Below are positions 1 through 64,000 of a stretch of 64,000 nt of DNA, in pieces. Numbering within the stretch: the first letter of the stretch is position 1; each line of letters opens with the position of its first letter. The notes beneath the pieces were generated by a model. The model was given only the letters and a program-made list of their open reading frames with translations. It did not search any database and was not told the DNA's origin. Where the stretch lies: positions 10,335 through 74,334 of IMG/VR virus record IMGVR_UViG_3300034198_017445; one strand, 5' to 3'. The stretch is from a virus. The position numbers and the translations under genes are program-made.

Positions 1-34
1 CCAGGGAAAAGACTGGGAGTGCTCGCTTCGCTGT

Positions 35-397
35 ATGGATATCGCGCCAAAGGTTCGCAAGAAATTGCAGCTAACTAGAATCGGTCTGCTCAAACTTTTT
101 TCGGATGCAAATGGATTGCCGGGCGCAATTGTCGCCAACGCGATTTTGGATTCTATTGTCGCTATCAGCGCGCAGAATTCATTGGTTGCCAAGGTGTATG
201 ACTTTACTGGTCCAAGCACCAATCCAGACTCAATTTTCGATTGGGCTGACGGGCCATCATTGGCAATCCTAATGGCACCAATTGATTCTGGTGGCTGTGG
301 GTTTACGGAAGAACAATTAGCGCCGTTGCTGAGTGCTGCTTTCGAACGCCCTCACATATCTGATCTTGAAATTGAATTCGTTAGGAATCGCATCTAA
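35..397 (+). CDS. Hypothetical protein (virion gene region)
   Basis: ORF coupled to the next gene via TAATG; true start may lie upstream of the window. Confidence 0.6.
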   Translation: MDIAPKVRKKLQLTRIGLLKLFSDANGLPGAIVANAILDSIVAISAQNSLVAKVYDFTGPSTNPDSIFDWADGPSLAILMAPIDSGGCGFTEEQLAPLLSAAFERPHISDLEIEFVRNRI

Positions 398-987
398 TGC
401 CGGACATTCTCAAGAAAACACCAACGTACACTCAAGTCGAAGCTCCTGTTTCGTTGACTGCTAACACCCTCGGATCGCTTCGGACTTTGGATTTGCGCAC
501 CAAGCAAGGAGCACTGATTGGTATTCGGTTCGGCAGGTCCGTCGCTACAGTGTTGAATAGACCTGCCTATGTTTCAATCCGGCGCACTGACGGGAATACA
601 CTTTGCATTCCGTCAACAATATTTGACTTCGTGTCGCAAGTAAACGCATGTACTGCAACGACGCTTTCGAGCAGCGCATCGGCTGGAGATACTCAAGTTG
701 TCGTTGTCAGTGGAACAGGGCTTGCGATCGGTGATGTGATTTGCTTCGCCGTAGCTGGAAGATTTGAAATAGCGAGGATCTTCAACATTGTCACTTCCAC
801 GACACTTGTGCTTGAAAGACCATTGCTCGCGGCGCATACAAGTGGCGATGCGGTTACGAACTGGGCTGAAGCGGCATGGATATTTTTGCCCGGATGGGAG
901 CACTACGAAATTCGTTGCTGCAACGCAAGCAACCAAACAGTTCTTTTTGCGATCGATGCGGTGATTGATGAGGGCGAATCCTACTGA
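397..987 (+). CDS. Putative virion structural protein
   Basis: Thr/Ser/Val-rich beta-type composition; overlapping stop/start with neighbours. Confidence 0.6.
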   Translation: MPDILKKTPTYTQVEAPVSLTANTLGSLRTLDLRTKQGALIGIRFGRSVATVLNRPAYVSIRRTDGNTLCIPSTIFDFVSQVNACTATTLSSSASAGDTQVVVVSGTGLAIGDVICFAVAGRFEIARIFNIVTSTTLVLERPLLAAHTSGDAVTNWAEAAWIFLPGWEHYEIRCCNASNQTVLFAIDAVIDEGESY

Positions 988-1808
988 TGAGCCGTCAAGG
1001 GGTTGTGCAATTCGAGAATCCTGTAAGTAGGCATCCACTGAATGTTGGGCTTCGGGCGTGGTATTACATGCCTGACTCTAGGTTTGCAACTCAGGGTAGA
1101 ATTTTCAACTTGGTAAATCGACGATTCAATCCTGGAACGGTATCTGGGACCTTCGGCTTCGGCGCGACGCCGCGAAACTCCATTGCGTTCCGACAGCTCT
1201 CGCCTGTGTCGTTCGTCACCGTGCCGGACGGCCTGATCCCAGGGGCTGCCGCTGGAACCAGTGGCACCGTATGCGGGTGGGTTAGAGCGACCGGCCTATG
1301 GTCGAGATTCCGCAACGTGTGGCTGTGGAACTCAAGAAATGTCGACGTGAGCATGAACGGAGGGCAGATTGGAGGAGCCGGGGCGCAGCCGTCCGCGTTC
1401 ATTTTCTCCGCTACGAGGGTGACTGGCACACTGACCACGGACGCACGCTGGGTATGGCTTGCGGCGACTCTTCGCTACAACGGCACGTTGAATGTGTACG
1501 TCAACGGCGTATCGATTGGATCCAGTGCCGTCGGAACCCATCAAACGCAAGTCGGATTCACTGCGAGGATTTGGGCGTACAGCGATCCAGTTGCGAATCA
1601 AGCTGACTGGCTTGGACCGTACGAATTCGACTACACGCGAGTCTATGACCGGGATTTGAGTGCGGAAGAAATTAGGTTTTTGTATATGGAGTCGCTTGAC
1701 GGAAACCAGAATACATTAAATCTGGAGCGTCAGCGCCGATATGGGTTCGCTTCTACTCCAAGCGGATCGCTTTTGCAATCTAGCTATTTCATGGCATTTC
1801 CAGGATAA
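987..1808 (+). CDS. LamG/concanavalin A-like lectin domain protein (virion attachment candidate)
   Basis: TVCGWVR, W-x-WLAAT, LNVYVNG and TRVYDRDLSAEEIRFLY are LamG-like motifs. Confidence 0.75.
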   Translation: MSRQGVVQFENPVSRHPLNVGLRAWYYMPDSRFATQGRIFNLVNRRFNPGTVSGTFGFGATPRNSIAFRQLSPVSFVTVPDGLIPGAAAGTSGTVCGWVRATGLWSRFRNVWLWNSRNVDVSMNGGQIGGAGAQPSAFIFSATRVTGTLTTDARWVWLAATLRYNGTLNVYVNGVSIGSSAVGTHQTQVGFTARIWAYSDPVANQADWLGPYEFDYTRVYDRDLSAEEIRFLYMESLDGNQNTLNLERQRRYGFASTPSGSLLQSSYFMAFPG

Positions 1809-1811
1809 ATC

Positions 1812-2354
1812 ATGCTCGTTTCGTGGGTTGGTTTCGTCATCCTGTCTTGGCTTGCTGCTGACTTTGTCTCTGGGTTTTTTCATTGGCTGGAGGATAGGTA
1901 CTTTGACAAAGATTGGCCGATTGTCGGAAAGTACATCGCAACTCCAAATCAAGAGCATCATGCGCGACCGCAGGCGTTTCTAAGTGGTTCTTACTGGTAT
2001 CGAAATTGGACGACGATTGTTCCTGCCCTGGCGGGACTTGCGGTCTGCTTGCTGGTTCCATCGTTGCATTGCGGTTGGTTGACGTGCTTGTTTTTGACTC
2101 AAGCAAACGAACTGCATGCCTGGAGCCATCAGCACGGGCACCTTACAAAGCCCATTGTGCTGATCCAAGAGACGGGCGTTGTGCAGTCGTGTCGTCATCA
2201 TGCCGAGCACCACCGAAGCCCACATGAGGTGCGCTATTGCGTAATGTCAAACTGGTTGAATCCGTTTCTGGACTGCGTTGGTTTTTGGTATGCTTGCGAG
2301 CGTGTTCTTGCTTGTGTCGGTATTCGCGTCAGGGAGATAAATCATGCCTCTTGA
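1812..2354 (+). CDS. CarF/TMEM189 (PEDS1/FAD4)-family lipid desaturase
   Basis: ADFVSGFFHWLEDRY, EHHARP, HAWSH, HHAEHH, YCVMSNWLNPFLD; hydrophobic segments. Confidence 0.85.
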   Translation: MLVSWVGFVILSWLAADFVSGFFHWLEDRYFDKDWPIVGKYIATPNQEHHARPQAFLSGSYWYRNWTTIVPALAGLAVCLLVPSLHCGWLTCLFLTQANELHAWSHQHGHLTKPIVLIQETGVVQSCRHHAEHHRSPHEVRYCVMSNWLNPFLDCVGFWYACERVLACVGIRVREINHAS

Positions 2355-2691
2355 AATCACGTTAGTTCCGGACGCGTCACCAACTCTGCGAGCGTACAAA
2401 CGATCGGACGGTGTCGCGCAGGGCACTCCGATCTCGGGCACGGCGGTCGGTTCTCGATCGGCGCTTTACGAGTTCGACTTGTCGTCGCTTCCGAACGGCG
2501 ACTACTGTTGTGATATTTCTAGCCCACTTGCGCGTCTTTATGTTCGCAAGACAGGGTCGGTTATTGTTGATGCGGGATCCTGGGTCGACTTAGATGCCGT
2601 CACTCGCGTCGCTACGCTTCCCGCCTATGGCGAGTCGCAAGAGTGGGACAGCGGAACGAATCAATTAAACGTCACGATCACGAAGAACTAA
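2344..2691 (+). CDS. Hypothetical virion-region protein
   Basis: GGGAG RBS; tight packing. Confidence 0.6.
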   Translation: MPLEITLVPDASPTLRAYKRSDGVAQGTPISGTAVGSRSALYEFDLSSLPNGDYCCDISSPLARLYVRKTGSVIVDAGSWVDLDAVTRVATLPAYGESQEWDSGTNQLNVTITKN

Positions 2692-2692
2692 C

Positions 2693-3142
2693 ATGGCACT
2701 TGTAACTACGTTCTGCGAATTCTTCGGCTGCGGTAGCGGTGGTGGGAACCCTTCGATCACTGGTTCGGTCGTCAATCTTTTGTCGGTCGATTACGAGGAT
2801 GACTGGATCTACCTTGAGGGAATCGAAGACGTTGGTTTTGTTCTTGGACCGCAGCGAGATGCGACCGGCTTGACTGCTCCTACCAGCGGTGTCAAGGCAA
2901 AGCGTGCGAGCATGACCCACAACGAGGTCGTGGTTGCGGCTGCTACGATCGGCTACGAAGCGAACGATTGCGTGTTTGTGGTTTGGGCTCAAACTCTGAC
3001 CAGCAGCGGCACACCGTTCGATCCAAGGCCAGGGGATACAATTCGGGCGTTCGACTATGACTGGATCATCAAGTCTGCAAAAAGGAACGTCGACTTTTCT
3101 CAGTATCGGTGCGTCGTTAAGCGATCGGCAAAGCAAGCATGA
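2693..3142 (+). CDS. Putative head-closure/head-tail joining protein
   Basis: Position; PRPGDTI...WIIKS pattern typical of head-closure proteins. Confidence 0.5.
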   Translation: MALVTTFCEFFGCGSGGGNPSITGSVVNLLSVDYEDDWIYLEGIEDVGFVLGPQRDATGLTAPTSGVKAKRASMTHNEVVVAAATIGYEANDCVFVVWAQTLTSSGTPFDPRPGDTIRAFDYDWIIKSAKRNVDFSQYRCVVKRSAKQA

Positions 3143-3585
3143 TCCCTCGTGAGTTCATGGCTTCCGATGCTTTGGATGTGATGACTTCGTTCGCGGATGA
3201 CTTTGAGAGCGTGTCCGTTCGGGATGCGTTCGAAGCAATCAAACCAGACGTTCGCGAGGCGTTTGCTTCTAACTTTGCAAACACTCGTGCACCGTATGGA
3301 ACGTGGCCCCCCCATTCACCGTACACGGTTGCAAGGTATGGACCGCACCCACTGTTGATTCTGTCCGGCGCGATGCTCGCAAGCGTGACCACAAGCGGTG
3401 CTTCGGAGTCGATCGAGGAGACTGGCGATCGGTATATGGTGCTCGGGACTGGGTTTTTCTATGCTCCCTACCAGCAGTTTGGAACCAGGAAGATCCCACC
3501 CAGGCCGTTTTTGTGGCTGACTGGTGATGCTGCTGATCAGATTTCCGAGAAATTCCTTGATGCATGCTGGACTATTTTGGTCTGA
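3139..3585 (+). CDS. Phage virion morphogenesis (tail completion) protein
   Basis: W-P-S..T, L..SGAMLASV, YAPYQQFGTRKIPPRPFL. Confidence 0.8.
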   Translation: MIPREFMASDALDVMTSFADDFESVSVRDAFEAIKPDVREAFASNFANTRAPYGTWPPHSPYTVARYGPHPLLILSGAMLASVTTSGASESIEETGDRYMVLGTGFFYAPYQQFGTRKIPPRPFLWLTGDAADQISEKFLDACWTILV

Positions 3586-3601
3586 GAACGGCTATGTAAT
3601 T

Positions 3602-4537
3602 ATGGAAAAGTCGAAGCGGCAAATAGGGAGCGTGGTTGGGTTGGCGATCGGTGATGCGATTGGCGCTCCGTGGGAGTTCACGCGTGGTCCGAATGTGGTA
3701 AATGGATACGAGTCCGGTGGTCCCTGGGATCTTGAGAAAGGGCAGTGGACGGACGACACGTCGATGGCGCTGTGCTTGGCTGATTCGATTATCGAGTCGG
3801 GGTGGTCGCTTCGTGATCAGCTTGATCGGTATGTTCGCTGGCACCGCGATGGGTATATGTCTAGCACTGGTTCGTGCTTTGATATTGGCGTGACGACATG
3901 CCGGTCGCTGAGTGCTTACCAGAAGACTGGATTCACGATTGCCCCCCATGACGATCGAAGTCGTGGCAACGGTTCGATAATGCGTCTTGCTCCTGCAGCG
4001 GTTTATGCTTCTCGTATTTTTGACGTTTGCGGCATGCGCGGCGCTTTGGCTTTTGCGAATCTTTGCGGGACGTCGTCGCTGACAACTCACTCGCATCGGG
4101 AGTGCGTCGACTGCTGTGCATTTCTCGGGCTCGTGCTTGGGTTTCTTTACGAGTCGATGAGCCTGGAGGAGTGCTTCAAGCAGGACGCTTGGCATGCGAT
4201 TCAAATGCTTGAGAGTTTCCCGGAGATCGGGTACGAGGTTTTTGAGTCGTCAAAGAAGCCTGTTCCGTTCGGCGTCAGGGGGCGTGCGATCGATACGTTG
4301 ATTGCTGCTATTCATTGCGTTGCTACGACGAGCACGTTTTGCGAGGCTGTCTGCAAGGCTGCGGCGCTTGGTGGGGACACGGATTCGGTTGGTGCTGTCG
4401 CTGGTCAGATCGCTGGGGCACTGTACGGTATCGACGGCATTGACCATGATTTGATCGGGGGGCTGTTCTGGTCTGACAAAATCACGGCAATGGCAACGGA
4501 ACTATCGGAGTGGGTAGAAAAGCCAAGAAAAAAATAA
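3602..4537 (+). CDS. ADP-ribosylglycohydrolase (DraG/ARH family)
   Basis: GLAIGDAIGAPWEF, WTDDTSMALCLADS, GNGSIMRLAP, GGDTDSVGAVAGQIAG. Confidence 0.92.
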   Translation: MEKSKRQIGSVVGLAIGDAIGAPWEFTRGPNVVNGYESGGPWDLEKGQWTDDTSMALCLADSIIESGWSLRDQLDRYVRWHRDGYMSSTGSCFDIGVTTCRSLSAYQKTGFTIAPHDDRSRGNGSIMRLAPAAVYASRIFDVCGMRGALAFANLCGTSSLTTHSHRECVDCCAFLGLVLGFLYESMSLEECFKQDAWHAIQMLESFPEIGYEVFESSKKPVPFGVRGRAIDTLIAAIHCVATTSTFCEAVCKAAALGGDTDSVGAVAGQIAGALYGIDGIDHDLIGGLFWSDKITAMATELSEWVEKPRKK

Positions 4538-4809
4538 GACTTGCGCCAAAGAGACGCGTTGCAAAACCGGAGTGCATTCCGGACTGTATCGATGACGACG
4601 TTGTGGTGTATGCTGGCGTGCCGAGCAAGCCTACGGACGCATTGCCTGGAACGGCGGAAAAGAAAAGAGTGCTTGCTGAACGGTTTTCTCGTGGGGAAGA
4701 TTTGTTTCATCCAGACGATCCTTCTGAAATCATCAACATGATGGAGATGCACTATGGCTTTGTTCTCTCGGGCGATAACGATCGGCAATGCGATCGTGAC
4801 GATTCTTAA
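4510..4809 (+). CDS. Small conserved hypothetical protein
   Basis: PTDALPGTAEKKRVLAERFSRGEDLFHPDD motif, recalled from planctomycete proteins. Confidence 0.6.
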   Translation: MGRKAKKKIRLAPKRRVAKPECIPDCIDDDVVVYAGVPSKPTDALPGTAEKKRVLAERFSRGEDLFHPDDPSEIINMMEMHYGFVLSGDNDRQCDRDDS

Positions 4810-5263
4810 TGCCGATCCTGATCTTGCTACCTACGATTTTGTTTTTCAAAAAAAGCCGTACAACCGAACGAATCCAGACTTGGACTTCGGTGTTGTTTCG
4901 CTTCCGCAGGTCATGGTTCGCGACTTCGAAAACGAGGAAGAGGAGATTTCGTTTCAGTTTAAGGTGTCGATCTCGCGCCCTGCAGACGGCGATTTGACTT
5001 CTGGAATAGAGGACCAATGCGGCGCGATTGAACGTGTCGCAGATTTGTTTCGAAATCGGGCTGGTCGGTATCTTCCGACTGCCCTAAAGGTGACCGCACA
5101 GAACGCGATGAATGCGGCAACTACAAGCGGTTACATTGCTTCGACGGCGATCGAAAAGACCACGTCTCAAATCACGGGCATGTTCGTGGACGGCGCGTTC
5201 GAAGCGGGTTATGATTCATCGTCGTGCGTCGTGACTGTTATTTGCCGTGCTACCAGGATCTAA
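4754..5263 (+). CDS. Putative tail terminator protein
   Basis: Size and position between the neck and tail tube genes. Confidence 0.5.
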   Translation: MALFSRAITIGNAIVTILNADPDLATYDFVFQKKPYNRTNPDLDFGVVSLPQVMVRDFENEEEEISFQFKVSISRPADGDLTSGIEDQCGAIERVADLFRNRAGRYLPTALKVTAQNAMNAATTSGYIASTAIEKTTSQITGMFVDGAFEAGYDSSSCVVTVICRATRI

Positions 5264-5266
5264 AAA

Positions 5267-5581
5267 ATGAGCACTGATGATGTTTCGCTTGATGTAATTC
5301 CTGCTCTCTCCGTGCCTGACGAATCGGGAAGTGTAAAAATTGACACTTCGTTAAGTCCTGATGTGGTCGTGAGTTCGGACGATGCGAAAGCCGTAGTCGA
5401 TGGATACTGGGTATGCGATGGAAAGTGGGTCATGGCTCCTACGGACCACGAGGCTTCGGTGATCTATGTCGGTTTTTTTCGTGCTGAGCCTGCTTGCGTT
5501 GTTCCAGCGACTTCGTACCCGGAAAAAGGGGAACACGTCTATTTGATTCGCGACGGTCAGCCTGTCGACGAACTGGCGTAG
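5267..5581 (+). CDS. Hypothetical protein
   Basis: ORF filling a gap in the tail operon. Confidence 0.55.
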   Translation: MSTDDVSLDVIPALSVPDESGSVKIDTSLSPDVVVSSDDAKAVVDGYWVCDGKWVMAPTDHEASVIYVGFFRAEPACVVPATSYPEKGEHVYLIRDGQPVDELA

Positions 5582-5626
5582 TGTGCGCATGGGTTGGGTA
5601 TCATTCCCTTTGGAGGATTGTTACCT

Positions 5627-6568
5627 ATGAGTCAAAGTGCAGCAGCTAGGTTGATGCTAGCCGACGATGCGGCTATCACGACGAATCCGATCGCGGTCGC
5701 GTTTTCGGATTGTTCGTTGGCAGGTCCACAAACGATCGCGACGCACATGGGGCACCGTGGAACGCGGCAGCGTGCTTCGTGCCGTTCTCGTGTCGTCTCA
5801 TCCAAGTCGCAAGGAAACATCACAGGAAATTTTTCGGTCACTGAGATCGACTGGTTTTTGAACCGCGCTCTCGGTGGTGCTACGCTCGGTGCGAACGGAA
5901 CGCTTGCGGCTTCTGGAAATTCGACTATTTATCCAGGCGAGTCCCTGCTTCCGATCTATGCGCTGGTCGACAAGGTCGCTGCAATCTACCTGTACAACAA
6001 ACTTCGCATTGCCAGCTTTGAGGTTGGTGGTCAGGAAACTCAGTATCTGAACTGGTCGATTGCTACGGCTGGTGAACTTGAGACGGTCTATGGTTCGGCG
6101 TGGCCATCGACACCTGCTTACGAGTGCGGGACTTCGTTCCTGTTCTCGGATTGCACTCTGACTTACAGCGGGACTGCATACAAAATGCAATCGTTCCGGT
6201 TGTCTGTCAGCAATGCTCTTGATGCTCAGCAGTACGAAAACTCGATCACTCCGTCGAGGTTTGAAACTCCTGACTTGCAGGTCGGACTGTCTGTCCAGTG
6301 TGCGTTGCGATCGGATACGATCGCGCTGTACAACGCTGCGCTCGCTGGTGCGGCTGCGAAACTTTCAATCAGCAACGGATCGACTTCTGGTTGCGTTACC
6401 TATGATTTTAATTTTGGAAACCTGAAGTATCGTCAGGGGGCTCCGACCATTCCTCCCCAGGGACGGATCAACATGCCATTGCAGTTTGAGGCGTTCCGTT
6501 CGGCTGCTGTTTCCAGCTTTGTGATCGGTGACAATCAAATTCACGTCGCGAAGACTGTTACGCCATAG
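5627..6568 (+). CDS. Major tail tube protein
   Basis: GGAGG RBS; about 313 aa, beta-rich; precedes the chaperone and tape measure genes. Confidence 0.7.
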   Translation: MSQSAAARLMLADDAAITTNPIAVAFSDCSLAGPQTIATHMGHRGTRQRASCRSRVVSSKSQGNITGNFSVTEIDWFLNRALGGATLGANGTLAASGNSTIYPGESLLPIYALVDKVAAIYLYNKLRIASFEVGGQETQYLNWSIATAGELETVYGSAWPSTPAYECGTSFLFSDCTLTYSGTAYKMQSFRLSVSNALDAQQYENSITPSRFETPDLQVGLSVQCALRSDTIALYNAALAGAAAKLSISNGSTSGCVTYDFNFGNLKYRQGAPTIPPQGRINMPLQFEAFRSAAVSSFVIGDNQIHVAKTVTP

Positions 6569-6618
6569 TCGCTGTTTGCTACAATCGGCGTTTTCTGATT
6601 CTCTAAAACGAGGCCGAT

Positions 6619-7032
6619 ATGCGTACTGATGGCGAAGCAAACCTGGAAGCTGACGACTGGACAAACCCGTTTGTGCGTGGGGCTGGCGAGTGTCCTGCGT
6701 TCGTGCAATCAAAGATTGGTCTGTATCCTTCGGTGTTCTATAAGTACCGTAGGATTGCTCCACGAATGATCGAGAGGCTTCACAAGGAGTTTCGCGATAG
6801 CACGTCGAACAAAGATGCCGGAACTTCTATCGGAGTTGCGCAGCGAATCGTTTTCGAGCACGTTACGTCGTGGTCGTTCGGTGAGTTGAGCCGAGAACGA
6901 ATCGAGCAGTTGATACATCCGTTGCTGCTCAAGGTTTTCTGGCAAATCATGCAGTCGGACCCAACTGATCCGATTCCAGAAAAGTATTTACCAGAGTCGG
7001 AAGAGGATGCAGATAGCGACGAAAAAAAATAA
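6619..7032 (+). CDS. Tail assembly chaperone (G-like)
   Basis: Between tube and tape measure genes; ends in an A-run slippery site. Confidence 0.6.
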   Translation: MRTDGEANLEADDWTNPFVRGAGECPAFVQSKIGLYPSVFYKYRRIAPRMIERLHKEFRDSTSNKDAGTSIGVAQRIVFEHVTSWSFGELSRERIEQLIHPLLLKVFWQIMQSDPTDPIPEKYLPESEEDADSDEKK

Positions 7033-7448
7033 TGACATGGTTCGCGGTGTCGCTTTCAAACCCGGCGCTGGCATCGCGGCCATGTGATCTATGTCGGCAG
7101 ATCATGTTCGACGAGGAAACTGGTATGCCGTATGAATCAAAGCCTGGATCCAAAACCAAGTATGACGCTCGCGTCGGGAAGGTTCCCTGCGAGACGTCTA
7201 TTGGTTGCAAGAAGGGGCATTGGAAAGACAAGCCTGATCTAAATCCTTCGCAGGAAGCTGTAATCGACTTGTTCTATTCTTCGCGCGCCACGGGGGGAGC
7301 GTTTTTGTCTCGTGCCGAACGGCGCGATTGGTGGCTGCTTACTATTTTTGCGCGTCTTCAGGCCATCTCCGAGGCAAACGAGAGATCCGCATCGTCGTCG
7401 CTTTTGAGTTGCATCACTGCGATGCAGACGGGGGCAGTCAATGGCTGA
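7032..7448 (+). CDS. Tail assembly chaperone (T-like)
   Basis: In the -1 frame relative to the previous ORF; directly precedes the tape measure gene. Confidence 0.55.
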   Translation: MTWFAVSLSNPALASRPCDLCRQIMFDEETGMPYESKPGSKTKYDARVGKVPCETSIGCKKGHWKDKPDLNPSQEAVIDLFYSSRATGGAFLSRAERRDWWLLTIFARLQAISEANERSASSSLLSCITAMQTGAVNG

Positions 7449-9792
7449 GAATGCTGAACGCGGCGTAACATTCTTGCTTCGTGCAAAGGCGGATCCTAGC
7501 TCGCGCACCGTCATCGAAAGTTTTGGGCATGATCTAAGTTCGGCGCAGTCGCAAATCGACAAGGCTGTCTCTACGACTGCTCGCAATGTCGAGACGGCTG
7601 TCGATGCCCAAAACGCAAGGACCAAGGCTGCGGTGGATGCTTCGATCTCTGAACGGCAGCGTGCTGTCGATAGGTCGATCAAGGATCAGCAGGAGGCTGA
7701 GGAAAAGGCGCTTAATGATCGCGCTTCGGCGATTCGTCAAAGCGAGTCTAAGATATCGGCTATCGAGATGGACCTTGAAAGCAAGTCTCTTGAGGAACTG
7801 GAGGCTATGCGAGAACAGCGGATTGCGCAGCGTCTTGCAAAGGAGGAGCAGAAGTACCTGGAAGCGATGCAGGCTCGCATTGCTGCGGACAAGGCTTACG
7901 AGCAGATTTCTGACGCTGCTCAAAAACAAACGGTCGAGACGGGTCGTGCGTTGTCGAAGGAAGAAATCGACATCATCAAGCAGATCCAGAAAGCTCGCGA
8001 TACCTTGACTCGCGAGGCAGAGGCTTCTGAAAAGCGATGGACTTCGGTGCAAGAAGCGGAGTCAGAACGGCGCTTAAATTCTGCCATCGTCGAAGCCAAA
8101 AAGAAGAAGTCTGTCCAGGACGAGCAGGACGAGGCTGTCAAGGCGTCGCATGAAAAGGTCGAGAAGCACCTGGAGGACATGAAAAACGCACTCAGCGGCG
8201 CTCTGCTTGCTTCTGGTCAGTTGGCGCGTGGTCTTGCTTTCCTCGGGCTCTCTGGCGAGAAGGAAGTCAATAGGCTCACCGAGGGGATCATTAAGTTGGT
8301 TGGTGCCCTGGATGCGTTTGAGGGTTTTGTTGGCACCGTCATCAAGATCGAAAAAGCGTACCGATCGTGGACGGCTGCAACGGTCGAGCAGGTCGCTGCA
8401 GAGCAATTGCTTGCTGCTGCTCGTGCTGGTGGTTCGGCGGTTGGCGCTGGCGTCTCGGGGGCTACCGGGGCTGTTCAGGCTGGTGCGGCAAAACGGGCTG
8501 GAAGCGCAGCGGCTGGTGGGCTCGTTGGCGAGGGTGTTGGTGGGGTTGCTGGTGGTCTTGCTGGGACTGCGGTTGCTGGCGTCGGAGGAAAAATTGCTGG
8601 CACTGGACCGGTTGCTGGTGCGTTAGCTCGGTTGGCTGCGTTTGGGGATAGAGCGAAGGCTTTTGCTGCTCCTGTTGCTAGGGTCGCAGGAGGTTTGGCT
8701 GCGCGAGTCGCACCACCACTGGCTGCGCTTGCTGGTGGTTATGCGTTAGGAAGCGGAATCAGGAACGCATGGGAGGAGTCGTCGATCGAGGACGATGTTT
8801 GGGGTGGTGCAACGAAGCTAGCCAAGAACGTGATTGATATGCCCACGTTCGGCTGGGGTTCGTACATCATGGGCGAGAAGACTTTCGAGACGTCTCGCGA
8901 TCGCAGACTGAAAAGCGAGGACAAGGATTTCAATCAGCGAACGGAAATCCTGAACGAAAAAAACAAAAGGGACGCGGCTGACGAGGAGTCGCTTGTCGCG
9001 CAGACAAAACAGAAACTCGAAATCCTGGAAGCTCAAGCCCAGGTTGAGAAGCATCTTCATGACCTAAAATTCAAGGACATGACGATCGACGAAAAGCGGC
9101 TGGATCTGACTTCAAGAATCGCCGATGCTACCAAGGAGGCTGCTACCGGAGACGAAAAGTCTCATGCTCGTGTCATCGATCTTTTGAACAAAAAACTGGA
9201 GACTGAGCATGCGATTTACTCCGTTCAAAAGACCGCAGCAGTTGAGCAAGAAAACACCGCTAGAAAATTGCTCGATCTCGCGAACGCTAAACTTGAATCA
9301 GAAAAGTCTGCTCACGAGTCTGCCAAGGAACGCTTTGGTGGGATGTCAGCTAGTGAGCAACAGGAAACGATTGACCTGTTTGCAAAGTTTCAGCAGGATC
9401 CTAAGTCGATGGATCCTGAGGCCATGCGAAAGATGGGCGGTCTTTCGAAGTCTATGGATGCCCAGATCAAGGCTGAGAAGTTACGTCGCGCTGATGCGGC
9501 TGGCTTCGATCGAACGCTGGGTGCCAATGACGTAGCCGAAATCGCAAAGCTGGAGCACGAAATCAAAACCAAGTTGGAGGTCGACGTGCAGGCAAAGGCT
9601 GACGTGAGTGTCAAGCTGACGGCTGACTACGAAGCGATCGCTAAAACTGTAAACGAGCAGATCAAAGCCCAATGGAAAGACGTACTCGACTTGATGGCAA
9701 AACGTGTCATGGAAAACGAGTCGTCTATTCAAGATATCCTTAAAAGATTGAAGGATAGAAACATTCGCCTGACCAATGGAGGTATTCCATAA
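7441..9792 (+). CDS. Tape measure protein
   Basis: 783 aa, coiled-coil with an Ala/Gly-rich central part; canonical position. Confidence 0.85.
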   Translation: MAENAERGVTFLLRAKADPSSRTVIESFGHDLSSAQSQIDKAVSTTARNVETAVDAQNARTKAAVDASISERQRAVDRSIKDQQEAEEKALNDRASAIRQSESKISAIEMDLESKSLEELEAMREQRIAQRLAKEEQKYLEAMQARIAADKAYEQISDAAQKQTVETGRALSKEEIDIIKQIQKARDTLTREAEASEKRWTSVQEAESERRLNSAIVEAKKKKSVQDEQDEAVKASHEKVEKHLEDMKNALSGALLASGQLARGLAFLGLSGEKEVNRLTEGIIKLVGALDAFEGFVGTVIKIEKAYRSWTAATVEQVAAEQLLAAARAGGSAVGAGVSGATGAVQAGAAKRAGSAAAGGLVGEGVGGVAGGLAGTAVAGVGGKIAGTGPVAGALARLAAFGDRAKAFAAPVARVAGGLAARVAPPLAALAGGYALGSGIRNAWEESSIEDDVWGGATKLAKNVIDMPTFGWGSYIMGEKTFETSRDRRLKSEDKDFNQRTEILNEKNKRDAADEESLVAQTKQKLEILEAQAQVEKHLHDLKFKDMTIDEKRLDLTSRIADATKEAATGDEKSHARVIDLLNKKLETEHAIYSVQKTAAVEQENTARKLLDLANAKLESEKSAHESAKERFGGMSASEQQETIDLFAKFQQDPKSMDPEAMRKMGGLSKSMDAQIKAEKLRRADAAGFDRTLGANDVAEIAKLEHEIKTKLEVDVQAKADVSVKLTADYEAIAKTVNEQIKAQWKDVLDLMAKRVMENESSIQDILKRLKDRNIRLTNGGIP

Positions 9793-10535
9793 TGCTGTTC
9801 TCCGTTGGTTCGGTTGTTCGACCAAACAACGAGGCGGTTGCTTCGATCTCGATCACTCCGGTGTACGGTATGGATCGGGTGATGTCGTACTACATTGAGC
9901 GTTGGGACGTTACTGGTCGCATCGTCAATTGGCCGATAGCGACTCAGGATGTGACGACGGCTGCTCTTGCTCGGTTGAAAGCGGATATGCTTCAACAAAA
10001 CGTCGACGTGAAGTTCTTGGCTGACGATGGGAAGGAGACCGCTTTCAATCTTCGCGCATCGCAATGCTTGCTTGGTCCGTATGTCACTGAGTATTCATTT
10101 CCAAATTCCCAGGAGGAAGTCTACGCGACTGGTCAGTTGTATCGCGTGCTGTACGAAGCAAGGTGCATGCCTAGTGGGAACGCTTCGAACCTACTTGAGT
10201 TTAGCGAAACGGTTAGCTTGACTCAGGTTGGCGGTCGCCACATGGTGTACGTTGGTGGGTCTGTCAATTTGCCGGAACGCCAGACTGGAATCCAAAACAA
10301 GACGTGGATGTACTCTCAGTCTGGTAGTGCCGTTGGGTTGACTGCGTATCCGTTTATCCCAAATGCGATATGGCCATTTGCCCTAACAAATCCAGATGGG
10401 GTGTCGCAGTCGCTTGTGAGTCCTGTTGTGGTTGGAAACACTCCGGGGCTGGATACGGAGTTTCGGATATCGTGGGAGTACCAATTTGAGTGGGCGTATC
10501 CATTGCGTGGGTTGCCTCACAGGAGAACTATTTGA
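9792..10535 (+). CDS. Tail tip/distal tail protein
   Basis: Coupled directly after the tape measure gene. Confidence 0.6.
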   Translation: MLFSVGSVVRPNNEAVASISITPVYGMDRVMSYYIERWDVTGRIVNWPIATQDVTTAALARLKADMLQQNVDVKFLADDGKETAFNLRASQCLLGPYVTEYSFPNSQEEVYATGQLYRVLYEARCMPSGNASNLLEFSETVSLTQVGGRHMVYVGGSVNLPERQTGIQNKTWMYSQSGSAVGLTAYPFIPNAIWPFALTNPDGVSQSLVSPVVVGNTPGLDTEFRISWEYQFEWAYPLRGLPHRRTI

Positions 10536-10536
10536 T

Positions 10537-11778
10537 ATGGCTACTAAGTATTGGGTTGGTCGGGCTGCTCGCGTCGCGCAAGTTTCCAAGATCGTTTTTT
10601 CGTCTGTGACTGTTTCGGCGACGTACACCATCACCATCAACGGAAAGTCCGTATCGGTTGTAGCAGCCACGACTGTGCTCGCTGATCTTGTTGCTTTGTT
10701 TGCGGGGGCTTGGTCGTCGTCTGCGGAGCCTGAGCATCAAGAGGTGACTCTGGCTGGTCGGTTCGATCCAACGTTGTCTGGCGTGCAGCTAACGTGCAAC
10801 ACGACGGGAGTGGATTTTACTGTCTCTGCATCGGCGACTTCTGGGTCTGCAACTGTCACCACTCCAACGGCAGCATCGGGTCCGAATTTTTGGAACGTTG
10901 CGGGTAATTGGAGTGGTTCGACATTGCCATCGGCAGCAGACGATCTTGTGTTGTCAAACAGCGACGTTTCGATTCTCTACGGGTTGACCGACACGACCAG
11001 TTACGCTTCGCTTACAATCGATGCGTCGTACACGGGAACGATCGGTTTGCCATCAAAGAATGAACGCGGGTATCCTGAGTATCGCACTCAGCACTTGACC
11101 CTCGGTTCGGGTTCTGCGATCACTGTGACGATCGGAAATGGAATCGGTTCGTTTTCTCCAATGATCAAGTTGGATTTTGGGGCGTCGAATGTTACTTACA
11201 CACAGGTTGGGAGTTCTTCGTCTGCTTTCGGAACGTCTTCATCGGCGATTGAACTTCGCACGTCATCGTCTGCGAGCACGTATCGTGTCTACGGTGGTTC
11301 GCTATCTGTTGTCTCTGGCAGCACCGCGACCATCACGACTCTTGATGTCATTCGTCGCGATCAATCCAATATTCCTAACGTAGTTACGTCAAATGCGATC
11401 ACAATCACGACAGCCACGGTCATCGGCGGAAATGTCAAGATCTCGGGACCATGCACGACGCTTGTCGCGCGTGACGGGTCGGAGGTTACTACGGCGCAGG
11501 CTTCCGCAGCGGCGACGGTACGTGTCGGTTCCAGAGCAAGGATCGGATGGGAATCGTCCGGAGGAATCACGACGAAACTGTTCGTAGAGGCTTTCGGGAT
11601 AATCGATTTTGGTCGCGTTGCAACTTCGAAGACAATAGCTGCTTGTGATCTGTATGCCAGCGGTGCGATCTTGGATCCTTTGAACATCGCGACGTTCACT
11701 AATGGCATTGTTTTGCAAGCGTGCCGGTTGGCTGATGTTACTTTGGATGTTGGTATCGGAGTGACCATCAATGCCTGA
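10537..11778 (+). CDS. Tail protein (Ser/Thr-rich, beta-rich)
   Basis: AGGAG upstream; composition; position. Confidence 0.65.
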   Translation: MATKYWVGRAARVAQVSKIVFSSVTVSATYTITINGKSVSVVAATTVLADLVALFAGAWSSSAEPEHQEVTLAGRFDPTLSGVQLTCNTTGVDFTVSASATSGSATVTTPTAASGPNFWNVAGNWSGSTLPSAADDLVLSNSDVSILYGLTDTTSYASLTIDASYTGTIGLPSKNERGYPEYRTQHLTLGSGSAITVTIGNGIGSFSPMIKLDFGASNVTYTQVGSSSSAFGTSSSAIELRTSSSASTYRVYGGSLSVVSGSTATITTLDVIRRDQSNIPNVVTSNAITITTATVIGGNVKISGPCTTLVARDGSEVTTAQASAAATVRVGSRARIGWESSGGITTKLFVEAFGIIDFGRVATSKTIAACDLYASGAILDPLNIATFTNGIVLQACRLADVTLDVGIGVTINA

Positions 11779-13570
11779 TCCACAGGGAAGGCTGCGGTAC
11801 GCTGGTGTTTGGTGCGATGGCGCGTTTTCTGTTCCGCGTACCCCATCGTGCAATCCAGACACGATCGTCGCCGACTTCAATCTGTCAAAGAATTTGCCTC
11901 AGGTTGGAGACATTGAAGTCTGGTACGGAAGTTCGTTCATCACGCTTCCGCGTTGTCGCTTGATCCGTCAGGAGGTTCAGACTTCGGATAGCGGTCGGAT
12001 GTGGCGTTGCATTTTTCAGGATCGAAGGTGGGTATGGAACTACGCTTCGTCGATGGGAAACTTTTGCTATGCCAGCGGATTAAGTGATAACAACGGGTTC
12101 AAGCTAATATTTAATCAAGTTGAGATGATTGAGCTTTTGATTCGCTTGTTTGCTCAGCTTGGTGATGTGCCAAATTTCAACATTGGCACTCGCATCAATG
12201 GTGCGTTCACAAACCCAACGGTTCACATGAACCTTGCGCCTGCAAGCGTTGCGCTGGCTACGCTGCTTGACAGCATCAGTGCTGTCGCTTGCCTGAATTG
12301 GAACAACTCAATCAGTGTTTTCACGACGAATACTGGCGATCCTCCACCGAACGACTCGCGTGTTTGCGAGTATGCGATATCGTCCGTTCCTCCTACCATT
12401 CCGGAGTTCTTGGCGATGTTTTCGGAGCCAACGGAATTCCTGACTGACATCCCGCTTTCGGCGGTTGGCTTTGATGTGACCAGCGCAGGGGCTCCTGACT
12501 ACAACAATCCTAAGCCAATCGATCAACTGTCGTATTCACCTACCAGTGCTGGCAAGCCATGGGATCCACCGCACTTTAACAACGTTGATCCAACGTACCG
12601 TCAATTGGCTGTCGAGACCATCTTTCGGTTTTATCAAGTGCGGTATCGCAGGTCGAAGCTGCAGGTCGCCGTTCCGAACGTGCAGGCTGGATTGAAGCCT
12701 GGAAAGAAAGTATGGGAGTGGTTCAATCCAGACGACTTCGTTATTGGTGACTCCGACGACGAGTACTCTCGGCTGTTGTATCCTGATGTCAAAGGCAAAG
12801 AGCCGATCCCAGAGATCTGGGGATTCTATTGCACGGGTGGGTACTCAAAAAACAACAATCTGACCCCACCGCCAGCAGCGATTGCTACCGACCAGATGAA
12901 TCCCGCCTACACGTCACCCTATACGGCTGCGGGGGTGAACGCTCAGTATCCGTTGCTGGCTTACACGGGAAAGTATCGGTTTGATCGAGCAGCCAATATG
13001 GTGATTTTCCAGAAGCCTGTTTACTACAACAACTCGAACCCTGTCACGCTTGGTGGTTTTGGTCCTATCATTCCTGCGTTCTTAGTCATGCGCGCGTGGC
13101 ATCATTTGAGGCGAAAGTATGACCGAGAAACAATGCGTCAGTTTTCGTTTATCCCTACGGGATCTCCGTTCGCAATTCCTGGGCTTGTGCAGCCAAGCCC
13201 GATGAATTCTCCGTTCTTTGTCTCTCCAAGAGTTTTGGAGTGCACCAAGTGGCCTAACTGGACGGCGTTGGTTGAGCAGCGTGCTCGTGATGTGTTCCAG
13301 CAATTTGCGATTAACAAATCGGCAACGGTTCAGTACAAAGGCTTTGCTTTCGACATCAACGTCAACGGGTGCATCAAGGGTGTCCGGTTTGATTGTGGTC
13401 CTGCGGGGCATTGCACAACTACGGTTGCGTGGAACGAGGCGCAGGGTATTTTCTTCGACGACCATCGCTTGAAAGAAATCGAAGCATCGATGAAATTCAC
13501 GGCGACTCAGATGCTGAGAGTTTTGAAGAAAAGCGGGTTGTATGATCTTTCAAATTCGGTGCAGCCATGA
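11771..13570 (+). CDS. Tail hub/baseplate protein
   Basis: 599 aa ORF within the tail operon. Confidence 0.6.
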   Translation: MPDPQGRLRYAGVWCDGAFSVPRTPSCNPDTIVADFNLSKNLPQVGDIEVWYGSSFITLPRCRLIRQEVQTSDSGRMWRCIFQDRRWVWNYASSMGNFCYASGLSDNNGFKLIFNQVEMIELLIRLFAQLGDVPNFNIGTRINGAFTNPTVHMNLAPASVALATLLDSISAVACLNWNNSISVFTTNTGDPPPNDSRVCEYAISSVPPTIPEFLAMFSEPTEFLTDIPLSAVGFDVTSAGAPDYNNPKPIDQLSYSPTSAGKPWDPPHFNNVDPTYRQLAVETIFRFYQVRYRRSKLQVAVPNVQAGLKPGKKVWEWFNPDDFVIGDSDDEYSRLLYPDVKGKEPIPEIWGFYCTGGYSKNNNLTPPPAAIATDQMNPAYTSPYTAAGVNAQYPLLAYTGKYRFDRAANMVIFQKPVYYNNSNPVTLGGFGPIIPAFLVMRAWHHLRRKYDRETMRQFSFIPTGSPFAIPGLVQPSPMNSPFFVSPRVLECTKWPNWTALVEQRARDVFQQFAINKSATVQYKGFAFDINVNGCIKGVRFDCGPAGHCTTTVAWNEAQGIFFDDHRLKEIEASMKFTATQMLRVLKKSGLYDLSNSVQP

Positions 13571-14115
13571 CGCTAGTTGAGCAGGTTCGTGAGTACGGTT
13601 TTGAAAACACGACGGGCGAGGAGATTCCTCCGTTTGCGTGCTTGGCTGTAACCAGTTCAACGACCGAGAACGGCTTCGTTCGATACGTCATTCGGAAGCC
13701 AAACTACGAGGACGAGCAAGCGCAGAATCCAGGAAGGCTTGTGTTCAACTCTGGGGCTGTTTGTCCGGTTGACGCGTGGGGTTCGTGTTCGTCTGACTTT
13801 CCGGCGATCGCTCTTGTGAACGAAGCGACCGAAGTGACCGAGGGTCAAATCATGGGACCGGTTGAGAACCAATGGTATCTTGGTCCCTACGGCAACGCTT
13901 TTGTGCTAAAGGCGAAAGAGATCAGTCGTGATGCGGTTGCAACCGATATCTATCCATGGCTGGTTGAGCCGTATGTCGCCGAGGTTGAGATTGTTCGCGT
14001 GACATCGGCTACTCCTACGGCTGGTTACTATTCTGGTGTCGTGGAGCGATTCGACAAGGCGACGCTCACTTGGATTGCTGTTCGAGACTGCAAGGTGAGG
14101 GATACGAACGCATGA
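13567..14115 (+). CDS. Tail-associated protein
   Basis: ATGA coupling on both sides. Confidence 0.6.
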   Translation: MTLVEQVREYGFENTTGEEIPPFACLAVTSSTTENGFVRYVIRKPNYEDEQAQNPGRLVFNSGAVCPVDAWGSCSSDFPAIALVNEATEVTEGQIMGPVENQWYLGPYGNAFVLKAKEISRDAVATDIYPWLVEPYVAEVEIVRVTSATPTAGYYSGVVERFDKATLTWIAVRDCKVRDTNA

Positions 14116-15677
14116 CGATCCAAACACGGAGGTACGTCAGTGAGTTCATCGGTGTCGATGGCGCTCCGATCTACTCGGCTGAATGTCGCAATACGGTCAC
14201 GATGGAAGACAATCGCTTCGTTGCTAAGTTCCTTGGTGTCGATGGTGGTGAGCCAATCTTTGGTGTTGCGCGGTGCGACTTCCCTTCCCTCGGGCGATAT
14301 CCGATGCGGTTTGTTGGCGTTGACGGCGCTCCGGTTTACTCGATTGGTTGTTGCGTTCCGAGCTGCTACGAAATTTCGCCATTGGAGCGACCGGTCATAA
14401 GCAAGTCAGGATGGACGGCAAGTCCCTGGGGAACGAACCCATGTTGTCCGTGCATGGAGCTAGTGCCAGATACTCCGTTCGATCCGACTTACTGTTGCAC
14501 TGACTACTTTTTAGACAAAACTTTGACCGGCGTTTCTGTCATGTCAGAGCGAGCGTATCGAACACAAAAGCCGAAGCATTTCCCTACCACTGGTGGCGTT
14601 ACTCTATCGGAAGAACACTGCTGCGACGGCGCTCCGTTTGAGGTCGCTTCGACAACGCGAACGACCACTCAACGAATCAGGTACAAGCTGCTTACTGAGT
14701 TCCAGCTTATTAAGATTGTGATTTGCATCTCAAAGAATTTAGTGACGTGCGGAAGCGATGCGCCTGCCATGAAATGGATCGTCAGTTCGCGATTTGTTTT
14801 TTCGTATCGGTCGTGGGCTACGATCGCTTTGAATGCTGACGTTGTTCACGTCAGGACTGTAACTCCTGGGACGTGTTTCACTCTCGGCGCTGCGGATGTT
14901 GACTGCTCTGCATCCACTACTGCTCCGTGCCATCCTGATGATTTCGATGACAACGTAAATTCTCCGACTATCGGATTTGGGAACCAGCCAAATTTTATTT
15001 ATCTGGGTGGTGGTTCGGATTCGTTTGAGCGGGTCAAGTTTTACGAAACGCTTCCAACGGAGACCACTGTCAATTTCACCAATGCTGACGTTGGCGATGA
15101 TTGCGAGTGGGATCGTTGCGGTCAGGCTGGGATTCTTGGAGATAGTTTTTGCGTCGACGTGACTTCAGTTCCTTCCGGAATACCAACGTGCTATTGCGAA
15201 AAGTCGTACACGTCGCCGACGACTACCTACACCGGGAATATCGTTTCGTCGTGTTGTGGGATTTGCTCAATAATCGTCGGATTGAATTACCCGTACACCG
15301 AAGTTACTAGGTGCGATGACCCAGAGTTTTTCTACTTGGATTGTATCGCAGGTTGTCAGTTCGATCCGTGCCCGACTTCAACGTATTCGTACTCTACTGT
15401 GACGGCTGATTCGCCGACTGCATGGGATCCATGCTTCCCAAACTGGAGAGACGAGTTTCCTGATTGCGTTGGGAATTCGTGGGGGTACATGCGAGCAAAG
15501 ACATGCGCTGAGGATGCATCTTGCTTCTGGCCAGATTCGTGCGGTAGTTCGTGTGGATATCCCAAGTACGCTGGATTGGTTGCTATCTATCCGAGCCTTG
15601 TAACTACGGCTGAGTGTGATTTTTCTTCGCGCAGTTGTTGCCTGTCAGCACCTAGCTGGAACGTTTACTTTGAGTGA
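14112..15677 (+). CDS. Cysteine-rich putative tail fibre/receptor-binding protein
   Basis: About 38 Cys in 521 aa; three N-terminal F(I/L/V)GVDG repeats; end of the tail operon. Confidence 0.6.
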   Translation: MTIQTRRYVSEFIGVDGAPIYSAECRNTVTMEDNRFVAKFLGVDGGEPIFGVARCDFPSLGRYPMRFVGVDGAPVYSIGCCVPSCYEISPLERPVISKSGWTASPWGTNPCCPCMELVPDTPFDPTYCCTDYFLDKTLTGVSVMSERAYRTQKPKHFPTTGGVTLSEEHCCDGAPFEVASTTRTTTQRIRYKLLTEFQLIKIVICISKNLVTCGSDAPAMKWIVSSRFVFSYRSWATIALNADVVHVRTVTPGTCFTLGAADVDCSASTTAPCHPDDFDDNVNSPTIGFGNQPNFIYLGGGSDSFERVKFYETLPTETTVNFTNADVGDDCEWDRCGQAGILGDSFCVDVTSVPSGIPTCYCEKSYTSPTTTYTGNIVSSCCGICSIIVGLNYPYTEVTRCDDPEFFYLDCIAGCQFDPCPTSTYSYSTVTADSPTAWDPCFPNWRDEFPDCVGNSWGYMRAKTCAEDASCFWPDSCGSSCGYPKYAGLVAIYPSLVTTAECDFSSRSCCLSAPSWNVYFE

Positions 15678-15680
15678 TGC

Positions 15681-16103
15681 ATGAGAGTCGAACTGGGTTC
15701 TGGGGTCATTCCAAAAAAAGGCATCACGGTTATCAATCCGCCTGCATCTAGCGACGCGGTTGCTGCTCCCTTGGTTGGTCAAGCTCCTGGACGCATCGAC
15801 CAAGCGGAGATGATCCGTCGCGCTGGGCGTCTTGCGTGGCAGTTTCTCCACGAGTACGTTGGCTGCGATCCTCAATGGTTCAAACTTTGGACGATTCTTA
15901 TCCCTCGGGGCTGCGAGTGCGAGGAAGCGTTTGCAAAGATCGTAGTTGACTTTCCTCCTGACTTCTCATCCGACGATGCGTTCTGGGTCTGGGGTGTTAT
16001 GGTTCATAACTTGGTCAATGAAAAGCTGATCAAGAAGGGCGACACTACGAAGCGGATCATTCCTATCGACGAGGCTCGCTTTATTTGGAACCGTGCGGCT
16101 TAG
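15681..16103 (+). CDS. Erv1/Alr-like sulfhydryl oxidase
   Basis: WQFLH...IPRGCECEEAF...FWVWGVMVHNLVNEKL resembles the Erv W..LH / C..C..HF / HN.VN motifs, with CxC instead of CxxC. Confidence 0.65.
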   Translation: MRVELGSGVIPKKGITVINPPASSDAVAAPLVGQAPGRIDQAEMIRRAGRLAWQFLHEYVGCDPQWFKLWTILIPRGCECEEAFAKIVVDFPPDFSSDDAFWVWGVMVHNLVNEKLIKKGDTTKRIIPIDEARFIWNRAA

Positions 16104-16148
16104 GTCTATGTGCGCATCTCTGCGATAGGTTTTCACCATGGAGGTGAC

Positions 16149-16514
16149 ATGGATTTTCTACTTCTGTCCGATGAATTCGCTGTAAGATTGCAAGCTGGGG
16201 CTTTTGGTTCCTTGCTGGCTGTCGTTTCCGAGACTCGCGATCACTCAGTTCCTGCGACACGCAGGTGGCTTGGTGGGTGGATATTCGCTATCTTTGGGGC
16301 TCCAATCGGTTCTGCTCTGATGTTGTCTTTGCTTGGACCTATCGGCATGGTTGGGAATGCTACCAAGCGTGACGCGGAGTTGATCACGGCGTTCTTTTGC
16401 GGCATCGTCGGATGGAAAATCGTTCACGCGATTAACTTAAGAGCAAATTCATTTCGCTTTGGTCGTGACAAAAAAACAAAAGGCAACGACGAGAATCATG
16501 ATCAGCGAAGCTAA
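16149..16514 (+). CDS. Holin-like membrane protein
   Basis: GGAGG RBS; about 3 hydrophobic segments and a basic C-terminus. Confidence 0.55.
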   Translation: MDFLLLSDEFAVRLQAGAFGSLLAVVSETRDHSVPATRRWLGGWIFAIFGAPIGSALMLSLLGPIGMVGNATKRDAELITAFFCGIVGWKIVHAINLRANSFRFGRDKKTKGNDENHDQRS

Positions 16515-16830
16515 CATCCCGGATTTTGTGGGCGTTTTAAGTCGGTTTGTGCTTATTGGTTTTTGCGCTGGGGTTTGCTTGCGGCGAGTCGTGCTGGGAT
16601 GTGTGATTAGACCGTCGTGGCTTTGTAAGGTAGAATCCATCGTTCTTTTGCTGTCGATCGTGACGGCTGGGGCTGGTATTTTTTATCCTTCCGTCGCTAG
16701 TTTTTTTGCCATTTTGCTGACGATGACAATGTTTTTTGTTGATCGTTCTGTGGCGATGTGGAAGAAAACGCACCGCGTTAATCCAGTATGGAGTTCGACC
16801 AAATTTCGCGAGGTTCAAAGTGACCACTGA
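16498..16830 (+). CDS. Membrane protein (lysis region)
   Basis: About 3 hydrophobic segments. Confidence 0.55.
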   Translation: MISEANIPDFVGVLSRFVLIGFCAGVCLRRVVLGCVIRPSWLCKVESIVLLLSIVTAGAGIFYPSVASFFAILLTMTMFFVDRSVAMWKKTHRVNPVWSSTKFREVQSDH

Positions 16831-17428
16831 CAATGCTGCTGACCTTGATCAAAATCCGTCCGAGGTTGATCCTGCTCCCGTCAAGCCAAAGCCACGGAAA
16901 AAAAGAAAGCCCCACAGAAAACCAAAGGCACCGACCGTTTCAGACCCTCAGTCGTGGTTTTCTCTTAAGTCGTGGTCGTCGTCGATCGACTGGTATTTGG
17001 TTGGCTTGCTGTTTCTTGGTGCCATCACTCTTGCGCCCTACATAGTGAAGTTTACGCAGTTTGTTGTCCCTGCTGTAATTGTTCCTGTAGCTAATTTTGA
17101 CGCTTCGGCTGCAAAGGTTCCGGAGTGGCTCGGGCTCGTTGGAACCGAAAAAAACACGGGTGCTCCTGCATTCGCTGAGTCGCTTAGAACGATTGCGGCT
17201 GGATGCAAGTCTGGGGCGATCACAAGTTCGGACGTGCTTTGGGACAAGCTGCACGAGGAGTTCGCTGCAAAGACCGATGAGGTTGCGTGGGCTGACTGGT
17301 CGCTGTTTGCTCGGGAGATTTTCAGCGAGGCGAAGGCGTTGAAGCAGGCAGGTAAAATCACTACGATCAACCGCGATGTTGCGGCATATTTCGAGGCAAT
17401 TGCGAAAGCACTAGACGAGGTAAAGTGA
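16820..17428 (+). CDS. Single-pass membrane protein
   Basis: GTG start; Lys/Pro linker, TM helix, helical C-terminal domain. Confidence 0.55.
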   Translation: MTTDNAADLDQNPSEVDPAPVKPKPRKKRKPHRKPKAPTVSDPQSWFSLKSWSSSIDWYLVGLLFLGAITLAPYIVKFTQFVVPAVIVPVANFDASAAKVPEWLGLVGTEKNTGAPAFAESLRTIAAGCKSGAITSSDVLWDKLHEEFAAKTDEVAWADWSLFAREIFSEAKALKQAGKITTINRDVAAYFEAIAKALDEVK

Positions 17429-19575
17429 TGCCAGTTAAGACTCAGATTTGGGATCGGTATCTTCATGGCGATCTTGATCAGGCTGCTTTCCACGATCGCG
17501 ATCACCAAAAGAAGTTTGCGGCTGAAAGCCCTACTCCGATGTACGCGATGGCTGCGCCAAACGTCATGGCAAGGGAGCCAGCCAAGGACGTATTTCTTGG
17601 TCGCTATATGGTCATGGGAATGCGTACTCTCTACGGTCAAAACTACAAGTATCTCCCTCAGTACCAAGAATCAGGGACGTGTTTCTTGGCAGGCACTCTT
17701 GTGCTGATGGCTGACGGGACTGAAAAGCCAATTGATCAGGTGGTTCCTGGTGATTTTGTTCGTTCTCACGATGGGTCCATCCAGCAGGTGATTGATGTCG
17801 GTTCGCGTCAATTCACAGGGAATCTGCACAGTTTGAGAATGTCCGGTGCTTCGAGACCGCTTGTAACAACTGCTGAGCATCCGGTTTTGGGGTATTTGCG
17901 ACACAGAACATCGAACGCTTCGCATCGCGCACGGGACTGGCATCCGGCTTCATCTCTTGGGGCTGGGGATCGTGTTTTCGTTCCGTCTGGTTTTGATGGT
18001 GGTCGATCTATTTTTGATGCGTCGGTTCTTGCGATGGAAAAGGTCGTTAGGGTCTACAAGGAAGAAACCGTCACTGAGGATCGAGTACGTCCAAAGCAAT
18101 CGAGCAAGTCTTGCAAGCGGTTCATCCCATTGAACGCTGATGTTGGTTTTTTGGTTGGGTTGTATGCTGCGGAAGGAAGTGTGGAAAAAGGCGCACGAAC
18201 TACTTTTACAATGCATCGTGACGAAGTTGAAGTCTTAAATCGATGCAGTGTTTTTCTTAAAGATTTGTTCGGCACTTCCGGTACGGTTGGCGTATCCAAA
18301 AACCTATCCAGGCTTCGTGTTTCCTCGGTTGCACTGGCTCGTCTTCTGTCGATGTTTGTTCCTGGTAAGGCGATAACCAAGTCGTTTTCTGTTGACGTTT
18401 TTACTGCTTGTCGCGAGTTTCGCGAGGGTGTTTTGCGAGGATGGTTTGAGGGTGATGGTCATCTTTCGAAAAGGCGGCGAATTGGAGTAGGCGTGACCAG
18501 TTCGTTGCAATTGGCAATGGATATTGAAAGATTGTCGCTTTCCATTGGTGCGCGATGCAGTGTTTTTCCAAGAGAGCAGCAAGATCACCAGAACGCGGCT
18601 GCGAACGATATTGCCTACTCTGGTTCTTCGCTTGGTCTTGTGTCTGGCGTAGCCACTGAGAAGTCAACGCGGCCAAAGAATCACGTTGAGGTTGAAGGGG
18701 GATTTGCTGTCAACATCGCTTCAAATACTGCTATCTGGGTTGAAAATGTTCAGGTTTGGAACCTTGAAGTAGAAAACACCCATAGCTATATCGTTGCGGA
18801 TGTGGCTGTTCATAACTGCGTCGGGCAGTCTCACTCAAGCGGTGCGACTTGCGTTATGGCTGTTTCTTCGCTGCTCTCGGGGCTCAAGTTTCCCGGTCGC
18901 GCGGCGGTTGCTCCGATCTACGGTGGTTCTCGCGTTGAGGTCGGGAAGCAAGTAGGCAGGTGGGACGGTTCGACCGGATCCTGGGCTGCGGATTGGCTTT
19001 CGGTCAAGGGTGGCGTTGTCACGCTGCTTGAGATGGGGCTGGACGACAATCCCAAAACCGAGAAAGAGTGGCTTGCCACAATGCAACGGGACGAGCGTTC
19101 TGCGGTCGCCTGGGCTGCTTCTCGCGACGGTGTTCCTGCAAACTATGAGCAAATGTCCAAACTCAAACCTATCAGGTCTGCTCCGTTGGTTTCCACGGTT
19201 GAGGAGGTTCGGGCTTCGATCGGAAACCTAACACCAGTCAATATTTGCGGACAGGTCCATCCGTCGCAAAGCCTGACCGACAAAGGGGTGTCAAAATCCA
19301 TCAGTCGTGGTGGTGGTCACTCTACGCTCTTGATCGGTCAGTATTTCGACGGTACAAACTGGTGGTATGATCATCTCCAATCGTGGTGGTGGTATTACCA
19401 GGGAGGGTTCTGTCGACCGATTAATGCGATCGACAAGCAGTTCGCTCGTTGCGTGACTCGGATCCCTGAGTCGTGGCTAAAGAGTTGGCTCGTTGAACGA
19501 GACTGTTATGCTCTCGTTGGAGTTCAGGGTCTTGAGCCGGTGGAAAAGTCGTTTATGAAAATCATGCACTCTTAG
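17425..19575 (+). CDS. Papain-like (C1) cysteine peptidase containing an intein
   Basis: Spliced extein reads YQESGT-CVGQ (catalytic Cys), then GGGHSTLLIG (His) and LQSWW. Confidence 0.75.
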   Translation: MMPVKTQIWDRYLHGDLDQAAFHDRDHQKKFAAESPTPMYAMAAPNVMAREPAKDVFLGRYMVMGMRTLYGQNYKYLPQYQESGTCFLAGTLVLMADGTEKPIDQVVPGDFVRSHDGSIQQVIDVGSRQFTGNLHSLRMSGASRPLVTTAEHPVLGYLRHRTSNASHRARDWHPASSLGAGDRVFVPSGFDGGRSIFDASVLAMEKVVRVYKEETVTEDRVRPKQSSKSCKRFIPLNADVGFLVGLYAAEGSVEKGARTTFTMHRDEVEVLNRCSVFLKDLFGTSGTVGVSKNLSRLRVSSVALARLLSMFVPGKAITKSFSVDVFTACREFREGVLRGWFEGDGHLSKRRRIGVGVTSSLQLAMDIERLSLSIGARCSVFPREQQDHQNAAANDIAYSGSSLGLVSGVATEKSTRPKNHVEVEGGFAVNIASNTAIWVENVQVWNLEVENTHSYIVADVAVHNCVGQSHSSGATCVMAVSSLLSGLKFPGRAAVAPIYGGSRVEVGKQVGRWDGSTGSWAADWLSVKGGVVTLLEMGLDDNPKTEKEWLATMQRDERSAVAWAASRDGVPANYEQMSKLKPIRSAPLVSTVEEVRASIGNLTPVNICGQVHPSQSLTDKGVSKSISRGGGHSTLLIGQYFDGTNWWYDHLQSWWWYYQGGFCRPINAIDKQFARCVTRIPESWLKSWLVERDCYALVGVQGLEPVEKSFMKIMHS
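17680..18816 (+). mobile_element. Intein with LAGLIDADG homing endonuclease (379 aa)
   Basis: Starts CFLAGTLVLMADG; TAEHP block B; LVGLYAAEGS and LRGWFEGDG; ends VWNLEV..HSYIVADVAVHN before Cys. Confidence 0.93.
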
Positions 19576-19585
19576 GAGAGACGCG

Positions 19586-20128
19586 ATGAAGTTCGACCGA
19601 AGGTTGGTTTGTAATTTGGTTTGCTTGGCGGTTTTTGGGTTGTGGATGACTTGCGTTGGAACCGCTTCGCTGGTGTTCGATCCCCATCAAGCGATGGGTT
19701 CGGATTTTGGTTACGATCCGCTTGAGATGGTCGCCGAGAACGAAGTTGGAAATGCGATCGACTTCCCTGATATGGTCATTGAGCCGGTTGCGCCTGCTCC
19801 TGTTGAGCCGTCGCCAGTTTCGCCTGCTCCTGTCGCGCCTGTTTCGTTTCCATCGGATCCATACGTCACCACGGTTTACGCTGACGGCGTTCCGGTTTCT
19901 AGTTCGGGTTCGTGCCAAAACGGAGTGTGCGCTGTCGCCACAGCTCCTGTCAGGCTTGCTGCTGGGGCTGTCCGGGTTGTAGCGTCGCCGTTCATTCATG
20001 AACCGAGACCTGTCGCGTACCCTGCTACTACTTACCGATACTCATCGTCTTCATGCAGCGGGTCTACTTCGTCTGGTTCATGCAGCGGTTCGGCGCGTCG
20101 CGTCGGTTTGTTCCGTTGGCGTCGCTAG
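19586..20128 (+). CDS. Exported/membrane-anchored Pro/Ser-rich protein
   Basis: AGGAG RBS; signal-like N-terminus; SCQNGVC motif. Confidence 0.6.
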   Translation: MKFDRRLVCNLVCLAVFGLWMTCVGTASLVFDPHQAMGSDFGYDPLEMVAENEVGNAIDFPDMVIEPVAPAPVEPSPVSPAPVAPVSFPSDPYVTTVYADGVPVSSSGSCQNGVCAVATAPVRLAAGAVRVVASPFIHEPRPVAYPATTYRYSSSSCSGSTSSGSCSGSARRVGLFRWRR

Positions 20129-20176
20129 TCTCGCAATGGTTGCACACTTTAGGCGCGGCGAAAGCCGCTTTCCTCG

Positions 20177-20209
20177 AACCCTCCCAGATTAAACCCTGGG
20201 GGGGTTTTT
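20177..20209 (+). terminator. Putative intrinsic terminator closing the late operon
   Basis: AACCCTCCCAG/CTGGGGGGGTT hairpin followed by Ts. Confidence 0.55.
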
Positions 20210-20222
20210 CGTGCCTGCTTCG

Positions 20223-20459
20223 GCGCAGCAATTAGGCGCAGCTATTCGGTGGTAATTGCTGCGCGGATAGAAAAATCTATCCAAATCTATCCGCGTTTTT
20301 CCTTGGGTTTTAATGCTTTTCCGAGTGCGAATCTATGCAAATCTATCCGCGCAGGAGATCGTTAATTAATTGCTGCGCGTCTTTTGTCTCGCGTTGTCTG
20401 GGGTTGAAGTGTAAAAATTTACACTTCGGAATCGCCCTGAAAAACCTAGAAATCTATCG
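20223..20459. repeat. Iteron-like direct and inverted repeats (possible origin/control region)
   Basis: AAATCTATCC at 20273, 20283, 20339 with variants at about 20330 and 20450; GCGCAGCAATTA at 20223 with its reverse complement at 20253 and 20367. Confidence 0.7.
20406..20446 (-). promoter_or_regulatory. Palindromic operator-like element, copy 1
   Basis: Reverse complement reads GGTTTTTCA-N9-CGAAGTGTAAATTTTTACACTTC. Confidence 0.65.
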
Positions 20460-20986
20460 AGATTCGGAGTTGCAAACCGTTTCGACACGGCTTAAAAGAA
20501 AGAACCCCCAGAGACAGTGGTTTCTCTGAGGGTTCTTGGGGACGGTCTGGCTGACCGTTCGCAAGTATACAGTGGTGCTAGGCATGGTTCAAGAGACTTA
20601 GGGACAGATCGGGATTCATCGGTATGGCGTCGCATGGTTATGCATGGCGCGGAATCGGTTACCGCGTGGCGATTAAGTTTGGCGATCTATTCTGGGCAGC
20701 GACTCGGATCCATATCCGGGGCAAGTAGGGCGAGAGCCCGAGTCGCGATTTTTCGCGGCGACAGGGGACGGGATTCGCAATCCCGCACGATCGGTAAAAA
20801 GCCAAACCAAATAAATCCGAGCAACGACTAACCTGTCGACTCGGTCCCTGGACTGGCTGAAACGATCGGCTTCGAAACGTCAACATGCGTTTCGCGTGGA
20901 TTTTCCCCACTGTGCACAACGTATCGCCGATCCTGGTCTGGGCCTATGTCCAGGGTGAAAAGGGGCGGCGCGCGCTGAGGTGGAAA

Positions 20987-21556
20987 ATGACGCTAGATTT
21001 ATCTGATGTGGTGGTGAAAGAGTCTGGAATTCTTCGGACGCGAGTTCCGGGTGGGCTCGGGTTTCGGAAGCAGCGGGGGGCTGTGTTCTCTCCGTGCGAG
21101 CGTTGGAGATACGCATTGTGGAACGTCTGGAGTGGTCACGAGGATCCCAGGATCATTGCCTACGTCGGGCTCAATCCTTCCACGGCTGACGAGATGAAAG
21201 ACGATCCTACCATCCGTCGCTGTCGTGGCTTCGCGGAAAAATGGGGCTGGGACGGGATGGTAATGCTCAATGCGTTCGCGTTCCGTTCTACGGATCCGAA
21301 AGGGTTAAAAACCATTGATGATCCGGTCGGGGCTGAGACTGATTTGTGGTTAGCACGGCTAGGACAGAGTTGCGGCGTTGTTGTCGCTTGCTGGGGCGTG
21401 CATTGCGATTTGAATCGTGAGCGTGCGGTCTGTGGGGCTATTGGTCGCAAGATGCGATGTTTTGGAAGGACAAAGGATGGAAAACCAAAGCATCCGTTGT
21501 ATTTGCCTGGAAGTAGTACTCTGATCCAATATTGGAGTGGACGTTTTGAAAGCTAA
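20987..21556 (+). CDS. DUF1643 family protein
   Basis: WRYALW, GLNPSTADE..DDPTIRRC, NAFAFRSTDP, PKHPLY. Confidence 0.85.
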   Translation: MTLDLSDVVVKESGILRTRVPGGLGFRKQRGAVFSPCERWRYALWNVWSGHEDPRIIAYVGLNPSTADEMKDDPTIRRCRGFAEKWGWDGMVMLNAFAFRSTDPKGLKTIDDPVGAETDLWLARLGQSCGVVVACWGVHCDLNRERAVCGAIGRKMRCFGRTKDGKPKHPLYLPGSSTLIQYWSGRFES

Positions 21557-22145
21557 CAAAGAGGTTTTGTGGTACACGTTGAGTGCTGGCATTATGTGCG
21601 GCGCGTACCCTGGTTCGTTCCTGAAAAACGACGCAAAGCGGAGAATCAACAAGCTGCTCAATTTGGGCGTTCGATCGTTCGTTGATCTTACCGAACAAAG
21701 GGAAGCAACCAGAAACGGTTGGCTGCGGTCGTACACGAAGGTCGATCCAATGTCGGACGAAGATATCCTGGCTGAGTGTGCCAAAAAGAAGGGTATCGTC
21801 GATTACGAGTACGCTGGGTTTCCCATCCGTGATGGTGACGTTCCTAGCTACGCTGTGGTCGATCTGGCAATGATTCGGATCCTCCGGGCGCGTTCGGAAG
21901 GCAAGATTGCCTACGTCCATTGCCGTGGTGGTATCGGTCGAACCGGGGTGATCGCTGCGATTTTCCTTGGGTGCGAGGATCTCGACTGCAATCCGCAGGA
22001 CAAGCTGGACGTGATCCGGTCGACGGCTGGCATCTTCACGCCAAGTCCGGAGAACGGGAAGCAACGCGAGTTCGTTGATCGATACCTGCAAACCTACCGG
22101 GAAAAGCGGCATAAGTTCTGGTTTTCGAAGGACGCAAAAAAATAA
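21537..22145 (+). CDS. Protein-tyrosine/dual-specificity phosphatase
   Basis: HCRGGIGRTG (CX5R) and PIRDG loop. Confidence 0.88.
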   Translation: MDVLKANKEVLWYTLSAGIMCGAYPGSFLKNDAKRRINKLLNLGVRSFVDLTEQREATRNGWLRSYTKVDPMSDEDILAECAKKKGIVDYEYAGFPIRDGDVPSYAVVDLAMIRILRARSEGKIAYVHCRGGIGRTGVIAAIFLGCEDLDCNPQDKLDVIRSTAGIFTPSPENGKQREFVDRYLQTYREKRHKFWFSKDAKK

Positions 22146-22156
22146 CGCTCAAAGTT

Positions 22157-22182
22157 GAGACTGTTTTTGTTTTTGCTCGGCT
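22157..22182 (+). promoter_or_regulatory. GAGAC-N16-CGGCT promoter-like motif (first of 9 exact copies)
   Basis: GAGAC starts at 22157, 24214, 30937, 33510, 45279, 51487, 56057, 58422, 61396; all at gene boundaries upstream of + strand genes. Confidence 0.8.
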
Positions 22183-22228
22183 TAGTAGGTGAGGCGATTT
22201 TTCAGGCTTTAACTTCCCGAGGTTTACC

Positions 22229-23716
22229 GTGACTTACGATTTTGCAAAGAGTTTCGAGCGTGCTTTTCGAGTTGGTGTTCCGTTGGTGGCTGTCGAGTCG
22301 TCGGATCCTACCGAGTCGATTCGAAAGATCTACCAGTCTGTTCGCGGAATCAACAATGCTCCCGGTGTCATTATGTGGGATTGCGTTCGCGGCGTCTCGA
22401 TCGCATCCTTGGAGGACAAGGCTGCTCAGGAAGCGTTGACGACGATTAGTGGAAACCCAAGCGATTACGTTTCCAGTCCTGTTCCGTTTCTTCTGGAGGT
22501 TCCAAAGATTCGCGAGAGGACGATCATCGTTCTTATCAATGCTCATCGGTTCATCAACGACACGATGTGCATCCAGGCGGTCAGTAATCTTCGCGACGTG
22601 TGCAAGGCTGAGAGCAAGCTGATTGTCCTGCTCGGCTGTGCGACGCTGCCTGCTGAATTGCAGCACGACGTTATCAGTTTCTCGGATCCACTTCCGGACG
22701 CTGATCGATTGCAGGCGATCGTGAGCGAGGTTTGCGATTGTGCAAGCACGGAAGTCAGCGACGAAACCGTTCGCCAGGGTGGTTCGGCTTGTTTGGGGGT
22801 GACTGGCTTTGCTGCTGAAAACCTGACCGCGCTGGCGATCGATCGTGAGGACGGCTTGAAGTTGGATCAGCTTTGGGCATCCAAGGCGAGGAAGATCAAT
22901 CAAACTCCGGGGCTGTCGGTTGTGTCAAGCACCAATGGCTACGATTCGATCGGTGGTTGCAATCAAATAAAGAAATTCTTGCGTGCAAACCTGAACGGCA
23001 AGGCGCGACCAAACGCGATCGTCTACATCGACGAAATCGAAAAGATGCTGGGTGGTTCGGGCGATACGAGTGGGGTGTCTCAGGACCAGTTGGGTCAGTT
23101 GCTTTCCTGGCTGCAGGACAAGCGAGCGACTGGGGTGATCCTGGTTGGACCCCCAGGTGCAGCCAAGTCTGCGATTGCGAAGGCTTCCGGTGCCGAGGGT
23201 AACATCCCAACGATCCAGTTGGACCTTGGTGCTACGAAGGGATCGCTGGTTGGTCAGTCTGAGCAGCAAGTTCGGGAGGCACTCAAGGTGATCGATGCGG
23301 TTTCGGGTGGTTCGACGCTGTGGGTCGCGACCTGCAATTCCTTGACGGATTTGCCCCCAGAACTAAAGCGTCGGTTCAAACTCGGGACGTGGTTCTTTGA
23401 TTTGCCCGACCTGGAAGAACGACGATCGATTTGGGAAATCTACGGCGCTCGGTATGGTATCGCCAAGGAAGATTGGCAACCGATGCTTTCGAATGAGTGG
23501 ACTGGGGCTGAGATTGAATCTTGCTGCGAGCTGGCGAGCAATCTCGGGATCCCTGTCAGCGAGTCGGCTGAATACATCGTTCCGGTCGCCAAGCAAGCCG
23601 CAGACGCGATTGCCAAACTGCGATCCGGTGCGGAGGGCAAGTTCCTATCGGCAAGCGTTCCTGGTCCTTACATGCGTCGTCAGGTGGCATCCACGGCTGG
23701 TCGTCGGATGGAGTAG
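22229..23716 (+). CDS. AAA+ ATPase (Ycf46-like)
   Basis: GPPGAAKS Walker A; YIDEIEK; SLVGQSEQ; ATCN..LPPELKRRF; FFDLP. Confidence 0.85.
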   Translation: MTYDFAKSFERAFRVGVPLVAVESSDPTESIRKIYQSVRGINNAPGVIMWDCVRGVSIASLEDKAAQEALTTISGNPSDYVSSPVPFLLEVPKIRERTIIVLINAHRFINDTMCIQAVSNLRDVCKAESKLIVLLGCATLPAELQHDVISFSDPLPDADRLQAIVSEVCDCASTEVSDETVRQGGSACLGVTGFAAENLTALAIDREDGLKLDQLWASKARKINQTPGLSVVSSTNGYDSIGGCNQIKKFLRANLNGKARPNAIVYIDEIEKMLGGSGDTSGVSQDQLGQLLSWLQDKRATGVILVGPPGAAKSAIAKASGAEGNIPTIQLDLGATKGSLVGQSEQQVREALKVIDAVSGGSTLWVATCNSLTDLPPELKRRFKLGTWFFDLPDLEERRSIWEIYGARYGIAKEDWQPMLSNEWTGAEIESCCELASNLGIPVSESAEYIVPVAKQAADAIAKLRSGAEGKFLSASVPGPYMRRQVASTAGRRME

Positions 23717-23734
23717 GCTGATTGATGGTATTCT

Positions 23735-23761
23735 GACGGTCGTTTCGGCGACCGTTTTTTT
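23735..23761 (+). terminator. Intrinsic terminator
   Basis: GACGGTCG-TTTCGG-CGACCGTT hairpin followed by a T-run. Confidence 0.7.
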
Positions 23762-23777
23762 GTGTCTGGAGGCAAGC

Positions 23778-24197
23778 GTGGAAAATCGAGAAGCATTGGA
23801 GGTCATTCGCTGCGGGGTGGAGTTGTTTCCTGACCTGCGGTCGTACTTGGCTTCGGTGGATTCTTCGGCGACGGCAGTCGGATCCTGGGCTGCTCAGATC
23901 CTCGGGCTCGATCGGTTGGATGCTATCGATGTTTTTGAGGCGTGGAGGGTTGGTGAAATCCCTCTATTTGACCGCCAGGATTGCGTTCTGTTCGGCGATG
24001 CGATCGTTGGCGCTCTGGAGGTCTTGCGCGAGCGACGGAGTTCGATGGATCGCGTTCCAGTGCGTTCCCTGTCCGACCAGTACCAAGAGATCCTGTCGCG
24101 TCGGGAGAAACCTGTTCGCGAGTACAACGCCAAGGCTGCGGAAGCGTACCGGAGATTCATGATGCGGTACTTGGCAGACCTGGCGTACCAGGAATAA
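23778..24197 (+). CDS. Hypothetical protein
   Basis: GGAGG RBS with GTG start. Confidence 0.6.
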   Translation: MENREALEVIRCGVELFPDLRSYLASVDSSATAVGSWAAQILGLDRLDAIDVFEAWRVGEIPLFDRQDCVLFGDAIVGALEVLRERRSSMDRVPVRSLSDQYQEILSRREKPVREYNAKAAEAYRRFMMRYLADLAYQE

Positions 24198-24290
24198 AAA
24201 AACAGCCAAAGTTGAGACTGTTTTTGTTTTGGCTCGGCTTAGTAGGTGTGCTGAAAGTTTCCGTGTTCAAGTTTCCCAAGGGGTTACGAA

Positions 24291-25193
24291 ATGACCAATT
24301 TTTCCGACAGGATCAAAGCTGCTACAACCGGTTGCAGGCTTTCAATCGGTTCGATGAGTGTTCGCAAGAAAATCACCGCTACCCAGCAGGCGAAGATTGC
24401 ATCTTTATTTGATGCTGAGTTGGCTTCCGTCGATGGTGGTCGCAAGATCATCAATCGTAAGTTGAAGCCCGTAGCTGAGATGTTTCGGATTCTTCGCGAG
24501 GTGCGTTCGACTTGGTTTGCCTATTCGATTCCTTACGAGCCAGGGGTGCGGTTGATTCGCGTCGATCGGGTCGAATGGATCAGCGAGACGGTTGCGAAGG
24601 CTGCTGAGGAATTGGAAGTTGCCAAGAATGAATTGCATGCTCGTTGGGATGAAGTGATCGAGGATGCTCGGACACGGCTGGGCGACCTGTTTGTCGAGTC
24701 GGATTACCAATTCGATGTTCGGGACATGGTTGGGATTGCGGTATCGTTCCCTGCGATCGAACCGGACGGACGGGTCGCTGCCCTGGCACCAGAGGTTTTT
24801 GCTGCGGAGCGTGCTCGGATTGCAGCCAAGATGGAAGAAGCGGCTGTAACTGCGGAGGCTGCTTTGCAGGCTCAGTTGCTCGAAATGGTTTCGTCTCTCG
24901 AAACGCGGCTGGTCGACGGTGAGTCCGAGGACGGCAAGAAGCGGGTGATCCGCCAGGGGGCTGTCGATGAAATCGTCGAGTTCGCCAATCGGTTTCGCGC
25001 TACGGCAATCAACAGCGATGCCCAACTGGACGAAATCGTGGAGCGTGCTAAGGCTTTGGCTTCCGGCGTGGACTTGTCGGCTGTCCGAAAGGATGCAGTC
25101 GCGAAGAAATCGCTTTCGGAATCGTTCGGCGACATCCGTAAAAACCTTGAGAATTACGTCGAAGTGAAAAAGGAAAGAAAATTCGACCTGTAG
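24291..25193 (+). CDS. DUF3150-like helical protein
   Basis: SIPY.PGVRLI and ARTRLGDLF...DY motifs; follows a promoter motif. Confidence 0.6.
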   Translation: MTNFSDRIKAATTGCRLSIGSMSVRKKITATQQAKIASLFDAELASVDGGRKIINRKLKPVAEMFRILREVRSTWFAYSIPYEPGVRLIRVDRVEWISETVAKAAEELEVAKNELHARWDEVIEDARTRLGDLFVESDYQFDVRDMVGIAVSFPAIEPDGRVAALAPEVFAAERARIAAKMEEAAVTAEAALQAQLLEMVSSLETRLVDGESEDGKKRVIRQGAVDEIVEFANRFRATAINSDAQLDEIVERAKALASGVDLSAVRKDAVAKKSLSESFGDIRKNLENYVEVKKERKFDL

Positions 25194-25239
25194 TCGCGCC
25201 CTGTTTTGGCCTGAAAACCGCCATGGTTAGTAAGGCCGA

Positions 25240-25530
25240 GTGGCTGGTTCGAAGTTCTCTCTGAAAGTTAAGAAAATGGTCGCTGCTACAAAGGTTTCTG
25301 AAATCGTCTCAGGTGTCAAGGTTGTGATCCAAACCGCAGACGGGTTGTGGTTGTCGCTCAAAAAGGACGTTGACGTTTCCGACTTCGCTCGATCGCACGG
25401 CGACTTGCCTGTCGAGGTTGCTGACTTCGATCCTCAGTTCGTGGCTTACAAATGCCCAGCGTTGCAGGCTCGCGTTGCTGCGATCTCGCACTGGATGGAC
25501 ATCGACGCTGCTCAGCACGGGGCTGATTAG
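25240..25530 (+). CDS. Hypothetical protein
   Basis: ORF in the early gene cluster. Confidence 0.5.
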   Translation: MAGSKFSLKVKKMVAATKVSEIVSGVKVVIQTADGLWLSLKKDVDVSDFARSHGDLPVEVADFDPQFVAYKCPALQARVAAISHWMDIDAAQHGAD

Positions 25531-25592
25531 CTTTTCCTGGTGGCTTGTGGCGCTGCTGTCCTGGTGGTCAGCGGCGCTTTTGGAGTGTGGTT

Positions 25593-26108
25593 ATGTCGAG
25601 TGAAGTTAAATCGAACGTAAGTCTTTCGTTTGTTGTGGATAAGTTCTCTTGGCATTCTTCTGATCGCGTTTGCGATCGGTACGGTTCGTTTGGTGTCGAA
25701 AGCGACGTTACTTTTAAGTTGCTTTCCGATCGATTTGAAAGGAAGCGAGTCAAGGTTGTTGCCAAGGTTCTTGAGGTCAAGCCGTGCGAGCACATTGGCG
25801 ACTTGTTTCACGGGTTCTTTCACACTGTTCCCGAAGTTGGCGAGGTCGCTACGCTCGGGATCGGTTCGCTTATTGTTTGTTCGGATGGTGACTATCATTT
25901 TGTTCGCATCAAACCAGAAGACTCTCGGTCAGAATTCTGGCTTGATCCGATGTTGCTGTATCGTCTCTGTCATCAGCGAGTTGAGATCACGATCGAGGAA
26001 ACCGACGAAGCTGATTTGCTATATCCGTTCTGGTTTATTGATGGCAGCAAACAGGAATGTCCTGCTTGGATCAAGCGTCTCTTGAAAAAGAAAGAAGGTG
26101 ATGCGTGA
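25593..26108 (+). CDS. Hypothetical protein
   Basis: GGAG RBS; coupled to the next gene. Confidence 0.6.
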   Translation: MSSEVKSNVSLSFVVDKFSWHSSDRVCDRYGSFGVESDVTFKLLSDRFERKRVKVVAKVLEVKPCEHIGDLFHGFFHTVPEVGEVATLGIGSLIVCSDGDYHFVRIKPEDSRSEFWLDPMLLYRLCHQRVEITIEETDEADLLYPFWFIDGSKQECPAWIKRLLKKKEGDA

Positions 26109-26434
26109 ACACAAGGGAGAAGATTCTGTACCTGCGAGATTGTGCTATCGAGTTGAGAGCGATCAGTGCAAAGCTCGATGCAATGCAGGGAGGTCTGGCA
26201 AAGAATTGCGGTGATGATTCTCTGCTTGCGAAGGACATCGAGAAGTTCGATGATGCGGTTGATGAAATCGATGACCTGATGGTTGCTGTCGAAGAATCAA
26301 AGGAGCGTTACGAGGACGAGATAGCGGAGGACGAGCACGATTGTCGTATGACCGACGATCCGATCTATCGAGATGCATGGGTCAAGTCGCAAAAGGAAAA
26401 GGAAATCGCAGAGCATGGCATCAACGAAGATTGA
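26105..26434 (+). CDS. Acidic coiled-coil hypothetical protein
   Basis: GTGA overlap. Confidence 0.55.
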   Translation: MNTREKILYLRDCAIELRAISAKLDAMQGGLAKNCGDDSLLAKDIEKFDDAVDEIDDLMVAVEESKERYEDEIAEDEHDCRMTDDPIYRDAWVKSQKEKEIAEHGINED

Positions 26435-26852
26435 AAGCGGAAAGTTTCCGCACATCGAAGGCGTCTCAAATTGCCCGTTCTGCGGTAGCGATCGGATTGT
26501 TTTGCTGGTTCGCCAGGAACGGCTAGCGATCGTTGAGCCTGGGGAGGATTCGGACGTTGATCTTCACTGGGGTGAGTGCATTAACTGCGAGGCTCGTGGT
26601 CCGTTGGTTGGGTCGTGTGACGTTGCAAAGAAGGCTTGGAACGATCGAGCTGTTGATAGGGCAAGAATTCAGGCGATGCACGAGGCGATCGCTATGGTGT
26701 ACTTCGCTGACGATAGCGACTATCTTCCGGCGTTCTATTCGATCGTTTGTTTGCTTGGTGGTGATGAGGCGAAGGATTTGCTTGTTGCAAATCCAAAAGA
26801 GGCGTATCACAAATACGATCCAGAAAAAAAGGTGAGTGATGGGCATGGCTGA
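26415..26852 (+). CDS. Lar (restriction alleviation)-like zinc-ribbon protein
   Basis: CPFCGS...CINCEARGP...AKKAWNDRA. Confidence 0.75.
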   Translation: MASTKIESGKFPHIEGVSNCPFCGSDRIVLLVRQERLAIVEPGEDSDVDLHWGECINCEARGPLVGSCDVAKKAWNDRAVDRARIQAMHEAIAMVYFADDSDYLPAFYSIVCLLGGDEAKDLLVANPKEAYHKYDPEKKVSDGHG

Positions 26853-28220
26853 GGTAAATGAAACCAAACCGGTCGACGGTGAGATCGAAGCAATCAAAAA
26901 GCAGTCGGCTGCTCGTATGGCATTGATTGAAGCGATTCAGAAAAAAGGGAGTTACTGGGAAGCTCTAGCTACAAGCGAAGCGATCGCGTTTGCCAGAAAT
27001 CCTGACGACAAAGACGCAAGGGATAGGGCGCAGCGAACAATTCTTCGCGCTGATACTTCCGAGAAGCTAGCCAAGGAAATCATCGAGTTGGTCTACAAGC
27101 ACTGGGCCATCAAGGGGGCGTCGTGAGCAAGTTCAAAGAGGCTGAGTTCGATCCTCCTGTTGCTGCGTACTACGCTTCCAAAGGTATAACTCCGGTCAAG
27201 TTTCTGGTTTGCCAAAAGCCGAACGGCGTTGTTGTCTGTGCGATAGTCACTGACGATCCAAGCGGCGAGAATGATGCTGTCGAACGGTGCGTTAGCGTAT
27301 CGGCGTCGCAGTTCGGTGTTCGTCGGATGCCTACTCGAAACGAGGTCATGAGTGCCGTGGCTGCGGTCGGTTGGGAATGGTCAAAGTGTAGCGCGATCGA
27401 GGGTAATAACGTGGTTACCGTTTATCAGTCGTGATGGGTGTTTTTATTATGGACGATAGGAGGTCGATGATGCATCAAGGTCGAAGTTCAAACGCGCAGC
27501 TTGCGTTGTGTGCTCTGCTTGCGAGCGAGATGAATCGGATGCAGGTTCCGGTTGAGCATGTTGTTGATTCAACGCGTGGTCAGCCAATCAAATCGATTCA
27601 TGCTGACGAGCGTGCGCGTCGCAAGGCTCGAAAGAAGTTAGCAAACAAATCCCGCAAGCGAAACCGAAAGGGGTAGGTGGTTCTATGGCTGGTCTTTTCA
27701 TCAACGAAATTATCAGGATGCTTTCGCCGTGGTATCGGCTTGAGTTCCGCAATCTGGAAACCGACTATGTTTTTGTACGGTTGCTCGGAGAGGACATGCA
27801 GGTCGCAAAACTAAATGACCGTTTTCTCGTTCGCAGCGTATCTCCAAATCTTTTGATGTACGAGGAAAAGACGTACAACGCCCACCGCATCGAAAAGATC
27901 CTGAACGGCTGGGTTCGAAACGATGCTGGCGATCTTGTTCATCCAGATAATGAGGCTCAGTCATGCCCGGAAATATAAGCAAAAGTCTTGAGCAGCGAGT
28001 GTTCGAGGCTTTCAAAACCGAGGATGCTCTTGTGCTTTCATTTAAAGAAGTCATCTCTCTGATGCGTGATGACGCTTTTGCTACTCGCGTGACGGCTGTG
28101 GCTGCGGAGGAGGCTGGAGTTGAGCATGATGGACATGATGCGGTCGAGGGGTATCGCGGTGGTGAAACGTGGTCGGAGTTCAAGCGTCGTCTAAAACGAG
28201 TAGCGAAGGGCAAGTCATGA
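26836..28220 (+). other. Run of five small hypothetical CDSs (26836-27126, 27123-27434, 27431-27676, 27685-27978, 27963-28220)
   Basis: Overlapping or abutting ORFs, several with RBS-like motifs. Confidence 0.55.
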
Positions 28221-28636
28221 AAGCATTAACAATTTCGCAGCCATACGCATCTCTGATCGCATCCGGCGAGAAGTGGGTCGAGAACCGAACGTGGCAGACC
28301 AGCTATCGCGGTGAGTTGGCAATCCATGCTGGGCTGGGGAGTCGGTACTTGAAGAAGGAGCAGCTTGCTGATTACCCGACCGGATGCGTGATTGCAATCG
28401 CTCGGCTGGTCGCTTGTGTGTCGGCTGCTTCAATCTCGATTCAAGGACACGACAGGAAGTTAGGTTCTGTTGTGATTCCAGGGTCCAAAGTGACGTGGCT
28501 TGAAGCCTTAACGCACAAGCATGCAGAAGGTCCATGGTGTTGGATCCTGGAGGACGTTCGAACGATCGATCCAGTTCAAGTCAGGGGTGCTCAGCAGCTT
28601 TGGGAGTTCGACTACAAGAGTGAGGTGGTGAAGTGA
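28217..28636 (+). CDS. ASCH domain protein
   Basis: MKALTISQPYASLIASGEKWVENRTW..YRGELAIHAG. Confidence 0.9.
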   Translation: MKALTISQPYASLIASGEKWVENRTWQTSYRGELAIHAGLGSRYLKKEQLADYPTGCVIAIARLVACVSAASISIQGHDRKLGSVVIPGSKVTWLEALTHKHAEGPWCWILEDVRTIDPVQVRGAQQLWEFDYKSEVVK

Positions 28637-29325
28637 CGCATTCGAGACGGGCGTTCATGGCTCGGGCTGTCGTAGCTGGCGCGGCAACGTTATACGCTCC
28701 GACCGTCTTGCTGCGAGAGAGCATCGATCGTGAGGCGATCCTTCGATCGTTTTGCGTGCGGGAGTATTGCTGTCGATACGACATTGCTGATCCGTTTTCT
28801 CAGGGTGCTTGGACCTACGCGACCGATGCGAGATGGATCGTTCGTGCTGAGTTGGTGTCCATGGTCGACGACGGCGAGCCGAAGCGAAGACCAAACGCGG
28901 AGTTGATTTGCAGTGGGCTGTGGGACGACAGCGCGGTAATGCGAGAGTTCTGCATGCCTGCTCTCGATCATCTTGTGGAGGGGTACGAAGATTGTCCTGT
29001 ATGCAAGGGGCGGCGCATTGATGTGCGCGATAACTGGACTGCCTACACTGGCGATCTTGATTTCGATCCTGATGACGGAACCATTGCTGACCGATCGTGT
29101 GCTTGGTGCTGGGATCCGGTAAAGAAAAAAACTAAGAGCAAGATCAAAAGTTGCGTCATGTTTGGCGATAAGGTTTTTGGTGCCAATCGCCTAGCCAACA
29201 TTCTTTCGATTCCGGACGTGCGCATCGCGGAAGTTTCGCGAAAGGGTGCGTTCGAGGATTCAGGTCTTATTCAGTTCGAAGGTTCTGGTTTCAGCGGATT
29301 TATGACTGGAATGAAGTATGAGTGA
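28633..29325 (+). CDS. Hypothetical protein with CxxC pairs and a twin-arginine-like N-terminus
   Basis: SRRAFM; CPVC; CAWC. Confidence 0.6.
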   Translation: MTHSRRAFMARAVVAGAATLYAPTVLLRESIDREAILRSFCVREYCCRYDIADPFSQGAWTYATDARWIVRAELVSMVDDGEPKRRPNAELICSGLWDDSAVMREFCMPALDHLVEGYEDCPVCKGRRIDVRDNWTAYTGDLDFDPDDGTIADRSCAWCWDPVKKKTKSKIKSCVMFGDKVFGANRLANILSIPDVRIAEVSRKGAFEDSGLIQFEGSGFSGFMTGMKYE

Positions 29326-29695
29326 AGCACACGAAAGAAGATGCTTTGACTGCGGAAACGTCACGCAGCATTCGAGCAGCATTGTGCCTGGGGTGCTCTG
29401 CAAGAAGTGCGGAAGTCAGGATACGCGACGGGTCAAGGAGGCTTCTAGTCCATCGCGCAACTATCTCAATGATCCGAAGTTCGAGAAACGAATGATTCTG
29501 TTTTTTTATTGGGCGATGTGTTGGCATCGGCAGTCTGGAGGATATCTTGCTTCCGATACGTCGCTGATGTTGATGCACGTCACGGCGTATATTGTCGAGA
29601 TGGCTGCGAACCATCCAGAGATGAAATGTTTTTTGCCCGAAGAAAACGAGGGACCGATGAGTCATCAAGCACAACCGGTTCCTCCGTCCGTTTAG
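29318..29695 (+). CDS. Zinc-ribbon hypothetical protein
   Basis: CFDC...CKKC. Confidence 0.55.
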   Translation: MSEAHERRCFDCGNVTQHSSSIVPGVLCKKCGSQDTRRVKEASSPSRNYLNDPKFEKRMILFFYWAMCWHRQSGGYLASDTSLMLMHVTAYIVEMAANHPEMKCFLPEENEGPMSHQAQPVPPSV

Positions 29696-29732
29696 CGATC
29701 GGTACAACCGATCCGAAAGAAAGAGGCTTGAA

Positions 29733-30041
29733 GTGAAGACTACTATTTTGATTGGCGTGTTGTTGGCAGCGGTTCGGATTTGGCTTGGGTTTAACATCGA
29801 GCCTGAATCGTTTCGCTGGGACCAAGTCTTCAAGGACGCGGCGCACTTGTTCATGGGTGGTCTTGCTGTCGCGTGGTGGTTCAATAGGTATGAGCTGACC
29901 GACGAAGACTGGGACGATACCGAGGACAACAGTGCTCTGTTTGAGGCGCTGACGTGGTGTCTTTTGCAACCGTGGCAATGGTGGTTGTTTTGGTCGCTTA
30001 ACGCGATTGAGGTTGCTGTCGCTGTCCTGAGTCGAATCTAG
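29733..30041 (+). CDS. Small membrane protein
   Basis: Hydrophobic segments; GAGG RBS. Confidence 0.55.
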   Translation: MKTTILIGVLLAAVRIWLGFNIEPESFRWDQVFKDAAHLFMGGLAVAWWFNRYELTDEDWDDTEDNSALFEALTWCLLQPWQWWLFWSLNAIEVAVAVLSRI

Positions 30042-30343
30042 CTTGCTCAGCGGCTTTGTTGCGGAGATGGGTCGGTTACGCATGCCTGCTCGGAGGCGTT
30101 GTTTCTGAGGCGATAGACGCGCGTTCGCTTCGTGCCTGTCCTGAGGCTTTGTATCTGGAATAGAAGCCGCTAGTGAACCTGCCTGGAGGTTTTGTTTCCT
30201 TGACGGAATTGAGTCTGGCTTATTGCCTATCAAGCGGCGTAATTGCTTGGAGTGCGATCCATTTGAGCCTGCCATGAGGCTTTGTTTCGTGGACAGGAAT
30301 TCAGCATGATACAATGCCTGCCTAGCGGCTTTGTTGCTGGGAT
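30041..30343 (+). CRISPR. Orphan structure-conserved CRISPR-like array B (7 units)
   Basis: 28-nt units at 30041, 30084, 30134, 30177, 30225, 30267, 30316; consensus GCCTG-N6-GGC-TTTGTT-N6'-NN; spacers 14-22 nt. Confidence 0.8.
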
Positions 30344-30374
30344 CATTCGAATCTAATACCAAGCGAGGCAGGTA

Positions 30375-30938
30375 ATGGCACGAGTAATTCGTTGGCGGTT
30401 TACGAAGGAGGCTGGTACCAATGGATCCAGTTTTAAGGCCGATGCCATAACCCAGGTGATGATCCCTCGGTTCCTGCGGTACTGGGATGTGGATTTCCAG
30501 CAGTTGACAACGATGGCAGGAACGCCACACGTCACGTTTCGGCTGACGACTCGGACGGTCAGTACGATGTGGACGAACGGTCCGGTGATCCATATAAACG
30601 CCAAGTTCAAATGGGGCACTTCGCTCGCGGCGCGTGAGCAAATGGGACTGTGCCTATGTCATGAGGTTGGTCACTGGTTGTCGCCATCGAATCCGATTCA
30701 CGCTGCCAGTGTTGGAAACGTCATGTTCGCTCAGGTTGGCGATCCGTACCTAAATTGGACGCTGGTCGACATGAAGTGGTTTGGCATGCTTCCGTGGCGA
30801 TCCACCTTACGTCCGTGGCACGAGAAAACGCACTGGTATCCCTTACCAAAGGTTGCAATGGGGCTGTCGGGGCATGAAGATCACGAGATTCTGGAGCCTA
30901 TCGTGCTTGGTTGCGGTAAGAATCATCGAAAAAATTGA
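30375..30938 (+). CDS. Zinc metallopeptidase (matrixin-like)
   Basis: CHEVGHWL....H followed by NVM Met-turn. Confidence 0.7.
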   Translation: MARVIRWRFTKEAGTNGSSFKADAITQVMIPRFLRYWDVDFQQLTTMAGTPHVTFRLTTRTVSTMWTNGPVIHINAKFKWGTSLAAREQMGLCLCHEVGHWLSPSNPIHAASVGNVMFAQVGDPYLNWTLVDMKWFGMLPWRSTLRPWHEKTHWYPLPKVAMGLSGHEDHEILEPIVLGCGKNHRKN

Positions 30939-31005
30939 GACGTTTTGGCGTTCGTCTCGGCTTAGTATGTGTGCTTGGTTCTGCTCTTACTTTTGGAGTT
31001 TCAAA

Positions 31006-31422
31006 GTGTCTCACGTTGCTACTGTCGATGTTGTCATCAAGGATCTGGATTGTCTTCAAAAGGCAGCGGAATCGCTTGGTCTTGTGTTCAATCGGGACGC
31101 GAAGACGTTCTACTCGTATCAGTCTGGGCTGACCTGCGATCACTCGCTGTCGGTCAAGGAAAAGCAAGCGAACCCGAATCGCCGACCGTATGAGATCGGA
31201 GTCGTGAAGGGAGAGGGTGGTTACTCCCTCCAATTCGATCCGTTCAACCATGGCTATGGCTTGTGTCCCTACATCGAGTCGGAACCTGCAAAGGGCGACG
31301 CTGGAAAACTGGTACAGGCTTACGCTCTGGAGGTTGCCAAGAAGCAGGCTCGGATGCAGGGTTTTTTGGTTCGCGAGGTTCGCGCTGCAAACGGTGCGGT
31401 GACATTGACGCTGTCGCGATAG
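31006..31422 (+). CDS. DUF1257 (Ycf35)-like protein
   Basis: MSHVATVDVVIKDLDCLQKAAESLG...YEIG...L.QAYA...ARMQGF. Confidence 0.75.
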   Translation: MSHVATVDVVIKDLDCLQKAAESLGLVFNRDAKTFYSYQSGLTCDHSLSVKEKQANPNRRPYEIGVVKGEGGYSLQFDPFNHGYGLCPYIESEPAKGDAGKLVQAYALEVAKKQARMQGFLVREVRAANGAVTLTLSR

Positions 31423-31477
31423 TTTCGCGGCGGTTGGTTTGGTTGGTTTCTGTCGGCATCAAATTGGAAATAAAATC

Positions 31478-31672
31478 ATGAGCGAACAAATCAAGATCGA
31501 GATAAGTCCTGTAGGCGCGGTGAAGGTGTCGGTTCAGGGCGTTGCTGGTTCCGGTTGCAAAGATCTAACCAAAGCGATTGAGGCGTCTCTGGGGGTCGTG
31601 ACTGAGGACACAAAAACGGGGGAATTTTACCAGACGGCAAAGGCTGGTCAGGTGGTTACCCAAGGAGGGTAG
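31478..31672 (+). CDS. DUF2997 family protein
   Basis: IEISPVGAVKVSVQGVAGSGCKDLTKAIEASLG...TGEFY. Confidence 0.85.
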   Translation: MSEQIKIEISPVGAVKVSVQGVAGSGCKDLTKAIEASLGVVTEDTKTGEFYQTAKAGQVVTQGG

Positions 31673-31673
31673 T

Positions 31674-31937
31674 GTGGCTGGAGATCAGTTTCGGGGTGAT
31701 CACTATTTTGAGGTCTATGCGCGTCGAAACATCGGGGGCGTGCGTAGCTCTGTGACCTGGGTTGTTAAGGTCCGGTCCATGGCGAGGTTCCAGGCTCATT
31801 GCCGGTGCTATCGTGATTCCGAGAAAATGCTGGAGCACTCTCCTGGCTGGCTTTTGGTCGTCACTGAAATTAATGAGACGACTTTCGATCGCATGCGGCT
31901 ATTAGGATATGGTCGCGAGTTTGAGTTCGTCGGTTAA
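31674..31937 (+). CDS. Hypothetical protein
   Basis: GGAGG RBS. Confidence 0.5.
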   Translation: MAGDQFRGDHYFEVYARRNIGGVRSSVTWVVKVRSMARFQAHCRCYRDSEKMLEHSPGWLLVVTEINETTFDRMRLLGYGREFEFVG

Positions 31938-31956
31938 CGGGAGCTGTGCTGTGGAA

Positions 31957-32190
31957 ATGCAAATTCGGTTTGGTGGTGACGGGGTGGTGACAGCGGTTTA
32001 CGCGGATGACCTGATGCCAGTCCTGAGTTCGATCGGCGGGACATCCATCGTTCGGGCTTCCAACGTGGAGCCCGTTGAGGGTGGCTGGGAGGTCGCCATA
32101 GTCGACGGTCCGAAGTTCGGTCCGATCGTGCGTCGCGATGATGCGATCGCTGCTGAGGTCCAATGGTTGCGTGATAACGGGAGAGCGTAA
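31957..32190 (+). CDS. Small conserved protein recalled as linked to DUF1257/DUF2997
   Basis: G....VY....RASNVEP..W....GP..GP..RR..A..AE..WL. Confidence 0.6.
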   Translation: MQIRFGGDGVVTAVYADDLMPVLSSIGGTSIVRASNVEPVEGGWEVAIVDGPKFGPIVRRDDAIAAEVQWLRDNGRA

Positions 32191-33002
32191 TGTTTCGGGA
32201 TGTTGTGTCACATATTGAAACGCATGAGCAGTATCATGCGAGGCGTGAGCTGTCGACTTCGATGGTCAAGGACTGGATTCATTCGCCAGAAATGTACCAT
32301 CGTCGGAACGTTCTCGGCATCAAGAAAAAAGCCACTGATCCTATGGATTTTGGTAATGCGGTGCACGAAGACCAGTTGTTGTCAATTTGGGAGCAGACTT
32401 ACATTGTCATTCCCAAGGAGGTACTGGCTACCAACGGTGCGCGTCGTGGTAACGCTTGGGATGCGTTCAAGGCAGCGAACGAAGGAAAGGTTTTACTCAA
32501 AGAGCAGGACGTTGCTGATTTGGTTGCTATTCGCGAATCGATCGCTGCAAACCCGGACGCGAGGTATCTCCTGGAGTCCGAGGGTCTGTCGGAAGTTTCC
32601 CTGGTTGGCTGGGCAGATCTTCCCGGCGAGGAGGGTGCTGGTACTCACTACCGTGGCAGGCTTGATCGTGTCATGCAGGCTGGTGAGCGTAGGATCGTTG
32701 ACCTGAAAACGACCGGCGACATGAGTCCACGGGCGATGCGGTACAAACCGTTGGATTCGTGCTGGGATATTTCCGGCATGGCTTACTCGAAAATGTGGGA
32801 GGCGATGACCGGCGAATTATTGCCGGTGGATTTTATCGTCGTCGAGACGTGCGAGCCGTATCGGGTTGAGGTATACTCACCTAGCAAAGCGACGCTTGCG
32901 ATGGCTTTGGATCGCTGGCTTGAGGCTGTTATCGGCATCCAGTCGGCTGTCGCAAATGGGTACTGGCATCGTGACGGTTACCCTGCGAGAATCATGTTTT
33001 AG
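32190..33002 (+). CDS. PD-(D/E)XK exonuclease VIII/RecE-like (DUF3799-like)
   Basis: YHA..ELSTS, MDFGNAVH, RGRLD, IVDLKTT. Confidence 0.85.
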   Translation: MFRDVVSHIETHEQYHARRELSTSMVKDWIHSPEMYHRRNVLGIKKKATDPMDFGNAVHEDQLLSIWEQTYIVIPKEVLATNGARRGNAWDAFKAANEGKVLLKEQDVADLVAIRESIAANPDARYLLESEGLSEVSLVGWADLPGEEGAGTHYRGRLDRVMQAGERRIVDLKTTGDMSPRAMRYKPLDSCWDISGMAYSKMWEAMTGELLPVDFIVVETCEPYRVEVYSPSKATLAMALDRWLEAVIGIQSAVANGYWHRDGYPARIMF

Positions 33003-33033
33003 TTTGTGATCTTGTTTTTCTGGGAGTGCTTGT

Positions 33034-33402
33034 ATGGCTGATGAAGTCAAAGATGAATCTGTTGTTTTGTCCGGCGCTGCTGGCGCTGCGTTGTCTTTCG
33101 AGAAGGTGCTTCGCGAAAACCTGGACACTCATGACGAAATGTTCTTGTCCGATGCGAAGCCGTTGCTTCTCGGGCATCGGTTTGTCGATGCGGTTGTCAA
33201 CGCTCTGAAAGCCTTGACTGGTCAAAGTCTCGCAAGTCTCAACAAGGAAGACGCTCTTGCTTTGGTTGCGAAAATGTACGACGAATACATTTCGAAGATC
33301 GATCTTCCCGGTCCGTTCGACAGTTTTATCCATCCGATGATCAAGAACATCGCCCTGGTTATGATCGGTCGTGTTTTCGACTCGTTGAAAAAACCGGCGT
33401 AG
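33034..33402 (+). CDS. Hypothetical protein
   Basis: GGGAG RBS. Confidence 0.6.
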   Translation: MADEVKDESVVLSGAAGAALSFEKVLRENLDTHDEMFLSDAKPLLLGHRFVDAVVNALKALTGQSLASLNKEDALALVAKMYDEYISKIDLPGPFDSFIHPMIKNIALVMIGRVFDSLKKPA

Positions 33403-33458
33403 TTCGCAGTACAATGATTCCGATGGCGATAAGCAGGTACGGACGACTTGCTTCGCTA

Positions 33459-33499
33459 GCGCACCTGGGTTACTCCCGTTTCCCAGGTGCGTTTTTTTT
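33459..33499 (+). terminator. Intrinsic terminator
   Basis: GCGCACCTGGG/CCCAGGTGCGT stem followed by T8. Confidence 0.8.
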
Positions 33500-33579
33500 G
33501 CGCTGGCGTGAGACGTTTTGGCGTTCGTCTCGGCTTATGTATTAGTGGTGTTCTGTTTTTCACGTTCTGGAGTCTGGCT

Positions 33580-34539
33580 ATGAGTGTTGTTGTCGAAAAC
33601 GGAGTTATGGTGTTCGAGGACGGCGCGTTGATGCAGACCGTCGATATCAATTTGCTATTGCAAGGGTTGCATGCGTTCCACGCTGAGTGTCCGAAAGTAT
33701 TCAAGTCGGAATGGAACAAACAGCTAAGTTCGTACTATGCGGATCTGGCTACGATCTTGGATACGATCAGTCCGTTTCTTGTGAAGTCTGGACTGGTGTT
33801 GACCCAGGCGGCGTTTGGTAACAATCTCGCGACGACTCTGTATCACACGTCCGGTCAGTGGATGCGAGTGACGACCAAGTTCGAGGTTCTTGATGCTGTG
33901 AGGTATCGCACGGGGGATAAAGGCGAGATCGATGTTCGCGGTGTCACTCCGCAGACCTACGGTTCTGCTCTGACCTATGCGCGTCGATACGCAGTGGGTT
34001 CGATCCTAAGTCTCACGATCGATTCGGATGACGACGGCAATGGTGGGCAGGGCGACGATCCGCGTCGACGCTACTCGGGAAATTCACCTGGAAGAACAAT
34101 GAACCAGAACTCTGCTCCGAAGGCTGGAAGTGCGAAGCCTGCGGACGCAAATCCAAAGATCGAAGTTCCAAAGGCTGACGTTGCTCCTGCGAAGATTGAG
34201 CCGTTGTCGAACGCGAAGATTTCCGAGATCGTGACTCGAATCGGCGAAAGCACTCTGGAGAAGATGCCTGCATGCGAGGCTGCGTTGACGAGGTACGGTT
34301 CATCATCGTCTATCACCAAGGCGTTGTGGGGGGATTTGATCGATGTTTTATTGGGTCGCTGGATATCCTTGGAGTCTGTCGATGGTGTTGAGGCTTTGCG
34401 TGCAAAAGTGACCGCCTACGGTGGTCGTAGTTTGCTTCCGAACGAAACAGTTGTACGGCTGATTGGTGCCATCGATGAGCGTATCGCGGTGAACCAGGAG
34501 CCACAAGAAAAGGTCGAGGGGTCATCCGATGGTCAGTGA
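33580..34539 (+). CDS. ERF-family ssDNA-annealing protein
   Basis: YADLATIL, TTLYHTSGQWM, QTYGSALTYARRYA, DDDG. Confidence 0.9.
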   Translation: MSVVVENGVMVFEDGALMQTVDINLLLQGLHAFHAECPKVFKSEWNKQLSSYYADLATILDTISPFLVKSGLVLTQAAFGNNLATTLYHTSGQWMRVTTKFEVLDAVRYRTGDKGEIDVRGVTPQTYGSALTYARRYAVGSILSLTIDSDDDGNGGQGDDPRRRYSGNSPGRTMNQNSAPKAGSAKPADANPKIEVPKADVAPAKIEPLSNAKISEIVTRIGESTLEKMPACEAALTRYGSSSSITKALWGDLIDVLLGRWISLESVDGVEALRAKVTAYGGRSLLPNETVVRLIGAIDERIAVNQEPQEKVEGSSDGQ

Positions 34540-35434
34540 TGAAAAAGAGAGAATTGTCCAGGTCGATATTGCGGATCTGGTTTTGGATCAAAGGCTTCAA
34601 GCGAGGGCCGAGGTTGACCGTGTTGTCATCGACGACTACAGCGAGGGGTGGAAGGACCAGGAAAAGTTCCCTCCGATTCGAATCATCGTCGTGGACGGAT
34701 CCAAGTACGTTGTCGACGGTTTTTTGCGGGTCATGTCTGCGTCGAACGCTGGCGTGATTTCAGTTCCAGCGGTCGTTAAGCCAGGAACGTGGGACGATGC
34801 GGTTGCTTTTGCGGTTGGAGCCAACGCGAAGCATGGCGCTAGAAGGTCGTCTGCTGACAAGCGAAAGGCTGTCACGATGGCTATCACTCAGTGGCCTGAT
34901 CGGAGCGATCGGCTGATTGCTGGGATGGTCAAAGTTTCTGTTCCGTTGGTTGGTTCGGTGCGGTCGAAGTTGGGGAAGAAAAGCCCATCAAAGCACAACG
35001 GCGTCGATGCAAAAAGGAAAGAAAAGGCGGAGCGAGCGAGCAGAAAAAAGGCTGCATCGGTTGTCAACGTTTCAGAGGCTGGCAGTTCGATCGTCTCGCT
35101 TGCTGATGTGGCGCACGTCACGAAATGCCCGGAGTGCAATTGTCCGGAGTTCGTGCTGGACGATGGTGGCAAAACCTGCAGTGCATGCTTGCGACCGGTG
35201 GTTCCTGGCGACGCTGCTACTCCACTTGATTCGGTTCCTGCTGTCGCTGCGGATCCTGTTGTCGAGGCTCCGACTGTCGATTCCGAGACTGGGTCCGGGA
35301 AGGTGAAAGGGATCAGCGGTACCAAGGCTGCGGCGCGTAAGTCGCTAGGCGAGTTGGTCCGTTTGTGTGATCGCATGAAGATTTACGAACAGGCTCGCGA
35401 GCATTTGAATGCTCTGTCTCAAATCATTGGATAG
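34529..35434 (+). CDS. ParB-like N-terminal domain protein
   Basis: FPPI....DGFLR, ANAKHGARRSSADKRKAV, then an HTH-like segment. Confidence 0.8.
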   Translation: MVSDEKERIVQVDIADLVLDQRLQARAEVDRVVIDDYSEGWKDQEKFPPIRIIVVDGSKYVVDGFLRVMSASNAGVISVPAVVKPGTWDDAVAFAVGANAKHGARRSSADKRKAVTMAITQWPDRSDRLIAGMVKVSVPLVGSVRSKLGKKSPSKHNGVDAKRKEKAERASRKKAASVVNVSEAGSSIVSLADVAHVTKCPECNCPEFVLDDGGKTCSACLRPVVPGDAATPLDSVPAVAADPVVEAPTVDSETGSGKVKGISGTKAAARKSLGELVRLCDRMKIYEQAREHLNALSQIIG

Positions 35435-35454
35435 TTTCAGGAGGGGGGTGGCTG

Positions 35455-37068
35455 GTGAGTGCGATCGATGCGTCAAAAAACTGGGATCACCAAAATCGGG
35501 CGAAGCATGAAACTGCCCAGGCTCGTGCTGAAGGATGCAAGTCATCGCTGGTGGTTGCTCCGTGCGGCGCTGGCAAGTCTCGGATCATGATGCAGCTTAC
35601 TCACGAGGAGGTTGCTCGTGGTGGTTCGGTCAGGATCTACGTCCATCGGACGATGCTTCGCGAGCAATTGTCTCGTGACTTTACGGCTGCGGGAATAAGC
35701 CACGGGTTGATGGCTGCGGGTGCTGAGGTCGACGAGTCGAAGCCTGTTCAGATTTGTATGGCTGATTCTGTTTACTCGCGTGCTATCGTGCGTTCCAAGT
35801 GGTCGCTTGGAAGTCCAAGTTTGGTGATGGTCGACGAGTCCCACAATCAAACCGGGAACACGTTACGATCGATTCTGTTCGGTGGCACCAACGCTGGAGG
35901 CTTTACTTGGCAAGGGCACATTCAAACTGGAGCTGATTGCATTGGTTTCACGGCTACTCCGGTCAACTGCGAAAAAATCTACGACCGAATCATTGAGTGC
36001 GGTTCGTACTCTGAGATGCGTCGGGTAGGGGCTCACAGTATGGTCCGGGTGTATTCTCCATCGGAGATTGACTGCGCTGGGTTGGCTCGAAATGCTGACT
36101 ATGAGTTTTCAAGTTCGGCGTTGTCTGATCGCGCGGTTCGCATCTTCGGAAACTGCTACGACTCGTGGAAGAAGTTAAATCCTGATTGCTATCCGTCGCT
36201 GCTGTACGCTCCCTCGGTTCAGTCGTCGCGTTGGTTTGCGGAGGAGTGGGCAAAGAAAGGCGTGATGGTCGCGCACATCGACGGTGAGACGTGCATGCTT
36301 CCGGTCCGTAAAAACGGCGAGGTTCATCTTGAAACTTACGAGTCGGACGAAGAAGCCAGAAAGCAACTTTTGGAAGGTTCGAAAAGTGGCGAGATTGCTC
36401 TGATTTGCAATCGGTTTGTGTTGCGAGAGGCGATCGATATGCCATGGATCCGTCACGGCATTGCGGCGACCGTGTTTGGTGGTATTTCATCCTACCTGCA
36501 GTCGGTTGGTCGGATCCAGCGGTTCAGTCCTGCGTATCCATACAAGGTCTGGCAATGTCACGGAGGTTCGTTCTTTCGGCATGGTAGCCCGAACGCAGAC
36601 CGCGACTGGGAGTTGGGTTGCACGAACAAGTCTTGCGCTCAGGGGCGTGCTGAAAAAATCGCGAAGTCTGAAAACCCGCAGGACGTCGAGGGTATCTGTT
36701 GTCCGAAGTGCTCCGTCTGGAGGCAGTATGGACCGCGATGCCCTGGCTGCGGTCATTCTCACAAGCTGTCGGTGCGCGTGGTGCAGCAGGTCAGCGGCGA
36801 GTTAAAGTTGATGCGTGGCGTCGTTAACAAGGTGAAAAGCAAAGCAAAGGCGAAAACTCCTGATAAAATATGGACGAGCGTTTTGTGGGGAAGTGCCAAG
36901 CGGGACCGTTCCGTTTCGTCGGCTGTGGCTTTGTATCGGGCTCGTTGTGCGAAGGAGGGGGTCTACTGCGACATCACCAAGTTGCGGTTTGCACCACCTG
37001 CTCCAAATTCATCCGATTGGCATCTCTCGGTACGAACGGTTTATCCATGGTTGGGTGGTGCTGGATGA
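35455..37068 (+). CDS. SF2 DEAD/DEAH-box helicase with C-terminal Zn ribbon
   Basis: APCGAGKS, DESH, TATP, QSVGRIQR, CPKC..CPGC. Confidence 0.9.
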   Translation: MSAIDASKNWDHQNRAKHETAQARAEGCKSSLVVAPCGAGKSRIMMQLTHEEVARGGSVRIYVHRTMLREQLSRDFTAAGISHGLMAAGAEVDESKPVQICMADSVYSRAIVRSKWSLGSPSLVMVDESHNQTGNTLRSILFGGTNAGGFTWQGHIQTGADCIGFTATPVNCEKIYDRIIECGSYSEMRRVGAHSMVRVYSPSEIDCAGLARNADYEFSSSALSDRAVRIFGNCYDSWKKLNPDCYPSLLYAPSVQSSRWFAEEWAKKGVMVAHIDGETCMLPVRKNGEVHLETYESDEEARKQLLEGSKSGEIALICNRFVLREAIDMPWIRHGIAATVFGGISSYLQSVGRIQRFSPAYPYKVWQCHGGSFFRHGSPNADRDWELGCTNKSCAQGRAEKIAKSENPQDVEGICCPKCSVWRQYGPRCPGCGHSHKLSVRVVQQVSGELKLMRGVVNKVKSKAKAKTPDKIWTSVLWGSAKRDRSVSSAVALYRARCAKEGVYCDITKLRFAPPAPNSSDWHLSVRTVYPWLGGAG

Positions 37069-37349
37069 AAACTATGAAAAAGAACGATCGTGTCGAAAAT
37101 GCGTTGCGTGCCGTCGAAGCACGGGGGAGGATCGATATGGTGATCGGTGCGTTCGGGATGATCGAGGCGACTGAGGCGATCAAAGAAATCAAGCGTGATG
37201 CTGATTCGTCTCAAAAATCCATCGAGGCCGAGGAGGAAAGTTACCGCGCTGCGTTCTCGCGTTCGTTTGCTCATGCGATCGACGCGTGCTTGGCTGCTGA
37301 CGACTTTCGGACGGTCGAGGAGATGCGTCGTGCCTGTCTGGGAGAATGA
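37065..37349 (+). CDS. Hypothetical protein
   Basis: ATGA coupling. Confidence 0.55.
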   Translation: MKTMKKNDRVENALRAVEARGRIDMVIGAFGMIEATEAIKEIKRDADSSQKSIEAEEESYRAAFSRSFAHAIDACLAADDFRTVEEMRRACLGE

Positions 37350-37746
37350 CGACTACGATCCGTTGCGTTACTACGATGATATCCGGCGTGAGATTCGGTC
37401 ATGCTGGTACTGCAATGCTGAGCGTGCTCCTGTATGGTGGTATGCTCCCTGGCTGATCGAGCGTGCTCACATCGTCAACAAACCGCGTAGGACCGATCGG
37501 CGAGTGGTTGTGATGCTTTGCTCGACTTGCCATAAGCGATCGCACGGCGAGCGATTCTCGGGGGTTGATTGGCCTATTTTGTCAGTTGCGAATATGTTGT
37601 GGCTGAAACTCAATCTCGATCCTGATTGGTGGGATCCTGCGTTCCTGCAGAAGCAATCGATTCGCCGTTTGCCCGAGCCCGAGATGCCTGCAAAGTTCCA
37701 GTTGCAAATCCCAGGAGGGGACGTCCGTGGGAAACCTAATAAGTGA
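37330..37746 (+). CDS. HNH-like nuclease
   Basis: CWYC...ERAHI...LCSTCHKRSH; start uncertain. Confidence 0.6.
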   Translation: MPVWENDDYDPLRYYDDIRREIRSCWYCNAERAPVWWYAPWLIERAHIVNKPRRTDRRVVVMLCSTCHKRSHGERFSGVDWPILSVANMLWLKLNLDPDWWDPAFLQKQSIRRLPEPEMPAKFQLQIPGGDVRGKPNK

Positions 37747-38161
37747 TCTAGATCGTCCTGGTCGCGAGTTCTCGATTCGGCTTCCGTGGCCTGACCGCAG
37801 GCTGCATGCGCAGACTCGGGGGAGTCGCTGGAAGAAAATATCGGCGACCACGGCTGCTCGCGAGGCGGCGTTCATGCTCGGGCAAGCCGAAAAGCAAAAG
37901 GCGACGGTGCGGCTTCCCATCGAAGTGTGCGAGGTGTCGTATCTGTTCGTCATGCCGTCCAAAACGCGGAGAGACGTTGCAAACCTGATCCAGTCCTGCA
38001 AGCCTTTTATCGACGGGCTGGTTGATGCTGGCATTGTTTCCGGGGATGATTGGACAAAAATGCGGATCGCTGGCGCTGATGCGATTGTGGCTAAATCGCG
38101 GCATTCTGCGGGGGTGGTCATAAAATTCGAAGAATTATTGCCGTGGTGCGCCTCAGATTGA
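37727..38161 (+). CDS. RusA-like Holliday junction resolvase
   Basis: RRDVANLIQSCKPFIDGLVDAGIVSGDD. Confidence 0.8.
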   Translation: MGNLISDLDRPGREFSIRLPWPDRRLHAQTRGSRWKKISATTAAREAAFMLGQAEKQKATVRLPIEVCEVSYLFVMPSKTRRDVANLIQSCKPFIDGLVDAGIVSGDDWTKMRIAGADAIVAKSRHSAGVVIKFEELLPWCASD

Positions 38162-38255
38162 GGTTGCTTTGGCCGATAAGTGTATGTACATTAAGTGCAT
38201 CGATCGACGGGGTTGTCGGTCAGGTTCGGTGGGTTGGAAAACGGGAGATCTGGCA

Positions 38256-38756
38256 ATGGCTGCATCATTTGAAGTCGATGTTTTGGATGTGGATTTTGAT
38301 GCTGTGCGTCGCGCTGCGGCGTTCAGCTTGCGAACGAACCAAGGAGTGTGCTCGTTTGCGGACGCGGATGACGTTGCTCAGGAAACTGCGATTGCGGTGA
38401 TGAACGGCTATGTGAGCGTTCAGTGGAAAAGCCGGAACATCGCTAGGAATTTGCGAAGCAAAGAAAAGCTGGCGAAGAAGCGTGAGATGGGCGCTGCTGT
38501 GCGTCGATCCGAGTCGGCTAGCGATGTCGATCCGTTGTCGCAGTTGATTGCTCTTGAGAACGATTCCATGGTCTGGTCGGTTGTAGAAAAGCTCCCTACT
38601 TTTCATTGTTGGGTGATCATGGCTCGGTATCGCGATGGGATGACTATCAGCGAATGCGTGGACGCGAGTGGGTGGTGCCGTGGAAAGGTTACGCGAGCCA
38701 TTGCCGAGGCTTTGGTGATGCTGCGGGATGAATTGGCAGACTTTGTCGCCGAGTAG
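38256..38756 (+). CDS. ECF-like sigma-70 family factor
   Basis: Region 2 DADDVAQET; region 4 LP....VIMARYRDGMTISE....G...GKV...I..AL..LR. Confidence 0.75.
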   Translation: MAASFEVDVLDVDFDAVRRAAAFSLRTNQGVCSFADADDVAQETAIAVMNGYVSVQWKSRNIARNLRSKEKLAKKREMGAAVRRSESASDVDPLSQLIALENDSMVWSVVEKLPTFHCWVIMARYRDGMTISECVDASGWCRGKVTRAIAEALVMLRDELADFVAE

Positions 38757-38815
38757 CGTGGTGGTTGCTACAATCCAAGGCATCTAATTTTGGGTGCCTG
38801 AACGGGAGAAGTAGC

Positions 38816-40099
38816 ATGGACTGGGTTTCGCGAATTGTTGGTCACGAGAAGGTTGCTGCAGGTCAGTTGCTTGCCAATCCATTTAATCATCGGCAGCATC
38901 CCAAGGCTCAGCGGGATGTTGTTGCGGCATCGATCGAGGAGTTGGGGTTCGTCAAATCGGTCATCGTGAACCGAACGACCGGTCACATCGTCGACGGTCA
39001 CGAACGGGTGATGCAGGCGCTGGGTGTTGGCGAAGAGACGATGGTCGACGTGGAGTACGTCTCTCTGACCTTGGATGAAGAACGCAAGGCTTTGTTGATT
39101 CTTGATGCGTCGTCTGAGATGGCGAAGGTGGACGCGGATCTCTTGCGTGAGCTGGTCAATGTGACCGAGTTCAATCTCCCTGCCCTGGACGGGCTCATGC
39201 AGGACATGATGGCGTCGGCTGGCGTGAAGGTCACGATTCCCCCTGGCGACGACGATCTTCCGGAACCACCAGACGAGCCAATCGCGCGGCTGGGTGATCT
39301 TTGGATCCTCGGGGACCATCGGGTGATCTGTGGCGACTGTACGGACAGCGGCGTCGTTTCTCGGTTGCTCAACGGCGTTATGCCAGTGCTCATGGTGACC
39401 GATCCTCCGTATGGGGTCGAGTACGATCCATCGTGGCGAAACGAAGCGGGGCTGGGAAGTACCGAGCGTACTGGCGTGGTGCTCAACGACGATCGTGCGG
39501 ACTGGACGGAAGCGTGGCTTCTGTTCCCTGGTCCGGTGGCTTACGTTTGGCATGGTGCGCTTCATGCTTCGGAAGTGGAGCAGTCGCTGGTAAAGGCTTC
39601 ATTTGAAGTTCGCTCGCAGATTATTTGGGCGAAGCCGAGGGCGGCGATCAGTCGTGGCGCGTACCACTGGGGGCATGAACCGGCGCTCGTGGCTTCCCGT
39701 GGAGAGCAGTCGATCGAGCCAGATGAATCGACGGATCAAGACGGCGAGCACGGTTGGTACTGTGTGCGAAAAGGTGCCAAGGCGTACTGGTGCGGCGGTC
39801 GGAAGCAATCGACGGTCTGGAATATCGGATTCGCTGGCGAGGTGAAGTCTGAGCACGGTACGCAGAAACCGGTCGCGTGCATGGCGAGGCCGATGATGAA
39901 TCACGGGAGACCTGGGGATGTGGTCTACGATCCGTTCCTCGGGTCGGGCACATCGGTTATTGCAGCCATGCGGTCGAAGCGAGTATGCTATGGGTGCGAG
40001 CTGAATCCAGCATACGTCGATCTAATCGTGCGTCGCTGGCAAAACATCACGGGCCTGCAGGCTCAAGTGGTGCGTCAAACCGAAGAGGTTGAAGCGTGA
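38816..40099 (+). CDS. ParB-like domain fused to an N6/N4 DNA methyltransferase
   Basis: NPFNHRQH/IVDGHER; TDPPYG, HGTQKP, DPFLGSGT. Confidence 0.9.
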   Translation: MDWVSRIVGHEKVAAGQLLANPFNHRQHPKAQRDVVAASIEELGFVKSVIVNRTTGHIVDGHERVMQALGVGEETMVDVEYVSLTLDEERKALLILDASSEMAKVDADLLRELVNVTEFNLPALDGLMQDMMASAGVKVTIPPGDDDLPEPPDEPIARLGDLWILGDHRVICGDCTDSGVVSRLLNGVMPVLMVTDPPYGVEYDPSWRNEAGLGSTERTGVVLNDDRADWTEAWLLFPGPVAYVWHGALHASEVEQSLVKASFEVRSQIIWAKPRAAISRGAYHWGHEPALVASRGEQSIEPDESTDQDGEHGWYCVRKGAKAYWCGGRKQSTVWNIGFAGEVKSEHGTQKPVACMARPMMNHGRPGDVVYDPFLGSGTSVIAAMRSKRVCYGCELNPAYVDLIVRRWQNITGLQAQVVRQTEEVEA

Positions 40100-40647
40100 C
40101 GAAGCGCTCGAAAAAGCATAAACAAAAAGCCGGACTGTCACCTGCTCTAGAACATACGACGGGCGGAAATCGCGAACCGCTTGAGTCACGTAAGAGCCAG
40201 ATAGCGACAGGCGTTAAACCCCAAACTGAGGATGAGGCGTATCGGGCATTCTGGCCAGAGTTTGCTCCAGGCATGGAGAAAATAGCCGAGTCAACAGGGA
40301 GGGGTGGAGCGTATCAACGTATGTCGGATATGGCACTGGCAATCCGTGCCGTGTCCGACTCGTTTCCAGTTCCTCGGGCAGCGGTGGAGCGTTTGGTGTT
40401 CGATGTCATTCGGCAATCGACCGATCCTTCGCTTACCCTGGAACAGAGGCAGCGGTCGCAGAAACTGCTGTCTCGCATGATCGAACGGAACGCGGCACCG
40501 AAGGGGTTGCCCGACCAACTGCAAACCTTGCCTGGGCAAGTACTCTCTATTCAGCAGGTGCTCGACGTGATCGATGTGGACGATAACGATATCGACCTGC
40601 GGGACTTCAAACCGGCAATCGGATCCGATGAGGATTATGCCGAATGA
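40096..40647 (+). CDS. Putative terminase small subunit
   Basis: Coupled directly upstream of the large subunit. Confidence 0.5.
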   Translation: MTKRSKKHKQKAGLSPALEHTTGGNREPLESRKSQIATGVKPQTEDEAYRAFWPEFAPGMEKIAESTGRGGAYQRMSDMALAIRAVSDSFPVPRAAVERLVFDVIRQSTDPSLTLEQRQRSQKLLSRMIERNAAPKGLPDQLQTLPGQVLSIQQVLDVIDVDDNDIDLRDFKPAIGSDEDYAE

Positions 40648-42167
40648 CTGCGGTCGCTGGCTGGACGGATCAGTTCGGATCGGAAAGCGTACATTCGCAC
40701 GAGCGCCAAAGTAACGCAGCCAGGGAGTTGTATCTGGACGCACAGGCGATGCGTTCTCCGTTGTTGCTGGCTGAACGGTTTTCTCGTGGCGAGTGGAAGC
40801 GTGCGCGGCACTTGCAGTTCATCGACTGGGAATTCAGAAATCTGCTGAAGTCTCGGGATATCGACCTGCTGATCATCAAATGCCCTGTCCGTCACGGAAA
40901 GAGCCAGTATCTAGCGCGGTGGGCTCCTGCTTGGTACCTGCTCCGGAATCCGCACAAACGGGTCATGATCTGTACCGCGACGGCTTCGCTGGCATCGTCT
41001 CACTCGCGTTGGGTGCGGGACAAGTTCCATGAGTTGGCTTCGCTCATGCAAATGAAGGGCGTTGATCCTACGCATGCTTCTGTGAAGGACTGGGGTATCG
41101 ACATTCCTGGCGGGGGTGGTGCGTTGGCTGCAGGTGTCGGCACGTCCATCGTCGGCTTCGGCGCGAATTTGCTGATCATCGACGATTACCTGAAAGACGC
41201 AAAATCGGCGTTCTCTCCAAAGATCCGGGACGACCAATGGGACTGGTTTCTGTCGACCAGTTCGACGCGGTTGGAGCCTGGGGGGAAGTTAATTCTTCTC
41301 TGTACTGCTTGGCATTCGGACGATCTCATCGGTCGCATCTTGAAACACAGAAAAGAGCTAGATATGCGGGTGCGTTGCGTCACTCTGCAGGCGTTGCGTG
41401 ATTCGTCGTATGGCGTTCACGATCCTTTGTGTCGGCAGGATGGCGAGGCGCTTTGGCCTGAGAGATGGCCTGTCGAGGTCATGGAGCGTCGGAAGCGCCA
41501 GGCTGGTATGTGGTGGCACTCGATCTACCAGGGAACGCCAAAGGGGACGGGGCTTTCATCCTGGCCTGATGCGTACTTCTCGAATATTTGGGCGGATGAC
41601 GACGAGTGGCCTAGTCCGGAGGAAGGCGTTCTGTCGGCTTCATTCCTCGATCCATCGAAGGGGAAGAATTCGAAAGTCGGGGATTATTCCGCGATCGTGT
41701 CTGTGGTTTACGCAAAGGGTAAGCTGTGGGTGGATTCCTCGATCGATCGTCGATCCGTGCAGGTGATGGTTCGGGAGTGGATGGAGTTCAACCGGGCGCG
41801 TCGTATCGCTTTCCAGGGGGTCGAGGGTAATGCGTGGCAGGATTTGCTCGCTGAGGACTACGTCGAGGAGTGTTTGCGGCACGGGTATCAAATCGATCCT
41901 CCTGAATGCGTGATTCACACGACGAACAAAAACCTGCGGATCGAAAAGATCGGGAAGTGGTTGGACGGTCGGTTGCTTCGGTTTCGTCGGACGGCTTCGA
42001 ACGAGTTGCTCCTTGCCCAGATGCGGGAGTTTCCGTTCGGGCAATACGACGACGGTCCGGACGGTCTGGAGGCTGCGATCGCGCTGCTGTGTCGATCTGT
42101 CGATGCGTTGTCGGATGCTCACGACATCGAGGAGAGCGATGCGACGGTTGGTACCAGACCGCTATGA
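40644..42167 (+). CDS. terL: Terminase large subunit
   Basis: PVRHGKS, LLIIDD, TAWH..D, FLDPS..GDYSA, DDGPD. Confidence 0.92.
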   Translation: MTAVAGWTDQFGSESVHSHERQSNAARELYLDAQAMRSPLLLAERFSRGEWKRARHLQFIDWEFRNLLKSRDIDLLIIKCPVRHGKSQYLARWAPAWYLLRNPHKRVMICTATASLASSHSRWVRDKFHELASLMQMKGVDPTHASVKDWGIDIPGGGGALAAGVGTSIVGFGANLLIIDDYLKDAKSAFSPKIRDDQWDWFLSTSSTRLEPGGKLILLCTAWHSDDLIGRILKHRKELDMRVRCVTLQALRDSSYGVHDPLCRQDGEALWPERWPVEVMERRKRQAGMWWHSIYQGTPKGTGLSSWPDAYFSNIWADDDEWPSPEEGVLSASFLDPSKGKNSKVGDYSAIVSVVYAKGKLWVDSSIDRRSVQVMVREWMEFNRARRIAFQGVEGNAWQDLLAEDYVEECLRHGYQIDPPECVIHTTNKNLRIEKIGKWLDGRLLRFRRTASNELLLAQMREFPFGQYDDGPDGLEAAIALLCRSVDALSDAHDIEESDATVGTRPL

Positions 42168-42222
42168 TGTCGGCTGTGTGAGCAGTGGGGCGGGATAATT
42201 CTGTGAAAGAGGGGGGTGACCC

Positions 42223-42504
42223 ATGGACGAGGCTGCTATCAAGAATCGGATTTTGGAGCTGGCGAAACAATCGAACGCTTCGATCGCTTCGGGGTACATG
42301 GACGAGCTGATTTCCGTCTGGCGAAGGGGGTATTCAGACCGGATGCCTGGGTGGGTGGCTGATCTTTTGCCGGTAAAGACGCTGGAGAATCGTGTCTATC
42401 GCGACGGTCACTGGGAAGCGAGAGTGTTTCTGTCTGGGTTTTTGTGTCTCGGGCGAACGAAGATCGTCTACAAAAAAGATCGAAAAGGCGGGTCTGGAAA
42501 TTAA
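42223..42504 (+). CDS. Hypothetical protein
   Basis: GAGGGG RBS. Confidence 0.55.
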   Translation: MDEAAIKNRILELAKQSNASIASGYMDELISVWRRGYSDRMPGWVADLLPVKTLENRVYRDGHWEARVFLSGFLCLGRTKIVYKKDRKGGSGN

Positions 42505-42604
42505 ATCAGGAAATTGTCGATCGTTCGCGCCCTGATTCGGCGTGGATCCAGCCATGACTAACGTGGGGCAGTGGTTGCCCTGGTTTTTCCTGGAGGATTC
42601 GCAA

Positions 42605-43012
42605 ATGCTTAGTTCGACTTTTGTTCTTGGTGGTAAGGCTGTTTTCACGGTGTCCAATCCTTCCGGCGTGCGATACACGTATCGGGTGAAGGCGAGCAAG
42701 GGGCCAAATCCAAAGTTTTTTGCTCAACTCTTGGCTGGTCCTGACAACACCAGCGATTACGTCTATTTGGGCGTGGTTGATACCTTTTCCGGTTCGGTGC
42801 GGCTTACTGAAAAGTCGAGGATGACCGGGGATTCGCTTCCAGTGAAGGTTCTACGCTGGTCGCTTGGCAAGTGCTGGCAAGGCGGCGATCTTCCTGAAGG
42901 CTACTCGATCCATCATGAGGGTTGCTGTGGTCGCTGCGGTCGGGCGCTCACGGTTCCCGAGTCGGTAGAAAGTGGTTTCGGGCCTGAGTGCATCAAGCTG
43001 GTTGGTGGTTGA
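42605..43012 (+). CDS. DUF6011-like protein
   Basis: LAGPDNTSDY; CGRCGRALTVPESVESGFGPEC. Confidence 0.8.
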   Translation: MLSSTFVLGGKAVFTVSNPSGVRYTYRVKASKGPNPKFFAQLLAGPDNTSDYVYLGVVDTFSGSVRLTEKSRMTGDSLPVKVLRWSLGKCWQGGDLPEGYSIHHEGCCGRCGRALTVPESVESGFGPECIKLVGG

Positions 43013-43028
43013 GGTTTTCAAAAACCCT

Positions 43029-43069
43029 GGTTTTTCATTGGTCAAACGAAGTGTAAATTTTTACACTTC
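43029..43069 (+). promoter_or_regulatory. Palindromic operator-like element, copy 2
   Basis: GGTTTTTCA-N9-CGAAGTGTAAATTTTTACACTTC, inverted relative to 20406-20446. Confidence 0.65.
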
Positions 43070-43103
43070 CCTTCTGTCTCTGTGGTTGTGGAGGGTTTGT
43101 AAT

Positions 43104-43397
43104 ATGGGTGGTTGCAGCGTTGCTTGGTCTTTTGATGGGCGACTTTCGGAGCAGGAAGTTCGGACTGTGTTCGCGGATTTGCGACAGGCTGACCTGAAAG
43201 TGAACGGGTCGGATCCGTATTCCGGGACCGTGCATACGATTCCATCGCTCAAGTTCGTAGGGCAGGTGGCTGGCTCCTACGACGAGGCGTTCGATTTGGC
43301 GTTGGACCGCGCGGTGAAGTGGGAATATGCGATCGCTGTGAAGTATCCGAGGGACGGCAAGCTGTTCTGGTTGGTCGCTGGCTGGGCTGCGGAGTGA
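43104..43397 (+). CDS. Hypothetical protein
   Basis: GGAGG RBS. Confidence 0.6.
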   Translation: MGGCSVAWSFDGRLSEQEVRTVFADLRQADLKVNGSDPYSGTVHTIPSLKFVGQVAGSYDEAFDLALDRAVKWEYAIAVKYPRDGKLFWLVAGWAAE

Positions 43398-43450
43398 CGG
43401 GCTGGCTGGTTCGGTCGCTGAAAAGATTCCCCAGAAATGACCTTATTTTT

Positions 43451-43555
43451 GTATTTACGGTATTGACGCTAAGTGTTTGGTCGTTAAGATCAATGCATGC
43501 GGACGACGGGGTGTCGGCTGCGGGGTTCGAAGTGAAACGGGAGACGTTGAAAATG
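43451..43555 (+). promoter_or_regulatory. Sigma70-type promoter/leader module, copy 1
   Basis: TTGACG (43463)-N16-TAAGAT (43485); similar to 49404-49505. Confidence 0.75.
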
Positions 43556-44467
43556 ACTGCTGCAAAAAAAGAAGAATTGGCTCCAACGGTCTACCGCACA
43601 AGCGGCACGAAAAATCGAGCGATTGCTCAGTTTGTCACGATCGAAGCGGCAAACGCTTACGTTGCAGAATTGATTGCCGGAGGCCAATCAAACGAGTTTT
43701 TGATAAAGATGGCCGTTCGCAATCCAATCAAAAAGGCTTACACCAAGCGAGGTGTTTGGAGAGAAAGCGGAGTTCGGCAGGTTAATCGATAATGTTGCTG
43801 TACTGCGAACGGATGGAATGTCGCCTGGATAGGTGGGTTTCGAAACGCGGGGTGCGATATGGCAAGCGATATGGGTGCTCTCTCTGAAAAGTGCAAGCGA
43901 GCACTTCGGAGCCGAGCGTGGAAGATGACCACGAAAGAACGTCAGGCTTTGTTGAAGGCTGCGGACGAAGCGGCTGGCATTTGGATCGTGTTTCGCAAAG
44001 GGAAGGCGCTGAATCGGGCGTATGGCTTTGAGTGCCATCCTGTAGCGTTCTCGGTTCCAAATGGTCACATCATCATGGGTCGCGACGGAGTTGCGGTTCT
44101 GGAAAAAGTTTAGAAAGTCGCGCCCTGTAATCGGCTGGGCGTGGCCTGGGTATGTGCGGTGGTTGGTTTGGTTGGTTTCAAAACGGGAGATTCTGTGATG
44201 CGTGCTAATACTTTGGGTGAGTTGCTTGAGGCTGTTGAGGAGTTGATCGAGGCTCATGGTGCGGACGTCGAGGTTCGCATGGCGACGCAGCCAAACTATC
44301 CGTTCGAGTGGTCGATCGGTGGCGTGGTCGCTGTCGATCCGAGCGAATCGGACGAGGACGACGATGAAGGCTCGGATGCTCCCTCGGGAGATGGCGAGGT
44401 CATCGTCTACATCCTGGAGGGTTCCCAGCTCGGGTACGCTTCCAAGCGGCTGTGGGACGAGCAGTAG
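43553..44467 (+). other. Three small early CDSs (43553-43792, 43859-44113, 44198-44467)
   Basis: AACGGGAG precedes two of them; downstream of the sigma70-type promoter. Confidence 0.6.
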
Positions 44468-44548
44468 GCGTTGGTGTCAAGTTTGCAGTCGCGTCGCGTT
44501 GGCGCGGCTGCTGTGGGGGTTGGTTGGTTTCAAACGGGAGACGGTTCT

Positions 44549-45280
44549 ATGTCGGTTAAGAACAGGGCTGCGGTTGTGTTGTACGAGTCGATGGTCGCTT
44601 CGATCCACGACATGCTTGCTGATCTCAACGAGGCTGCGGGAAACTTTCCTGCTCCGGACGGAGATGTGATTCCGAACGGTGACTATGGCGATCTTGGCAA
44701 TGTCGCCGAGGTTCATCGGTTGCTTGGTGAGGCGATGGGGTTCATCAAGTCGTATCGACCGGTGGGGGCTGCGGCGCGTGGTGCTCCGTGCGACGACAAC
44801 GCGTATCTGTTCCGTGCGCCTGTCAACGCTGATAAGGGTCGCATGATTTGGGTGCGAGGCGATGAAAACTACGACTGGGTTCTTCGGGAGTTCGTTCGCG
44901 TCGATTGTGCTGGTCGGTTCGTTTGCGTCGACGCTGAGATTCGCACTGTGCGTGTCTTCTGGAACTGCGGTCTGATCTGGGATGGAACCATGCCTGTCGA
45001 GAAGGATGTCGTGTCGGAAGTGATGGATCGTGGTCCGTGCGACGACAACGATGCGGAGTTTCGAGTTCCGGTTGATTCGGACCGTGGTCGCATGGTCTGG
45101 GTCAAGGACGTTGGCTCGCGATGGTTCCGTCGCGAATTTATTTCTAAATCCGGAGGTAGGTTTTTGTGCAAGGAAAGCAGTGCTCCTTTGGGCTATGTTA
45201 GCTGGGATGTAGCAAATATCAGGGTCGATTCCAAGCCTGTCGAAAAGGCTGATCTTGGAACAATTCGCGTCATCACCTGA
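44549..45280 (+). CDS. Hypothetical protein with a tandem internal domain repeat
   Basis: Two copies of RG(A)PCDDN..FR.PV..D.GRM.WV. Confidence 0.65.
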   Translation: MSVKNRAAVVLYESMVASIHDMLADLNEAAGNFPAPDGDVIPNGDYGDLGNVAEVHRLLGEAMGFIKSYRPVGAAARGAPCDDNAYLFRAPVNADKGRMIWVRGDENYDWVLREFVRVDCAGRFVCVDAEIRTVRVFWNCGLIWDGTMPVEKDVVSEVMDRGPCDDNDAEFRVPVDSDRGRMVWVKDVGSRWFRREFISKSGGRFLCKESSAPLGYVSWDVANIRVDSKPVEKADLGTIRVIT

Positions 45281-45347
45281 GACGGTTCTCGGTTGGCGTC
45301 GGCTATGTAGGTGGTGTTCTTGTTTGTCTTTCAGTCGGGGGCGTGCC

Positions 45348-45965
45348 GTGAGTGCAAATCAAAAGTTATCGATGGATGAGGCGTGGGTGCTGATTTCGAA
45401 GTTGCTGCCAAACGCGATTGCAATGCATCCTTATGGCAGGGGGGCGACGGTTCATTTTCGAGATGGTTCGCCTACTCAGGTGTTGAACTGCTTGGTCGAC
45501 TGGAAGGCTGGAAACGGAAGTGTCGTGTCGTGGTATTCTCCTCACAATTGGCGTGGCGCGATCGCTTCCGATGTTCGAGGCGATAATCCTCCGATTTGCC
45601 GGTATCGTGGTTCCGTAAGTAGTCCGTGGGAGTACGGGTTTCTTCGGGGGTGTGATCCAGAGACTTCGCATCATTACTACTGCGGTGGTACGTTACGGTT
45701 GCATTGCGAAGTGATCGATGAGCCAAAACAGGAAGCGGTCGCCGATGCTACTGTTCGTGTTCCTGATTTACTGCATGGCTGGCGAGAACCTACATCGAGC
45801 GACGCTGGTCGAACCGTGTTCGTTCGTGATCATGCTGGGGTAAAGTGGACACACCGAGTGCTCGCTAGGGTTGAAGGAAAAAAAGTGTTTTGGTGCGAAC
45901 CGAACGACGGAGTTGGTGAGGTCGACTGGGCTCATGCTTTGATCGTCGATGACGTCGTGTTCTAG
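45348..45965 (+). CDS. Hypothetical protein with related repeat domains
   Basis: WR.....D.GR.V.VRD...W pattern; follows a promoter motif. Confidence 0.6.
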   Translation: MSANQKLSMDEAWVLISKLLPNAIAMHPYGRGATVHFRDGSPTQVLNCLVDWKAGNGSVVSWYSPHNWRGAIASDVRGDNPPICRYRGSVSSPWEYGFLRGCDPETSHHYYCGGTLRLHCEVIDEPKQEAVADATVRVPDLLHGWREPTSSDAGRTVFVRDHAGVKWTHRVLARVEGKKVFWCEPNDGVGEVDWAHALIVDDVVF

Positions 45966-46009
45966 TTTGCTGTGGTGTTGTGTTCGTGGTTCAAGCGGGA
46001 GATTGAAAG

Positions 46010-47758
46010 TTGAGCGTTAAAAACTGGGTCTATGGTGGTAAGGTTCCTACGCCACAAGAGGCTGTCGATGAGGCGATCTTCACGGCGCACAAGTATCGAA
46101 ACAAGCTGTGTGAGTTGGAGCTGGAAAAACGGAAGCGGCACTACGATTTGTTGCGTCGGCTTGCTCCTGAGTTTGTTGCTGCTGAGGAAACGGTCGCGAC
46201 GTTGGAGGCGGCGCTGGGTGCCTGTCGCGAAAAGATCCAAGCGGAACGGGTGAAGCAGCGGACGAAAACTCCGACTGGGTGCAAGACCTGGATTGCCGAA
46301 AGTGCGGACATCAAATCGCGGTTAAAAGATGCGCGTGCAGTCTTGAAGGCTGCGAAGCATGCGGCTTACGATGATCCTGCTGTCAAGGCTGCGATGGATG
46401 CGAACAGCGAGCAGCATAAATCCGAGTGTGCTCAAGCCAAGCAGGAGTCCGGGCTGTACTGGGGGACCGAAGCGGTGATCCGTGATTCGTGTCGATCGTT
46501 TGCGAGTGGTGCTCCACCGAAGTTTGCGCGGTATGAAGGGCGCGGTCAGTTGGCTGTCCAAGTCCAAGGCGGGATGGATTGTTCCAAGGCGATCGATGAG
46601 AACACGTTGGTCTACATCGTTGGCGAGGGTCGGAAGCGAACGGCAAAGGTTCGCATTGCTTCGGACGGTGGGCGACCGGTGTTCGCGGATCTACCGATCG
46701 TGTTCCATCGGGACTTGCCTGACGGCGCTATCAAGTGGGCGTTCCTGCAGAAGCGGATGCGTGCGAACAAACCGAAGTACAGCTTGCGTCTTGCGATCGA
46801 CGTTGCTGATCCTGTCGATGTGCAGGTTCCTCCGGGTGAGGTTGCGATTCACGTCGGCTGGCGAAAGCACGGGGACGGATTAAAGGTCGTGACTTGGCTC
46901 GGGAGCGACGGCGAGAAAGGTTCGCTCGTGCTTCCGGCTTCTCATTGCGAGGACTATCTCAAGCTGGACAAAATCAAGTCGGAGCGTGACATCGAATTCG
47001 GAAAGGCGATTGATCATTTGCGTGGGTGGCTGGAGTGTCGTGGCGATGTGCCTGAGTTCTTGGAGGAGGTTCGATCGCACTTGCATGCGTGGAAGTCTCA
47101 GAAGCGGTTGGCTGCTCTCGTGGTGGCTTGGCGCGATGCTCGCTTCGATCCGTGGGATATTGATATTTTCGAGTACCTGGAGGCGTGGCGAAAGAAGGAC
47201 AAGCATGCATGGCAGCACGATGCTCGGTTGCGGGAGCGAATCGCTGGTCGTCGCAAAACGATCTACCAGACGTTTCTGTGTGGTCTTGCTCGGAGGTACG
47301 GAGTGGCGATCGTTGCTCCGATCGATGCGAAGGAGTTGACCGAAAACAGCGAGCCAGAAGACTTGACGGCGGATCCAACGTTGCAGCATCGGCGTGCGAA
47401 GTGGGCTGCTGTATCGACGCTGATTCAGTACGCTCGCGAAAAATGGCCTGAACGCTGCATCGAAGTGGACGGTGCGAACATGAGTCGCCAGTGCATGCGG
47501 TGCGGTCACGTCAACGAACCGCAAGGCAAGCGGGTGCAGTGCCATGGTTGCGGTGCTACTTGGGATGTGGACATCAACGCGGCTACGGTTATGCTCGAAC
47601 GTGGTCAGGCTGCGGCGCGTGATGGTGCTCTTGATGCGTTGGTTGAAGCGAAGGAAAAGAAAGCCGAGGCTGCTCGCGAGAAACTTGCAAAGATGATACA
47701 GGCGCGGCGTGATGCTTCTGCTCGCAAGCGTGCTGAGATGGAGGGCAGCGAGGCTTAG
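46010..47758 (+). CDS. Cas12m (type V-M)/TnpB-like RNA-guided protein, RuvC probably inactive
   Basis: AHKYRNKLCELE, long coiled coil, GLYWGT, PPKFARYEGRGQLAVQVQGG; RuvC-I VAIHVGWR (His for Asp); no Glu at RuvC-II (IVAPID); Zn finger CMRC/CHGC; RuvC-III DVDINAA. Confidence 0.85.
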   Translation: MSVKNWVYGGKVPTPQEAVDEAIFTAHKYRNKLCELELEKRKRHYDLLRRLAPEFVAAEETVATLEAALGACREKIQAERVKQRTKTPTGCKTWIAESADIKSRLKDARAVLKAAKHAAYDDPAVKAAMDANSEQHKSECAQAKQESGLYWGTEAVIRDSCRSFASGAPPKFARYEGRGQLAVQVQGGMDCSKAIDENTLVYIVGEGRKRTAKVRIASDGGRPVFADLPIVFHRDLPDGAIKWAFLQKRMRANKPKYSLRLAIDVADPVDVQVPPGEVAIHVGWRKHGDGLKVVTWLGSDGEKGSLVLPASHCEDYLKLDKIKSERDIEFGKAIDHLRGWLECRGDVPEFLEEVRSHLHAWKSQKRLAALVVAWRDARFDPWDIDIFEYLEAWRKKDKHAWQHDARLRERIAGRRKTIYQTFLCGLARRYGVAIVAPIDAKELTENSEPEDLTADPTLQHRRAKWAAVSTLIQYAREKWPERCIEVDGANMSRQCMRCGHVNEPQGKRVQCHGCGATWDVDINAATVMLERGQAAARDGALDALVEAKEKKAEAAREKLAKMIQARRDASARKRAEMEGSEA

Positions 47759-47768
47759 GGTATGGTTC

Positions 47769-49351
47769 TCCTGCTCATGGGAGTTGTTCATGAGATAATG
47801 ATCTGGAATATGCTAATGCCTATCAATCGGCTTTGTTGCTTGAAGACGAACTATGTGGCTGATCGGTGCCATCGTTACCGAAAATATGGGTCTGTTGCGT
47901 TATCGCCAATCGCGAGGCTTTGTTTCGCTGATATCGATGCAGTTCACCGCCTGCTCGGAGGCTTTGTTTTCGAGATACAACGACGTGGTTGCTTTTGATT
48001 TTATGCCTGCTAGGTGGCATCGTTACATTGGCTCGAACTTGAATTTCATTCATTGCGTGCGATGGGGCATCATTCCATTGACATACCCGTAAGCCTGCTC
48101 GGAGGCGTTATATCGGAGACAAAAAGCATACGGGGAGACTATTTGGACTGCGATTGATTTGCCTGTCGTGAGGCGTCGTATCGCGAAAACGAGATTGATC
48201 ACATGATTCCGCCTGCGGACCGGCTTCGTTGGTCCGGCGCAAGGACATCGTTGCCTGCTCAGAGGCATTGTGTCTGAGACGTTCGCGAGAACTTCGATCT
48301 GTCGCCTGCCATGAGGCTTTGTGTCATGGACGGAGTCCATAATGCCCGAAAGTGAAACCAAAAACATACCGATCAGCTCGGTCACAAATGCTCTGTGGGA
48401 GTGCCGTGATTGCGGCTGCGAGTCGAGCGATGTGTACTGGTTCAGTTGTTTGGGTGCGAGGCTCAAGAAGCCGAGGTGCGCGTGCTGCCATGAGAAGGCG
48501 GTCGTCTCTGGTTCGTCTGTTTACGAAGAAGGGACTATTGAAATGTCTGGTTGCCAGCAACGGGTGTACGGTAGGCATGTTCGGGGAATCTACTTGTTTC
48601 GGGAGGAGAAGTAACTTGCTTGTGCCTGTTCGGAGGCATCGTATCCGTGACGACCACTGTTTTACCCGCCTGCGCTGGGGCGTCGTTTCGGTGAGTGTGA
48701 CTACACAATCTCCTGCGCGGTGGAGTTGTAACCGTGGCCAGATTAGCGATTTTGCTTTAAGCCTGCATGGAGGCATCGTATCTATGACCCCATTGTGCCG
48801 TGTTCATTGCCTGCTCGGAGGCGTCGTATCCGAGATGAAACATTTGCTATCTCGTTTTCATTGCCTACCGTGAGGCGTTGTTTCATGGATCCGACCATAG
48901 CTTCCGGCGTGGCTTTGTAGCGTCGATGGCCTGATTGCGTGCGCCTGCTTGGAGGCTTTGTTTCCTTGGCTCAATACGATCAGTGAGAATTTTGCCTGCT
49001 CAGTGGCGTTGTAACTGCGATCCAGGATTTGGTTGGCGTATCGCCTGCTTGGAGGCTTCGTTTCCTGAACATGATGCATCGCTGCTCAGTGCCTGCTCAG
49101 CGGCTTTGTTGCTGGGATGAAAAGTCACTTTGCCATCTATCGCCTGCGGACCGGCGTGGCTGGTTCGACGTCAGCCATTTTTTGTAATCGTCACGAAACT
49201 GTTTCATGACGGTTTTGTCCTGCGCATCGGACTTGTTGGTGCGACAACGCGGAAAATGTGGAAAGTATTGATGGTGCTCGGATGAAATTGGAATCGTCAC
49301 GAAACTATTCTGTGACGTGTTTTGCCTGCTCGGAGGCTTTGTATCCGTGAC
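47769..49351 (+). CRISPR. Structure-conserved CRISPR-like array A (26 units, split by a small ORF)
   Basis: 28-nt units at 47769, 47818, 47857, 47905, 47949, 48005, 48055, 48093, 48161, 48211, 48253, 48304, 48624, 48668, 48711, 48761, 48809, 48863, 48900, 48943, 48994, 49043, 49091, 49142, 49218, 49324; covarying stem and pseudoknot. Confidence 0.85.
48342..48614 (+). CDS. Small Cys-rich zinc-finger-like protein embedded in array A
   Basis: GGAG RBS; CRDC...CACC; fills the gap between units 12 and 13. Confidence 0.6.
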   Translation: MPESETKNIPISSVTNALWECRDCGCESSDVYWFSCLGARLKKPRCACCHEKAVVSGSSVYEEGTIEMSGCQQRVYGRHVRGIYLFREEK

Positions 49352-49403
49352 AGGTAGCTCTAGCAGACCGCCAAATTCGAGCGATAAAATACTCCAAGTT
49401 TCC

Positions 49404-49505
49404 GTATTTACTGTATTGACGCGAAGTGTCCGGTCGTTAACATGGACACATGCGAACGACGGGGTGTCGAACGCGGGGCTGGTTCAAACGGGAGACTGGA
49501 AAATG
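49404..49505 (+). promoter_or_regulatory. Sigma70-type promoter/leader module, copy 2
   Basis: TTGACG (49416)-N16-TAACAT (49438); GACGGGGTGTCG; AACGGGAG. Confidence 0.75.
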
Positions 49506-50762
49506 CGTTACTCAAAAAGTGGATTGTTCGAGTTGTGGCGAAATGTTGTCATTGAGGGCGATTGCGTCACGCCATCCGTTTGCCGATCTTTTCTGGTTCG
49601 GATTTGTGCGACATCGGAAGATGCCAAGAAAGCACTTGCTGAGTGCGATCCTCGGGATGACATCGGTATCGTTGCTCCGAAGGCTTATGTCGAACGGCAC
49701 AGGAAGTTGTTTCTCCGCAAGCAAGCGAGGCTGGCTGCGAGCAGTGCTGTTGATGTTCCATTCTAGTGCGATGGTTGGTCTTGCTCTCCTGCGCTTTGCA
49801 GGGGAGCGTTGTGGTGGTTAGGAAACGGGAGTCTCTGAAATGTTGATCGAAGAAGTTCAGGCTGATCTTGGCGATCTGTTGCGTGATGTGGTTGCCATTC
49901 GCGAGGACATGGAGAACGCTGAGTGCTGCGAGGTAAAAAGCGATCTGTGCGAGAACTTGCGATCGGCGTTGCTGAAGGTTTCTGATCTGAAGGTCGAGCT
50001 GCAGAAGTTTGTTCGCAAGGCTGAGAAGTGCTCGGGGTGATTGGTTGTTTTTAAACGGGAGGTCTGTGATGTTGGAAGCTGGCAAGTTCTATCGGAACAA
50101 TAACGGAAAGCGGATCCTGATCGGCGGTCGGATCAAGCACTACTCGGAGTTCAATTCGTTCGTGTGGTCGGTTTCCGGCGACTGGTACGACGAGGCGACC
50201 GGTCGGTTTGTGCTGTGCACTCGGAGGTACTGCGGTTTCAGGTTGCCGGTGGAGTTCACTGGTTCCTGTATCGAAAACCATGAGGCTGTCGGAGACATGG
50301 ACGATGCGGTCGTCGTCGATGAGCCATGCAGTTCCGATCGCGTTCTTGCTGACCAAGCAAAAGGAAGGACTGTTCGCCATGAAGGATAACGAGGCTACTG
50401 TTGTTGTGCTCAAAAACGGCTTGCGAGTCGCTAACTTCTCAAGCCCACATTCGTTCACGTTCACCGATGGTTCGGTGCTTGAAGCCTGCTCTGCAAAGCG
50501 TGCGAAGAAGTTGATGCTTGAACACGTCGAGGTTGAGCACAAGATGCAGCGCTGGACGGACATCGAGTTGAAGTTCGAAATGTCTGAGCCTGTCATGCTG
50601 GAGGTGCTCGCGTTGATCCAGCGGTCGGACATCGACATCGTTCTGGTTCCGTTGCCTGTTCTTGAGTTGGTTCGTGAGAAGGGCTGGACGACGAAGATTC
50701 GCGGCATTCGCGTCGCTGATCGGGTCACGAAAACGATCCATTGTGATCGCTTCTGTTTGTAA
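49503..50762 (+). other. Four small early CDSs (49503-49766, 49840-50040, 50069-50389, 50379-50762)
   Basis: AACGGGAG or AAGGA upstream of each start. Confidence 0.6.
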
Positions 50763-50776
50763 TGGTGGGTTGATCT

Positions 50777-51085
50777 ATGAGCTGCGAGTCTTGTGGGCGT
50801 GAGGTCAAATACTACGGGCATTTGCATGGTGGCGTGCGTTGCGCCAATTACTGCAAAGGCCAAGGTCTTATTGTGGAGGCTGATTCTGTGGCTGAGAAAG
50901 AAAAGCGTCGGATGGGTCGACCACCGACCGGTGTCCCTACAAAGGTCGCTATCGCGTTCCGGTTGGATCCCGAGGTCTATGCGTTCCTGCGGTCCGTCGA
51001 AAACGGAAAACGCACGACGTTGGTCGAGGGGGCTGTCCGTGGGTCCAAGGAGTTCCGTGCCTGGGTGAAAAGCCAAAAGGCTTAG
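50777..51085 (+). CDS. Small DNA-binding protein (Zn ribbon plus RHH/BrnA-like)
   Basis: MGRPPTGVPTKVAIAFRLDPEVYAFL. Confidence 0.65.
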   Translation: MSCESCGREVKYYGHLHGGVRCANYCKGQGLIVEADSVAEKEKRRMGRPPTGVPTKVAIAFRLDPEVYAFLRSVENGKRTTLVEGAVRGSKEFRAWVKSQKA

Positions 51086-51099
51086 CGAGGGTTTTTTTA

Positions 51100-51480
51100 A
51101 TGAGTGAGAATATCGTAAGGTTCGAAGCCACAAAAACTCCGAAAGGCTGTGTTGCGATAGCTTCGTGGCCATCCGGTCGATTCCAGGAGAAGCGTTATTT
51201 GGGTGGGCAGGAGCGTGCTGAGACTTGCGCGGTGAGATGGATCACTGATCAAATCGAATCGTTGCGAGAAAAGTGTGAGGTTGAGCGATCGGAGATGCCG
51301 AAGGTTTACGTCAACGGCAAACAGATATTGCTTGTGGGTCAGTCGAGAACTTGGTCAAAGTCGATCAAGTTCAGTTGTGATGTAGCTAAGTTTTTGGTGG
51401 AGCGCGGGGATGGTTGCGTCGAGGATTTGATTCGCAAATCGAAGGCGTTTAAGGACTGGGTGAAAAGCCAAAAGGCGTAA
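51100..51480 (+). CDS. Hypothetical protein sharing its C-terminus with the previous gene
   Basis: Both end SK.F..WVKSQKA. Confidence 0.6.
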   Translation: MSENIVRFEATKTPKGCVAIASWPSGRFQEKRYLGGQERAETCAVRWITDQIESLREKCEVERSEMPKVYVNGKQILLVGQSRTWSKSIKFSCDVAKFLVERGDGCVEDLIRKSKAFKDWVKSQKA

Positions 51481-51554
51481 TTCCCGGAGACGGTTTCGGG
51501 CTGGCGTCGGCTATTGATGTATCTGGCTTTTGTTCTTTTGCGGGGGGCGGTTTG

Positions 51555-51878
51555 ATGTTTGTGGAAATTGAGGTCAGTCTTTGGATCGTGCATTCCAGTG
51601 GATGCGGTCGGGTACAAAGCACGATGTTCAAAGCCAAGAAGACGTTTCTTCGTCCATGCGTGCCTGAAGTTGGTTCTCTGTTTCAGGTCGATGGAACCAA
51701 CGGAAACGGGGTAAGTACGCGGGTCGCCGATGTTGTCTGGCATACTGGGAAACGGGATTTTGTGGAGGTCTTGACTACTCAGATCGTTGTTTTTGGCGAC
51801 GAGACCGACGAGGACCGGACTGTCTACCTTAAGACGCTTACGGCTGAAGGTTGGAAGTGTGACGAGGGGACATCATGA
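51555..51878 (+). CDS. Hypothetical protein
   Basis: Follows a promoter motif. Confidence 0.55.
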   Translation: MFVEIEVSLWIVHSSGCGRVQSTMFKAKKTFLRPCVPEVGSLFQVDGTNGNGVSTRVADVVWHTGKRDFVEVLTTQIVVFGDETDEDRTVYLKTLTAEGWKCDEGTS

Positions 51879-52402
51879 CTCAAGAACTAAAAATCAATCG
51901 GGCACCATGCACGAGCTGCCCGTATCGAAAAGACGTTCCAAGCGGTATCTGGGTCAAAGAGGAGTACGACAAGATTTTGCCATACGATGGCGAGATGTGG
52001 GTTCAACCACGGGGCGTGTTTCTATGCCATCAGAACGATGGTTCGCTGTGCCGTGGCTGGCTGGATTGCCATGGCGACAATCTGCTTGCTGTGCGGCTGT
52101 TGTGCTCGCGTGGCGATGCGACAAGCGCGGCGATGATCAAGGCGTTGGACGAAGGGCCTGCGGTCGCTGTGTTCAATAGCGCGGCAGATGCGTCGAAGCA
52201 CGGCAGGAAAGCGATCAGGAAACCTGGGAAGCGGGCGCAGGTGTTGATGGATTCAATCACTCGCAAGCGTGGCAAGCTGTGCATCCATGCGGACAAGTCT
52301 TGCCGGTGCCATGGCTACCAAAAGGATCCGAACGATGCATCTCTGTGTACTTGTGGCTGTCCGTTGGATTTACACGTTGTTGAAAAGGTGGAAGCAAAGT
52401 GA
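51875..52402 (+). CDS. DUF6283-like Cys-rich protein
   Basis: PCTSCPYRKDVPSGIW..EY.K...YD, FLCHQ, LCRGW. Confidence 0.75.
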   Translation: MTQELKINRAPCTSCPYRKDVPSGIWVKEEYDKILPYDGEMWVQPRGVFLCHQNDGSLCRGWLDCHGDNLLAVRLLCSRGDATSAAMIKALDEGPAVAVFNSAADASKHGRKAIRKPGKRAQVLMDSITRKRGKLCIHADKSCRCHGYQKDPNDASLCTCGCPLDLHVVEKVEAK

Positions 52403-54529
52403 GCGAAGCAAACGAAGTCAACGAAGACGGCGAGATTCTGGTCCCTGTCACAATCAAGCTGTCGAGGCGGGAAGCGGAGGAGATACTTGTCGCGATCGAT
52501 CAAAGGCGTCGCAAGTCTTCCCGTGCTCGCGATTATCAGCTCGGTGCGCTGGGTGATCGAATCGGCAAGGTCGTAGAGGTTATCTTCTATGCGGATCCTG
52601 GTTGGTGGCAAAGAATCGCGGAGCGAAAATGATCGAAGAAACCCCAATTCGGAAGCACTACTTTCGTAGTGATGAAGAACTGATTTTCAAACGTCAGTTC
52701 GTGATTCAGTTCCTTGCTTCGCATGAGGCTGAGAATTTCGATCGCAATTCCAGTGTGTACGGCTGGAAGAATCATCAGGAAAGAATTCCTGTCGAGGACG
52801 CAGCGTGCTTGGCGCAGCGTGCTTGGGACCGTTGGGTTGAAGTGATCGGTGTAGTCAAAACAGAAAGCGGTGGTTGAGATGGCAAAAAAAGGAAAGAAAC
52901 CTGTTCAGCGGGTTCGGTCGAAACTGGAGATCATCGCTCAAGAAGCGAGTTCATCGGTTACCGATGCGTTGTGTCGAACGAGCGACCATGGTGAGGCTGC
53001 TGCGCTTCAAGCGTTCGTCGATGAGTTCGATACGTTGCTTGAAGGCTGGAAGATGCGGCTTGATGAACTTCGCGAAGAAGAAGAGGAGGGCGAGGACTGA
53101 ATGGGTACTCACGGCACGATTCTGGTACTGAACAAAGGCGACAAGCGTGACGAGGGTATCTGGCTTCATGCCTACTCGGACGGGCAAGTCGATGATGCGA
53201 TGGATATGCTTCACGATTTGCCGAAGTGGTACGTCGACCGCGCGGTGCTTTCGAATCGATTGGAGGATCACTCGATCGGCTTTGGTTTTCTAGTCCGTAG
53301 TTTTAACAATGAATTATGGGATGGGTGCTTGTTTCCGAAGCTAGCGGCTGAAAAGACATTCATTGCTTCTCTGGTTTGCGGTCGCTACTTGGGTCGCTGG
53401 AGTCCTGTTGTCGAGGGCGAGATTCCATTTCACGTTATGGGCTGCGAGCCGGATATAAAAGTTGTTTGCTGCCAAGATTCGTACTCTGTGCTGAGGAAGC
53501 ACGGCAGGAAAGGTGGAAAGCAGGTCGCGTGGTCGGATGATCTTCGACGGTTGTTTGGTGAGGCAAATGCAAAAGAGCCGAAGCCGATGCAGTTGTTCAG
53601 CAGTAAGACCAAGGTGCGATCGCGAGCGTGCTCCAAGGGTCCGTGGTCGCGCTGGGGGCAAACGATCGTTAGTGCTCCTGTTGACTTCGATGGTGGTTAC
53701 CCTGCTCCCGCTTCGAAGGTCATCGCGCATCTCTTTTGCACGGCGGATGGAACCGGGGTCGAGGACCGGATTCTGGATTCGGAGATGGTCGGAAACGGTA
53801 ACGTGCTTGCTGCATCGTATGCCATGTTCGATGCGATCGAGGCGATGGTTGAGTGGGATGCGCTCGATGCGACCGAGGAGGGTAGGTACTGGAAGAAGGT
53901 ACTTGGTGACTTGAGTTCGCTGGCTCGGGGTGGTGCTCCTATCGAGTTGAAGCAGTACGAGGTCGATGCCCCTGACGGAGAGGTTTTTGGGTCGATGGAA
54001 TCAGGAACCCTGTTTCCTCCAAGCAAAGTATCGCTGGCGTTCGACGATTTGCTTGCTGCTTGCAAGGAGTTGGTCGTGGGAAACTTTGCTGTGCTGTCGG
54101 ATAATGGCGATGTCGAGGCTGTGAAAATACCAAGCGTGAAGTTCACCGAGTTCGAGGCTGCGATTCATAAGGCTGAGGGCAAAGATGGCGAGTGAAGAAA
54201 CCGAAGGGGAAGTGGAGTTCTCGGACGGAGAGCGTTCGTTCGACTGGCTGCGAGACGCGCTCGGTGCTGGAGTACCACCATCTCATGTTATGTGCCGGTG
54301 CTTTATAAGTCCGGATGATCTTGTGCCGAAGGAGCGAAAGTTCGTCGCCATCTTCGACGAACGAAAGAACGACTATGTGTGGCATAGCGTTCGTAATCGT
54401 TACATGCCTGTCCTAGAAGAACCGCTTCCGGAGGGGTGTACTGAAACTGCGTATGTGGCGACTGGTAGGTATCTGTCGCGTGGTGATGGCAATATCGCGG
54501 AGATTTTCGAGGAGAGGGGTGACGGGTGA
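52399..54529 (+). other. Run of hypothetical CDSs (52399-52632, 52629-52877, 52879-53100, 53101-54195, 54185-54529)
   Basis: Coupled ORFs. Confidence 0.55.
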
Positions 54530-55314
54530 AGTCGCAATGGTTCGCGGATCGAAACCGGTATGAGTTCGCCAAATGCCTAGCAGAAGCAGACTACTCGTTG
54601 CAATCGTGGGATTTGATGGACGTGTTCCTGACGTGCGCTGTGATGTCTATGCGTCAGGCATATCAAAAGATGATGTTTCAACCGTTGCGTGCCGACTGGG
54701 AGGAGCGTTACCAAAAGTCGATCGCTCGCGTGAAGCATCCAGAAAAGATCAAGCAATGCTACGCCATTCTCGCGATGGGGCTGGAGGCAAGGGGCGATGA
54801 TTTCCTCGGGTCGACTATCCAGGAGTTGGGGCAAGCTGACGTTGCGTGGCGTGGTCAATGCTTTACTCCTCCTGCGCTGTGTACGGTCATGGCTCAGATG
54901 ATGATGGGTGACTTGCTACCGGATCCAAACAACCGGATCGTTCTGCAGGAGCCTGCTTGCGGTGGTGGCGCGATGGTGATCGCTTCGTCGCAAGTTCTGG
55001 CTGGCAATGGTTTCTATCCGTGGAACTACTATTGGACGTGTGTTGATGTTGACTGGCGCATGTTCGCGATCTGTTTCTTGCAGTGCAGCCTGCTTGGGAT
55101 TCCTGCGACGGTGATCCATGGGAATACTCTATCGCTCGAAACGTGGGACAGTGCGCCTACGTTTGCTGCGGTGATGCATCCGTTGCGAAAGAAAAGAGAC
55201 CAAAAGCCGGAGGTTGAGGCTATCGCTATGGAGCTGGAGCCTGTTCCGGTGGTCGATGTGCCTGTCGTGTCGGAAGTCGCCAGTCAAACTTACAAGCAGT
55301 TGTCTCTGTTCTAA
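54526..55314 (+). CDS. N-6 DNA methylase-like protein (truncated HsdM-like)
   Basis: DFLG, GQCFTPPALC, QEPACGGGAMV, HGNTLS; no NPPF motif. Confidence 0.8.
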   Translation: MKSQWFADRNRYEFAKCLAEADYSLQSWDLMDVFLTCAVMSMRQAYQKMMFQPLRADWEERYQKSIARVKHPEKIKQCYAILAMGLEARGDDFLGSTIQELGQADVAWRGQCFTPPALCTVMAQMMMGDLLPDPNNRIVLQEPACGGGAMVIASSQVLAGNGFYPWNYYWTCVDVDWRMFAICFLQCSLLGIPATVIHGNTLSLETWDSAPTFAAVMHPLRKKRDQKPEVEAIAMELEPVPVVDVPVVSEVASQTYKQLSLF

Positions 55315-55317
55315 GGG

Positions 55318-56938
55318 GTGGTCGTGAAACCGAAGGATCTAAAAGCAAAAAGCGTCGATGTGGACGATCGGTTTGTTGCTGTTGTGAGCAACCGCGATCC
55401 GTTTGCCCAGCCATCGCAGCCTGTCGGAACGCACTACTATCTTCGTGTGGTCGCCGTGAAAGAACGACGTGGTCACGTCTACTTTCAGTGTGCCGTGGAG
55501 GATCAGCATCGGGTTGAGGCGGGAGCGTATCGAACTGTCATGCATCGCTGTGATGCGGATGTGCAGGTGTACGCATGACTGGTATCGCTATGATCGCAAG
55601 GGGCCAAAAGCGTGAGCCTACGGAGCGAATCAAAAAGCTGGAGTTGGAAGCGTATGATGCGGCTTCGGAGATTTTCCTGACGGCTTTGCTTGATGTGTTC
55701 AAAAAAGAGAATAGCGGAAAGTCTTCTGTTGTGATCAGGCTGCACGGTCGAAAAGGGCTAGGGATCGAGTACTGGACGGTTGGTCCGGATGAGGTCGACG
55801 GTGATGATTCTGAAACTGGGGGGCGTGATGTCTCAAACGATGGCTGTTAAGGTCATGAAGTGCAAAACAACCGGGCGCACGGAGATGCTTTTGATGCATG
55901 CTCGCGATGCGCCTGCTGAATTGTTTTTGACGGCGCTGACCGATGCGTTCTCATCCAAGTCTGGCGATCCGGTTGTTATTGCGGTGACCACCGACGAAAA
56001 GACGGTGTCGTATTGTTTTGAGCCTGGGAAGCTGACCGATCTTGGGAATATTGACTGAGACTGTTTCGTGCTCGCGTCGGCTATTGATGTGTGGTTGTTC
56101 GTTGTTCTGTTGTGCGGGAGCGTTCTCTTGAAAACGGTAGTGATTCAAATCGGAAATTCTGATAGCAAGTTGACGAGATCCGACTGGCTTCTGTTCATTG
56201 CTGATACCCGTCAGTCTGTTGCGAAGCATTGCGGTCAGGTTCATTTCGACGGTGGTTCGAGTTTCGATTCGCAATGGCAAAACGTATGCATTGTCGCGGA
56301 GTCTCGGGTTGAAAACGAGGCGAGCCTGCTTATCGATTTGCGTCGTATCCGTCAGAAGTGGAAACAGTACGCGATCGCTGTCACGCTTGGCGAAACCGCG
56401 ATGGTCTGATTCTTAGTGTGGTTCGTCTCTTTTGGATTGCTGGAGGTGATGCGTGGAATACACAGATTTGTGCGAGGAGTTGCGTGCGTTCAATAGACCT
56501 ATGGTTCAAGAGGCTGCACGAGTTATCGAGTTGCTTGAAAAGAAGATAGAAACACTTGAAGCGGCTGCTTCCGATGTTCCTGAAAACGTCGACTTCAATG
56601 CTGACTTAGATTTTTTGGTGGCTGCTCACGATATGCAGGTTCGGCTGCTCAAGTCTGTTACCGGAAATCCGCACGTTCTCGAACGATCTAGCGTCGTCGA
56701 GAGGCAAGTTGCAGATTGGTCAAAAAAGCGAAACGCAGCGGATCTTGCGGCGGCGCAAATGCAGCGGTATTGGCGACTAAAAGACGATCTGCTTTCGAAC
56801 GTCGTCAAGGTAACAGGGTTTGTCAATTCGCTCCCGTTGATGTTTCCTGGCTACGAGCCGTCTCAGTTGGATCAGTTGGAAAACATGGTTAGGTGTCTCA
56901 AGCAAGCGTTTGACGCTGCGGACGTCTCTCGAATCTAA
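55318..56938 (+). other. Run of small hypothetical CDSs (55318-55578, 55575-55850, 55828-56058, 56128-56409, 56453-56938)
   Basis: Coupled ORFs and RBS motifs; two share an A(A/P)(S/A)E(I/L)FLTAL.D.F segment. Confidence 0.55.
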
Positions 56939-56981
56939 GTGTGGTTGTTTTTGTTCGTTCTATTTTTTCTCGGGGCAGGTC

Positions 56982-58418
56982 ATGGCTGTAGTCGAAGTTG
57001 ATCACATCGGTAAGGTTGAGCATATCGTTTTCGATTTCCCTGAGGGGCAAGGAGGCGTTCGCATCTTCACGGGCGATTCTGCCACAGGCAAGACGACGGT
57101 GCTCCGTGCGTTGCAGGCGCTCCTCGGGGACGCTGATGCGGCGCGTGGCTTGACTCCGACCGATGGTCACGACAAGGGCGAAATCGTGGGTTTGGGGCGA
57201 TCCGTTCGCATCGGGAAGAATGTACGGACGCTGGGTCACGTTCAGGTTCCGTCGCTGCGGGGGCGCTTCGATATTTCTGTGCTCGTTGATCCGGGCGTTC
57301 AGGATGCGGCTGCGAGGAAAAAGGCACGGGTTCGGTGCTTGGTCGCTTTGTCTGGTCAGACGGCATCGATCGAATCCCTCCTTGGCGAGCACTTTGAGGA
57401 GTACGGTCGCGATCTTGGTATCGACGAAGCGAACTACGATGATCCTGTCGCGCTGGCTGACGCGGTCAAGCGTGCAATCGATGCGAAGGCGTTGGAAAAA
57501 ACTCGCGAGTCGGATCGGCTGAACGGTGGCGCTGTCGCGAAAATGGGCGAGGCTGGAAACGTCGACGAGTTGGTTGAAGTCGAATCTATCGAGGTGGCGA
57601 CGGAGGCGTATAAGGAAGCTGTTCGGACGCACGATCGTCTTGAGTCGGATCGTCGCAAATGGAAAACGGCGACTGAGCACAATGCTGGCTTAGAGCCTGA
57701 AATTGCATCCCTCACGAGCGAGCTGGCTTCTATCTGTGGTCCTAGTCTTGATCCGGGGGCGATTCGTGGCGCTGCGTTGCAAGCTCTCGAAATGGTTGAT
57801 TCAGCTCGCAGGGCGTTGAAGGCTGCGGAGGAAGAATACGATCGACTGCAAGGCACCTTTGAAACTGCGCTCGGGATCAGGGCATCGATCGAACGCTTGC
57901 AGAAGGGGATGGTTGCTGTCGACTTCGACAATCCGACCGAGTTGGATATCGCTAATGCGTACCGGGAGCAGCGAGACCGGATGGAGGCGTTGCAAAGTGT
58001 TTCGAATCGGGAGCGTCGTCGCGCTGCATATGCCGAGGCTCAGTCAATGTCCGAGCAGGCAAGTGCGGCTGCGGATGCTTCGCTTCGTGCTCGGGTTGCT
58101 GCGAAGCGTGTTGTCGAGGCTGTCAATGAAATATTGCCCAGCGGGGACATAGAAATTCGCGAGAGCGAGTTGGTCGTGTTCGAGGAGTCGCGTGGTAAGC
58201 ACGTTCCGTTGGACGAGCTGTCGACCGGTCAGCGTTGGGAGATTGCCATCAAATACGCGATCCAATCGGTCGGGGTTGGTGGCGTGATTGCGCTGAGCCA
58301 GGAGTCGTGGCAAAGCATGGGCGACGTTTTGCAGGCCAGGGTTCGTGCTCTGGTTACGGCTGCAAACGTTTGGATTGTCTCGGGCAAAGTCGGTAGCGGT
58401 CCGTTGCGGGTCGAGTAA
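56982..58418 (+). CDS. SMC/Rad50-like ABC-type ATPase
   Basis: GDSATGKTT, central coiled coil, LSTGQR signature; Walker B degenerate (LSQE). Confidence 0.75.
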   Translation: MAVVEVDHIGKVEHIVFDFPEGQGGVRIFTGDSATGKTTVLRALQALLGDADAARGLTPTDGHDKGEIVGLGRSVRIGKNVRTLGHVQVPSLRGRFDISVLVDPGVQDAAARKKARVRCLVALSGQTASIESLLGEHFEEYGRDLGIDEANYDDPVALADAVKRAIDAKALEKTRESDRLNGGAVAKMGEAGNVDELVEVESIEVATEAYKEAVRTHDRLESDRRKWKTATEHNAGLEPEIASLTSELASICGPSLDPGAIRGAALQALEMVDSARRALKAAEEEYDRLQGTFETALGIRASIERLQKGMVAVDFDNPTELDIANAYREQRDRMEALQSVSNRERRRAAYAEAQSMSEQASAAADASLRARVAAKRVVEAVNEILPSGDIEIRESELVVFEESRGKHVPLDELSTGQRWEIAIKYAIQSVGVGGVIALSQESWQSMGDVLQARVRALVTAANVWIVSGKVGSGPLRVE

Positions 58419-58490
58419 ATTGAGACGCTTTGGCGTTTGGCTCGGCTTAGTAGGCAGGGGGTTGGTCGCTTGAAACTTGGAGAGATTGCT

Positions 58491-59108
58491 ATGGCTTTGA
58501 AAACGAATGAAGAAAACGGGGACGGGATCCTGTCGCTAACTCGAAAGGCTGGGGATAAGATCGTTTTCGGAAACGTCACGATCTACTTCGACAAAATCAC
58601 TGGCACACGGTGCAAGGTTCGGGTCCGATGCCCACGGGACATAAAGATCACTCGTGGCGAAGTAGAACGGCTTCCGGGTGGCGTCGACGTTGAGAACGCT
58701 GTTGCTCAGGATGAGGCAGCGGAACATGCGGCTGGTCAGTACAGCATGGCTCGATTCAGGGAGGAGCAACGCAGGAAGTTCGAGGCTGAGTACCAAGGGC
58801 GGTTTCCAGAACAATCTGCAGAACGTCGGGGGGCTGACCAACTTCGGATGCTCGATCAGGTCGCTGCTCAGAACGCGGTCCATCCTGCTTCCGTGATGTC
58901 GCGTCGCGTTGGTGACTACGAGGTTCGCGGGAATGAGTACGTTGCTTTTGCTATCAACGTAAAAAATCCGAAGGACAATCATTTCTATCACATGAGCAAT
59001 GTGCCGTCTGCGGATGACACGGCGTTTACTCGTTGCGTGCGTCGCTGTACCCCTCGGGGGCGCGACGATCATTTGGTTGGTATCGGCGAAAACGAAAGCG
59101 GTGAGTGA
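58491..59108 (+). CDS. CsrA-like RNA-binding protein with a long C-terminal extension
   Basis: LSLTRKAGDKIVFG.VTI.....RCKVRVRCPRDIKITRGEV. Confidence 0.75.
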   Translation: MALKTNEENGDGILSLTRKAGDKIVFGNVTIYFDKITGTRCKVRVRCPRDIKITRGEVERLPGGVDVENAVAQDEAAEHAAGQYSMARFREEQRRKFEAEYQGRFPEQSAERRGADQLRMLDQVAAQNAVHPASVMSRRVGDYEVRGNEYVAFAINVKNPKDNHFYHMSNVPSADDTAFTRCVRRCTPRGRDDHLVGIGENESGE

Positions 59109-60220
59109 AAGTGACCACGATTGATACTGATGTGCTCAAGAGTTTGGCTGGTCCAGTTCTGTCTGCGACCAGCAATGAGTTCTCTACCAGGAACGGATGT
59201 ATACGCATTGTCGCGTCGGGTGATTCGTTTGTGCTTGAGGGTGGAACGTTTGACACTCGGGTTAAGGCTTCGGCTGCGAATCGCGAGGGTGGTAATCTAA
59301 ATGCGTTGGTCGCAAAGGATACGCTGGTCAAGTTTCTGTCCGTCATCGATTCAAAGTTCGTCACGCTCGTGTCGGACGGGAACGACTTGGTTGTGAAATC
59401 CGGGAGTGCTGAGTGGCGATTCCCAACGTACCAGTACGATCATGGTATTGGCATCCTTCCACTTTCCGGCGACAACGTGACAAGTGTAAGCATTGAGGCT
59501 CAGTGGCTTGGTGCGGCGCTCGGTGCGGCGTTGCCAATTGCCGACAGAACGCACGAGGTTCTCAGTGGCGTTCTGGTCGAAGTGTCGGGCTGCGACGCGG
59601 CTGGCGCTTGCGTGGTGCATATCGTGGCAACTGACGGGCGTCGCATGGCTGTCACGACTGGAGTTGGTATCCAGGCGAGCTGTCCGTTCAAGGTGGTATT
59701 TCCGATGCGGGTGATCCCTCTAATCACGAGTGCGATCAAACGGTCGGTTCTAATGAACGCTTTGGTTTCCTCTAATGGAAATTCGGTCTTGCTTGAAATG
59801 GGCGAGTACCTGTTTTCATTCGCTGCGTTGGGTGGAAGGTATCCGGCGTGGCAGAACGTGATGGCGGGGGTCAAGTCAAATTCGGACGCGAGGCTGGAGT
59901 GCAAGGATGCGATGCGTCTTGCAAAGCTATCGTCGCTGTGCTCGGACGTGGAAAGTCACGCGATCGAGTTGTCTGTATCGGACGGGAAATTGTCGGCTGT
60001 CGGAAAGAGCGAGGGGGCTGGTAAGTCGTCTGCTCATGCTTCGGCTGAAACGCGAGGCGATGCTTCGGAAGCGGTCGACGGGAAGTATTTAAGAGACGCT
60101 TTGGCTTCGGTGTCGGCTGAGGACATGGTGTCGATCGAGTTTGGTGACGCTGGCATGCCGATGGCAATCCGAACCGAAAAAGGTTATTGTGCGGTGATCA
60201 TGCCAGTGAAAAAATCCTAG
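59105..60220 (+). CDS. dnaN: DNA polymerase III beta sliding clamp-like protein
   Basis: 371 aa; LSGVL, VATDGRRMA, GRYPAW, YL.DAL, VIMPV. Confidence 0.85.
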   Translation: MKVTTIDTDVLKSLAGPVLSATSNEFSTRNGCIRIVASGDSFVLEGGTFDTRVKASAANREGGNLNALVAKDTLVKFLSVIDSKFVTLVSDGNDLVVKSGSAEWRFPTYQYDHGIGILPLSGDNVTSVSIEAQWLGAALGAALPIADRTHEVLSGVLVEVSGCDAAGACVVHIVATDGRRMAVTTGVGIQASCPFKVVFPMRVIPLITSAIKRSVLMNALVSSNGNSVLLEMGEYLFSFAALGGRYPAWQNVMAGVKSNSDARLECKDAMRLAKLSSLCSDVESHAIELSVSDGKLSAVGKSEGAGKSSAHASAETRGDASEAVDGKYLRDALASVSAEDMVSIEFGDAGMPMAIRTEKGYCAVIMPVKKS

Positions 60221-60239
60221 TAGCATTGGAGTTCGGTCG

Positions 60240-60713
60240 ATGAATAAGCATGAAAAGTTGCCGGTTCTTAGCTTGTTGGTTGGTAGTCTCGTGTGCTGTT
60301 TTTTGTTGTCGGGTGCGATCTTAATCGTTCGAGATAATTTTGCTCATGCTGGCGCACAAGAAGCATCGGATGCTCAGGTGCTTGAAAGAGCCAGGGGCGA
60401 CGTCGAAGTGTGGGATGTTGACATGATCTACGCTGGTTCTAGGTTACACGGCACGGTCCGTCGAACCATTCCAAAACCGAGGAGTGCTCTTGTCGATAGC
60501 GATCTTGGCTTGATCCCTGTTCTCGGGGCGCAGACCTGGACGGTTCAGCTTGAGTACGGTGGTGTCTGGATCGTCTACGATGCGACCGGCAGTGATGTGG
60601 CTGGCGGAATGTCGCAACAGGACGCGGAGGCTGCGGCGCGGCGTTATGCGTTGTCTCACGGCATTCGCCTGGGGGAGATTCGAAAGGTCGTAGCCGACTG
60701 GGAAAAGGAGTAG
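60240..60713 (+). CDS. Membrane-anchored hypothetical protein
   Basis: N-terminal TM segment. Confidence 0.55.
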   Translation: MNKHEKLPVLSLLVGSLVCCFLLSGAILIVRDNFAHAGAQEASDAQVLERARGDVEVWDVDMIYAGSRLHGTVRRTIPKPRSALVDSDLGLIPVLGAQTWTVQLEYGGVWIVYDATGSDVAGGMSQQDAEAAARRYALSHGIRLGEIRKVVADWEKE

Positions 60714-60717
60714 CGTC

Positions 60718-60978
60718 GTGAGTAATTCCAAGTCGTCGGGATCGGGCTGTACTGTTTTTGCGCTGCTGCTGTTTGTCACGCTCGCAACGCTCAAGCTGGG
60801 AGGTGCCATCAGCCTATCGTGGTGGTGGGTAACTGCTCCGCTTTGGGGACCGTGGGCGTTGCTCGTGGTGTTTTTTGCTCTGATCGCGATTGGAGTCGGT
60901 TCGATTGCTGTGGCAGTCGGGATTGGTGCTTGCTGTCAGTTTTTGGTTGACTTTATGAAAACGGTAGGTGATCCATGA
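60718..60978 (+). CDS. Small phage membrane protein
   Basis: LKLGGAISLSWWWVTAPLWGP. Confidence 0.65.
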   Translation: MSNSKSSGSGCTVFALLLFVTLATLKLGGAISLSWWWVTAPLWGPWALLVVFFALIAIGVGSIAVAVGIGACCQFLVDFMKTVGDP

Positions 60979-61276
60979 AAAAGCCGGAATTCGATAACGA
61001 CGGCGATGCTGATCTGGTATTCGAGACGTGGTGTGTTGGTGGCGCTGCGGTTTTTGTCGTGGCGTGCTTGGTTGGCGTCGTGTGGCTTATCATTCGATGG
61101 TGTACTTGACGGCGTTCGCGCTGTCGGTTGGTGGGCGACCAGCAGCATAGCCTGCGAAACGCTGAGATAAGTTGTGAGTGCTCTCGGAGTAAGGGCCGAA
61201 AAAACCACAAACTTGACGCGAGTTGGTTCCGGGAACAACACAACAGTCGCGTCGGACTTCCGGGAAAGAACGGACG

Positions 61277-61383
61277 GGGTCGGATCGATGCGATCTGCTG
61301 CACAACGTGACCAGGGCGCGATGCGTTACATCCGTTGGAACGTAGGCAAGTCGATAAGCAGGTATCCAATCCTGCCCGATCCC
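61277..61383 (+). ncRNA. tRNA-like element 1 (acceptor stem plus T-arm-like hairpin)
   Basis: GGGTCGG pairs with CCGATCC; GCAGG-TATCCAAT-CCTGC; then a T-run. Confidence 0.45.
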
Positions 61384-61468
61384 TTTTGGAAAGCTGAGAC
61401 GCTGGTTCGATCGGCGCGGCTATAGATGAAAGTGTTTGTTTTGAATGTGCTCCTGAAAGGTGGCTACT

Positions 61469-61870
61469 ATGCGGCGTTTGACTTCGCACCGAGTGAATAA
61501 ACTAAACGAAGCCCTGGATATTCGCGTTGTCGATAATCCTGGTCAGGGCAATGCATGCCACGATTATGCGATTACGTTTGTGGACAAAAATCTTGGCGGG
61601 ATCGAACGGTCGCCGATCAGCGATAGGCATGGTCGGAACTGCATCATTTCGTTTCAGAAAGGGGATGTCGATCAGGTTGGAGTGAACGGCATCAGCCAAG
61701 AGGCGTTGCTGGCAATTGTCGAGGATCGCTTGATTGGATTTCAGTCGGGGCCGTTCGCGTGCCGTGAGAATGCTGTCGCATTGACGAAGGTACAAGAGGC
61801 GATGATGTGGCTTCGCAAGCGGACCGAAGAACGGATCGAGCGAGGCGTCGAGGGCAAGCTTGAGGCGTAA
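61469..61870 (+). CDS. Tad1-like anti-defence signal sponge
   Basis: PGQGNACHDY, ISFQKG, LLAIVEDRLIGFQSGPFACRENAVALTKVQEAMMWLRKRTEERIERGVEG. Confidence 0.82.
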   Translation: MRRLTSHRVNKLNEALDIRVVDNPGQGNACHDYAITFVDKNLGGIERSPISDRHGRNCIISFQKGDVDQVGVNGISQEALLAIVEDRLIGFQSGPFACRENAVALTKVQEAMMWLRKRTEERIERGVEGKLEA

Positions 61871-61908
61871 ACGAAAACTGAGATCAATCGGCTATTGAAA
61901 GGCGATGA

Positions 61909-62613
61909 GATGCGAAAAAAGTTTGAGATGACGGACGAGCAGTTGAAGACTCTTTTGGATTCTTGCAAGCCAACTCCTGTGATGAAGGTTGGATTTGTTT
62001 GTACTGGTCGAAGTGCTCAAGAAAACGCGAATGCAGCATGGGCTAGACTGGGTGAGCAAATGGGATTCGATCCGATGACAGTGCGACCGATCAGTGGTTC
62101 GAGCATGCAAGTATTCGAGGCGGAAGCGATCGAGCCAATCAAACCGTTCGAGCCGGTGGTATCGTTGATGATGGACAAAAGCAACGAGTTGCACGAGCTG
62201 CAATCGATATCGAGAGAGATTCGTGACGTTGTTTCCAAAGTCGGAGATATCTCGGACTGGCTGGGTGTCCATGAAAAAGAAATGCAAAGCGGCGCAGGCG
62301 AGTGCATCACGCGCCTGGATCATTCAATCGCTGAGCTTGAAGCGATCAAAGGCGTGATCGACAAAAAGGCGAGCGATCTGGAGAACGAAGTGTACGCGGA
62401 GCGTGAATCGCAATGCTCCAAGTAGAGTGCGATCAGTGCAAGCGGCGTTTTTGGGTCAAGGGGCACACAACTCCTGACTCATGGGACGAGCCTGGGGAGG
62501 TCGTTACCGAACTTGAAGTCAGCGATGAACCTTTGTGTGCCTGCCTGATGGAAGGCGGTTCGTTCGCTGTTGTTGACGAGAGCCATCCATCTTTCGATGA
62601 TGACGTTATTTAG
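61909..62613 (+). other. Two hypothetical CDSs (61909-62425, 62413-62613)
   Basis: Overlapping ORFs. Confidence 0.55.
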
Positions 62614-62626
62614 CTTTGGGGGGATC

Positions 62627-63211
62627 ATGAGTTTTGAAAACGTTCCGATCGTTCGGCTGACTGTTCAAAAGATGGCTTTTGCAATGGATCGGGCGCTAAC
62701 CGAATACGAGTGCGTCAAGGACGAGCAAATCAAGGAAGCAATCGCTAAGGCTTGTGAGCCTGCTCGAATCCAAGAGATACTTGATCATGCGTTGCGAATC
62801 GAGGTCGACCGCGCGGTCAATGAGTCTGTGAAGCAGTTCTTTGGATACGGCGATGGTCGAAAGTACATTGTTGATCGAGTGACTCAAAAGTTGAAGGAGT
62901 CGCTGAAGGAAGAACGCAAGAATTCGAATGTCGATGAGAGGGACGTGATCACTCGGGAACAATTGGATAGGCTTTCCGTTCGAGCTAGGAAGGTTTTGAT
63001 GCGGAACGAGTTCGACTTGTTTTCGCAAGTCAACGAGGACGATCTTGCGGAGTGTCGCAATTGCGGTAGCAGTACGATCATCGAGATCATGAGATGGGTG
63101 AAGAGTGAAGCGGAAATCTTGAGCAAAGGAGAACAACAGGAAACACCTAAAAGCGAGCAGGCCAACGGTGAGCCCGTCAGGGATGGCCAGGAATCCATCG
63201 AGACCGAATAA
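62627..63211 (+). CDS. Protein with a C-terminal RNA polymerase alpha-CTD-like domain
   Basis: LSVRARKVL...EDDLAECRNCGSSTIIEI. Confidence 0.65.
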   Translation: MSFENVPIVRLTVQKMAFAMDRALTEYECVKDEQIKEAIAKACEPARIQEILDHALRIEVDRAVNESVKQFFGYGDGRKYIVDRVTQKLKESLKEERKNSNVDERDVITREQLDRLSVRARKVLMRNEFDLFSQVNEDDLAECRNCGSSTIIEIMRWVKSEAEILSKGEQQETPKSEQANGEPVRDGQESIETE

Positions 63212-63419
63212 GTGGATTCTATATCGAAGTCGGAAAGCAGCGGCTATCGATGAATGTAGAGGTTTTGGGGGGCACGAAACAACCGGCGAAACGGACCTGC
63301 ATCAGCGATGTAAAGCTGCGCAGGAAACCGGTCGTGGACGCAAAATGGTTTCGGAGGCTTGGCATCCGGGGAGACGGAGGGAACGTCAGCCAGTGGCGTG
63401 ACAGCCAGAGAGAAGGCAA

Positions 63420-63547
63420 GGGTCGGCGGCGTGGTGTGCAACACGCGCAGCCTGAGGCTGTGATTCCCTGGTTCAATGAACCGACTGAAAAGCGGGATGA
63501 ATTGAATCAGTGTGAATTTGATGCAGGTTCGAATCCTGTCCGATCCA
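63420..63547 (+). ncRNA. tRNA-like element 2
   Basis: GGGTCGG/CCGATCC acceptor stem; GCGT/ACGC D-like arm; GCAGG-TTCGAAT-CCTGT T-arm; no canonical anticodon arm; T-run follows. Confidence 0.55.
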
Positions 63548-63573
63548 TTTTTTTTAATCAGTGGAGTTTGGGA

Positions 63574-64000
63574 ATGGAAAAAACGATCTATCACGGACGC
63601 TACGTTGCATCGAGCAGCGGGGCGATTTCAAACGCGGAAACTGGGCGAGTGCTTCGCGGCGGGAGAACGTCGAAGGGGTACTTGTCGGTTTGTCTCTATG
63701 ACGGGTCGAGTCCAAAGCGACCGAAGTCTTTTATGATCCATCGTCTTATCGCGGAGGCGTTCTTGGGTGATGGTGATGGCAGGCAGGTCAATCACAAGAA
63801 CGGCGATAAAACGGACAACCGTCTTGAGAATCTCGAATGGGTTACGCTTCAAGAAAACATTGATCACTCTCGGCAGGTGCTCGGCAAGACTCAGCACGGC
63901 GAGACAAATTCGCGATGTAAGATTCCTGCGGATGTGGTGGTGCAAATTCGAAAGAGGGATCGGACGGCGCGATCCTGGGCGGAAGAACTTGGTTGCAACA
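63574..64000 (+). CDS. HNH homing endonuclease (runs off the window end)
   Basis: Translated by hand: GYLSVCL...IHRLIAEAFL...VNHKNGDKTDNRLENLEWVT. Confidence 0.85.
   Translation, partial: MEKTIYHGRYVASSSGAISNAETGRVLRGGRTSKGYLSVCLYDGSSPKRPKSFMIHRLIAEAFLGDGDGRQVNHKNGDKTDNRLENLEWVTLQENIDHSRQVLGKTQHGETNSRCKIPADVVVQIRKRDRTARSWAEELGCN

Follow-up and report, generated by a model that had tools for sequence, protein, structure and literature searches.

Joint changes in the diverged repeats of a phage-borne Cas12m array point to selection on the fold of the RNA handle

Introduction

In virus record IMGVR_UViG_3300034198_017445 a 28-nt unit recurs beside a gene for a Cas12-type protein, and in several of its copies the two strands of a 3-bp helix, P and P', have changed together. 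Are such joint changes a mark of selection on an RNA fold, or could they arise by chance and shared ancestry in a dead array that is decaying? A sequence-only reading of this DNA had favoured the former, taking the unit for a Cas12 handle that folds by a tertiary contact. The window, i.e., the whole stretch of 64,000 nucleotides that was analysed, makes up most of the 74,334-bp record, which CheckV rates as complete.

Results

Two arrays of a diverged 28-nt unit

The unit is present 33 times on the plus strand, 26 times in a main array that starts 11 nt past the stop codon of cas12m and seven times in a second array about 16 kb upstream of that gene:

46010..47758, plus strand: cas12m, 582 aa, type V-M effector with His at RuvC-I, assigned from Pfam, PDB-sequence and structure matches
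47769..49351, plus strand: main array, 26 diverged 28-nt handle units
30041..30343, plus strand: second array, 7 units between two plus-strand genes
48343..48614, plus strand: 90-aa Cys-rich ORF inside the main array, between units 12 and 13

All 33 units align without gaps and share one layout, P (3 nt), L1 (2 nt), S2a (6 nt), P' (3 nt), L3 (6 nt) and S2b (6 nt), followed by an A and usually a C; L1 is usually TG and L3 follows the pattern xTxGTx. P pairs with P' and S2a with S2b, forming an H-type pseudoknot.

What is unusual here is the array: its repeats are all different, its period is about that of one mature crRNA, it encloses a gene, and neither cas1 nor cas2 was found in the complete 74-kb genome. 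Pairwise identity between units averages only 62%, the longest exact stretch common to any two of them is 20 nt and all 33 differ in their S2 arm pairs, so that the near-identical direct repeats of a canonical CRISPR array are lacking. Nor do the inter-unit segments have the regular length of canonical spacers, as they range from 9 to 78 nt (median 20.5), with 10 of 30 below 17 nt and three of only 9-11 nt. A unit and a median segment together come to about 48 nt, close to the ~50 nt of a mature Cas12m crRNA. Start-to-start spacing in the main array is 37-106 nt, except for one gap of 320 nt that holds the Cys-rich ORF, which starts 12 nt after the end of unit 48304, ends 9 nt before unit 48624 and is matched by nothing in Pfam, NCBIfam or PHROGs. 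Rfam gave no match at gathering thresholds.

P and P' change together

The 3-bp helix, formed by columns 3-5 with 14-16 of the 33-unit alignment, is GCC/GGC in 25 of the 33 units, which bears out the description of this pair as the usual one. The other units carry TCC/GGA (three), GCT/GGC (two), GGC/GCC, ACC/GGT or GCG/GGC (one each), every variant lying where the sequence-only reading had placed it:

47769..47796, plus strand: TCC/GGA unit, U-A replacing G-C at pair 1
48711..48738, plus strand: TCC/GGA unit
49218..49245, plus strand: TCC/GGA unit
47857..47884, plus strand: GGC/GCC unit, middle pair C-G flipped to G-C; also in the terminal repeats of a relative, L017
30177..30204, plus strand: ACC/GGT unit, A-U replacing G-C
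30041..30068, plus strand: GCT/GGC unit, U.G wobble
48900..48927, plus strand: GCT/GGC unit, U.G wobble, with L1 = TC rather than TG
48055..48082, plus strand: GCG/GGC unit, with the only unpaired cell; the spacer that follows, of 10 nt, is the second shortest in the array

Hence 98 of the 99 P/P' cells pair. This pairing played no part in picking the units, which came from a scan for S2 pairing plus the loop signature and from a covariance model limited to the 6-bp stem. In column shuffles 90.6% of the cells of the 3-bp helix pair, compared to 99.0% observed, and 0.3 cells are expected to be changed on both sides, compared to five observed; none of 500 shuffles reached either observed value. 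Sliding the P' partner by 1-3 columns left only 34-55% of the cells paired, and when whole P' triplets were re-dealt among the copies the observed pairing was never reached in 200,000 trials. The exact probability of the P/P' concordance is ~2e-7, and ~4e-5 when the three TCC/GGA units are taken as a single event. These three copies could share one origin, in which case the independent compensatory events in the window may be as few as three. The joint switches are thus real, but the three TCC/GGA copies may not be independent.

An extension of the small helix to 4-5 bp is unsupported, as pairing in columns 2-17 is 61% where 45% is expected and that in columns 1-18 does not exceed expectation. 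Scans of IMG/VR for TCC/GGA, TCC/GGC and GCC/GGA units beside a normal unit returned zero for each, which is uninformative either way.

The whole fold is conserved as an RNA on the plus strand

Covariation is seen at each of the six S2 pairs; 91% of the cells are paired even though the S2 columns are only 45% identical between units, and RNAalifold independently recovers this helix. Over the whole pseudoknot 93.9% of the cells are paired vs 68.9% in shuffles (0 of 500 shuffles reached the observed value) and 73 cells are changed on both sides vs 21. Among the paired cells 23 are of the G.U type and one is of the A.C type, indicating that the fold is that of an RNA read from the plus strand and disfavouring a DNA palindrome.

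A covariance model restricted to S2 found the same 33 copies at 26.4-40.5 bits and no half-broken copy, the best of the remaining hits reaching 13 bits in the genome as a whole and 6.6 bits inside the arrays. As to single bases, the G that opens P' and the T of L3 are found in all 33 units, the G of L1 and the trailing A are each kept in 28 and the terminal C in 17; no covariation of the L1 G with the trailing A was found. The joint changes beyond chance, the covariation of the 6-bp helix and the lack of half-broken copies together support the view, put forward in the sequence-only reading, that P and P' change together under selection on an RNA fold rather than through decay of a dead array.

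The adjacent gene and its product

Only one such cas12m gene is present in the 74-kb genome. Its product carries a Cas12f1-like_TNB domain (Pfam, E 9e-9) and matches Cas12m of PDB entry 23vw (E 3.5e-45, residues 21-532 against 38-571), Cas12m2 (8hhl; E 7e-32, protein identity about 24%) and GoCas12m (8pm4; E 3.6e-25). An AlphaFold model (pLDDT 88) aligns by Foldseek with 8hhl at a TM of 0.74 and with 8pm4 at 0.75, whereas no Cas12f or TnpB entry exceeds 0.45; this places it with the Cas12m fold (WED domain, long helical REC, RuvC with an insertion and zinc-finger TNB). Judged by these matches and the model, the 582-aa product is the type V-M effector Cas12m.

Residues H233 and R234 align with His269 and Arg270 of Cas12m2; among 27 homologues R234 never varies and H233 is at least 90% conserved. 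The RuvC-I residue H281 lies opposite a His of Cas12m2 and an Asp of 23vw and is invariant in the 27 homologues, as are D519 and D521 of RuvC-III. At RuvC-II (47315-47335, residues 436-442) A436/P437 occupy the place of D485 of Cas12m2 and of a Glu of 23vw; D439, the acid closest by, falls short of 90% conservation in the clade. These alignments suggest that the phage Cas12m is probably non-cutting, i.e., nuclease-dead.

The handle in related loci

A first scan of viral contigs with the single Cas12m protein as query returned no relative. Homologues of cas12m at E 1e-10 or better number 90, the closest being P0002 and P0003 (66% and 64% identity), and the loci of about 20 of the 90 were examined. 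Most of these relatives have an ordinary array straight after cas12m, with a 36-nt near-identical repeat and a period of ~72 nt. The last 28 nt of their repeat are the handle, usually with GCC/GGC, and the conserved 8 nt at its 5' end, where the relatives presumably cut, are gone in the units of the window.

The 3-bp helix also varies among the relatives, being AGA/TCT in virus Rctr197k and GGT/GCC in L016. In the otherwise homogeneous array of L017, GGT/ACC gives way to GGC/GCC in the terminal repeats (8181-8413), a case of compensation inside a single array. When the 81 units from the window and 14 related loci are pooled, 99.6% of the cells of the helix pair, 41 cells are double-changed, and each of the three pairs has changes on both sides. 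TCC/GGA and ACC/GGT were seen in none of the related loci examined.

One related locus, L018 (JBGSIY010000981.1), has a 44% identical cas12m and a three-repeat array on a 14.9-kb contig that was binned into a Pirellulaceae MAG, a weak hint that phages of this group may infect planctomycetes.

Searches for protospacers

Searches for protospacers, made with the short putative guides, gave no match above chance in the four sets covered. Within the phage genome itself no match was longer than those of shuffled controls, save for an internal 14-mer duplication; the best hit in GenBank phages had an E of 6, the 31 related loci gave one 13-mer, at chance level, and in one Pirellulaceae MAG all E values were 0.57 or more.

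Other sequence features around the arrays

Near the end of the main array a 55-nt duplication (49182-49236 and 49288-49342, 73% identical) spans the 3' portions of a pair of long segments between units and contains a small hairpin (CGTCA...TGACG in one copy and CGTCAC...GTGACG in the other) that is distinct from the Cas12m handle. We considered whether units 49218 (TCC/GGA) and 49324 (GCC/GGC) are sister copies made by this duplication and rejected it, since by eye the two units differ far more than the duplicated part of the spacers; the duplication therefore probably stops at the unit border. A terminator-like hairpin followed by TTTTTTG lies at 49156-49185, overlapping the 3' arm of unit 49142, with units 49218 and 49324 beyond it; the count of such terminator-like sites is not above shuffled expectation.

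An 80-nt direct repeat (43446-43525 and 49399-49478, 81% identical) contains TTGACG-N16-TAACAT, its second copy lies just past the array, and it may be a promoter module of the phage. Elsewhere, 30936-30964 and 33509-33537 carry the same 29 nt, with a GAGACG...CGTCTC hairpin inside them, and a third copy, 72% identical, lies at 42778-42806.

Discussion

Based on our data we propose, with a probability of roughly 0.85, that the 28-nt unit is the crRNA scaffold of the phage's own Cas12m, that it has diverged under structural constraint and that the P/P' changes are compensatory. The solved Cas12m2 complex of Mycolicibacterium mucogenicum (8HHL/8HHM/8HIO; Omura et al. 2023, PMC10442227) offers a direct counterpart. 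Its scaffold has a stem, a flipped-out A(-24), a non-canonical G(-23):A(-2) pair, a helix in which C(-22..-17) pairs with G(-8..-3), and a terminal C(-1). The phage unit has the same elements in the same order: the 5' strand of the stem, a flipped-out base, a G that pairs with A(-2), a 6-bp PK, the 3' strand of the stem, a loop, the 3' strand of the PK, an A and a C. P/P' would thus be the stem, the T of L1 the flipped-out base, the G of L1 with the trailing A the G:A pair, S2 the PK and the final C the C(-1). The protein folds are alike (TM 0.74) and both proteins have His at RuvC-I. The two systems differ in that the loop is 1 nt longer in the phage unit, the bearer is a phage, and the phage repeats are all different, whereas those of Cas12m2 are identical.

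The name 'Cas12 handle' given in the sequence-only reading is therefore borne out by the adjacent gene and by this element-by-element match; its 'pseudoknot' label for P/P' needs amending, as the 3-bp helix is real and yet is called the 'stem' in the Cas12m2 paper, where 'PK' denotes the 6-bp helix. Since cryo-EM had already shown how the Cas12m handle folds, the natural covariation confirms this fold and does not reveal it.

The pattern of conservation fits the mapping, since the helices vary freely as pairs, whereas the L1 G, the trailing A and the C are kept. In Cas12m2 the protein grips both helices via the sugar-phosphate backbone, and base-specific reading, by His269 and Arg270, is limited to the G:A pair and C(-1) (PMC10442227). 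In the phage system the stem and the 6-bp pseudoknot helix lie directly 5' of the putative guide and covary in the window and in relatives; the conserved G and terminal A-C stand together with the His and Arg of the WED domain that would read them, and family-wide G7 and A29 are at least 90% conserved. If the helices are held by their backbone they would accept any pair while unmatched changes are purged, which would explain why P and P' change together. As the genome lacks cas1 and cas2, the repeats would not be renewed by copying, and each unit would drift alone under the constraint of the fold, giving 33 repeats with one fold.

In the mechanism that we propose the arrays would be transcribed with the flanking plus-strand genes and each 28-nt unit would fold with its 3-bp P/P' helix stacked on the 6-bp S2 helix, the T of L1 flipped out, a G:A pair formed and a terminal C placed before the guide. 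Cas12m would bind each handle and trim the transcript, and the 9-28-nt segments that follow most units would act as guides. The protein would then bind DNA without cutting it, as suggested by the His at RuvC-I, shared with Cas12m2, and by a RuvC-II acid that is not in the aligned place. Any Watson-Crick or G.U pair would be acceptable in the helices, and a single unmatched change would weaken the fold and be removed by selection.

Could the fold be under selection in units that are not guides? They might be decoys for a host Cas12m in the manner of RNA anti-CRISPRs, sites at which the phage Cas12m cuts or marks the phage's own transcripts, or autoregulatory crRNA-like RNAs. Such roles are in keeping with the irregular segments, a third of which are shorter than the 17-bp heteroduplex of Cas12m2 (PMC10442227), with the lack of a protospacer in the searched sets, and with the placement of the second array between two plus-strand genes and of an ORF inside the main array. 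Relatives L007 (3975-4004), L008 and L009, 54% identical, have a single lone handle after cas12m, then an ORF and no array. The short segments, the lack of targets and the unconserved 5' part of the repeat leave some room for a non-guide role, which we nevertheless regard as unlikely: a unit with its median segment has the size of a mature Cas12m crRNA, close relatives have the same handle in ordinary spacer-bearing arrays, and the phage has retained a cas12m of its own, including the residues that would read the handle.

If the segments are guides, what would they be for? Tentatively, and with appreciable doubt, we suggest that the arrays form a hard-wired set of guides that is not updated and in which each unit has been kept for long, so that a probably nuclease-dead Cas12m would silence fixed genes of the host or of competitors via units of ~48 nt and perhaps time the embedded gene. 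As no two units share more than 20 nt, homologous recombination could not collapse such an array, and the scrambling of the repeats might itself have been favoured; engineered guide arrays without repetition would then have a natural parallel in this locus.

A different origin of the variety, by recombination with the arrays of other phages in which the compensatory changes had arisen, would account for the recurrence of GGC/GCC in L017 and of a CTCAGC arm in L007 and L030. We consider it quite improbable, as all 33 units differ in their S2 arm pairs and the TCC/GGA and ACC/GGT variants are absent from the related loci examined; in any event, import still needs selection on the same fold.

The view of a dead, decaying array, in which matched changes reflect chance or shared ancestry, draws on the low identity of the repeats and the lack of adaptation genes. 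It is already contradicted by the counts and we give it very little credence, since the observed pairing lies outside all 200,000 shuffles and stays improbable when the events are reduced to three, the 6-bp helix is kept paired at low column identity, and no copy scores between 13 and 26.4 bits. That the element acts as DNA, e.g., as a protein-binding palindrome, or as a minus-strand RNA is hardly credible: inverted repeats can also be DNA sites, but the excess of G.T-type over A.C-type cells would be tolerable in neither, and it is the complementarity of the arms, in a pseudoknot topology, and not their sequence that is conserved.

The covariation thus provides clean evidence, from within one genome, for recognition of the Cas12m handle by its shape, and it can be read as a tolerance map. 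Both helices, of 3 and 6 bp, accept any pair, the first G of P' and the second loop base T are fixed, and little variation is seen at the L1 G, the G-T of the loop or the A that follows the second arm; with the help of such a map, Cas12m guide arrays without repetition could be designed for multiplex repression or base editing. Moreover, a CRISPR-type locus can evidently persist with no two repeats alike. As finders based on repeat identity are expected to miss such arrays, phage-borne Cas12m systems may be under-counted.

Cas12m of phages or prophages has been mentioned in the literature, e.g., with an ordinary array in the MV-1 myxophage (preprint 10.64898/2026.09.14.751636), and in a limited check of the literature we found no published Cas12m array in which all repeats differ and the fold is kept. 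GoCas12m (8PM4; Bigelyte et al. 2024, PMC11013384) has a repeat-derived triplex-pseudoknot core of ~30 nt and a crRNA of about 50 nt, uses no tracrRNA and binds DNA without cutting it. The arrays of GoCas12m and other bacterial type V-M systems have highly conserved repeats and regular spacers, whereas the window array has neither. The 5' handle pseudoknot of Cas12a and the triplex-PK core of the TnpB omega-RNA differ from the window system in sequence, size and protein. RNA anti-CRISPRs (Racr), whose repeat copies imitate the CRISPR repeat of the host, belong to phages without the cognate effector, whereas here cas12m lies beside the array. TIGR-Tas arrays (bioRxiv 10.64898/2026.09.09.750476) are reported to be guide arrays whose repeats lack sequence conservation; their protein family and RNA architecture are unrelated to those of the window system, and the likeness is only one of analogy.

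Close counterparts are the canonical Cas12m arrays of other phages (Rctr197k, KX853510; the IMG/VR and metagenome loci L002, L003, L010, L012-L014 and L016-L018; the MV-1 myxophage), which have the same layout of gene followed by array and the same 28-nt handle; their repeats are 36 nt long and near-identical with a period of ~72 nt, whereas in the window the period is ~48 nt and every repeat is different. The phage contigs L023, L025, L030 and L031 contain diverged, compacted sections in which the S2 arms differ and yet pair at 5-6 of 6 positions, with the spacing down to 44-76 nt. In L025 (2293-5314, minus strand) an array with a 72-nt period runs into ~19 such diverged units, at a spacing of 48-76 nt and with S2 paired at 5-6 of 6 positions. 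In L025 and L031 the diverged section follows an ordinary one, whereas in the phage described here both arrays are wholly diverged. Diverged sections that keep their pairing in four relatives indicate that this pattern is recurrent.
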